Shown piece after piece: positions 1-33,988 of a DNA stretch of 33,988 nt (position 1 is its first letter; each line of letters opens with the position of its first letter). The stretch covers positions 1-33,988 of the forward strand of contig JAYENL010000159.1 in NCBI GenBank assembly GCA_034722055.1, written 5' to 3'. Under the pieces are notes generated by a model. That model did not search any database, was not told the origin of the DNA, and worked only from the letters and a program-made list of their open reading frames with translations. Origin of the DNA: Armatimonadota bacterium (GTDB lineage Bacteria; Armatimonadota; Zipacnadia; Zipacnadales; UBA5352). Made by a program: the position numbers and the translations under genes.

Positions 1-3000
1 CACCGGCTCCGAGACGCCCAACTGCAGCTCGCCCTGCAGGTTGTAGGCGGGGTTCTCGCCGGTGCTGGTCCAGGGCACACGCAGCCCACCCAGGTGCACG
101 CTCTGGTCCAGGGTAAAGGTCACCTGCCGCTGCGCGGGCTCGGAGGTCACTGTGAGCTGAAGCTCCTCCGGCTCGACGCCCACACCGGCGGGCGGCTCGA
201 AGGTAAGCGTCACCTGCGACATCCACTCACCCTCGATGGTGAGCGTCACGGTGCGGGCCTCACCGCGGAAGAGCCGGTCGGCGGCCACCGACACCTCCAG
301 CGGACGGGCCAGTCGCACATCAAAGGGCGCCGTGGCTACGAAGGCGGCACCATCGCGCTCGCCGCGCACCTCGAGGACGAATGGCAGCAGCTCGCGCTCG
401 GCATCGGCGGGCAGGTCTATGCGCACCATCGGCTGCTCGGCGTCGAGATCGACGCGTGCGCTCGCCGAGAGCTCGGACCACGGCGACAGCACGCGGGTGC
501 CGGTGACCTGCTGGGGCGTGAAGCCGTGCAGTGACAGCCCCACCTCAATCATCCCGCCGCGTGGCGCCTCGACGTAATGGCTCGCGGCGACGAAGGCTCC
601 CATCTCCCCCGCCGCTATGCAGCCAAGCTCGCCACGCGCGCGGAGGATCAGCTTCGCCAGGTCCACCGGCGCCTGGGTCTCAATGCTGGCCTCGAGCATG
701 TCCAGCAGGCCCATCAGCTCCTCGGCGGCCGCCAGGGCTCGCTCGTCGCTCGCCTCCTGACCAACCTCTGCGAGCTGCTCGATGCGGTCGATCGTCTCCG
801 CATCGTTCTCTGAGAGCTCGCTGGCGAAGAGCCGCCGGATCTTCCCCATCGTGCGCATGGCCAGGCGGAAGCCGCGGTCGGAGAGCTGTTCGCGCGTGCC
901 GATCCAGTAGGCCGCCGCGCCATCACCCGCCACCCGCACCTCCCAGCCATCCGGATCGACCGGCATCGCCTCGGCGTTGCCGCCGGTCAGCTCCACGGCT
1001 ACCAGCTCCGCGTCCGCCGGGATGTCGAGCGCCTCGCGGTCGATGGTCACGGTCGCAGTGGTCTCCTCGCCGTAGTTGCGCAGGGTCAGGTGCAGGTCAC
1101 CGTCCGCGAAAAAGCCGTAGCGCTCGACGACGACACCCCCCGTGGCGCGGGCGTGCGGGACGGGCTCCCAGCCCGCGATGGAGAGCTCCTCGATGGCGGG
1201 GACATGCTGCCGGTAGAGGTGGCGGTAATCGCGGCCGGCGCGCTCGCCCAGCGGGTAGACCGCCGGGTAGACTGCGTAGGCCAACCCGCGCGCGAAGTGC
1301 AGGCGCACAAGCTCCGGGTCGTCCTCGCCCGCGTTGCGGCCCCCGGCGCACACGCGCCAGAAGCGCCAGATCTTGTGGTGGGCAATGGCACGCAGGTAGC
1401 GCTCGAAGCGCCCGGGATGATCCAGGTCCCAGTCATTCTCGATCATCGGCACATCAACGTAGGGTGTGGTGAAGAACTGCTCGTAGCCGTTGGAGTTGCC
1501 GTAGACGGCGACCTGGTACTGCTCGGTCAGCGGCCACCAGGCCTTGTGATGGAAGTCCCAGATAGCGTTGGGGATGCACGGCTTCAGCGAGTCCTTGCCG
1601 AAGGTCAGCGGCAGGAGCGTGGTTGCGAAGTGCTCGCGGCGGAAGTTGGGGTAGCGCTGCAGGGCGTGATAGCCCTCAATGGCGTCGGCGGTGACGGTGG
1701 CCTCGAAGGGCAGGTGCTGCCCCTCGGCGGCGTACTCCTCGAACTGCCGGCGCGTCTCCTCAGCCAGGTAGTCCGAGACGCCGGGGTCCTCGTTGACGTG
1801 GAAGTTCAGCCCCCAGCCCGGCCAGTCGTTGTGGTTGTAGCCCTCGTGGGGGCGCCAGTAGCGGGTGTCGCCGATGTAGCGAATCTGCCCCTCGGGGCCG
1901 TAGACGAGCTTCTTGATGGTCTCTGAGGTGGGGACGTAGCCGCGCGGCTTCTCCCGCTCGTCCTCGACCATCTCCCGCAGCAGACCCATGACGACCTCGT
2001 CGGAGGGCCGCTCGGGGTGGTCGTAGGGGACCATGCGGAAGTCGTAGCAGCCATGCACGTGGTCGATGAAGCGGTAGCCCTCGCCGAAGTCGCCGGCGTC
2101 GGAGAGCGCCACGTCGCGGATGCGCAGATCGTGCGTGTTCGGGTCGAATCGCTCCAGGTTCGCGTAGTTGAGGTAGCGCTCAGCCGTCGGGCGCTTGACA
2201 AAGCTCTCGGGGAACAGCGTGTAGTAGCGCTCCATGGCCGAGCGCATGCCCCACCGCGGATCGTGGCGGTATACCACCAGAGAGAATGGTGCCTGCGAGG
2301 GGTGATTCCCCGAGTCCGCCGAGAGGCTGAAGTAGAAGGTGGCCTGGAGGGCCGGCTGGCGCTGGTCGTGCTGCAGGATGAAGCAGCGCGGGCCCTGCGA
2401 CAGCGGCAGCGCCATGGTCAGGCCCGCCTCCGGGCCGCTGATGGCGGCCCAGGGGTAGACCGAGCACAGTCCGACGCCGGCCCTGCAGTCGTAGGTGCGG
2501 CGGTAGAGGCCACCGGCGGTGACCTCCTCGCGCTCCTCAGCGTCCGTGTACCAGGTCCAGCCCTCCGCATCAACGGGCAGGGAGAAGCGCACGCCAATGG
2601 CCCGGTCCTCGCCGGTGCTGTCACGCACGAGGCCCTCGATGCGGATGCAGCCGGCCTCGAGGGAGCGCGCCGTGGCCTCCAGCTCCAGGTTCGCGTCTGG
2701 GAGGCCGCCAGTGATCGTCACCTCGTCACCCTCGCCGGTGACGGTCGCCTCGATGTCCCGGTACTGCCCCTCACCCAGCTCGTAGATGGCGAAATCGTCC
2801 AGCCAGATGGTCCCCGTGGAGTTATAGATGTCGCCGCGGATGTTCAGGCGCGTGGTTTGAGGCTGGGTGGTCAGGTCCCAGACCTGCTGGTGCCAGACGC
2901 CGTCGCTGTCGGGCACCGCGCGGCCGTATTGGGTCCTGGTGCCGGTGAGGTTGCCCTCGTCATCCCGCTCGGAGACGTAGGTGCCGGTGACGCCGACCCT

Positions 3001-3420
3001 CTCGCGGCGGATCCACAACTCGCAGCGGTAGCGGGTGTTGGGCTTGACGTCAACGGTGATGCCCAGGTTGGACTTCCCCGGCTCGCCGGGCGGGATATGC
3101 AGGCGCACGGACCGCTGGCCGGAGTGCGCGACCTGCTCGTCGATCGCGGCGGTGCTCACCAGCGACCAGCCCTCGGGTTCCTGCTCGAAGCCGGGGTTGG
3201 GGATCAGGTTCCGGGGCTCGGGCTGGTTGGCGTAGTCGCAGATAGAGAAGCCGCCGGGGAGGCCAGCGGGCAGGGCCTGGCCGTCGGCCGAGATGGAGGT
3301 GACGCGGCCCCCGTCGTCGATCTCCAGGGCGAGGCCGTCCGCAGTCTGAAGCCGCAGCGGCCGGGCGGCGGCGCTCAGACAGATGATCGTGGCGATGGAA
3401 GCGGCTGACACGATGCGCAT
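1..3420 (-). CDS. Large secreted protein (>=1140 aa, 3' end beyond the window): signal peptide, CBM4/9-like domain, then a putative glycoside hydrolase region
   Basis: Missing from the ORF track because it has no stop in the window. ATG at 3418-3420 follows GGAGGGGAG and reads MRIVSAASIATIICLSAAARP...NLIPNPGFEQEPEGW...VAHSGQRSVRL...VKPNTRYRCELWIR...GTIWLDDFAIYE (CBM4/9-like). The same frame is open at the window edge (...GENPAYNLQGELQLGVSEPV). The + frame-1 ORFs over this span are its antisense shadows. Confidence 0.85.
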   Translation of the reverse strand, partial: MRIVSAASIATIICLSAAARPLRLQTADGLALEIDDGGRVTSISADGQALPAGLPGGFSICDYANQPEPRNLIPNPGFEQEPEGWSLVSTAAIDEQVAHSGQRSVRLHIPPGEPGKSNLGITVDVKPNTRYRCELWIRRERVGVTGTYVSERDDEGNLTGTRTQYGRAVPDSDGVWHQQVWDLTTQPQTTRLNIRGDIYNSTGTIWLDDFAIYELGEGQYRDIEATVTGEGDEVTITGGLPDANLELEATARSLEAGCIRIEGLVRDSTGEDRAIGVRFSLPVDAEGWTWYTDAEEREEVTAGGLYRRTYDCRAGVGLCSVYPWAAISGPEAGLTMALPLSQGPRCFILQHDQRQPALQATFYFSLSADSGNHPSQAPFSLVVYRHDPRWGMRSAMERYYTLFPESFVKRPTAERYLNYANLERFDPNTHDLRIRDVALSDAGDFGEGYRFIDHVHGCYDFRMVPYDHPERPSDEVVMGLLREMVEDEREKPRGYVPTSETIKKLVYGPEGQIRYIGDTRYWRPHEGYNHNDWPGWGLNFHVNEDPGVSDYLAEETRRQFEEYAAEGQHLPFEATVTADAIEGYHALQRYPNFRREHFATTLLPLTFGKDSLKPCIPNAIWDFHHKAWWPLTEQYQVAVYGNSNGYEQFFTTPYVDVPMIENDWDLDHPGRFERYLRAIAHHKIWRFWRVCAGGRNAGEDDPELVRLHFARGLAYAVYPAVYPLGERAGRDYRHLYRQHVPAIEELSIAGWEPVPHARATGGVVVERYGFFADGDLHLTLRNYGEETTATVTIDREALDIPADAELVAVELTGGNAEAMPVDPDGWEVRVAGDGAAAYWIGTREQLSDRGFRLAMRTMGKIRRLFASELSENDAETIDRIEQLAEVGQEASDERALAAAEELMGLLDMLEASIETQAPVDLAKLILRARGELGCIAAGEMGAFVAASHYVEAPRGGMIEVGLSLHGFTPQQVTGTRVLSPWSELSASARVDLDAEQPMVRIDLPADAERELLPFVLEVRGERDGAAFVATAPFDVRLARPLEVSVAADRLFRGEARTVTLTIEGEWMSQVTLTFEPPAGVGVEPEELQLTVTSEPAQRQVTFTLDQSVHLGGLRVPWTSTGENPAYNLQGELQLGVSEPV

Positions 3421-3747
3421 GGATCTCCCCTCCGTCGCTGCCATCAGTGTGTGTCAGGGAGGTCTTGGGCGTGGCCGGCGCGCACTCCTTCCCCGTACGG
3501 CAGGAATCCGTGGCCGTGCGGGACTCGCCTGCGTTGCAGCCGCCAGTGCACAGCGCCGCGTTCGGGAGCGGGTACGCCACGAGCGCTTCATCCGCGACTG
3601 GCGCGAGGCCTGGGAGGATGCGCCCGGCTCCGTTGACCACTGGCCCGCCCCGGAGGGGGTCAACGTCTGGCCGGAGTGAGCGGCCGGGATGCGGCACGCA
3701 CCCCGGTAGCAGTGATACTGCATGGCGACAGGGAGATGAGCGAACTG

Positions 3748-5886
3748 ATGAACCGACAGGTTCTGTGGCTCGGTACGATGACCGCGGCGGCGCTGGCGTG
3801 GACGCCTCCAGGCCATACACAGGAGGCCCCGGACGCGCAAGCCCTGGCCGACTACCGACAGGAGCGCAAAGGGGCCGCCGACAGGACGCGCCGGATCATC
3901 TTCAACAACGATGGCGACGACCACCTGCTGTCGGGCGAGACGTCCCTGGAGGCCTTCCTGGCCAAGCGCACCACGCCGCTGCTGGGCTCACAGGTGGACA
4001 GCATCTTCTACTGCACCTCCCGGCCCATGGGCATGTTCATCCATGACACCGACGTCGGCGATGCGCTGACGATGCCGCATCCCTTCGGCCCCGATCGGCG
4101 CAACATCGTGGGCGACTTCATCGAGCAGGGCACAGATCCGCTGGAGGTGATGGTGGACTTCTGCCACCAGCACGACCTGGAGTGCTTCTGGTCCATGCGC
4201 ATGAACGATGTGCATGACGCCTATCACCCGGCGGACGGCCCGGAGCCCTACTTCTCGACCTTCAAGCGGGAGCATCCGGAGTTTCTCTTCGGCACCCGCG
4301 CCGACCGCCCCGCCTACGGGGCCTGGTCGGCGGTGGACTACGCCGAGCCCCAGGTCAGGGACCTGGTCTTCCGCGTCTTCCAGGAGATCTGCCGGGACTA
4401 CGACGTGGATGGCGTGCAGCTCGACTTCTTCCGCCACCTGGTGTACTTCAGGACGGTCGCGGAGGGCGGCGTAGCAACCGACGAGGAGCGAGAGATGATG
4501 ACGGACCTGCTGCGGCGGATCCGGGCCATGACCGAGGAGGAGGGGATGCGGCGGGGGCGCCCGATAGTCATCGCGATCCGCACGCCGGACTCTGTGGGCT
4601 ACTGCCGGGACATGGGGCTGGACATCGAGAGGTGGATGGAGGAGGGTCTGATCGATCTGTTCGTCGCAGCCGGCGACTTCCGACTCAACCCCTGGGAGTA
4701 CAGCACCAGTCTCGGGGAGAGATACGACCTCCCGGTCTACTGTGACCTGGACCCGGCGGTTCGCTCCGGCGCGAGCGGGACGTTCCACCGCAACTCCCTG
4801 GAGGCCTACCGCGCCCGGGCCATGAACGCCTGGAGCGCCGGGGCGGCGGGACTGCACATGTTCAACTGCTTCAACCCCCACCGGAGGCTGTGGTGGGAGC
4901 TTGGCGACCCCAACGAGCTGCGGCGACAGGACAAGCTCTACTTCGTGAACGTGACCGGGAGATCGGGGTACCTGGTGGCCGGCCAGGCGCTGCCGGGAGG
5001 CGAGCGGTACGACAATCTCCCCTCGTTGCATCCGCAGAATCCGCTACGCCTGCCGGCCGACGGCACGCTGGAGGTGCCGCTGCGAGTGGGCGAGGATGTC
5101 GGGGCCGCGGCGGCGGCGGGCCGGGAGGCCACCGTCACCTGCCACGTCTTCGCCAGCGTCACCGCTCCGCCCCAGCTCAGCCTCAATGGGACGCGGCTGA
5201 TCGGCTCCACGACGGAGCGCAACTGGTTCAGCTATCCGGTGCATCCGGAGCTTGTGCGCCGGGGCGTCAACCGGGTGGAGCTGTCGATGAGCGGCTCGGA
5301 GGAGGCGGGCGAGTGGGGCGTTGAGTACCGGTGCGATGAGCAGCCGCCGACGCCGTGGACGGGGCGGCGCCGCTCGGGCACCGAGGCCACCATGCAGGAC
5401 GGCGCGCTGCTGATCGCGGACCGCAGCACCGAGCGGGGGTCATATCTCTACTACTCCTACCCGTGGAACATCTCGCCCCAGGGCAGCGCGGTGGTCGAGG
5501 CGCGAGCGAAGGTGGTGTCCGGGCGCAACACCATCATCGTGGCCAACGGCGTGGTGGAGGAGGAGATCCGACTCCTGCCGGACCAGGTCATCGCTCAGCA
5601 CGCCGACCAGTCGCACGCCATGGACACCACGGACGGCTTCCACCTCTACCGCGTGGAGCTGGAGGGCGCGGACATCCGCGTGCTGGTGGATGGGGAGCTG
5701 GTGATCGACGCGCCCGGGGGCCTCACCCACCCGGCCGCCGGCGACCGCAATACGATCGCCATCGGGGCGGGCAGCAGCGGCGAGACCGGTGCGGCCCTGT
5801 GGGAGGTCGTCCGCTTCCGGCCGGTGCCGGCGTCGGTCTTCGACCTGGTGCTGTCGGTGGACTGCCCGGAGCCGGCTGAGCAGTGA
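3748..5886 (+). CDS. Secreted glycosyl hydrolase-like 10 (GHL10/DUF187-type) protein with C-terminal beta-sandwich domains
   Basis: Signal-like N-terminus (MNRQVLWLGTMTAAALAW); motifs RIIFNNDGDD, DPLEVMVDFCH, SMRMNDVHD, VDYAEPQVRD, YDVDGVQLDFFRH. Start may be 3736 or 3748. Confidence 0.8.
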   Translation: MNRQVLWLGTMTAAALAWTPPGHTQEAPDAQALADYRQERKGAADRTRRIIFNNDGDDHLLSGETSLEAFLAKRTTPLLGSQVDSIFYCTSRPMGMFIHDTDVGDALTMPHPFGPDRRNIVGDFIEQGTDPLEVMVDFCHQHDLECFWSMRMNDVHDAYHPADGPEPYFSTFKREHPEFLFGTRADRPAYGAWSAVDYAEPQVRDLVFRVFQEICRDYDVDGVQLDFFRHLVYFRTVAEGGVATDEEREMMTDLLRRIRAMTEEEGMRRGRPIVIAIRTPDSVGYCRDMGLDIERWMEEGLIDLFVAAGDFRLNPWEYSTSLGERYDLPVYCDLDPAVRSGASGTFHRNSLEAYRARAMNAWSAGAAGLHMFNCFNPHRRLWWELGDPNELRRQDKLYFVNVTGRSGYLVAGQALPGGERYDNLPSLHPQNPLRLPADGTLEVPLRVGEDVGAAAAAGREATVTCHVFASVTAPPQLSLNGTRLIGSTTERNWFSYPVHPELVRRGVNRVELSMSGSEEAGEWGVEYRCDEQPPTPWTGRRRSGTEATMQDGALLIADRSTERGSYLYYSYPWNISPQGSAVVEARAKVVSGRNTIIVANGVVEEEIRLLPDQVIAQHADQSHAMDTTDGFHLYRVELEGADIRVLVDGELVIDAPGGLTHPAAGDRNTIAIGAGSSGETGAALWEVVRFRPVPASVFDLVLSVDCPEPAEQ

Positions 5887-5901
5887 CCCCCGCGGTCGTC
5901 C

Positions 5902-6615
5902 TTACTCCGCCTCCGTCTCCATCTTCAGCGCTTCGGCTACGTCCAGCGGGATGCCGGCCTCCTCCAGCTCCTGCGGCGAGTGCGAGACCTTGGTGGAGCG
6001 GAGCGTGTACTGCCAGGCGTCCTCCTCGCGGTGCAGGACGCCGGTGAGGTAGCGCTGGCTGAAGCCGTGCTCCTCGTCCCACTGCGGCTCGTGGGTCTTG
6101 GCCCACTCGCCATGCAGGGCGGTGACCTGCAGCAGCCAGTCGGTGCCGTGGCCCTGGGTATCGATGTCCGCCAGGATGGCGGAAACGACCTCGGGAGCCG
6201 CGGCGTGGATGAGCACGCGAGCGGTCCGCTCGCCGTCCACAAGCTCCACGTGAGAGATGTGGCCGAGGGCCGCGGCCTCGTCGGTGTCGAAGCGATGGTA
6301 ACGGACCTCCGCGCCCAGGGCCTCGACGAGGGTTCGGACGGATACCACGGCGCCCTTGGCGTCAGGCCGGTCGCTGGAGAACTGCAGGTAGAGGGCCCTC
6401 TCGCCGCGCACGATGACGGTCCAGTCACCGCTCTCCTGGACGGTCGCGCCCAGCCAGTGCACCAGCGGGGCCAGCGGGGCCACCACGCAGCCCTCGCGGT
6501 TGAAGGCGTGAAGGTCCAGCAGCACGTCCATCCGCCCCGTCCGCATCTCGGCGGAGCGGATGATGGCACAGCCGAGCAGAGCGACGGCGATGAGTGCGAG
6601 CCGCCGGGAACGCAT
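5902..6615 (-). CDS. Exported hypothetical protein with copper-amine-oxidase N-terminal (stalk)-like repeats
   Basis: MRSRRLALIAVALLGCAII signal peptide after GGAGGT; paired motifs VVAPLAPLVHWLGATV and VVSVRTLVEALGAEV. An alternative start at 6669 also has an RBS. Confidence 0.6.
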   Translation of the reverse strand: MRSRRLALIAVALLGCAIIRSAEMRTGRMDVLLDLHAFNREGCVVAPLAPLVHWLGATVQESGDWTVIVRGERALYLQFSSDRPDAKGAVVSVRTLVEALGAEVRYHRFDTDEAAALGHISHVELVDGERTARVLIHAAAPEVVSAILADIDTQGHGTDWLLQVTALHGEWAKTHEPQWDEEHGFSQRYLTGVLHREEDAWQYTLRSTKVSHSPQELEEAGIPLDVAEALKMETEAE

Positions 6616-6869
6616 TCGCGCCACCTCCCCGGACCGGTCGATAGTCTCGGGAAGTAAGTTCGCCGCCATCGGCCCCCGATTCCTCCTTTGACAGCGGGCG
6701 TGGCAGGCGAGCCGCGCGCGGCCGGAGAAGAGGCTGCCGGCATTCGCAGGGACGGCGACCGAGATGGTGGACAGGCCGCAGGCTCCGCTGACCGGACTGG
6801 TCAGGCCGGCGGCGCGGCAGAGTGTCGGATGGCGCAGGAAGAGAGCTGAGCACCGGAGGTGTGCATCCC

Positions 6870-7805
6870 GTGTCCGACATCGTGACTCTCACGCTCAACC
6901 CCGCAATCGACCGCAGTCTGTGGATCCAGAGCGTCACGCCGGACAGTAAGCTGCGCTGCGACAGCCCCCGGCGCGACCCCGGCGGCGGCGGGGTCAACGT
7001 GTGCCGGACGGTCCAGGAGCTTGGGGGCGGCGCCACCGCCATCTGGACCAAGGGCGGATACACCGGGGAGATGTTCGAGCAGCTCCTCGATGAGATCGGG
7101 GTGTCGCACCTGCCGGTACCCGTCGCGGGGATGACCCGCGATCACCTGATAGTACACGAGCGGGCCACTGGCAGGAGCTACCGCTTCCAGGAGCCGGGCC
7201 CGGTGCTCAGCGACGAGGAGGCCGCGCGTTGCCTGCGGACGGTGTCCGGGCTGGAGCCGCCGCCGGGGTACCTGGTGCTCAGCGGCAGCCTTCCGCAGGG
7301 CGTGGCGGAGGACTTCTACGCCCAGGTGGTGCGGGCGGCCCCCGATGAGACGCGCATCGTTATCGACACCACCCCCGACGCGCTCCGGCCGGCGCTGGAG
7401 GAGGGCGTGCATCTGCTCAAGCCCAACGCCCGGGAGCTGGCCGAGCTGGCGGGGCGGACCGTGGAGGGCACGCAGCAGATCATGGAGGTCTCGGGGGAGC
7501 TGGTGGCGGCGGGGCAGGCGGAGATCGTGGTCACGTCGCTGGCGGCCGGCGGGGCCATCGTGGTGGCCGGGGAGGTGGCCGAGCACCTCATCGCCCCGTC
7601 GGTACGGGTGGAGAGCAGGGTGGGTGCGGGAGACAGCATGGTGGCGGGCCTCGTGCTGGGGCTGGCACGCGGCTGGGAGGTGCTGCGCGCGGTGCGGCTG
7701 GGGATCGCGGCCGGCGCCGCGGCGGTGATGGACCCCGACACCGGTCTGGGGTCGCGCGAGAACGCCGAGCGCCTGTTCAGCCAGATGGAGGCGCGGGCGA
7801 GCTGA
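6870..7805 (+). CDS. pfkB: PfkB / 1-phosphofructokinase-family hexose-phosphate kinase
   Basis: IVTLTLNPAIDRS, DPGGGGVNV, LVLSGSLPQG, LLKPNAREL and VGAGDSMVAG ribokinase-family signatures; GGAGGT 9 nt before GTG 6870. Confidence 0.9.
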   Translation: MSDIVTLTLNPAIDRSLWIQSVTPDSKLRCDSPRRDPGGGGVNVCRTVQELGGGATAIWTKGGYTGEMFEQLLDEIGVSHLPVPVAGMTRDHLIVHERATGRSYRFQEPGPVLSDEEAARCLRTVSGLEPPPGYLVLSGSLPQGVAEDFYAQVVRAAPDETRIVIDTTPDALRPALEEGVHLLKPNARELAELAGRTVEGTQQIMEVSGELVAAGQAEIVVTSLAAGGAIVVAGEVAEHLIAPSVRVESRVGAGDSMVAGLVLGLARGWEVLRAVRLGIAAGAAAVMDPDTGLGSRENAERLFSQMEARAS

Positions 7806-7808
7806 GGG

Positions 7809-9107
7809 CTATCCTGTGCTCTGCGCGCGCAGCTCGGCCACCCAGCGCTTGACCCGGCGGCTGTAGATGCCGTTGACCATCCACACCAGCGGAGTCAGCC
7901 GCTTGCCCACGCGCCGGACGATGCTCTTCCAGGAGTAGAGCCGCTCGTAGATCCACTGCAGTCCGCTCTCGAGCTTTTCCGCCGTCAGCCCCACCGGCTG
8001 GAAGGTGCAGCGGGTGCCATCATAGTTGCTCCAGTCGCGGTCGGTGATCCGGCCCTCCTTCTCAAGCTGCGCGTAGAGCTCGGTGCCCGGCAGGGGAGTG
8101 AGGATGGAGAACTGCCCTATGTCGATCTCCGCCTCCTCCGCGAACTCGGCGGTGCGCTCGAAGACGTCCTCATCGTCGCCGTCGAGCCCGAACATGAAGC
8201 TGCCCACGACCGCGATCCCGGCATCATGCAGGCGCTGCACCAGCTCACCGTACTTCTCCACCGGGTTGAAGCGCTTGCCGACCTTGGCGAGCTGGGCCTG
8301 TGAGATGCTCTCGAAGCCCACGAACAACCCCTTGCAGCCGGCCCGGGCCGCCTGAGTGATCAGCTCCGGGCTATGCAACATGGTTGTGGAGGCCTGGCTG
8401 ACGAAGGACTTGCCCAGATCGGCCCAGCGCTCGAAGAGCTGCTCGGCGTAGGTAGGCTGGCCCATGATGTTGTCGTCAACTAGCACGATGGGCCCGGCGC
8501 CGATCTCCTCGGCCTCCGCGATGACGCTCTCCACAGGCCTGGGCCGGTAGGTGCGGCCGAAGAAGGTGGAGACGGTGCAGAACGAGCAGGCGTAGGGGCA
8601 GCCGCGGGTGGCCTGCAGGGTGTGCTTGGCCACGTACCGGCTGGTGTCGATGAGGTCGCGGCGGGCGGCCGGAATCGTGCTCGGATCGGGGTACTCGGTG
8701 TGGCGGTAGACCGGCTGCATGTCGCCCGATGCGAGATCAGCCAGCAGGCGCGGCCACAGCCCCTCCGCCTCCCCGACAACCACCGAGTCAACGTGCTGCA
8801 GGGCCTCCTCGGGAAGCGCCGAGGCGTGCATGCCGCCCATGACGACCGGGACCCCTCTGGCCCGGAAGTGATCGCCGAGCTGGTATGCGCGCGGAGCGGC
8901 GGCGGTCATGGCTGTGAGGCCCACCACGTCGGGCTCGGACTCCGGGTCCACGGGCTCCACGGACTCGTCAATGATGGTGACGTTGTGCTCGGACGGGGTA
9001 AGCGCCGCGAGCGTCATCAGGCCCAGCGGGGGGAACAGGGGCTGTCCGAGCCGCTCGGGATCTCCATGCACTCGTGCCGCCTCAGGGGCAATGAGACAGA
9101 TCTCCAT
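7809..9107 (-). CDS. Cobalamin-binding radical SAM protein (class B methyltransferase-like)
   Basis: B12-binding domain (PPLGLMTLAALTP, VVMGGMHAS, VVVGEAE) followed by TRGCPYACSFC, VDDNI, VGFES and LTPLPGT. Confidence 0.92.
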   Translation of the reverse strand: MEICLIAPEAARVHGDPERLGQPLFPPLGLMTLAALTPSEHNVTIIDESVEPVDPESEPDVVGLTAMTAAAPRAYQLGDHFRARGVPVVMGGMHASALPEEALQHVDSVVVGEAEGLWPRLLADLASGDMQPVYRHTEYPDPSTIPAARRDLIDTSRYVAKHTLQATRGCPYACSFCTVSTFFGRTYRPRPVESVIAEAEEIGAGPIVLVDDNIMGQPTYAEQLFERWADLGKSFVSQASTTMLHSPELITQAARAGCKGLFVGFESISQAQLAKVGKRFNPVEKYGELVQRLHDAGIAVVGSFMFGLDGDDEDVFERTAEFAEEAEIDIGQFSILTPLPGTELYAQLEKEGRITDRDWSNYDGTRCTFQPVGLTAEKLESGLQWIYERLYSWKSIVRRVGKRLTPLVWMVNGIYSRRVKRWVAELRAQSTG

Positions 9108-9170
9108 CGTTCAGTCTTCCTCCTTGGATCGGATCTGCACGAGACGCCGCCACTGCGCCTGCGCCGTGGC

Positions 9171-10595
9171 TCAACCGGGAAGCAGCCAGCCGTCTCTGCT
9201 GTACTCGTCGCGGAAGCCACGGTAGAGGCCGCTGGTAGTCCAGATCTCGTCGGCGATCTCCTGCCACTGCCGGGCACGCTCGGCCACATCCTCGTGCAGC
9301 TCGTCGAGGATGCGCTGCCCCTCCTGGGTGGAGTGGGCGGTCGTGGACTCCACGGCCTCCTTGAGCACTTCCGGGTGGTCCACGATCTGGCAGGGCGCCA
9401 GAGGGTTGTTCATCTTCTCGTCCTGGCCCTTGCGGATGCACCTGAAGAACTCGCTGGCCAACGCATCGCGCAGAGGCGTCTGAGAGTCCGTATCGTGGAT
9501 GTTGTGCGCCGAGTAGAGCATGAAGACGCAGGGGCAGATGTCGCCCCGGTGGGTGACGTGCATGTAGCCGCCGGAGCGCCCGGCGGCTATGCAGCCCTTG
9601 GTGAGCACGCCCGAGTTCCAGAAGTCGGCCACGAAGATCGGCTTGGTATTGAGCCACCGCCAGGTATTGCGGGCCATGTCGGCCCGCTGCTGGGGGGTGA
9701 CCATCAGGGACAGGTCGGGATCGCGCCCCACGGGCACGTACATGAAGTACCACGCGTAGATGCAGCCGCGGTCGATAAGCATGTCGATGAACTCATCAGA
9801 GCCCACCACCTCGGCGTTGTGCGCTGTGTAGGTCACGGAGGCGCCAAAGAGGGCCTCGTGCCTGCGCAGGTTCGCCATGGCCTCACAGATGCGCTCGTAG
9901 ACGCCCTCGCCCCGACGAGCATCGGTCTGCTCCTGATAGCCCTCCAGGCTGATGGCCGGGCTGATGTTGCCAAGCTCGGCCATCTCCGCGGCCATCTCAT
10001 CGTCGATGAGCGTGCCGTTGGTGTACATCAGAAAGAGCATGTCGCTGTACTGCTCGAACAGGTCGCGCAGCCCCCGCTGCTCGCCGCGGATCCTCTTCCA
10101 CAGCATGGTGGGCTCGCCGCCGGAGATGGTGATGAAGCGCCCTCCCCAGCCACGGACCTCCTCAATGAGGCCCACCATGTCGTCGTAGGAGAGGACCGGT
10201 TCCGTGTCGCCATAGGCGCCGGCATAGCAGCCCTTGCAGCGCAGGTTGCAGGCGGCCACCGGTGAGATGACGATGAAGGACGGCGCGGGGATGCCGTTCT
10301 CGGACTCGAACTGAGTCCGCCTCCGGTAGCCCTCCCAGCCATGCTCCACGAAGAGGTTCGCGATCGCGCGCAGGTAGCGTTCGTTGCACTGGTTGACTAT
10401 TCTCCGGACGAGTTGGACCGCGGAGTGATCGTTGTTGATGGCCCACTCGAGCAGCCGGAGCTGATGGCGATGAGCGGCCGTCGGTACCAGGTACTTCCCG
10501 AGACGTGCGGCGGTCTGAAGTCGTGAGACAAAGCGGTCTCCGTCCCCACTCATCTTCACGACGCTGTCAATGACCCGACGCTTGATGTCAATCAC
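9171..10595 (-). CDS. Radical SAM protein with N-terminal helical extension and C-terminal SPASM/twitch cysteines
   Basis: ACNLRCKGCYA, SGGEP, YTNGTLID, ISLEG..TDARRG, WYFMYVPVG, DFWN..GCIAAGR, GDICPCVF, PCQIVDHP. GGAGGGG RBS 5 nt before GTG 10595. Confidence 0.92.
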   Translation of the reverse strand: MIDIKRRVIDSVVKMSGDGDRFVSRLQTAARLGKYLVPTAAHRHQLRLLEWAINNDHSAVQLVRRIVNQCNERYLRAIANLFVEHGWEGYRRRTQFESENGIPAPSFIVISPVAACNLRCKGCYAGAYGDTEPVLSYDDMVGLIEEVRGWGGRFITISGGEPTMLWKRIRGEQRGLRDLFEQYSDMLFLMYTNGTLIDDEMAAEMAELGNISPAISLEGYQEQTDARRGEGVYERICEAMANLRRHEALFGASVTYTAHNAEVVGSDEFIDMLIDRGCIYAWYFMYVPVGRDPDLSLMVTPQQRADMARNTWRWLNTKPIFVADFWNSGVLTKGCIAAGRSGGYMHVTHRGDICPCVFMLYSAHNIHDTDSQTPLRDALASEFFRCIRKGQDEKMNNPLAPCQIVDHPEVLKEAVESTTAHSTQEGQRILDELHEDVAERARQWQEIADEIWTTSGLYRGFRDEYSRDGWLLPG

Positions 10596-10647
10596 GCGAG
10601 CCCCTCCAGCCAGCAGGTACGGTCTCAAGTGACACTCAGTCTTCTAT

Positions 10648-10980
10648 ATGCTTCGACGGCGGACGCAGAACTCCTGCTTTGCGGTGACACGGAATAGCTT
10701 GCACACCGAGACCGACGCCCGGAGAACATCGGCGAGCGGGCTGATCGCGCACATGGCGGGCACGAACGTAGGGATGTACGCCTGGTCGAACGTCTGCTGC
10801 GACGGAAGCCGGAGCACCCGCCCTCTGGACGGATACGCCAACGGGCAGAAGATCGATGACAGCGCGGCGGCCCGGCACAACTCCGGTGAGAACCTCGCGT
10901 TCTGCGACGGTCACGTGAAGTGGAGCAACACGCGCTCCAACCTCGCCAACATCTGGGGGATGATGGATCCGACGAAGTGA
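10648..10980 (+). pseudogene. Orphan 3' fragment of a prepilin-type / H-X9-DG (DUF1559-like) gene
   Basis: Ends ARHNSGENLAFCDGHVKW, the same motif as the intact gene at 18183-18878, but there is no GFTLxELL N-terminus, no RBS, and no room upstream for one. Confidence 0.7.
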
Positions 10981-11067
10981 GCGCCGAGCGGCGAGTCCGT
11001 AGATGAGAGCCCGCCACGATGGCCGGCCCTCATCGTGTCTGATGTCGCTGTCGCCAACTGCTGGGCG

Positions 11068-12277
11068 TCAGTGAGCGGAGCAGGAGATGCAGGGGTCGTA
11101 GGCCCTCACCAGCATCTCCAGCAGGTGCTGGATGCGGTCCGTGCTCTCACCCACGATCTGTGGGACGAACTGGCCCATGTCGGCCTCGAGGCTCCCCAGG
11201 TTCTGGGCGGTGGGGATCACGTGGTTGGCGGACAGGCACTTGCCCTCGGCATCGTAGCGGTACTCGTGGAAGAGGATCCCCCGGGGGGCCTCCACGGCAC
11301 CGACGCCGTGGCCCTCCCCCACCTCCACCTCGGCCTGCTGCTGCTGGGGGTCCACGCCGCGGGTGGTGATCTCGTCGATGAGGTGGATGGCGTCCTCCAC
11401 GCAGTGCACGCACTCCACGAGTTGCGCGACGGTGATCAGGAAGGGGTTGTGCACCGGCGGATGCATCCCCAGCCGGTCGGCCGCAGCCTTCGCCGCCCCG
11501 TGAAGCTGGTCGTAGTTGTTGTTGAAGCGCGCCAGGGCGCCCACCATGTACTCCGGCCGGTTCCAGCGGGCGTGCTTGGCGGTGGAGGTCTCCACCACTC
11601 GCTCCTCGATGGCGTCGCGGTAGCGGCGGGTCGGCAGGCGATGGCCCTCACTGGAGAACAGGTCGCCGGCGTAGAAGGCGTAGCGGTCCGGGTGTTTGAG
11701 TGAGACGTACTCGGTGGGCCGCTCCAGGTCCGGGGGCTCCACAGTCGCGAACAGCTCCACGGAGGCGTCAAGGTCCTCCCTGATGTCCACGAGCCGCCGG
11801 CGCATGGGCTGGAACTGGGTGGGATCGTGCAGGAAGCTGAAGCCGCCCACGGTCATGGCCACCGGATGAGTGTGCCTGCCGGCGCCCATGGCGGCCAGAT
11901 CGTAGCCGATCTCCTTCAGCCGCATGGCGCGACGCACCAGGTCGGGCTGGCTGCTCACCAGGGGCATGACGCTGGGCAGGCCCAGAAAGTCCGGCGCGGC
12001 CAGGAAGTAGATGTGCAGCATATGGCTGGAGAGCACCTCGCCGTGGAATGCCAGCCGCCGGAGCATCTCGGTCTGCGCGGATCCCGCAAATGCGGGAGGC
12101 CACATGACACACCTCGGAGTAGGGCAGCTCGCGCACGATGCCCTCGAAGAACCGGGGGGCCTCCACGATGTCGAAACGGGCCTGCTTGAGCATCCCGTCC
12201 TCGATCTGGGCAATGATGTCGCCGCGGCCCTCCACGCGGGTGACGTGGTGGACATGGATGGTGGCCTCAGTCCTCAT
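11068..12277 (-). pseudogene. hydA: Group 3b [NiFe]-hydrogenase large (alpha) subunit, broken by a frameshifting internal deletion
   Basis: 5' frame TRVEGRG...EAPRFFEG...SRICGI joins at 12079/12080 to a different frame AQTEMLRRL...SHMLHIYFLAAPDFLG...VEAPRGILFH...RAYDPCISCSAH*. The second L1 cysteine and the following helix are absent. Confidence 0.9.
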
Positions 12278-13100
12278 CGGCGCGGACCTCCTCGAGGGTC
12301 AACTCCGGCCAGTTGTTGTACACGCGCAGCTTGGCGAGGATGTCCTCCTCGGTGAACTCGTGGCGCTCCACCACCGCCCGCAGGATGGAGTGTGCCTGCT
12401 CCCGGGTGAGGGCCTTGAGCATGGCGCTGAGGTTGGCGGCATCCATCAGCCCCCGACAGCCCTGGCAGGGGTCCCCGTAGGCGGTGCAGATGGCGTCGCA
12501 GCCGCAACGGGTCACCGGTCCCAGGCAGACTTCGCCCCTCTCCAGTACGCAGAGGTAGTCGTTGCGCTTGCACTCCACGCACACCGGCTGGTTCGGCGGC
12601 TCATAGCGCTGGCCGGTGAGGATTCGGTTCACCACGGTCACGAACTCCGGCAGGCTGACAGGGCAGCCGAATGTCTGGTAGTCCACGTCCACCACGGCGC
12701 TGATGGGCCGGAAGGGGATGGTGTCGAAGTCCGCGCCCTCCTCCCCGTAAACGAGGTCCAGCATCTCCTCCATCGGCCACTGGTTCTTGAGGTCGTTGTG
12801 GCAGCCGCCGGAGGCGCAGCTCCCCAGCGTCACCAGGATACCCGCCTGCTCGCGGATGCCCCTGATGCGCTCGATGTCCTCCTGGCGGGTGATGGAGCCC
12901 TCGCAGAAGGCGATGTCGTACTCGCTGCTCTCCTCGCTCATGGCCTCGCGCCAGGTGACCACGTCCACGTGCTGGAGTATCTGCAGGAGGCGCTCCTCGA
13001 GCTGCAGGACGCTGAGCTGGCAGCCCTCACAGCAGGCGAAGTCGAAGAACGCCACCTGTGGCTTGTGGCCGAAGCGCCTTATCACCGCATCCCGTGGCAT
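12267..13100 (-). CDS. hydD: Group 3b [NiFe]-hydrogenase small (delta) subunit
   Basis: FFDFACCEGCQL, EGSIT, LGSCA, FGCPV, VCVECK, CLGPVTRCGCDAIC, PCQGCRG; stop overlaps the hydA start region. Confidence 0.92.
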   Translation of the reverse strand: MPRDAVIRRFGHKPQVAFFDFACCEGCQLSVLQLEERLLQILQHVDVVTWREAMSEESSEYDIAFCEGSITRQEDIERIRGIREQAGILVTLGSCASGGCHNDLKNQWPMEEMLDLVYGEEGADFDTIPFRPISAVVDVDYQTFGCPVSLPEFVTVVNRILTGQRYEPPNQPVCVECKRNDYLCVLERGEVCLGPVTRCGCDAICTAYGDPCQGCRGLMDAANLSAMLKALTREQAHSILRAVVERHEFTEEDILAKLRVYNNWPELTLEEVRADED

Positions 13101-13102
13101 GC

Positions 13103-13989
13103 CTACTCCCTCTCATCCTCCGGCGCCCAGACCTCTATGGCCTCGGTGCGGCCCAGAAGCTGGGTGTACTTGAAGACGGGCCCGTCCTGGCAGACGTAGA
13201 GGTCATTGAGCTGACAGTGCCCGCACTTGCCCATGCCGCACTTGAACCGCCGCTCGAGCGAGAAGAGGATGTCGTCCTCGCGCATCTGCTTTTCCAGCAG
13301 CTCCATGGCGACGTATCGGTACATCACGGGGGCCCGACCACGGCGGCGGTGGTGCGCTCGGGGGCGATCTCCACCTCGTCGCGGAGCGGGACGGTCACCA
13401 CGCCGGTGCGGCCGGTCCAGGCCTCATCGGGCTGGTCCACGGTGAAGTAGGTCTCGATATCCTCGCTGGCCTCCCAGCGGGCCAGGTCCTCGCGGAAGAG
13501 GCGGTCGGCGGGCGTTCGGGCGCCGTAGACCAGCGTGACGTGGGCGAAGTCGTCGCGTCGGTCCAGGATGTAGTTGATGAGCGAGCGCAGCGGCGCCAGT
13601 CCGATCCCACCGGCGACCATGACGATGTCGCGGCCCTGCATCTCCGCGATGGGGAAGCCCGTGCCGTAGGGCCCGCGGATGCCCACGAAGTCCCCGGGGC
13701 GCAGGTCGTGCATGGCCTCGGAGAGGTTCCCCACCGCCTGCACGCACAGCTCGAAGCTCTGCGTCTGCGTGGGCGAGGAACAGAATGAGATGGGCGCCTC
13801 GCCGAAGCCGGGCAGGGAGATCTGCAGGAACTGCCCCGGCTGAAAGTCGAGCAGCTCCCCGTTGTGCAGGTGCAGCCGAAGCAGCACCATCATCTCGGTG
13901 AGCTGCCACTTGCCCACCACGCGGGCCAGCTCGGGCTGATAGAAACGAGTGATGTCCTCGGCGACGTCGAGCCCTTCGCGCTTCTCCAT
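13103..13989 (-). pseudogene. hydG: Group 3b hydrogenase gamma subunit (FAD/NAD(P)-binding, 2Fe-2S), split by a 1-bp frameshift
   Basis: FQPGQF, GEAPIS, GIRGPYG, VAGGIGLAPLRS, then GGG CCC CCG TGA TG where one more base gives GPPVMYRYV, continuing to LERRFKCGMGKCGHCQ...VCQDGPVF. The lesion lies in or beside a 5-nt homopolymer at 13328-13332. Confidence 0.88.
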
Positions 13990-13991
13990 GA

Positions 13992-15035
13992 TCAGACCCT
14001 CTGGCGAGCGTCGGCGATGATGCGGTTGGTCACGTCAACGATGTTGATGTCGGCCGTGCAGGCCCGCGAGCAACGCCCGCAGCCGGTGCAGTAGGGCCGG
14101 CCGAAGTCACGGTAGAGATAGAGGAACTTGCGATGCCAGCGGTGCCGGACCCGCTGCCAGCGCAGCCGGCGGAAGTTGTACCCGCCGGCCACGAGAGCGA
14201 ACTCCGCGAGCTGGCACGAGTCCCAGGTGCGCACCCGCCGCCCGGCGGTCAGCCCCAGGTCGAACTCGTCATTGATGTCGAAGCAGAAGCAGGTGGGGCA
14301 GGTGGTGTTGCAGGAGCCGCAGGAGTAGCAGCGGGAGGCGATGTCCTGCCAGATCTCGTCGAAGGTCGCGCCCTCCAGCATGTCCGCCAGCTCAGCGGGG
14401 GAGGCATCGAGGGCGGCCACCATCCGCGCCTCCTTGTCCTCACGCCACTGCCGTGCCTGGCGGCGGTCCTCGTCCGCGGCCTCCTCCACGTCGGCCACGC
14501 GCAGCATCTGCTCACCGTCCGGGGTAAGCACCTCCACCAGGTAGCCGCGCTGGATGGGCGTGAGGAACAGGTCGGCGCCGGCGCGAGAGTGGCAGCTCCC
14601 CACAGAGGTGCAGAAGCAGTACTCGTCCGGCGTGCAGTCCACGCCGATGACCCTGGCGCGGGCGCGGTTGGCGGGCCAGCAGGCCTCCGCCGGGTCCTGA
14701 GCGTAGGCGTCGTCGAGCTAATCGAGCGCCTCCAGGTCACACGGGTGCACGCCCACCAGCGTGAAGGGCTCGGCCTCCCGCACGGCGGTGATCTGCGGCG
14801 GCTCGGTGAGCTCGAACTCGAAGAGCACCTCCCGCGGCGGGAAGAAGGCCTTCTTCGGGGGAATGGTGGTCGTGGTGTACTGCAGCGTCAGGTCCTCGGC
14901 GCGCTCCACCCAGTCGAAGCGGTGGAAGCCGGGGTGCTTGACGCGCTCGCGGGGGCCCATCACGGGCCCCTCGTCGATGAGTCGCCCGAAGAACCCTCCG
15001 ACGTCCTCGTGCGTCATGACCAGCTCGGTCGCCAT
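13992..15035 (-). pseudogene. hydB: Group 3b hydrogenase beta subunit (4Fe-4S dicluster) with an in-frame TAG
   Basis: ORFs 14718..15035 and 13992..14642 share one frame: PPKKAFFPP...GVHPCDLEALD*LDDAY...IGVDCTPDEYCFC...CYSCGSCNTTCPTCFCF...CTGCGRCSRAC. TAG at 14718-14720; GGAGGT RBS upstream. Confidence 0.9.
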
Positions 15036-15203
15036 GCTTCAGTACCTCCAGCGCCGGCGCGTCAGTCAGTTGCTGTTCGCCAGTCATGCTCTGGGCCCAG
15101 CGGCTGACCGGGCGTGACTGATGCACTCGTCGATGCGTGACCGTCTGTCCTGTGAGCCGTCCGTGCGGGGCGCGCTTCGCGCGACCCCGTCCGCCGGGGC
15201 CGG

Positions 15204-15713
15204 CTACTGCCCCCGCGCATCGGCCTCGTCCTGCTCCAGCTCGTGGCGCAGTCGCAGCAGCCGCCTGATATGCCTGTGTTCCTCCGCGATGATCTCGTCG
15301 ATCGTGTCCTGTTCGGACTCGCGGACGACCTCCCGCAGCCCGGTGTAGAAGCCGATGGAGCGGCGCTCCAGCTCCAGCGCCATGTCGATGGCCTCGAACT
15401 CGTCCTCCATGGCCTCGGCCGCGCAGGCCGCCGCATCCACGTCACTGAAGATGCGCTCCCCCACGAAGGTGCGGACGTAGGCCAGGGTCTCCCCGACATA
15501 GCTCTCCGGAACGGTGTACTGATCGAGGTCGGCCTTCATCTGCGTGAACAGGTCGATGTGCCGGCGCTCCTGCTCAGCGACGTACTCGAACACCTCCGCC
15601 ACCCGCTCGCTGGCCCGGGCCACGGCGCAGGAACGATAGAAGGCCAGGCCCTGGCGCTCGGTCTCGATGGCCATGTCCAGAACCTCAGCGGCCTGAAAGA
15701 GAGAGCGATCCAC
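15204..15713 (-). CDS. Ferritin-like / rubrerythrin-family di-iron protein
   Basis: Duplicated AIETE..G..FY / EQERRH and ALELE..SIGFY / EEHRH motifs; GGAGGAG RBS before GTG 15713. Confidence 0.88.
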   Translation of the reverse strand: MDRSLFQAAEVLDMAIETERQGLAFYRSCAVARASERVAEVFEYVAEQERRHIDLFTQMKADLDQYTVPESYVGETLAYVRTFVGERIFSDVDAAACAAEAMEDEFEAIDMALELERRSIGFYTGLREVVRESEQDTIDEIIAEEHRHIRRLLRLRHELEQDEADARGQ

Positions 15714-15737
15714 GGTTACTCCTCCCCACAACGGACG

Positions 15738-15746
15738 ATGGTATCA
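15738..15746 (-). promoter_or_regulatory. Candidate extended -10 promoter (TGaTACCAT) for the ferritin-like gene
   Basis: Minus strand reads TGATACCAT about 25 nt upstream of the start codon. Confidence 0.35.
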
Positions 15747-15902
15747 CAGCGAACGGGGCGCGCCGGGAGGGCTCCGGAGCAGAGCGGCAACTGCTGGTCC
15801 GGGGCTGCACTCGAGACAGGGCAAGCACCTTCCCCGTGAGTGCCGTCACCACACGCATCCACTGCTGCCGACGTCCTCCCTTCGCTTCGACTGAGAGGGT
15901 AT

Positions 15903-15920
15903 TCGTGAAAGAGTGCACAT
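15903..15920. promoter_or_regulatory. Imperfect Rex- or CRP/FNR-like palindrome
   Basis: TCGTGAA-AGAG-TGCACAT versus Rex consensus TTGTGAA-N4-TTCACAA (11/14), in the divergent gap upstream of the ferritin and hydrogenase genes. Confidence 0.35.
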
Positions 15921-16038
15921 TCTCCTCCCGGCTCCCGGAGATTCTGCCCGAGAAGCAGGACACATGGCGTGAAGGGCCGGTGCGAGGATGTCGCGAAGCG
16001 ATCCCTGCCGGACGGGGCAAGAGGAGCTTCCTGGTGCG

Positions 16039-16434
16039 ATGACGGGCTCGTACGTGCTCATCCTAAGGCTGGACGCGCCGGCGGCTATTCGCGTGGGAGC
16101 GCTGGGGGAGGTGGCCTTCGAGCCGGGCGCATACGCCTACGTGGGCTCGGCGATGGGTGGCCTGGAGGCGCGCATCGATCGGCACCTGCGTGGGGACAAG
16201 CGGATGCACTGGCACATCGACTACCTGCTGGCGCAGGCGCAGGTGGTCGATGTCGTGCGGGTCGAGAGCGACGAGCGGCTGGAGTGCCGGATCGCGTCGG
16301 CGCTGGCGGCGGAGCTGGGCAGCGTGCCCGGATTCGGCTGCTCGGACTGCGCCTGCGGCAGCCACCTGTTCGTGGGCCAGAGCCGGGCGTCGCTTCGCGA
16401 GGCCGTAGCAGCGGCGGTGCACACCTGCTCCTGA
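16039..16434 (+). CDS. DUF123 / GIY-YIG (Uri) superfamily nuclease
   Basis: GSYVLIL, GAYAYVGSAMGGLEARIDRH, HWHIDYLL, PGFGCSDCACGSHLF. Confidence 0.88.
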   Translation: MTGSYVLILRLDAPAAIRVGALGEVAFEPGAYAYVGSAMGGLEARIDRHLRGDKRMHWHIDYLLAQAQVVDVVRVESDERLECRIASALAAELGSVPGFGCSDCACGSHLFVGQSRASLREAVAAAVHTCS

Positions 16435-16459
16435 CGGGTATACAGCGCACGGGACCGCC

Positions 16460-17551
16460 TCAGCTCAGCAGCCAGGGGTTGCCGATACGCACGTTCGTGA
16501 GGCCGGCCTCCCGCGCCGCCGCCAGGCACTCCTCGGCCTGGGAGCGGGGCGTGGGTGGCAGATCAGTCATCTCGAACGCGGGGCCGAAGGCCAGCAGGGC
16601 GTAGGGGATGTCCGGGTCGATGCCGGCGATGAACTGCGCAATGCCACCGACCTCCTGCGCATCCACGTAGCCGGTGACCATCGGCGTGCTGGCCACGAGC
16701 AGCGGCGGCTCAGGGCGCTCCTCTCGCCGCTGGGCCACCCGGCGGAAGTTCGCCAGCGTCCGGCGGTTGCTCACCCCGCACAGCGCCCGGTGCACCGTCT
16801 CGTCCCAGGCCTTCAGGTCGATCTTCACGCAGCCGCCTGTGCTCAGCGACAGCTCCACCATGCGGTCGAGCCACGCCGGGCTCATGCCACCATTGGTCTC
16901 CCAGCAGATACGCAGGATGCGATCGCCGGCGGACTGCAGAGCCAGCCTGGAGACGCGGAGGGCGTGCGGGAGCTGCGGGCCGGGGTCACCGCCGAAGTAG
17001 CAGATGCAGGCGGTGCGCTCATCCGCGGCCCTCGCCAGCTCCTCCGGCGACCTGCTGGGGCCACGGCCGCGGCGGAAGTGCCAGTTCTGGCAGAAGAGGC
17101 AGTCGAAGCTGCAGGCGCGGTAGAACACGGCCAGATTGGTATACCCCGTCTCCGGGCCTCTCCGGTGCGCGTATCGGGGATAGCCCGCTCCAGTTCCACC
17201 GGCGCAGACCCAGTCGGCCACGCAGTTGGTGGGCAGCCGATCGTGATACCACTCCACGCGCCCGTCATCGGGCTCGCCGCCGACCAGCTCCCCGCCCTCG
17301 TTCCGCCGCACACCGCAGAAGCTGAGCTCCCCCTCCGCCATGCGACAGCCCTGCAGGCACAGGTCACAGGCCAGGCCTCCGTCGCTGTGGGGCGCCTCGC
17401 CCGGCAGGCCGAAGCGCTCCCGCGAGCCCGCGTGCACGGCGTCGATACATTCCTGCCACCGAGCGCCATCGGCGCGCAGACACTCCACGCACACGTCCAG
17501 GGCGCTGGTCAGGAGCCGGGAGCTCCGCCCACATCCCGCACACGTCGCCAC
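16460..17551 (-). CDS. Radical SAM protein of the PFL-activase / AmmeMemoRadiSam-like group with N-terminal Cys pairs
   Basis: CxxC pairs (CAGC, CVEC, CDLC), ACSFDCLFCQNW, CYFGGDP, WETNG, KIDLKA, NVRIGN; GAGGAGG RBS. Confidence 0.88.
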   Translation of the reverse strand: MATCAGCGRSSRLLTSALDVCVECLRADGARWQECIDAVHAGSRERFGLPGEAPHSDGGLACDLCLQGCRMAEGELSFCGVRRNEGGELVGGEPDDGRVEWYHDRLPTNCVADWVCAGGTGAGYPRYAHRRGPETGYTNLAVFYRACSFDCLFCQNWHFRRGRGPSRSPEELARAADERTACICYFGGDPGPQLPHALRVSRLALQSAGDRILRICWETNGGMSPAWLDRMVELSLSTGGCVKIDLKAWDETVHRALCGVSNRRTLANFRRVAQRREERPEPPLLVASTPMVTGYVDAQEVGGIAQFIAGIDPDIPYALLAFGPAFEMTDLPPTPRSQAEECLAAAREAGLTNVRIGNPWLLS

Positions 17552-17972
17552 GTCAGGACCTCCTCAGCAGGGCTCGAACACGCTCCGGCCTTCGCGGCCG
17601 ACAGGTCCGACTCCTCGCACCCTGCGACCACCTGAAGGCGATGGCCCGCTCTCGTCGCCTAAGCGGGCTCCCTCGCGAGGCTCCGCAGACTGCTGTGAGT
17701 GCCTGGTTTGCCGTGCGATCAGCGCTGAACGACGCCGACCGGGCGGGCAAGGAAGCCCGCCCCTCCTGACGACGGGCAACGGCCCAGATACGTGGTGGGA
17801 CGCGGGCGCGGCTGTGGCAGGGGGAGAGAGGCGTGGGCGTCTCAGGGCGATGGCCAGCTGGAAGCCGACATCACGTGTCTCTCAGTCACCTCTCCTGGGC
17901 CGCGGGCGCCCTCGCCCGCGCGCCGTTCGACTGAGTCCCCCAACGGTCGAGTGGCGCTGGGCGCCACAAGCG

Positions 17973-18062
17973 GCGAGGGCGCCGGCTTCCCAAGGATGGA
18001 ATGGGGTAGCGAGGCGCCGGCTTCCCAAGGATGGAGAGGGTCGGAGGATGCCGGCTTCCCAA
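17973..18062 (+). repeat. Three degenerate tandem copies of a ~35-bp unit
   Basis: Core GCCGGCTTCCCAA at 17981, 18016 and 18050; copies 1 and 2 share GGCGCCGGCTTCCCAAGGATGGA. Confidence 0.85.
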
Positions 18063-18182
18063 CATCGCATACTCATCCTTGCTGGGGCGCGCCCACCCAG
18101 GGCGTCCTGCCAGACACTACAGATTCGCACCTGCAGCGCCGCCCGCGTTGCGCCGCCGGCCGAGAAACGCTATTGTGAGAAC

Positions 18183-18878
18183 ATGCGAACTGCGATCGAA
18201 ATTGCCGGCAGTCGCGGAGCGCACTGGTGTGCTCTGCCCGCCGACACGCGCGGCTTCACGCTGGTGGAGCTGCTGGTGGTTATCGGCATCCTGGCGATCC
18301 TGGCGGGACTGCTCTTCCCCGTGTTCGCCCGCGTGCGGGAGAAGGGCCGGGCGGCGTCCTGCCTCTCCAACCTGAGGCAGGTGGGGATGGCGACCGCCAT
18401 GTACACGGAGGATGCCGGCGGCGTGTATCCGCCTCGCTTTACGGTGCTGGGGGAGACCTACTGGTGGGACCTGGTGGACCCCTACGTCCGAGAGCCCGAG
18501 GTGTGGTACTGCCCCAGCGAGGGCGAGCGCGCGCCCGACCTGCGCCACTACGGGCTCAACTGCTACGACCGATGGCCCGATGACGCCAGGTTCGAGGTGG
18601 GAATCAGCGGCACCCCGCTGGCGGAGGTGCGCGATCACGCCGGCACCATCGTCATCGCCGAGGCCGACCCCGACGACGAGTTGGAGCGCACGCCTCCCTA
18701 CCCCACGCCCTGGGACATCGGCGGCAGCCAGAGCGGGCACTGGGCGTGGCCGCTGACCAGCCTGGCCGAGGACCGGCACAACGGCGGCTTCAACGCCGGC
18801 TACCTCGACGGGCACGTGAAATGGCTGCCCAACGCCGACCGCGGGGACGCCGAATGGTCGCTGGAGGCGGAGGGCTGA
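18183..18878 (+). CDS. Prepilin-type N-terminal cleavage/methylation protein with H-X9-DG C-terminus (DUF1559-like)
   Basis: RG|FTLVELLVVIGILAILAGLLFPVFARVREKGR..SCLSNLRQ, WYCPS, RHNGGFNAGYLDGHVKW. The ORF-track extension back to 17340 looks non-coding. Confidence 0.92.
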   Translation: MRTAIEIAGSRGAHWCALPADTRGFTLVELLVVIGILAILAGLLFPVFARVREKGRAASCLSNLRQVGMATAMYTEDAGGVYPPRFTVLGETYWWDLVDPYVREPEVWYCPSEGERAPDLRHYGLNCYDRWPDDARFEVGISGTPLAEVRDHAGTIVIAEADPDDELERTPPYPTPWDIGGSQSGHWAWPLTSLAEDRHNGGFNAGYLDGHVKWLPNADRGDAEWSLEAEG

Positions 18879-18931
18879 CAGGTCCTCAGCAGCCGCGCGG
18901 CTAATCCCCATGTACCGTCACCACTCACTGT

Positions 18932-19015
18932 GTGCTGCCGGGCATCGACCCCGGCCGCCCGGAGGTCCTGTACGCGGGCAGCACCGGCGGGCTGTGGCGC
19001 AGGCGCATGGACTGA
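18932..19015 (+). pseudogene. Possible 3' stub of a BNR / beta-propeller protein
   Basis: Reads VLPGIDPGRPEVLYAGSTGGLWRRRMD*, matching the IDPxxPxxLYAGTxGGxxR blade motif; its stop overlaps the next gene's RBS. Confidence 0.45.
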
Positions 19016-19025
19016 GGTGAGGGGC

Positions 19026-19439
19026 GTGAGGCGCGAGGACCTGGTCACCCACGAGAAGCAGCTCCACTCGCTCCGGGACGTCAAGGAGGGCTATCGCCAG
19101 CTCGGCATCCGCGTCGAGCACGAGCGGAGGTCCGTGCCGGTGCACAACCTCATCGCCACCCAGAACGGCATCGAGGAGGCGAAGTACGAGATGGTGCGCG
19201 AGCTCATCGAGAAGGGAGAGCTGGACGTCCCGGTGCTCGTCGAGGAGCATTACGTGGATGGGGGCTACCGGCGCTACCTGATCGACGGGCACACCAGGGT
19301 GCGCGCCTTCATCGACCTGGGGGAGCGCTCCATCGAGGCCTTCGTTGTGTGGTCGCCGGCGGGCGACTGGCCGTCGAACTTCGTGCAAGTTGCCGCGCAG
19401 TATGGGAATGCTCTGGTGAAGGACCTGCCGATGATCTGA
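19026..19439 (+). CDS. Small stand-alone ParB/sulfiredoxin N-terminal-domain protein
   Basis: VHNLIATQ, VPVLVEE, YLIDGHTRVRA; GAGGTG RBS before GTG 19026; no HTH. Confidence 0.75.
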   Translation: MRREDLVTHEKQLHSLRDVKEGYRQLGIRVEHERRSVPVHNLIATQNGIEEAKYEMVRELIEKGELDVPVLVEEHYVDGGYRRYLIDGHTRVRAFIDLGERSIEAFVVWSPAGDWPSNFVQVAAQYGNALVKDLPMI

Positions 19440-19648
19440 GCTCCGGGCACCGCAAACCCCCCGGCGCGGCGATGGCCTGTAGAGAACCTCGTGCGCAGAT
19501 CCTCTTCAGCCGGGTCACGGGCGGCGGCGCGCCGATTCCCGCCTGAGGCGCTCCACGGGCGAAGGAACCATCGGCCGCGGCCAGGAATAAACTATTGATG
19601 CGACTGTGTCTTCTCGGTGAGCGGCGCGCCGCTGAGAGAGGTGCCTAC

Positions 19649-20572
19649 ATGACTGCAAGGACTGCGGCCGTGCTGTGCGCGGCGCTGATGGGGACGCCGA
19701 TGGCGGCACAGGACCTCCCCGTCGTCGGCGAGAACCTGGTCACCAACGGGTCCTTTGAGCAGAGTCCCGTCGGACCAGTGGCTGCGGGGGAGGTGCCGGA
19801 GGGCTGGTGGCGAGAGGCCTACGGCGCCGACGGGCAGCTCGAGATCGTGGCCGGCGGCGCCCCGGGTCAGGGCCAGCGCTGCCTCACGATCTCAACCGAC
19901 CCTCTCAACAGCAGCTCCGGATTGCACGGGGAGCTTGTCCGGATCGATCCCGCGAAGGCCTATCTGCAGAGCGGATGGGCGCGGGTGGAGCCGCCCGGTG
20001 CAAGCAGCGGCCTGATGCTCGGCCGGCAGTGGTTCGACGCCGAGCAGGAGCCCCTCGCGCAGGAGCACAGCCGCAGCTACAACTACGTCGCCACCCACCT
20101 CTCCCCCGAAGGCTGGGCCTCCTACGAGCAGCTCCTCATCCCCGACCGGACCCCCGACGACGGGCGCTTTGCGGCCAACGAGATCCCGGCCGGCGCCCGG
20201 TACCTGCGCGTGTGGGCGATCTGCTTCCAGTGGGCCGGCGAGGGGTACTTCGACGGCCTGGCGCTGCACGAGGTGGACTATGCCCGCATGGCGCGGGAGC
20301 GCATCGCCGGGATGCTGGAGGAGGCCAACGCGGCGGCGACCCGCGCGGAGATCGAGGCGGCGCTGCACGAGCTGCCGAAGGACACCGAGGCTGCCGAACG
20401 CGCCCGGGAGCTGCTGGGCGAGCTCAACCGTCTGCGCAAGCGACTGGAGGGCGAGGGTCAGCCGGTCAGTGAGTGGATCGCCGACGAGCAGCGTGCGCCC
20501 GAGCTGGTGGAGGAGCTCGACGATGTGCGCTGGAGGCTGAAGATCGAGGCCCTGCTGGGCGAGGCTGGCTGA
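19649..20572 (+). CDS. Secreted CBM4/9-like protein with C-terminal helical domain
   Basis: Signal peptide; NLVTNGSFE...PEGW...YLQSGWAR...GEGYFDGLAL; helical tail ending LDDVRWRLKIEALLGEAG. Confidence 0.75.
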   Translation: MTARTAAVLCAALMGTPMAAQDLPVVGENLVTNGSFEQSPVGPVAAGEVPEGWWREAYGADGQLEIVAGGAPGQGQRCLTISTDPLNSSSGLHGELVRIDPAKAYLQSGWARVEPPGASSGLMLGRQWFDAEQEPLAQEHSRSYNYVATHLSPEGWASYEQLLIPDRTPDDGRFAANEIPAGARYLRVWAICFQWAGEGYFDGLALHEVDYARMARERIAGMLEEANAAATRAEIEAALHELPKDTEAAERARELLGELNRLRKRLEGEGQPVSEWIADEQRAPELVEELDDVRWRLKIEALLGEAG

Positions 20573-20607
20573 GCCGGGCACATGGTTGTGACGAGGTGAA
20601 GATGATC

Positions 20608-21693
20608 ATGCGAACCCGATCCGTGATTCTGCTTGGCGCTCTGCTGGCGAGCGCCGCAGCGACCGCCGACGAGCAGATACATTCCGTGAAGCCGACCGTG
20701 GCCGCAGTCTGTGTCATGAGCTCGCAGCCCGTCGAGGTGGACGGGCGGCTCGATGACGCCGCCTGGGAGGCGGCGGTTCCGGTGAGCGGCTTCACCATCT
20801 CCGGCCTCGAGGCGCTGGCGCCGAACCAGACCGCCTTCAGAATCCTGCGCGACCGCGATGCCCTCTACATCGGCGTGCGCTGCCTTGAGCAGAACATGGA
20901 CGGGCTTGAGGCCACTGTCGCGAATCGCGACGGCTCCGTGTGGCACGATGACGTGGTGGAGCTTTTCCTGGACACGAACCACGATCACGAGAGCTTCAAG
21001 CAGTTCGCGGTGAACCCGCTTGCCACGCGCTTCGACTCCGACACCGGCTCCCGCACCTGGGACGCCGAGTGGCAGGCTGCAGCGGACACCGGCGAGACCG
21101 GCTGGGGCGTGGAGGTGCGCATCCCGTTCGCGTCCCTGAAGGTGGAGCCCCCGGCGGCGGGGGACGTCTGGGGCCTCAACGTCTGCCGGGAGCGCCAGGC
21201 GGGCGGGGAGACGGTGCTGCACAACTGGGCCAACGTGCAGGGGAACTTCCTGCGACCGTGGCTCTTCGGACACCTCTACTTCGCCGGCGAGGATTTCAGG
21301 CTCAGCGAAGAGGTCGCCCGCGAGATGGGAGAGCGCATGGAGGTGCCGGTGTGGCTGGGTCTGCGCCGGGAGCGGGCGCTGGTTGACGCCCGCGGCGTGC
21401 AGCAGCAACTGGCCTACGCGGACCTGCTGCGCCGCTCCTTCCAGCAGGCCGGGGAGCTGCGCGAGATCCACGCCGAGCTGGCCGCCATCTACCAGGAGAG
21501 CCCGCAGGGCGCCTACCGTGAGCGCTTCGATCCGCTGCACGAGCAGTATCTGAAGCTGCAGCGCGCATCGCAGGAGCTGGACGTGGGGCCGCTGGAGTGG
21601 GCGGCTCAGACCGTGATGATCGATGATCTCACGGGGCAGCTCGAGGACCTGAGGTGGACGGTCAAGATCGCCCGGCTGCTCGGCGACTTCTGA
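20608..21693 (+). CDS. Secreted CBM9-like sugar-binding protein with C-terminal helical domain
   Basis: Signal peptide; VDGRLDDAAW, LYIGVRC, VWHDDVVELFLD, QFAVNP, WGVEVRIPF, WGLNVCRER; tail LEDLRWTVKIARLLGDF. Confidence 0.85.
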   Translation: MRTRSVILLGALLASAAATADEQIHSVKPTVAAVCVMSSQPVEVDGRLDDAAWEAAVPVSGFTISGLEALAPNQTAFRILRDRDALYIGVRCLEQNMDGLEATVANRDGSVWHDDVVELFLDTNHDHESFKQFAVNPLATRFDSDTGSRTWDAEWQAAADTGETGWGVEVRIPFASLKVEPPAAGDVWGLNVCRERQAGGETVLHNWANVQGNFLRPWLFGHLYFAGEDFRLSEEVAREMGERMEVPVWLGLRRERALVDARGVQQQLAYADLLRRSFQQAGELREIHAELAAIYQESPQGAYRERFDPLHEQYLKLQRASQELDVGPLEWAAQTVMIDDLTGQLEDLRWTVKIARLLGDF

Positions 21694-21743
21694 GTTCCGT
21701 GACTCTCAGCCGAGGCTCGACGCACCGATGGGAGGAAGACCCC

Positions 21744-24700
21744 ATGACCCGCACGCGCAGTGCGATCACGATAGCCGCAACGCTGCTGCTGGCCGCTCCC
21801 CTGGCGGCCCAGCAGGAGTGGCACGTTCCAGAGCTTGTCGAGGCCGACCACGTCTACTCCATGGACTTCGTCACCCCCCACGTGCAGTGGCTCAAGCCGC
21901 TGCCCGGCGGTCCGGCGAAGGTCCTGTTCTTCGTGCGCGCCAAGGGCACGCCGGCGCGCGAGATCGCCGAGGTGGCCCAGCGGGCGGCGATCGAGCCCGA
22001 GATCGTGTACTTCGACCGCACCGGCAACGAGGTCGCCGGCGGCGAGCCGGGCATGGACAGAGCGCTGCGACTGATCCGGGAGGGCCCAGACGCCTACGTC
22101 CTCGGCAACGTGAGCTTCGACGCGCTCTCCGGCCAGGCTCAGTACTACCTTCTCGAGGAGGTAGTGAAGCGCGGCGCGGGGCTGGTGGCCTTCGGTGCCA
22201 TGCCGGAGATCGCCTTCACCGACGAGAGGGCCCTGGCCGAGCCGCCCCCGGAGCTGCTGACGGGGCTGCCGCTGGCGTCGCTGCCCAAGGGTCGGGAGAT
22301 CGCGTCCGGGCTGAACCTGTCGGCGCCGACCGATGCGGAGCTCATCGACGCCATGGTCACGCGCTATCGGCTGGGCGAGGGCCGGGCGCTGGGGATCAAC
22401 TACCGCGCCGGCACCCTGGCCCTCACGCCGCGCCTGGACTTCAGCTACGAGGCGCTGCAGGAGTACGAGTACTGGGCCGCCTTCGCTGCCAAGACCATCG
22501 TGTGGGCGGCCGGGCGGGACGCCGGGGTGTCTCTCGCCGACTGGCCGGACCGCCCGCTGGCGATGCACCGGAGGGATCTCCCGGCGGAGGTAACCGTGTC
22601 GGCCATGAGCGGCCTGCCGGAAGGGCGCGGGCTGAGCGTCGCAGTGGCGGTGCGGCGGGATGACGGCCGGCGCATTGACCTGGGGCGCTACACAGCCGAG
22701 ACGGCGCGCGGGGAGGTGGCCTCGGTCTCCGTGGAGCTGCCCGCGCTCCCGGCGGGCACGCACCATCTGGAGGTCCGTGTGTCCACCAGCCGGGGGCAGG
22801 AGACCTTCGGCGTCCTGCCGCTGGATGTGACCTCCGCCCGGGGGATCGAGGGCGTGACGCTGGCAGCCGACTTCGCGGAGGTTGGCGAGATCATTGAGGG
22901 CACCGTGGCGATGCGAGGTCAGGCCTTTACCGCGGATGAGCGGCTGGAGGTGCGTCTGCGCGACGGCGAGGGCCGCGTGGTGGCCGCGAGGATGATGGAG
23001 CCCGCGGCCGGAGAGCTGCCGTTCAGCTTCGAGGTGCCCCGGTTCCGCACCATCCTCATGCGGGCGGAGGCAGCGCTGATTGACAGCCGCGGCGAGGTGG
23101 ATCGGGAGCATGCCACCTTCACCGTCCCGGACCGCAATCGCGGCCAGTTCAACTTCGTGATGTGGAACTTCCCGCACGGTGTGCTGGGCTACTGGGGTCT
23201 GCGGAGCCTGAGGGACAACGGGGTGACCACGATCCTCAGCGGCGGAGGCGAGCCGTCGCCGGAGATCGCCGCGGCAGACCTGCCCTATGTGCCCTACACC
23301 ACCCGGATTCTGGAGGAGATCGGCGAGGACGGCGTCATGCAGCCGGTCTGCTGGAACAACGAGCCGGAGGTTACCGAGCACATCCAGGAGATCGCAGACA
23401 AGTACGTGGGCGCGCGCCGGCACGGCGTCTACGTCTACTCCCTGGGCGACGAGAACAACACCTGGGGCGCCTGCGCGCATCCCGAGTGCCTGGAAGCCTA
23501 CCGGCAGTGGCTGCGCGGCCAGTACGAGAGCATCGAGGCGCTCAATGACTCCTGGGGCAGCGACTTCGGGACCTTCGACGACATTGAGCTGTTCGAGCCG
23601 GGCGACATCAACGAGCAGGCGGCGCTGAACGCCGGGCACGTGGCGCGATGGTACGATCGCCAGGCCTTCAAGCGCTACAACTACGCCCAGTATTGCGGGC
23701 GCTATGCCGAGATGTACCGAACGCTGGACCCGCTGGCCATAACGGGCTTTGAGGGCGCAGGGCGCTTCGGCGACGACTACCACGAGATCATCCAGCGGGT
23801 GGGCTTCTGGGGTCCCTACCCCGGCATCGGCGACGACCTGATCCGCTCTCTGGCCCCCCGGGAGCTGATCACGTCCAACTGGATGGGCTACCGCCGCGAG
23901 GCACCCCCGATGGTGCAGCGGATGTGGCGGATGATCAGCAACGGATACCACGGGGTCTGGTGGTGGCGATGGGACAACATCGGGCGGTTCCACGGCTTCC
24001 TGGCCCCGGACCTGCATCCCTGGGATGACACCAGCCAGGTGGTCATTGACGAGATGCGCGACCTCGTGGATGGAGTGGGGACCATGATGCTGCGGATGGA
24101 CATGCCCCACGACGGCATCGGCCTGCTCTACTCCATGCCCTCGGCCTTCGCCGATGAGCGATCTCCGCACCACAGGACCTCGCCCATTGTCCTGGCTCAC
24201 AACGCCTTCCTGGAGGCCACGCAGGACCTCGGCTACCAGGCCCATTACCTCTGCGACGATACGGTGCGCGATGGCGACCTCACGGACGGCGATGAGCGGG
24301 CGCTCATCCTGCCCATGGGCCGGGCGGTTCCCGATGACGTCGCCGCCGAGATCCGCCGCTTCGTGGACGGCGGCGGGCTGGTGATCGCTGACCTCCGACC
24401 CGGCGTCCGCGACGGCCACTGCAAGCGGCGCGAGGCGGGCGTCCTCGACGACGTCTTCGGCATCCGCCAGCGTCCCCTGGCCCAGGATCGGCCGGAGCTG
24501 GAGGAGCGAACTGTGAGCCTCGATGCGGCGCTCGGCGGCCGGCACGTGGAGCTGCCGCTGCAGACGCTGGTGGACCCGGCGCTGGAGCTGGACGGCGGGG
24601 AGGCGCTGGCTGACAGCGACGGCGTGCCGCTCCTGGTCGTGAACCGCTTCGGCGAGGGCACGGCGGTGCTGCTGAACTTCGCCATCAACTCCTACCTGGA

Positions 24701-25319
24701 GCTTCGGGAGGAGATGGCGGAGCTGCCGGTGCGTGAGCTGCTCGGCGCAATCTACATGCTGCATGAGATCGAACCGCCCTTTGAGCAGAGCGGGGACGGC
24801 GGGCCGCTGCGCTGGACGGAGACGGTCCGCTGGGAGGCACCGGGCGTGACCATCATCGGGCTGTTCCGCACCGCCGGCGAGAACGGGCCGGCGACCACGG
24901 TGCTGCCCCAGGCCCGCTACGTGTACGACCTGCGCCGCGACCGCTCCCTGGGCGAGACGCGGCGCATCTCGGCGCCGCTGCGGGTGGGCTTCGCGAACCT
25001 CTATGCCGTCACCGAGCGGCCCATCGGCGAGGTGGTCATCTCGCTGCAAGATGACACGGTGGCGCCGGGGGAGAGCGTTGAGGGCGTGGTGCGGACGCGG
25101 GGCCGTGGCCAGGCCCTGCTGCCTGTGCGGGTGCGCGTGTTCCGCCCGGACGGCAGCGAGGAGAGCTGGCCTCACCGGGTACTGATGGCGGAGGACGGGA
25201 CGGCGCCGCTGTCGATCCCCATGGCGCTGAACGCCCAGCCCGGCACGTGGCGGATCGCGGCCCGCGAGGTGCTGTCGGGACAGGCCGCGGAGGTGGAGGT
25301 AACGGTCGCGGCCAAGTAG
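21744..25319 (+). CDS. Large secreted GH42 / beta-galactosidase-like protein with trimerization-like and C-terminal Ig-like domains
   Basis: GGAGGA RBS and signal peptide; TPHVQWLKPLPGG, YSLGDE, YRQWLRGQYESIEALNDSWGSDF, IRRFVDGGGLVIAD, ALNAQPGTWRI. Confidence 0.82.
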   Translation: MTRTRSAITIAATLLLAAPLAAQQEWHVPELVEADHVYSMDFVTPHVQWLKPLPGGPAKVLFFVRAKGTPAREIAEVAQRAAIEPEIVYFDRTGNEVAGGEPGMDRALRLIREGPDAYVLGNVSFDALSGQAQYYLLEEVVKRGAGLVAFGAMPEIAFTDERALAEPPPELLTGLPLASLPKGREIASGLNLSAPTDAELIDAMVTRYRLGEGRALGINYRAGTLALTPRLDFSYEALQEYEYWAAFAAKTIVWAAGRDAGVSLADWPDRPLAMHRRDLPAEVTVSAMSGLPEGRGLSVAVAVRRDDGRRIDLGRYTAETARGEVASVSVELPALPAGTHHLEVRVSTSRGQETFGVLPLDVTSARGIEGVTLAADFAEVGEIIEGTVAMRGQAFTADERLEVRLRDGEGRVVAARMMEPAAGELPFSFEVPRFRTILMRAEAALIDSRGEVDREHATFTVPDRNRGQFNFVMWNFPHGVLGYWGLRSLRDNGVTTILSGGGEPSPEIAAADLPYVPYTTRILEEIGEDGVMQPVCWNNEPEVTEHIQEIADKYVGARRHGVYVYSLGDENNTWGACAHPECLEAYRQWLRGQYESIEALNDSWGSDFGTFDDIELFEPGDINEQAALNAGHVARWYDRQAFKRYNYAQYCGRYAEMYRTLDPLAITGFEGAGRFGDDYHEIIQRVGFWGPYPGIGDDLIRSLAPRELITSNWMGYRREAPPMVQRMWRMISNGYHGVWWWRWDNIGRFHGFLAPDLHPWDDTSQVVIDEMRDLVDGVGTMMLRMDMPHDGIGLLYSMPSAFADERSPHHRTSPIVLAHNAFLEATQDLGYQAHYLCDDTVRDGDLTDGDERALILPMGRAVPDDVAAEIRRFVDGGGLVIADLRPGVRDGHCKRREAGVLDDVFGIRQRPLAQDRPELEERTVSLDAALGGRHVELPLQTLVDPALELDGGEALADSDGVPLLVVNRFGEGTAVLLNFAINSYLELREEMAELPVRELLGAIYMLHEIEPPFEQSGDGGPLRWTETVRWEAPGVTIIGLFRTAGENGPATTVLPQARYVYDLRRDRSLGETRRISAPLRVGFANLYAVTERPIGEVVISLQDDTVAPGESVEGVVRTRGRGQALLPVRVRVFRPDGSEESWPHRVLMAEDGTAPLSIPMALNAQPGTWRIAAREVLSGQAAEVEVTVAAK

Positions 25320-25472
25320 CCGGTGCCGCGTGCTACGCAGCGCCGCGTGCGTCTGGTCTTGGGCTGACGGGGCCTGCGGCGGAGATGGGCCGGCACCCGG
25401 CGGGCAGAGTGAGGCGGGGCGGGCGGGCCACACCCCGACCGCCCCGAGTCTGAGCGCCGCGCCTGCCCCAGG

Positions 25473-27191
25473 CTAGCTGGCGGCCGGCACCTCCTCGACC
25501 TGACGGGCCTCGGCGGTGCCGGCCTCCCCCCGAGACGCCTCCCCCCGCTCCACGGGGATGTGGAGCGTGAACGTCGAACCGCGGCCCGGCTCGCTGTCCA
25601 CCGCAATCTCCCCCCCGTGCAGTTCAACGATGCGCCGGACTACGTAGAGCCCCAGACCGGCGCCGCGCTCGTCCCTCTCTCGGTCGCCGTCGTCCTCAAG
25701 CTGGGCGAACTTCTCGAATATGATGGCCATCTTGTCCGGCGGGATGCCTTTCCCGGTGTCGGACACTGCGATCTCCACGTGCTCCTTGACGCGTCGTGCG
25801 TCGATGGTGACCGTCCCGCCGGGCTCAGTGTACTTGATGGCGTTCTCGCACAGACGGTGAACGGCGCTTTCCAGTCGGTCGGCGTCCACGGGAATGGAGG
25901 ACAGGTCTCCCTCCACGCCGCCCTCGATATGAATGTCCCTCTTTGTGGCCTTCACACTCATGACACGGCGGACCTTGCGCACCAGCGCGCCCACATCGGT
26001 GGGCTCCAAGTGCAGAGAGGCATCGGGGGCCTCCAGGGACGAGATGTTCAGCAGCTCACCAGCGATCCACAGCAGCCGCTGAGTCTCGCAGTCCACGATC
26101 TCCGCGATCTGGCCGAACTTCTCGTGGCTGAGGCGGTCAGCGAGCGCGCCGAACATGGTGGCCGTCACCCGAAGGGTGGTGAGCGGCGACCGGATCTCGT
26201 GGGAGAGCATCGAGAGACCCTTCTCCTTGACGCGCATGACGGTCTTCACGGGGGTGACGTCCTGGCAGATGATGACATAGCCCACGTTCTCGCCGACGGG
26301 GCCGAAGCATCGCGTGGTGGTGACCCGCAGGTCCAGGATCTCGGGCCCGCGCACGGTCACCTCCCGGACGTGACTGGCAGGGCCTTTTGCCGACCGGATG
26401 ACGTCCCGGAGGATGGGGGCAAGACTGCTCAGCGCTTCGCTCTCAGCGATCTCCGAGGCCCGCTCGCCGACGATGGCGCTGGGCGGCACCCCGGTAAGCC
26501 GCTCAATCTGCCGGTTGGCGACCACTATCCTCCCGCTGTTGTCGAGCAGGAGGATCCCCTCGGACATGTTGCGGATGACCAGCTCGTTGGTGCGTCTCTC
26601 GCGTTCCAGCACCAGGCAGACACCGTGGGCCACCCAGGCGATGGCGGCGACGGCCACCAACATGCCGGCGAGCTCCCAGGAGTTGATGGTGTCGAAGCCA
26701 CGGGCGGCCGCCATTCCCACGTAGGCCATCACGACCAGCGCCGTGACCAGCATCACGGCCGTCTTCATGCGGGAGAAGAGGGCCACGGCGAAGAGTATCG
26801 GCATCAGCAGCAGCGCGGAGAATGGCGAGGCCAGCCCGCCGGTACCCACCATGACCAGGGCCAGCCAGGCGAAGTCACCGATGACGACGACCACCGCCCC
26901 CTGCCCCAGAAAGCCAAGGCGACGCAACAGCAGCCAGTCCGCCTCGTAGCGGGTCCACATGCTGAGGAAGGCGCCCACAATCAGCCCCATGAACAGGGCC
27001 AGGCGGCTGGTCACGAGCTGGGGAGCTGCCAGACCCGCCGCCAGCAGCAGCACCAGCAGCATGATGCGGACGTTGTCCTCGGCGCGGATGATGGAGAACT
27101 CAAAGGGGCGTGAGCTATCACTGTCGGCGTGACTGTCGGCCCAGATCCAGTCGTTGGCCCGCGGCTCAGCGGAGCGTTTCACGACGCTCAC
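25473..27191 (-). CDS. Membrane PAS-domain sensor histidine kinase
   Basis: About 5-6 hydrophobic segments; PAS (NMSEGILLLDNSGRIVVAN); H-box SHEIRSPLT; NAIKYT; DTGKGIP; GAGLGL. Confidence 0.93.
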   Translation of the reverse strand: MSVVKRSAEPRANDWIWADSHADSDSSRPFEFSIIRAEDNVRIMLLVLLLAAGLAAPQLVTSRLALFMGLIVGAFLSMWTRYEADWLLLRRLGFLGQGAVVVVIGDFAWLALVMVGTGGLASPFSALLLMPILFAVALFSRMKTAVMLVTALVVMAYVGMAAARGFDTINSWELAGMLVAVAAIAWVAHGVCLVLERERRTNELVIRNMSEGILLLDNSGRIVVANRQIERLTGVPPSAIVGERASEIAESEALSSLAPILRDVIRSAKGPASHVREVTVRGPEILDLRVTTTRCFGPVGENVGYVIICQDVTPVKTVMRVKEKGLSMLSHEIRSPLTTLRVTATMFGALADRLSHEKFGQIAEIVDCETQRLLWIAGELLNISSLEAPDASLHLEPTDVGALVRKVRRVMSVKATKRDIHIEGGVEGDLSSIPVDADRLESAVHRLCENAIKYTEPGGTVTIDARRVKEHVEIAVSDTGKGIPPDKMAIIFEKFAQLEDDGDRERDERGAGLGLYVVRRIVELHGGEIAVDSEPGRGSTFTLHIPVERGEASRGEAGTAEARQVEEVPAAS

Positions 27192-27395
27192 CTCTGCATG
27201 AGGATTGCGTGTTGGGAACGGCTCCCTGTGGCGTCCAAGCCGACGGGCTCCGGCGCTACGGCATTGCAGGGCTTGAATAGGATATCACATCTACGCCACA
27301 TGTCGCGTGTGGGTTGCGTTAGTCTTGAGGTAGAAACAAAGTAACTGTGTAGAGAAATGCGGGGGGATTCGGCGATGACCGTCACGCCCGTTGCC

Positions 27396-28145
27396 CTATT
27401 GCTCCGGCGGGATGGTATAGCCGTGGCGGAACACGGTCTTGATATACTGTGGGTCGGAGGGGTCGTCCTCGATCTTCTCCCGCAGATTCTTGACGTGCCA
27501 CCGCACCAGACCGCCGTCACCGGTGCCCGGGCTGTAGCCCCACACCTGCTGGAGAAGCTGTTCAGCGCTGAAGACCTCGCCGGCGTGGGACATGAGGTGG
27601 TCGAGGAGATCGAACTCCACCGGCGTGAGGGACACGGCACGATCATCCACAACGGCGCGACGCGTGTTACGCTCCAGTGCCAGCGCGCCGACCTCGATCC
27701 GAGACGGGTCCCCTGTCGGCTCCGGTCTGCCCCCCGCTCGACGCAGGATTGCCCGCACCCGGGCCGCCAGCTCGTCGGTTGAGAAGGGCTTGGGCAGGTA
27801 GTCGTCTCCGCCGGCGTCCAGCCCCTCCACGCGCTGCTCCACCGTGCTGAAGCCGGTGAGGAACAGCACTGGAACGCTGCCGAGGTTCTCATCCTGCCGC
27901 AGCCGCCTGCAGACCTCAAGGCCGTTGACACCGGGCATCTTGATGTCGAGGACGACCAGGTCCGGGCTATGTCGCCGGGCCATGCCGATGCCGTCCAGGC
28001 CGTTGCGAGCAGTCAGCACCTCGTGCCCGTCGTCCCGCAGACGGCGCTGACAGGCGGCAAGAACCGTCTCCTCATCATCAATAACCAGAATGGTGGCCAC
28101 CGGTGCATCGCCCCCGTCAGTTGGTGACTGGTCAGCGGTAGGCAA
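27396..28145 (-). CDS. OmpR/PhoB-family response regulator
   Basis: ILVIDDE, VLDIKMP, FLT, DYLPKPF; winged helix LTPVEFDLL...QQVWG...HVKNLREKIE...IKTVFRHGY. Start may be GTG 28100. Confidence 0.93.
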   Translation of the reverse strand: MPTADQSPTDGGDAPVATILVIDDEETVLAACQRRLRDDGHEVLTARNGLDGIGMARRHSPDLVVLDIKMPGVNGLEVCRRLRQDENLGSVPVLFLTGFSTVEQRVEGLDAGGDDYLPKPFSTDELAARVRAILRRAGGRPEPTGDPSRIEVGALALERNTRRAVVDDRAVSLTPVEFDLLDHLMSHAGEVFSAEQLLQQVWGYSPGTGDGGLVRWHVKNLREKIEDDPSDPQYIKTVFRHGYTIPPEQ

Positions 28146-28150
28146 CTGCG

Positions 28151-28564
28151 CTACTTGCCTCGGGCCTGAAGCATGGCCCGAATGGTGGTCAGCAACCGCT
28201 TGGGATCGAAGGGCTTCTTCAGATACCTGACATCGTCCTCATCCAGCCCGTACTTCCTTGCAGTCTCGTCGGCGTGTCCCGACATGTAAAGTACCTCGGC
28301 ATCGGGACAGACCTGGCGAGCCCGGCTTACGAACTCCGGCCCGCTGATCTCCGGCATGGAGACGTCTGTGATGATGATGCCTATCTCCTCGGAGTGCTCG
28401 TGACAAACGCGCAGGCCCGACTCGCCGCCATCGGCTTCCAGGACCGTGTAACCGCTTGCGGCAAGCAGGTCCACGAGCGCGGATCGCACCATGTCCTCGT
28501 CATCGACGACGAGCACAGCCCCGCCGTCCCCCGTCGCCGAGTCCTGAGCTCCCAGGTCGGTCAC
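28151..28564 (-). CDS. Single-domain response regulator (receiver)
   Basis: VLVVDDEDMVR, ITDVSMPEISG, YMSGH, LKKPF. Confidence 0.9.
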   Translation of the reverse strand: MTDLGAQDSATGDGGAVLVVDDEDMVRSALVDLLAASGYTVLEADGGESGLRVCHEHSEEIGIIITDVSMPEISGPEFVSRARQVCPDAEVLYMSGHADETARKYGLDEDDVRYLKKPFDPKRLLTTIRAMLQARGK

Positions 28565-28847
28565 CCGCGCTCACTCCCGCTCGATGGCCACGAGCTACAT
28601 TTCGAAGCCGACCCGGCTGAGTCCTTCGAGGCATCCCGCTGGCGGCACGCTCCATGACCACACAGGCCGTGAACGACTGTGCTCTTGTAGTACTTCGCCG
28701 CGAGCCGCGTATGCACCTTTCAGGTAGCGGCGAAGTTGATCTCACCTCCGGATCGAGGGAGGACTGCCCGCCAGCGCGGCCAACCTAGTTCCTGGAATCC
28801 ATCATCCCGGCGCTTGGCCTACGCACGAGCGCCCCCGGGAGGGCACC

Positions 28848-28919
28848 ATGAGCTCAGCGAACGTCCTGGTCTTCATCACCGACCAAAATAGTTGCGTAGC
28901 AGTATGTTCGCCCACCTGA
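28848..28919 (+). pseudogene. N-terminal stub of a sulfatase-like gene
   Basis: GGGAGGG RBS, then MSSANVLVFITDQ (sulfatase PN[IV]Lx[IF]xTDQ motif); similarity ends at 28886 and a stop follows 10 codons later. Confidence 0.6.
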
Positions 28920-28928
28920 GGAGGTAGT

Positions 28929-29852
28929 GTGGGACCCGGCACACCCACCAAGCAGGTGAGCGAGCTGCCTGCAGCCGTCCGTGAGGAGCTCGCCAACAGC
29001 ATCCAGCTGTCGTTCGCCGGCGTCTACCTCGCATTCACGCCGTCCCTTAGCCACTGGCGCGATGTCAGCAACAGTCAGCTCCGGCGCTGGAAGAACGCGG
29101 TATGGATCGCCCGCAATCTACCGGGTGAGTTCCGTAAGAGGGTTGCGGACACCTCCACCCACGATCACGTCGGCGCGCTGGCCAATCGTGCTGGCGACGC
29201 GGTCCAGCTGCCGGCCGCCCTGGCCCTGCTCAGCCGCCTGCCGCCCGCGCTGGCGATGCAGGCGGTGATGGCCCACCGCGACGCCGGCGACCTATGGCGC
29301 TACGTCAACGGCCCGCTGAGGCCGCCGGAGTGGTGGCGCCGGCCCTGCGTGGCCTACCGGGCCTGGACGTGGGAGCGGTTGTGCCTGGAGCTGGCCGAGG
29401 CCGAGTACGGCCCGGTGCTGGCCGGGCTCCGCGGAGAGACGCTGTGCGCTCACGGGCTGATCCCCGACATCATCGTGGGCGAGGTCGTGAGGGACGCCGA
29501 CGGGGTGGTGGTCAGGGCCGAGCACATCATCGACGCCAAGAGCGGCCGCGCACCGCCACACGAGCACGCGTACGCCGACCGCTGTGACGTGTTGGAGTAC
29601 TGGCACGCTGGCCACCACGGCCAGTGGGTGGAGCGGCCCTGTGGCCACTGTACCATCATCTACCAGAGCGCGGAGGATCTGCAGCAGCTGGCACGGCCGC
29701 ACGGGCTGGGCGAGCGGGTTGCCGACTTCGCCGAGGGGGAGGACTACTTCGGCCTCTACCTGCAGTTTGTGCTCGAGCACGGCACGCGGGATCTGGAGCT
29801 CGCGGACCTGCACCTGGCGGGTACCCTGCACGCGGAGGAGGGGGAGGTCTAA
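28929..29852 (+). CDS. Hypothetical protein with a PD-(D/E)XK nuclease-like C-terminal domain
   Basis: GAGGAGG RBS; WERLCLEL...LIPDIIV...IIDAKS...Y gives the E...PD...DxK arrangement. Confidence 0.6.
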   Translation: MGPGTPTKQVSELPAAVREELANSIQLSFAGVYLAFTPSLSHWRDVSNSQLRRWKNAVWIARNLPGEFRKRVADTSTHDHVGALANRAGDAVQLPAALALLSRLPPALAMQAVMAHRDAGDLWRYVNGPLRPPEWWRRPCVAYRAWTWERLCLELAEAEYGPVLAGLRGETLCAHGLIPDIIVGEVVRDADGVVVRAEHIIDAKSGRAPPHEHAYADRCDVLEYWHAGHHGQWVERPCGHCTIIYQSAEDLQQLARPHGLGERVADFAEGEDYFGLYLQFVLEHGTRDLELADLHLAGTLHAEEGEV

Positions 29853-30196
29853 GGCTGCGCTGAGGTACTACGACGATACGAAGAGACCTGGATGGCTCGG
29901 AGCTTTCGTGTGCTTGGTCGCCCTTCCATGATTGTGCGCACCTGTCCACGGCTCCGGCACAGCAGACCGGCGGGATCAGTTGATGTGCGACCCACAGTCT
30001 TACGCGAAACTCTGAGGCCCTGATAGGCGTCAAACGAGACGGCGGTCAAAGACTGTCTACCCCTGGATTGGGGGGTGTCTTAGCCCCAATGAAGAGAGTG
30101 GGGGGGATTTGGTGGACCGGGAGGACGTATGGGGATGGGCATGGAATAGGACCGGTGCGGGGCCGAATACATGGAGTTGCTTCGGAGAGGATTCCC

Positions 30197-31054
30197 GTGA
30201 GTGTCGCGATCAACATTAAGGTCAATGATGGGGTCGTGTTGGCTGCAGACACCGCAACCACAGTTGCCCAGGCAGTCCAAGGCGGACAACAGCCGACAGT
30301 GATGAACATCTACAACAACGCTAACAAGGTGTTCAATCTACTGAAGGGGCAACCGATCGGGATGATCTCGTGGGGGGCTGGCGGCATCGTATCGGCTTCG
30401 ATCGCGACGCTGGCCAAGGACCTTCGCCATCGCTTCGCAGATGGTGAGGAGTCCTGGCGCCTCGACGTGAGGGGATACACGATGGAGCAAGTGGCGGGGC
30501 TCGTCAGGAGGTTTATGTTTGAGGAGCAGTACACAGAAGCATTCAAGGAGGTAGAGGCAAGTGACCGCCCTCCCCTCGGGTTTGTCGTGGCTGGGTACTC
30601 GGCCAACGCGGCGATAGCTGAGGAGTACAAGATCACGATCGAGCGCGGCGACTGCCCGGAGCCCGAACTCATCCGCAAGCCAGGTGAAGTTGGGATCACT
30701 TGGAACGGGCAAGGCGAAGCTATCATACGTCTTGTCGCGGGTTTCAGCGGCCGTCTGCCGCAGGTCTTGACGGGGACGTTCGACGACGACCTTGCTCGCC
30801 GCGTATTCGACACCGTGCGGGGATCTTTGCAGGCTCCTCTTGTGCATCCGGCGATGCCGATTCAAGACGCTGTTGACCTCGCCGATTTCTTGGTTGATGC
30901 CACGATCAAGTTCTACAAGTATCTCCCCGGTGCACCCTCAGTTGGCGGCCCGATCGAGATAGCCGCGATCACCAAGCATGAGGGGTTTAAATGGATCCGC
31001 CGGAAGCACTACTACTCACGGGAGCTGAATCCGGAGCTGGGAGGGCAAAGGTGA
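30197..31054 (+). CDS. Proteasome-beta-like Ntn-hydrolase with Ser1 and no propeptide
   Basis: GGAGAGG RBS 6 nt before GTG 30197. Mature S1VAINIKVNDGVVLAAD17, then ANKVF, SWGAG, FVVAGYS, SVGGPIEIAAITKHEGFKWI. Confidence 0.78.
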   Translation: MSVAINIKVNDGVVLAADTATTVAQAVQGGQQPTVMNIYNNANKVFNLLKGQPIGMISWGAGGIVSASIATLAKDLRHRFADGEESWRLDVRGYTMEQVAGLVRRFMFEEQYTEAFKEVEASDRPPLGFVVAGYSANAAIAEEYKITIERGDCPEPELIRKPGEVGITWNGQGEAIIRLVAGFSGRLPQVLTGTFDDDLARRVFDTVRGSLQAPLVHPAMPIQDAVDLADFLVDATIKFYKYLPGAPSVGGPIEIAAITKHEGFKWIRRKHYYSRELNPELGGQR

Positions 31055-31437
31055 TGGACGACATAGGTGGCACGACCATGGTCGATCAGCCTGAAGACCA
31101 GAGCATGATCAACTACTACACGGGATCGGTTGATCTCCAGACTGACCTCTGCGAACAAACCTCCGGCACCACGGTCTCTGTGCCCATCTCTGAGGAATGG
31201 TTGGCCATCCTCTTTGAAGCCCCTATCCTCCTTCGGCGCAGAATCGCTGTGGCCCCCGACGATTGGGCAACCGTTTTCAACCTCCTTCTGGACATAGGTG
31301 GAGGGCGCGCCCTGCGCGGCAACCGTTTCGACGTGACAGACTACCAGATAGCAGTGTTGGCCCAAGAGCAGGTGGACTTCCGCGTGGTGGGGTTCGGTGA
31401 ACCTCTACGAGATCATTCTGCCCTGCACCGACAATGA
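31051..31437 (+). CDS. Hypothetical protein (~128 aa), translationally coupled to the Ntn gene
   Basis: GTGA start/stop overlap at 31051-31054 with GGGAGGG upstream; no family recognised. Confidence 0.55.
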   Translation: MMDDIGGTTMVDQPEDQSMINYYTGSVDLQTDLCEQTSGTTVSVPISEEWLAILFEAPILLRRRIAVAPDDWATVFNLLLDIGGGRALRGNRFDVTDYQIAVLAQEQVDFRVVGFGEPLRDHSALHRQ

Positions 31438-31696
31438 CGGTCGTGAAATCGAGCCCGAGAAATACGAGGAGACGCTAAGGGAACTCATACACCACTTCGG
31501 TGGTGCGGAGTTTGAGCGTTCTTCGTTCTCGGGCTACTGGCAAGACGAACCTGATCTGTACGAGGACGACAACGTCCTAATGCGGGTGGAGGCGTCGGAT
31601 GACAGTGACTTCTGGTCGCACTACAAGGAGGTACTGAAGACGCGGTTCCGCCAGGAGGAGATCAGGATCCGTGTCATCCCACTAACGATTGTGTAG
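31397..31696 (+). CDS. Small acidic DUF3574 / PII-like-fold hypothetical protein
   Basis: YEIILP..DNDG..IEPEK...L...FGG...GYW...YEDD...LKTRFRQEEI pattern; overlaps the previous ORF by 41 nt. Confidence 0.7.
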   Translation: MNLYEIILPCTDNDGREIEPEKYEETLRELIHHFGGAEFERSSFSGYWQDEPDLYEDDNVLMRVEASDDSDFWSHYKEVLKTRFRQEEIRIRVIPLTIV

Positions 31697-31699
31697 CTG

Positions 31700-31736
31700 G
31701 CCTGCCCGTCTTTCCCCGAGGCGGGCAGCGGCTTTT
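31700..31736 (+). terminator. Probable intrinsic terminator
   Basis: Stem CTGCCCGTCT / AGGCGGGCAG (one G-U pair) followed by CGGCTTTT, just after the stop at 31696. Confidence 0.55.
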
Positions 31737-31830
31737 AAGCTGGTGGCGAGGAACAAGTAGCTATAGATGAGAGGCCGTAGGCGAACTCCTCTCACGCACA
31801 ACGGGCCAGATGTGGCTTGATGCGAAGGCT

Positions 31831-32259
31831 TCAGTCGAAATTAAGTTCTTCCCTGAGCCGCTTCAGTATTCCTTCTTGTTCGCGTTTCGCCTGCGACTTG
31901 GCTGCCTCCTGTGCTGCGCGTTTGCTTTCTTTTTCCTCTAGTAGTTGCTGGTATCTCTCGTTCGCGTCATGGACCTTTCGCTTGGCGTGGTCCAACTGAG
32001 CTTGGACTGCATCTGTCTGATCCGAATGAGACCGCACTACCAGACAAGGCACGCCGTGCGCGGTGGTGAACTCAGGGGCGGGTTGCGATAATGGCCCACC
32101 GAATCTCCATATCTCTTGGAAGATCTCCTTCCACTCGCCAGGCGGCTTGGCAGACAACTCGAAGTGTACCATCCACCAGCCGCTGTTATCCCTGAGGTCT
32201 TCGGGTTGACTACTGGCGAGGCCAAGTATCCGGATCTCTTCGAAGTCCTGTGCACACAT
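31831..32259 (-). CDS. Hypothetical protein (142 aa): alpha/beta domain plus C-terminal coiled coil
   Basis: AGGGGG RBS before ATG 32259; FEEIRILG...VHFELSAKPPGEWKEIF...KVHDANERYQQLL...ELNFD. Confidence 0.7.
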   Translation of the reverse strand: MCAQDFEEIRILGLASSQPEDLRDNSGWWMVHFELSAKPPGEWKEIFQEIWRFGGPLSQPAPEFTTAHGVPCLVVRSHSDQTDAVQAQLDHAKRKVHDANERYQQLLEEKESKRAAQEAAKSQAKREQEGILKRLREELNFD

Positions 32260-32616
32260 TCTGCTGCCCCCTATGCAAGAGGTGGGTACTCTGGTTGTAG
32301 ATTCCGTGCATAGCAGCAGGACTCCTCCGAGCAGTCGAAGCGAAGGCAGGAGACCAGGTGGCGCAAGGGGTAGGCGAGCAGCGGCGCTCATGTCCATCGG
32401 CCCACCTAGTGGTCCAGCGGCAATTCCCCCGTTTACGGCCCAGGCTTCTTCGGCTCCGGCGCCTTATTGAAGGTGGCGGAGCCATGCTTGAGGAAGGCAC
32501 AACCGATTCCCTTCGGCCTGATCAGCGTGTGCCGCCAGAGGAGCCATAGATCGTCCAAGGGGACAGCGCACAATCCCCTGCTGCCACGTAACGCAAAACG
32601 CCGGGGGCGCGATCCG

Positions 32617-33215
32617 ATGACGCACCTCATCGAGCTCCACCGCGACGAGATCGAGGGCCACGCGGCGCTGCTCTACATCCCTCGCACCCGCGGCCAGCCG
32701 CATTACGCCGACAGCGTGAGCCGGGCCATCCTGGCCTTCCACAAGCGGCCCCGACTGGACTGGGCGAATCTGTGCGCCCGGCTGCTGCGCTCGGCGCTGC
32801 CCATGGGCGCCGACACGCTCACGTTCCCCCCGCAGGCACCCGACGAGGACTGGAGTGCCGGCCGCACGTTGGCCCACGCCCTGGGCCGAGTCTCGGGCGT
32901 CCCTTGTCGCGAACTCGTCTTCGTACAGGAGCCCCGGCGCGGCGGGGATGTTCTCTGTCCCACCGACCTGAGCGGCCGGCCCATTGTCGTGGTCGATGAC
33001 ATCTGGCGGACCGGCGCGAGTATGGTGCGGTGCGCCGCGGCTCTCAAGGCGCAGGCGCCCGCCAGGTCTCGGCGCTGACGCTGGCGAAGGTGGCCACCAG
33101 GAAGGAGCAGCGGGAGACGGACCGCGAGGCCGGCGAGCAGGCCCTTCGGGATCCCAAGCGTGGCGGCGACGAGAGGACGAAGGCTGAGTTTGTCCGCTTG
33201 GTCTCGAATGCGTGA
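32617..33215 (+). pseudogene. ComF-like type I phosphoribosyltransferase with a 1-bp frameshift near the C-terminus
   Basis: PRPP loop IVVVDDIWRTGAS. Adding one G at ~33049-33056 joins ALKA(A/Q) to GARQVSALTLAKV, the typical terminal strand, which lies in the other frame. Confidence 0.75.
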
Positions 33216-33502
33216 TCGAGGCGCACCGGCAGCCGGTCTCACAGCAGCTGTGGCGGGTGGCGGCGGCCGTCGACGCTTACGCCAGGTGGACCATGGACAA
33301 CATCGATGCCGCGGCGCTCTACGGCGACCCACGGTTTGGCGATGATGAAACCTGAGAGGGCTTCGCCGACGGGCTGATGGAGGTGCTGCGGAAGGGCCTG
33401 ATGGCGGAGGTGCCGAAATCGCCAGCGGAGGAACTGTCCACCAACGAGGGACTACGGGTGGTAGATGAAGATCAGAATGGGGACGACCGTGGGGAAGCAT
33501 AG
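33212..33502 (+). pseudogene. Degenerate ORF with internal TGA
   Basis: GTGA-coupled to the PRTase end; VIEAHRQPVSQQLWRVAAAVDAYARWTMDNIDAAALYGDPRFGDDET*EGFADGLMEVLRKGL... with coding-like codon usage on both sides of TGA 33353-33355. Confidence 0.4.
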
Positions 33503-33621
33503 GACGTCTCATTCGTTCGCGGTGGGGGCCTCAGAACTCGCCCGGCAACGGATTCGCGATGCTGGGCATAGCAGGAGACGGCAGTTAAGCGATAGACTCC
33601 GCCCAGGCCGACCATGGAATC

Positions 33622-33649
33622 GGGCCCTCGGCTGGCTCACCGAGGGCCC
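33622..33649. repeat. Perfect 10-bp inverted repeat between convergent ORFs (possible terminator hairpin)
   Basis: GGGCCCTCGG-N8-CCGAGGGCCC; no clear U-tract. Confidence 0.45.
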
Positions 33650-33801
33650 ACGATCTGCCCACTGTGAAGGTAGCTGCCGCTAGAAATCCGGCCGGAAAGC
33701 ACTGATTGCCCCGAGTTCCGCGCATTCGCATGGCCGTAGAGGGGCCTCAGCGCCCCGTAGCCAGCCGGCCGTGTGCGACGAGCGACTTCTCGGCCGGGTC
33801 T

Positions 33802-33988
33802 CTAGCGGCGCTTCAGCTCTATCAGCTGGTGGTACTCCAGGGGGCACCAGTCGCGCAGCACATTCCGGAAAGCCTGGCGGATTTCCGGGTGACGGCGTGC
33901 TAGGACGCGCAAGGCGTCAGCTTGCGCCATAGCCGGTTTGCTCTGGCTGTTGCGGGCACTCAGAGTGTGAAGGACGATGTCTGTACTC
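33802..33988 (-). CDS. 3' end of a hypothetical gene entering from the right edge
   Basis: Open frame ...STDIVLHTLSARNSQSKPAMAQADALRVLARRHPEIRQAFRNVLRDWCPLEYHQLIELKRR* ending in TAG at 33802-33804. Confidence 0.45.
   Translation of the reverse strand, partial: STDIVLHTLSARNSQSKPAMAQADALRVLARRHPEIRQAFRNVLRDWCPLEYHQLIELKRR

Follow-up and report, generated by a model that had tools for sequence, protein, structure and literature searches.

In many bacteria and archaea, the gene of a proteasome-β-like hydrolase precedes two others, one for a small, tailed antitoxin-like protein and one for an exchangeable toxin. Judged by sequence and gene order, this layout suggests an undescribed, protease-controlled three-part toxin-antitoxin system. 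We came to it from one locus in a stretch of 33,988 nt (the window). Our preferred reading, to which we give a probability of roughly 0.45, is a peptidase-antitoxin-toxin module that is gated by the protease and whose antitoxin carries a peptide as N-terminal extension. The chances are about even that it represents a widespread, undescribed tripartite class, in which a proteasome-β-like sensor or switch controls interchangeable toxins via the peptide on the antitoxin N-terminus, probably in abortive anti-phage defence. The locus comprises the following features:

30184–30191, + strand: ribosome binding site, GGAGAGGA, 5 nt ahead of the GTG start of gene 1
30197–31054, + strand: gene 1, propeptide-less proteasome-β-like Ntn hydrolase of PMI type (best fit PMI-2); GTG start, 285 aa; S1, D17, K43; helical insertion H3/H4 of ~40 aa
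31051/31054–31437, + strand: gene 2 as a whole; 128/127 aa; 4- or 1-nt overlap with gene 1
31051–31236, + strand: N-terminal ~60 aa of gene 2, an extension without detectable homologue, in the small-peptide slot of the relatives
31237–31437, + strand: C-terminal domain of gene 2, putative antitoxin; homologous to the 70–90 aa partner upstream of stand-alone gene 3 homologues
31397–31696, + strand: gene 3, PII/CutA-like ferredoxin fold, candidate toxin; 99 aa; 41-nt overlap with gene 2; in the toxin slot
31703–31727, + strand: GC-rich hairpin, possible weak intrinsic terminator; 10 bp, then four T only
29853–32397, no strand: low-GC islet with genes 1–3 and a convergent 188-aa ORF; GC 55–60% compared to 68% (0.684) for the genome

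The initial annotation had described three genes coupled by overlaps and closed by a terminator. Coordinates and both overlaps check out, and two sequencing runs contain genes 1–3 together on a single contig of 4,583 nt, with 0–1 differences (these runs may be the source of the sequence). Of the terminator, the 10-bp hairpin is present; it has four T only, was not called by a terminator scan and is equally stable in 10 of 200 shuffles (z-score −1.97).

The predicted model of gene 1 (pLDDT 90.5) matched Anbu in a Foldseek search with an E-value of 2.6e-8, and at least 500 matches had E ≤ 0.001. A structure comparison (VIA) with Anbu resulted in Z = 17.3 and an r.m.s.d. of 3.4 for 200 aligned residues, followed by the 20S β-subunit (Z = 15–17), HslV (11.8), BPH (11.3) and Connectase (9.9). 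All of these proteins have the fold and the catalytic triad in common with gene 1 at 11–20% identity. The Ntn fold proposed from sequence is thus recovered by structure search; the sequence itself gave sub-threshold proteasome matches only in Pfam, NCBIfam and the PDB, and no PADLOC model matched the hydrolases examined. Anbu has a long coiled-coil helix, H5, at its C-terminus; the model instead closes with two strands followed by a short tail of low confidence. It differs from 20S β and HslV in having neither a propeptide nor a neighbouring α-subunit or HslU gene. Such partners, whose absence had been noted before, were missing next to gene 1 and among the recurrent neighbours of 103 hydrolase loci; the genome's own HslV-HslU pair is located on contig C208.

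Helices H1/H2 are present in the model (residues 69–82 and 96–115), there are no helices between S3 and S4, and extra helices at residues 187–211 are inserted between the helices 174–181 and 222–241. Judged by this model, gene 1 is a propeptide-less proteasome-β-fold hydrolase of PMI type, one of the proteasome homologues catalogued by Fuchs, Alva and Lupas in 2021 (PMC8665760). It shares with the PMI homologues, as far as described in the accessible text of that paper, the fold, the residues Thr1/Ser1-Asp17-Lys33, the lack of a propeptide, the H3/H4 helical insertion and a patchy spread over bacteria and Euryarchaeota. PMI-2 is the best fit according to the published description of insertions, with which the 11-aa loop after H2 and the short S3/S4 link of the model agree. 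For 10 relatives, no accession shown was that of a listed representative.

We collected 2,349 homologues of gene 1. Asp and Lys of the triad are invariant and Thr1 is at least 90% conserved in an 83-row alignment. Among 157 distinct relatives, Lys43, which was not part of the extraction pattern, is kept in all, and Ser occupies position 1, which like position 17 belonged to that pattern, in 18. T/S1, D/E17 and K43 are present in all 45 toxin-linked hydrolases (positions 1 and 17 again by selection). After removal of Met the protein begins with S1; D17 lies in GVVLAAD, K43 in NKVF, and the strand SVGGPIEIAAIT..GF is present at the C-terminus, which agrees with the initial annotation. A start elsewhere had been named as a possible refutation. 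The start at 30197 is supported, since in 168 of 172 extracted relatives residue 1 is immediately preceded by ATG, GTG or TTG, which also bears out the lack of a propeptide. With Met removed, gene 1 would be catalytically complete. The proteasome has a further set of residues, Ser129/Asp166/Ser169. In the family this set is seemingly replaced by G-E/Q-P/G and P-G-A-P-T/S-V-G-G, as mapped by the order of elements rather than by superposition. Gene 1 gave partial matches only in plasmid and phage collections (4 records and 1 record).

The small partner gene is a constant feature of the family: of 101 loci, 96 have a small ORF right behind the hydrolase, compared to 406 of 1,058 control stops (38%), and so do 69 of 72 metagenome loci. 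This supports dedicated small partner genes. A Pfam type II toxin occupies the third slot in 30 of 96 loci (PIN 14, PemK/MazF 7, ParE/RelE 5, Fic/Doc 4); with E ≤ 1e-5 the count is 27 of 96 versus none of 92 in the upstream control, where the loci include kin, hence are not independent, and p-values are overstated. Collapsing the loci at 60% identity leaves 52 clusters, of which 17 contain a toxin. Toxins were also found in 15 of 58 metagenome loci and in 6 of 17 distant relatives from the window's phylum. The toxin starts between −50 and +60 nt from the stop of the small gene in 26 of 27 measured loci. GNAT-like and unknown families fill the slot as well. The toxin is optional, because slot 3 lacks a Pfam-recognized toxin in roughly half of the loci and in 16 of the 18 viral loci whose flanks are long enough.

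Toxins are swapped, with at least 35 changes of the class label on the hydrolase tree. The window's hydrolase belongs to a clade (support 99) with those of loci L039 and L001, its two nearest relatives, whose third slots hold PIN and Doc, respectively. The exact trio of genes 1–3 was found at no other locus, and no other hydrolase locus contains a homologue of gene 2 or gene 3. That homologues never occur with the two small genes had been named as a possible refutation; taken literally this is the case, but the slots are kept and only the sequences in them are exchanged. A conflict role, previously suggested from a flanking nuclease and PRTase, is likely for a different reason, namely because slot 3 holds type II toxins in relatives. 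Slot 3 also holds a family of ~225 aa in 24 loci and, elsewhere, a 55-aa membrane protein with two helices. In locus L018, a pair that by eye resembles an ordinary toxin with its HTH-antitoxin lies ~570 nt behind the hydrolase.

The small protein in slot 2 consists of a disordered extension and a tail that tracks the toxin class. Its median length is 95 aa with a toxin (n = 39) versus 64 aa without (n = 46), and the tail is acidic in the former case and basic in the latter. The last 30 residues predict the toxin class in 37 of 68 relatives with less than 60% hydrolase identity (shuffled mean 23%, maximum 44%), whereas the first 45 residues do so in 18 of 68 only and are not predictive. Across the family the small peptides have almost no common sequence, in contrast to the highly conserved hydrolase. 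An aromatic motif picked by eye in the extensions occurs in 20 of 85 proteins of the first set (6.6 expected); in a held-out set it is weak (7 of 51, 3.2 expected, with 28 of 1,000 shuffles as high). A search of 63 slot-2 proteins against Pfam matched no antitoxin family, and the sole antitoxin match of 12 such proteins in NCBIfam was a weak one to RelN (E = 0.048). Within the genome of the window, tail HMMs failed to single out stand-alone antitoxins, the best rank being 106.

For gene 2 the C-terminal half could be traced through homologues of gene 3. These came from genome searches (a word-indexed search returned gene 3 alone) and are present in 24 of 401 genomes, several copies being broken. 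An overlapping upstream partner is found in 18 of 23 loci; it is 70–90 aa long where stand-alone and overlaps by 31–40 nt, as genes 2 and 3 do (41 nt). A partner HMM built without gene 2 ranked gene 2 first of 67,441 ORFs of the genome (E = 0.004). The pairwise comparison gave E = 6.7e-8 for residues 69–118, and the match scored 18.7 bits compared to 6.4 for the best of 2,000 shuffles. The C-terminal domain of gene 2, a putative antitoxin, and gene 3 agree with a type II toxin-antitoxin pair in that two small overlapping genes are kept together and patchily spread. The N-terminal extension may be a substrate or ligand of gene 1. When the hydrolase (83-row alignment) was modelled in complex with residues 1–62 of gene 2, the score was 0.01 against a mark of 0.32, which counts neither way.

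Gene 3 (model pLDDT 94) is a candidate new toxin by its slot and its predicted PII/CutA fold. Pfam, NCBIfam and PADLOC assigned no known toxin or antitoxin domain to gene 2, gene 3 or the homologues examined, and gene 3 was seen beside a hydrolase at this locus only. Its predicted fold is the PII-like ferredoxin fold of CutA/PII, of the phage SAM lyase Svi3-3 and of SAM-AMP lyase (PMC7877911, PMC12255297, as far as their accessible text goes), with 97–98 of 99 residues aligned. The score to CutA is as high or higher (Z = 8.8) than that to the SAM lyase (6zm9, Z = 8.1, 97 aligned); no chain of VapD, Cas2 or GhoS was among the listed fold matches. In the gene 3 family G46, W48 and Q86 are invariant and D57 is near-invariant (at least 90% conserved). 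They follow the same order as G56, Y58, E69 and Q104 of SAM lyase, a mapping from aligned ranges, with Asp in place of the key Glu. In the SAM lyase family, Gly, an aromatic residue, Glu and Gln are conserved at the interface of the trimer. The offsets at the range ends put Q86 on Q104 and Q108, an assignment made without residue-level superposition. From fold and conserved residues gene 3 is possibly SAM-lyase-like; it did not match the SAM lyase family PF23780. The earlier label of DUF3574/PII-like was right with respect to the PII/CutA-like fold. DUF3574 (PF12098) itself was rejected: one of 18 family members matched, below the cut-off (E = 0.14), there was no match at this locus, and the likeness is structural alone (TM 0.70).

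Based on these results we propose the following mechanism. The core would be the PMI-type peptidase together with a short disordered peptide, its dedicated substrate or ligand. Type II pairs would plug into this core, with the toxin-neutralizing part of the antitoxin fused to the C-terminus of the peptide and the toxin as third gene; in the window, the plugged-in pair would be the C-terminal domain of gene 2 and gene 3. At rest the antitoxin part would hold the toxin. Upon a trigger (phage or stress) the peptidase would cut within the extension or just after it, the part that neutralizes the toxin would be released or degraded and the toxin would stop growth.

The sign of control may also be the opposite. 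The extension would then destabilize the antitoxin, and the hydrolase would bind or constitutively trim it and so keep the antitoxin working, until a phage protein, by competing for the hydrolase or inhibiting it, renders the antitoxin unstable and frees the toxin. This reading is unlikely, yet it fits all the genomic evidence for the protease-triggered module, no sequence feature found here separates the two, and an enzyme without propeptide would be active from synthesis. It also has a close parallel in TAC systems, in which, according to the accessible text of 10.1101/2024.02.24.581848, a disordered element renders the antitoxin dependent on another protein, for which a phage protein competes. 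If stabilizing the antitoxin is the sole job of the hydrolase, however, the two-gene loci that lack a toxin fit less easily. Those loci, about half of all and most of the viral ones, would suit a hydrolase that is itself the harmful effector, as would the missing propeptide and the tight coupling of the genes. The small peptide would then be its inhibitor, a propeptide in trans, and the toxin pair a second warhead on the same labile peptide. We consider this distinctly improbable; a tight inhibitor with almost no common sequence beside a highly conserved enzyme would be out of the ordinary.

Toxin-antitoxin modules cluster in mobile regions. They might thus have inserted behind a mobile two-gene unit and borrowed its promoter, the hydrolase having an unrelated job and the seeming fusion being an antitoxin that lost its own start or DNA-binding domain. 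The ordinary-looking pair in L018 and the toxin-less half of the loci speak for such hitch-hiking. We nevertheless find it rather unlikely, since the toxin enrichment is one-sided and specific to the slot, and in-frame fusion of the tail to the peptide extends over at least 17 clusters, four Pfam toxin classes and GNAT-like and unknown families, with repeated label changes. A Connectase-like transpeptidase, which would attach other proteins to the small partner or to a peptide derived from it, is very improbable. Connectase of M. jannaschii does use Ser1 (S1A mutant; PMC7980362, accessible text), and with the Ser129/Asp166/Ser169 set apparently replaced the chemistry of the family may differ from that of the proteasome. 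Against this stand the low rank of Connectase in the fold search and the loss of H1/H2 and the two-helix S3/S4 insertion described for it in the accessible text of PMC8665760, while gene 1 keeps H1/H2 and has no such insertion. Ser1 had been emphasized as a sign of Connectase; with Thr1 as the family norm we rejected it as such.

With TAC systems (HigBAC, CmdTAC, MqsRAC), as described in the accessible text of 10.1101/2024.02.24.581848, the proposed module would share three genes, interchangeable type II toxins and a disordered extension that links the antitoxin to a third protein. Here this protein is an Ntn peptidase with intact triad, encoded first in the operon, instead of a SecB-like chaperone; the extension is N-terminal and the toxin-tracking part C-terminal, unlike the C-terminal ChAD of TAC; and two-gene forms that lack a toxin are common. 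RosmerTA and other protease-containing pairs (PMC10440598, accessible text) likewise couple a protease to diverse toxins. There, an ImmA metalloprotease is the antitoxin of a two-gene pair, whereas here a separate antitoxin-like gene lies between peptidase and toxin.

The initial annotation had called the module uncharacterized. The hydrolase family is already known as PMI type; the three-part layout appears to be new, as our searches of the openly accessible literature found no description of it. The accessible text of PMC13069673 and PMC10440598 does not mention "proteasome" or "Ntn", and that of PMC8665760 gives no function-suggesting genomic context for any of 22 families, in contrast to the clear context here. 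The layout provides one orphan family of proteasome homologues with a candidate substrate (the neighboring peptide) and a simple readout (toxicity), its first testable job. It has long been debated what triggers type II toxin-antitoxin systems; if true, a dedicated protease within the operon would add a new answer to host proteases, SecB-like chaperones and direct sensing. Since standard toxins (Doc, MazF, RelE, PIN) are found in many relatives, the idea is testable in laboratory E. coli, for which three short genes and a single point mutant suffice. Slot 3 would also become a discovery device for new toxins such as the ~225-aa family, the two-helix membrane protein and gene 3, the last of which may be SAM-lyase-like and deprive the cell of S-adenosylmethionine.

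The accessory island assumed around the locus stands as the low-GC islet; the "nuclease" and the PRTase counted in with it do not belong to it. Family searches with the upstream "nuclease" gave no significant match, the best one being PHROG Cas4-like with E = 0.18. No tRNA was found in the window and no convincing repeat flanks the islet borders. The upstream 307-aa gene and the PRTase both lie outside the islet and have a host-like GC content of 70–71% (0.70–0.71); flanking genes were rejected as parts of the module.

The three-gene operon was recovered in full, with all ORFs at the positions proposed in the initial annotation. Together with the convergent neighbor they are:

30197–31054, + strand: gene 1, the hydrolase; 285 aa from a GTG start behind a good ribosome-binding site
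31051/31054–31437, + strand: gene 2, ORF of the small slot-2 protein
31397–31696, + strand: gene 3, ORF in slot 3, the toxin slot
31831–32397, − strand: convergent low-GC ORF of 188 aa with a coiled-coil-like C-terminus

All three ORFs lie together on a single contig of 4,583 nt in two public runs; these runs are a possible source of the window. Genes 1–3 lie in a low-GC islet (29853–32397; GC 0.55–0.60 vs. 0.684 genome-wide). Outside the islet, with a GC content like the host's, are the 307-aa gene upstream and the PRTase gene. The terminator expected after gene 3 is present as a hairpin with four T, but was not called by a terminator scan. No family match was obtained for the 188-aa ORF.

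The AlphaFold2 model of gene 1 (83-row alignment) is confident, with a pLDDT of 90.5, and has the Ntn/proteasome-beta fold anticipated from the sequence. Structure searches ranked Anbu and proteasome beta (Foldseek E 2.6e-8; VIA Z 17.3, rmsd 3.4, 200 aligned) above HslV (Z 11.8), BPH (Z 11.3) and Connectase (Z 9.9). 20S beta, HslV and Anbu were rejected as identities of gene 1, since their defining features differ. Ser1 was likewise rejected as a sign of Connectase (PMC7980362): gene 1 lacks the defining features of that enzyme, Thr1 is the norm and the Z-score is low. According to Fuchs, Alva and Lupas 2021 (PMC8665760), insertions define the PMI families of proteasome homologues, and the authors found no genomic context suggesting a function for them. 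Our model contains a helical insertion H3–H4 and none after H2 or at S3/S4; compared with the families' descriptions rather than their sequences, gene 1 fits best as a PMI type, PMI-2 being closest by insertion pattern. It is a putative enzyme of a computationally catalogued family that has no name, counts many members (2,349 proteins at E ≤ 0.001; 5,887 representatives at 50% identity) and is patchily spread (20/401 genomes of the window's phylum).

In the 83-row alignment, Asp17 and Lys43 do not vary, and conservation of Thr1 is 90% or more. Among 157 distinct hydrolases from the fetched loci, residue 1 is Thr in 139 and Ser in 18, and Lys43 is kept in all 157; the extraction pattern fixed positions 1 and 17 beforehand and left 10 of 183 loci unextracted. 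That residue 1 is N-terminal after Met, as had been assumed, is supported by a start codon immediately before it in 168/172 cases. On the hydrolase tree, proteins with Ser1 fall into two or more separate clades (L041, part of L050–L063, L075, L076 and L226; and L001, L039 and the window), so the Thr-to-Ser exchange occurred more than once. Longer relatives (420–450 aa; L138–L142, L148) also have a short ORF behind them; no toxin was seen in their slot 3.

The three-gene observation is real. Of the conservation expected for the trio, the layout held but the individual genes did not: homologues of genes 2 and 3 were found at no other hydrolase locus, so the exact trio is seen in the window alone. 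We compared 80 genome loci, the best of 441 matching places in one-per-species genomes, and 23 viral loci (set 1). Of 101 loci with sufficient flank, 96 have a same-strand ORF of 45–160 aa that starts −16 to +45 nt from the stop codon of the hydrolase; behind other long ORFs, such an ORF was present at 406 of 1,058 stops. Among 96 loci with 700 nt or more of downstream sequence, slot 3 (the next ORF) is filled by a Pfam type II toxin in 30 (PIN 14, PemK/MazF 7, ParE/RelE 5, Fic/Doc 4; 28/78 genome and 2/18 viral loci). This enrichment is one-sided: at E ≤ 1e-5 toxins lie downstream in 27/96 loci and upstream in 0/92 (150 of 165 candidate ORFs, spanning all 92 loci having one; the Fisher p of 2e-9 overstates the significance, since related loci are not independent). 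Set 2 consists of the top 80 among 483 metagenome loci and overlaps set 1 in part; here the small ORF was present in 69/72 and a toxin in 15/58 loci, plus two on shorter contigs. Collapsing both sets at 60% identity gave 52 clusters, 17 of them with a toxin. Seventeen further loci of the window's phylum, mostly distant relatives and excluding two already in set 1, contributed Doc 4 and PIN 2.

Close relatives swap toxins. On the tree of 157 hydrolases (a quick search with SH-aLRT support only) the slot-3 label needs 35 changes. L039 (PIN) and L001 (Doc), which both come from Armatimonadia assemblies, group with the window's hydrolase in a clade with a support of 99; gene 3 thus occupies the position held by toxins in the nearest relatives.

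No Pfam antitoxin family was detected among 63 slot-2 proteins. Their N-terminal part, the extension, is rich in S/T/P/Q/N. After removal of 7 doubtful ORF picks and near-duplicates, the median length was 95 aa with a toxin behind (n = 39) vs. 64 aa without (n = 46), and the C-terminal tail was acidic in the former and basic in the latter. Tails match toxins: the last 30 residues predicted the toxin class in 37/68 cases from relatives below 60% hydrolase identity (shuffled mean 23%, maximum 44%; RelE 10/10, PIN 11/17, Doc 5/8, MazF 2/9, a ~225-aa unknown family 9/24), while the first 45 residues were unpredictive (18/68). The tails resemble the ends by which antitoxins of the Phd, RelB and MazE types bind their toxins. 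Tail profiles found no stand-alone antitoxins in the window's own genome. A motif of the Tyr-Gln type, chosen by visual inspection, occurred in 20/85 proteins of set 1 (6.6 expected) but was weak in held-out set 2 (7/51 vs. 3.2 expected), and we therefore claim no firm recognition motif.

Homologues of gene 3 occur in 20–24 of 401 genomes of the phylum, with no hydrolase in the fetched flanks. At 18 of 23 such loci (L105–L127) an unannotated partner of 70–90 aa precedes the homologue in an overlapping stand-alone pair; the overlap is mostly 31–40 nt, and 41 nt between genes 2 and 3. A profile of 14 partners, gene 2 excluded, placed gene 2 at rank 1 among 67,441 six-frame ORFs of its own genome (E 1.1), again at rank 1 (E 0.004) after adding four partners found by the profile itself. 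The pairwise match (6.7e-8) covers residues 69–118 and scores 18.7 bits vs. 6.4 for the best of 2,000 shuffles. By this match, gene 2 is a chimera of a ~60-aa extension and gene 3's partner, an architecture it shares with the slot-2 proteins of toxin-bearing loci. Several copies of the gene-3 family are broken. The ESM Atlas also lists the gene-3 domain in viral clusters and, in Bacteroidota, as part of 270-aa proteins of the pyrophosphatase family.

Gene 3 was modeled as a PII/CutA-like ferredoxin fold (pLDDT 94). Fold scores are middling and tied: CutA Z 8.8, phage SAM lyase 6zm9 Z 8.1 (97 aligned) and SAM-AMP lyase Z 7.2–7.9 (96–98 aligned). G46, W48 and Q86 are invariant in the family and D57 nearly so, paralleling G56, Y58, E69 and Q104, the conserved lyase residues (PMC7877911, PMC12255297); by end offsets of the aligned ranges, Q86 falls on lyase Q104 and Q108. 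T3 SAMase is described as toxic at higher expression (PMC7877911). Because PF23780 did not match gene 3 and Asp stands where the lyase has Glu, SAM-lyase likeness stays a lead, and a doubtful one.

We propose, with a probability of roughly 45%, that the hydrolase frees the toxin by cleavage upon a trigger. It would act on the slot-2 extension, and this action would set the fate of the antitoxin part. The layout resembles toxin-antitoxin-chaperone (TAC) systems in how it would work; these are described (10.1101/2024.02.24.581848) as having a disordered C-terminal element (ChAD), a SecB-like chaperone, modular grafting and a competing phage protein. The layout departs from them in two defining features: the third protein here is a peptidase-fold enzyme instead of a SecB-like chaperone, and the extension is N-terminal whereas the ChAD is C-terminal. 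A hydrolase that stabilizes its partner in the TAC manner is possible but unlikely. RosmerTA was rejected as a model, since there the protease itself is the antitoxin (PMC10440598).

Simple hitch-hiking of the toxin genes seems improbable to us, and slightly more so a hydrolase that is itself the effector and is inhibited by the peptide; ligation by the hydrolase is very improbable. Taken together, these estimates make functional coupling of some kind quite probable. The defense role suggested earlier may be considered by analogy with TAC systems only, and no PADLOC model matched the proteins tested. We found no description of a peptidase-antitoxin-toxin layout in listings and abstract openings of the open-access literature; it appears undescribed and is open to direct testing.

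Slot 3 also holds other proteins. The ~225-aa unannotated family (L013:3541–4257 and relatives) occupies it in 24 more loci (8 in set 1, 16 in set 2), from Acidobacteriota and metagenomes, and carries an N-terminal QGD motif. Without a meaningful match in Pfam, NCBIfam or PADLOC, it is a candidate new toxin family; L010, L020, L188 and L213 resemble it by eye. A 55–58 aa hydrophobic ORF of no matched family, probably a two-helix membrane protein, lies at L002:3612–3776, L026:9079–9246 and in L102 (~250 nt behind the hydrolase); the small proteins ahead of it share a C-terminal motif, and in L002 a TIGR04255 gene follows. GNAT-like acetyltransferases at L155:1840–2400 and L161:3633–4235 (Pfam match for L161 only) are possibly GNAT-type toxins. 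Behind the hydrolase of L131 come a 185-aa protein and an overlapping ~160–190 aa ORF of no known family, possibly another unrecognized pair. Viral and prophage copies (L081–L103, L006, L062) mostly comprise hydrolase and peptide only (a toxin in 2 of the 18 whose flank was long enough); several of them lie immediately downstream of endolysin genes.

Around the operon, parts of the 307-aa gene (28929–29852) recur on contigs C89 and C98, and other contigs in the public runs diverge within this gene, at 29217, which suggests a repeated mobile element. The ComF-like PRTase ORF (32617–33212) has an apparent frameshift near its 3' end, the C-terminus likely running on in another frame; the sequence of this region is identical in contigs of the public runs.
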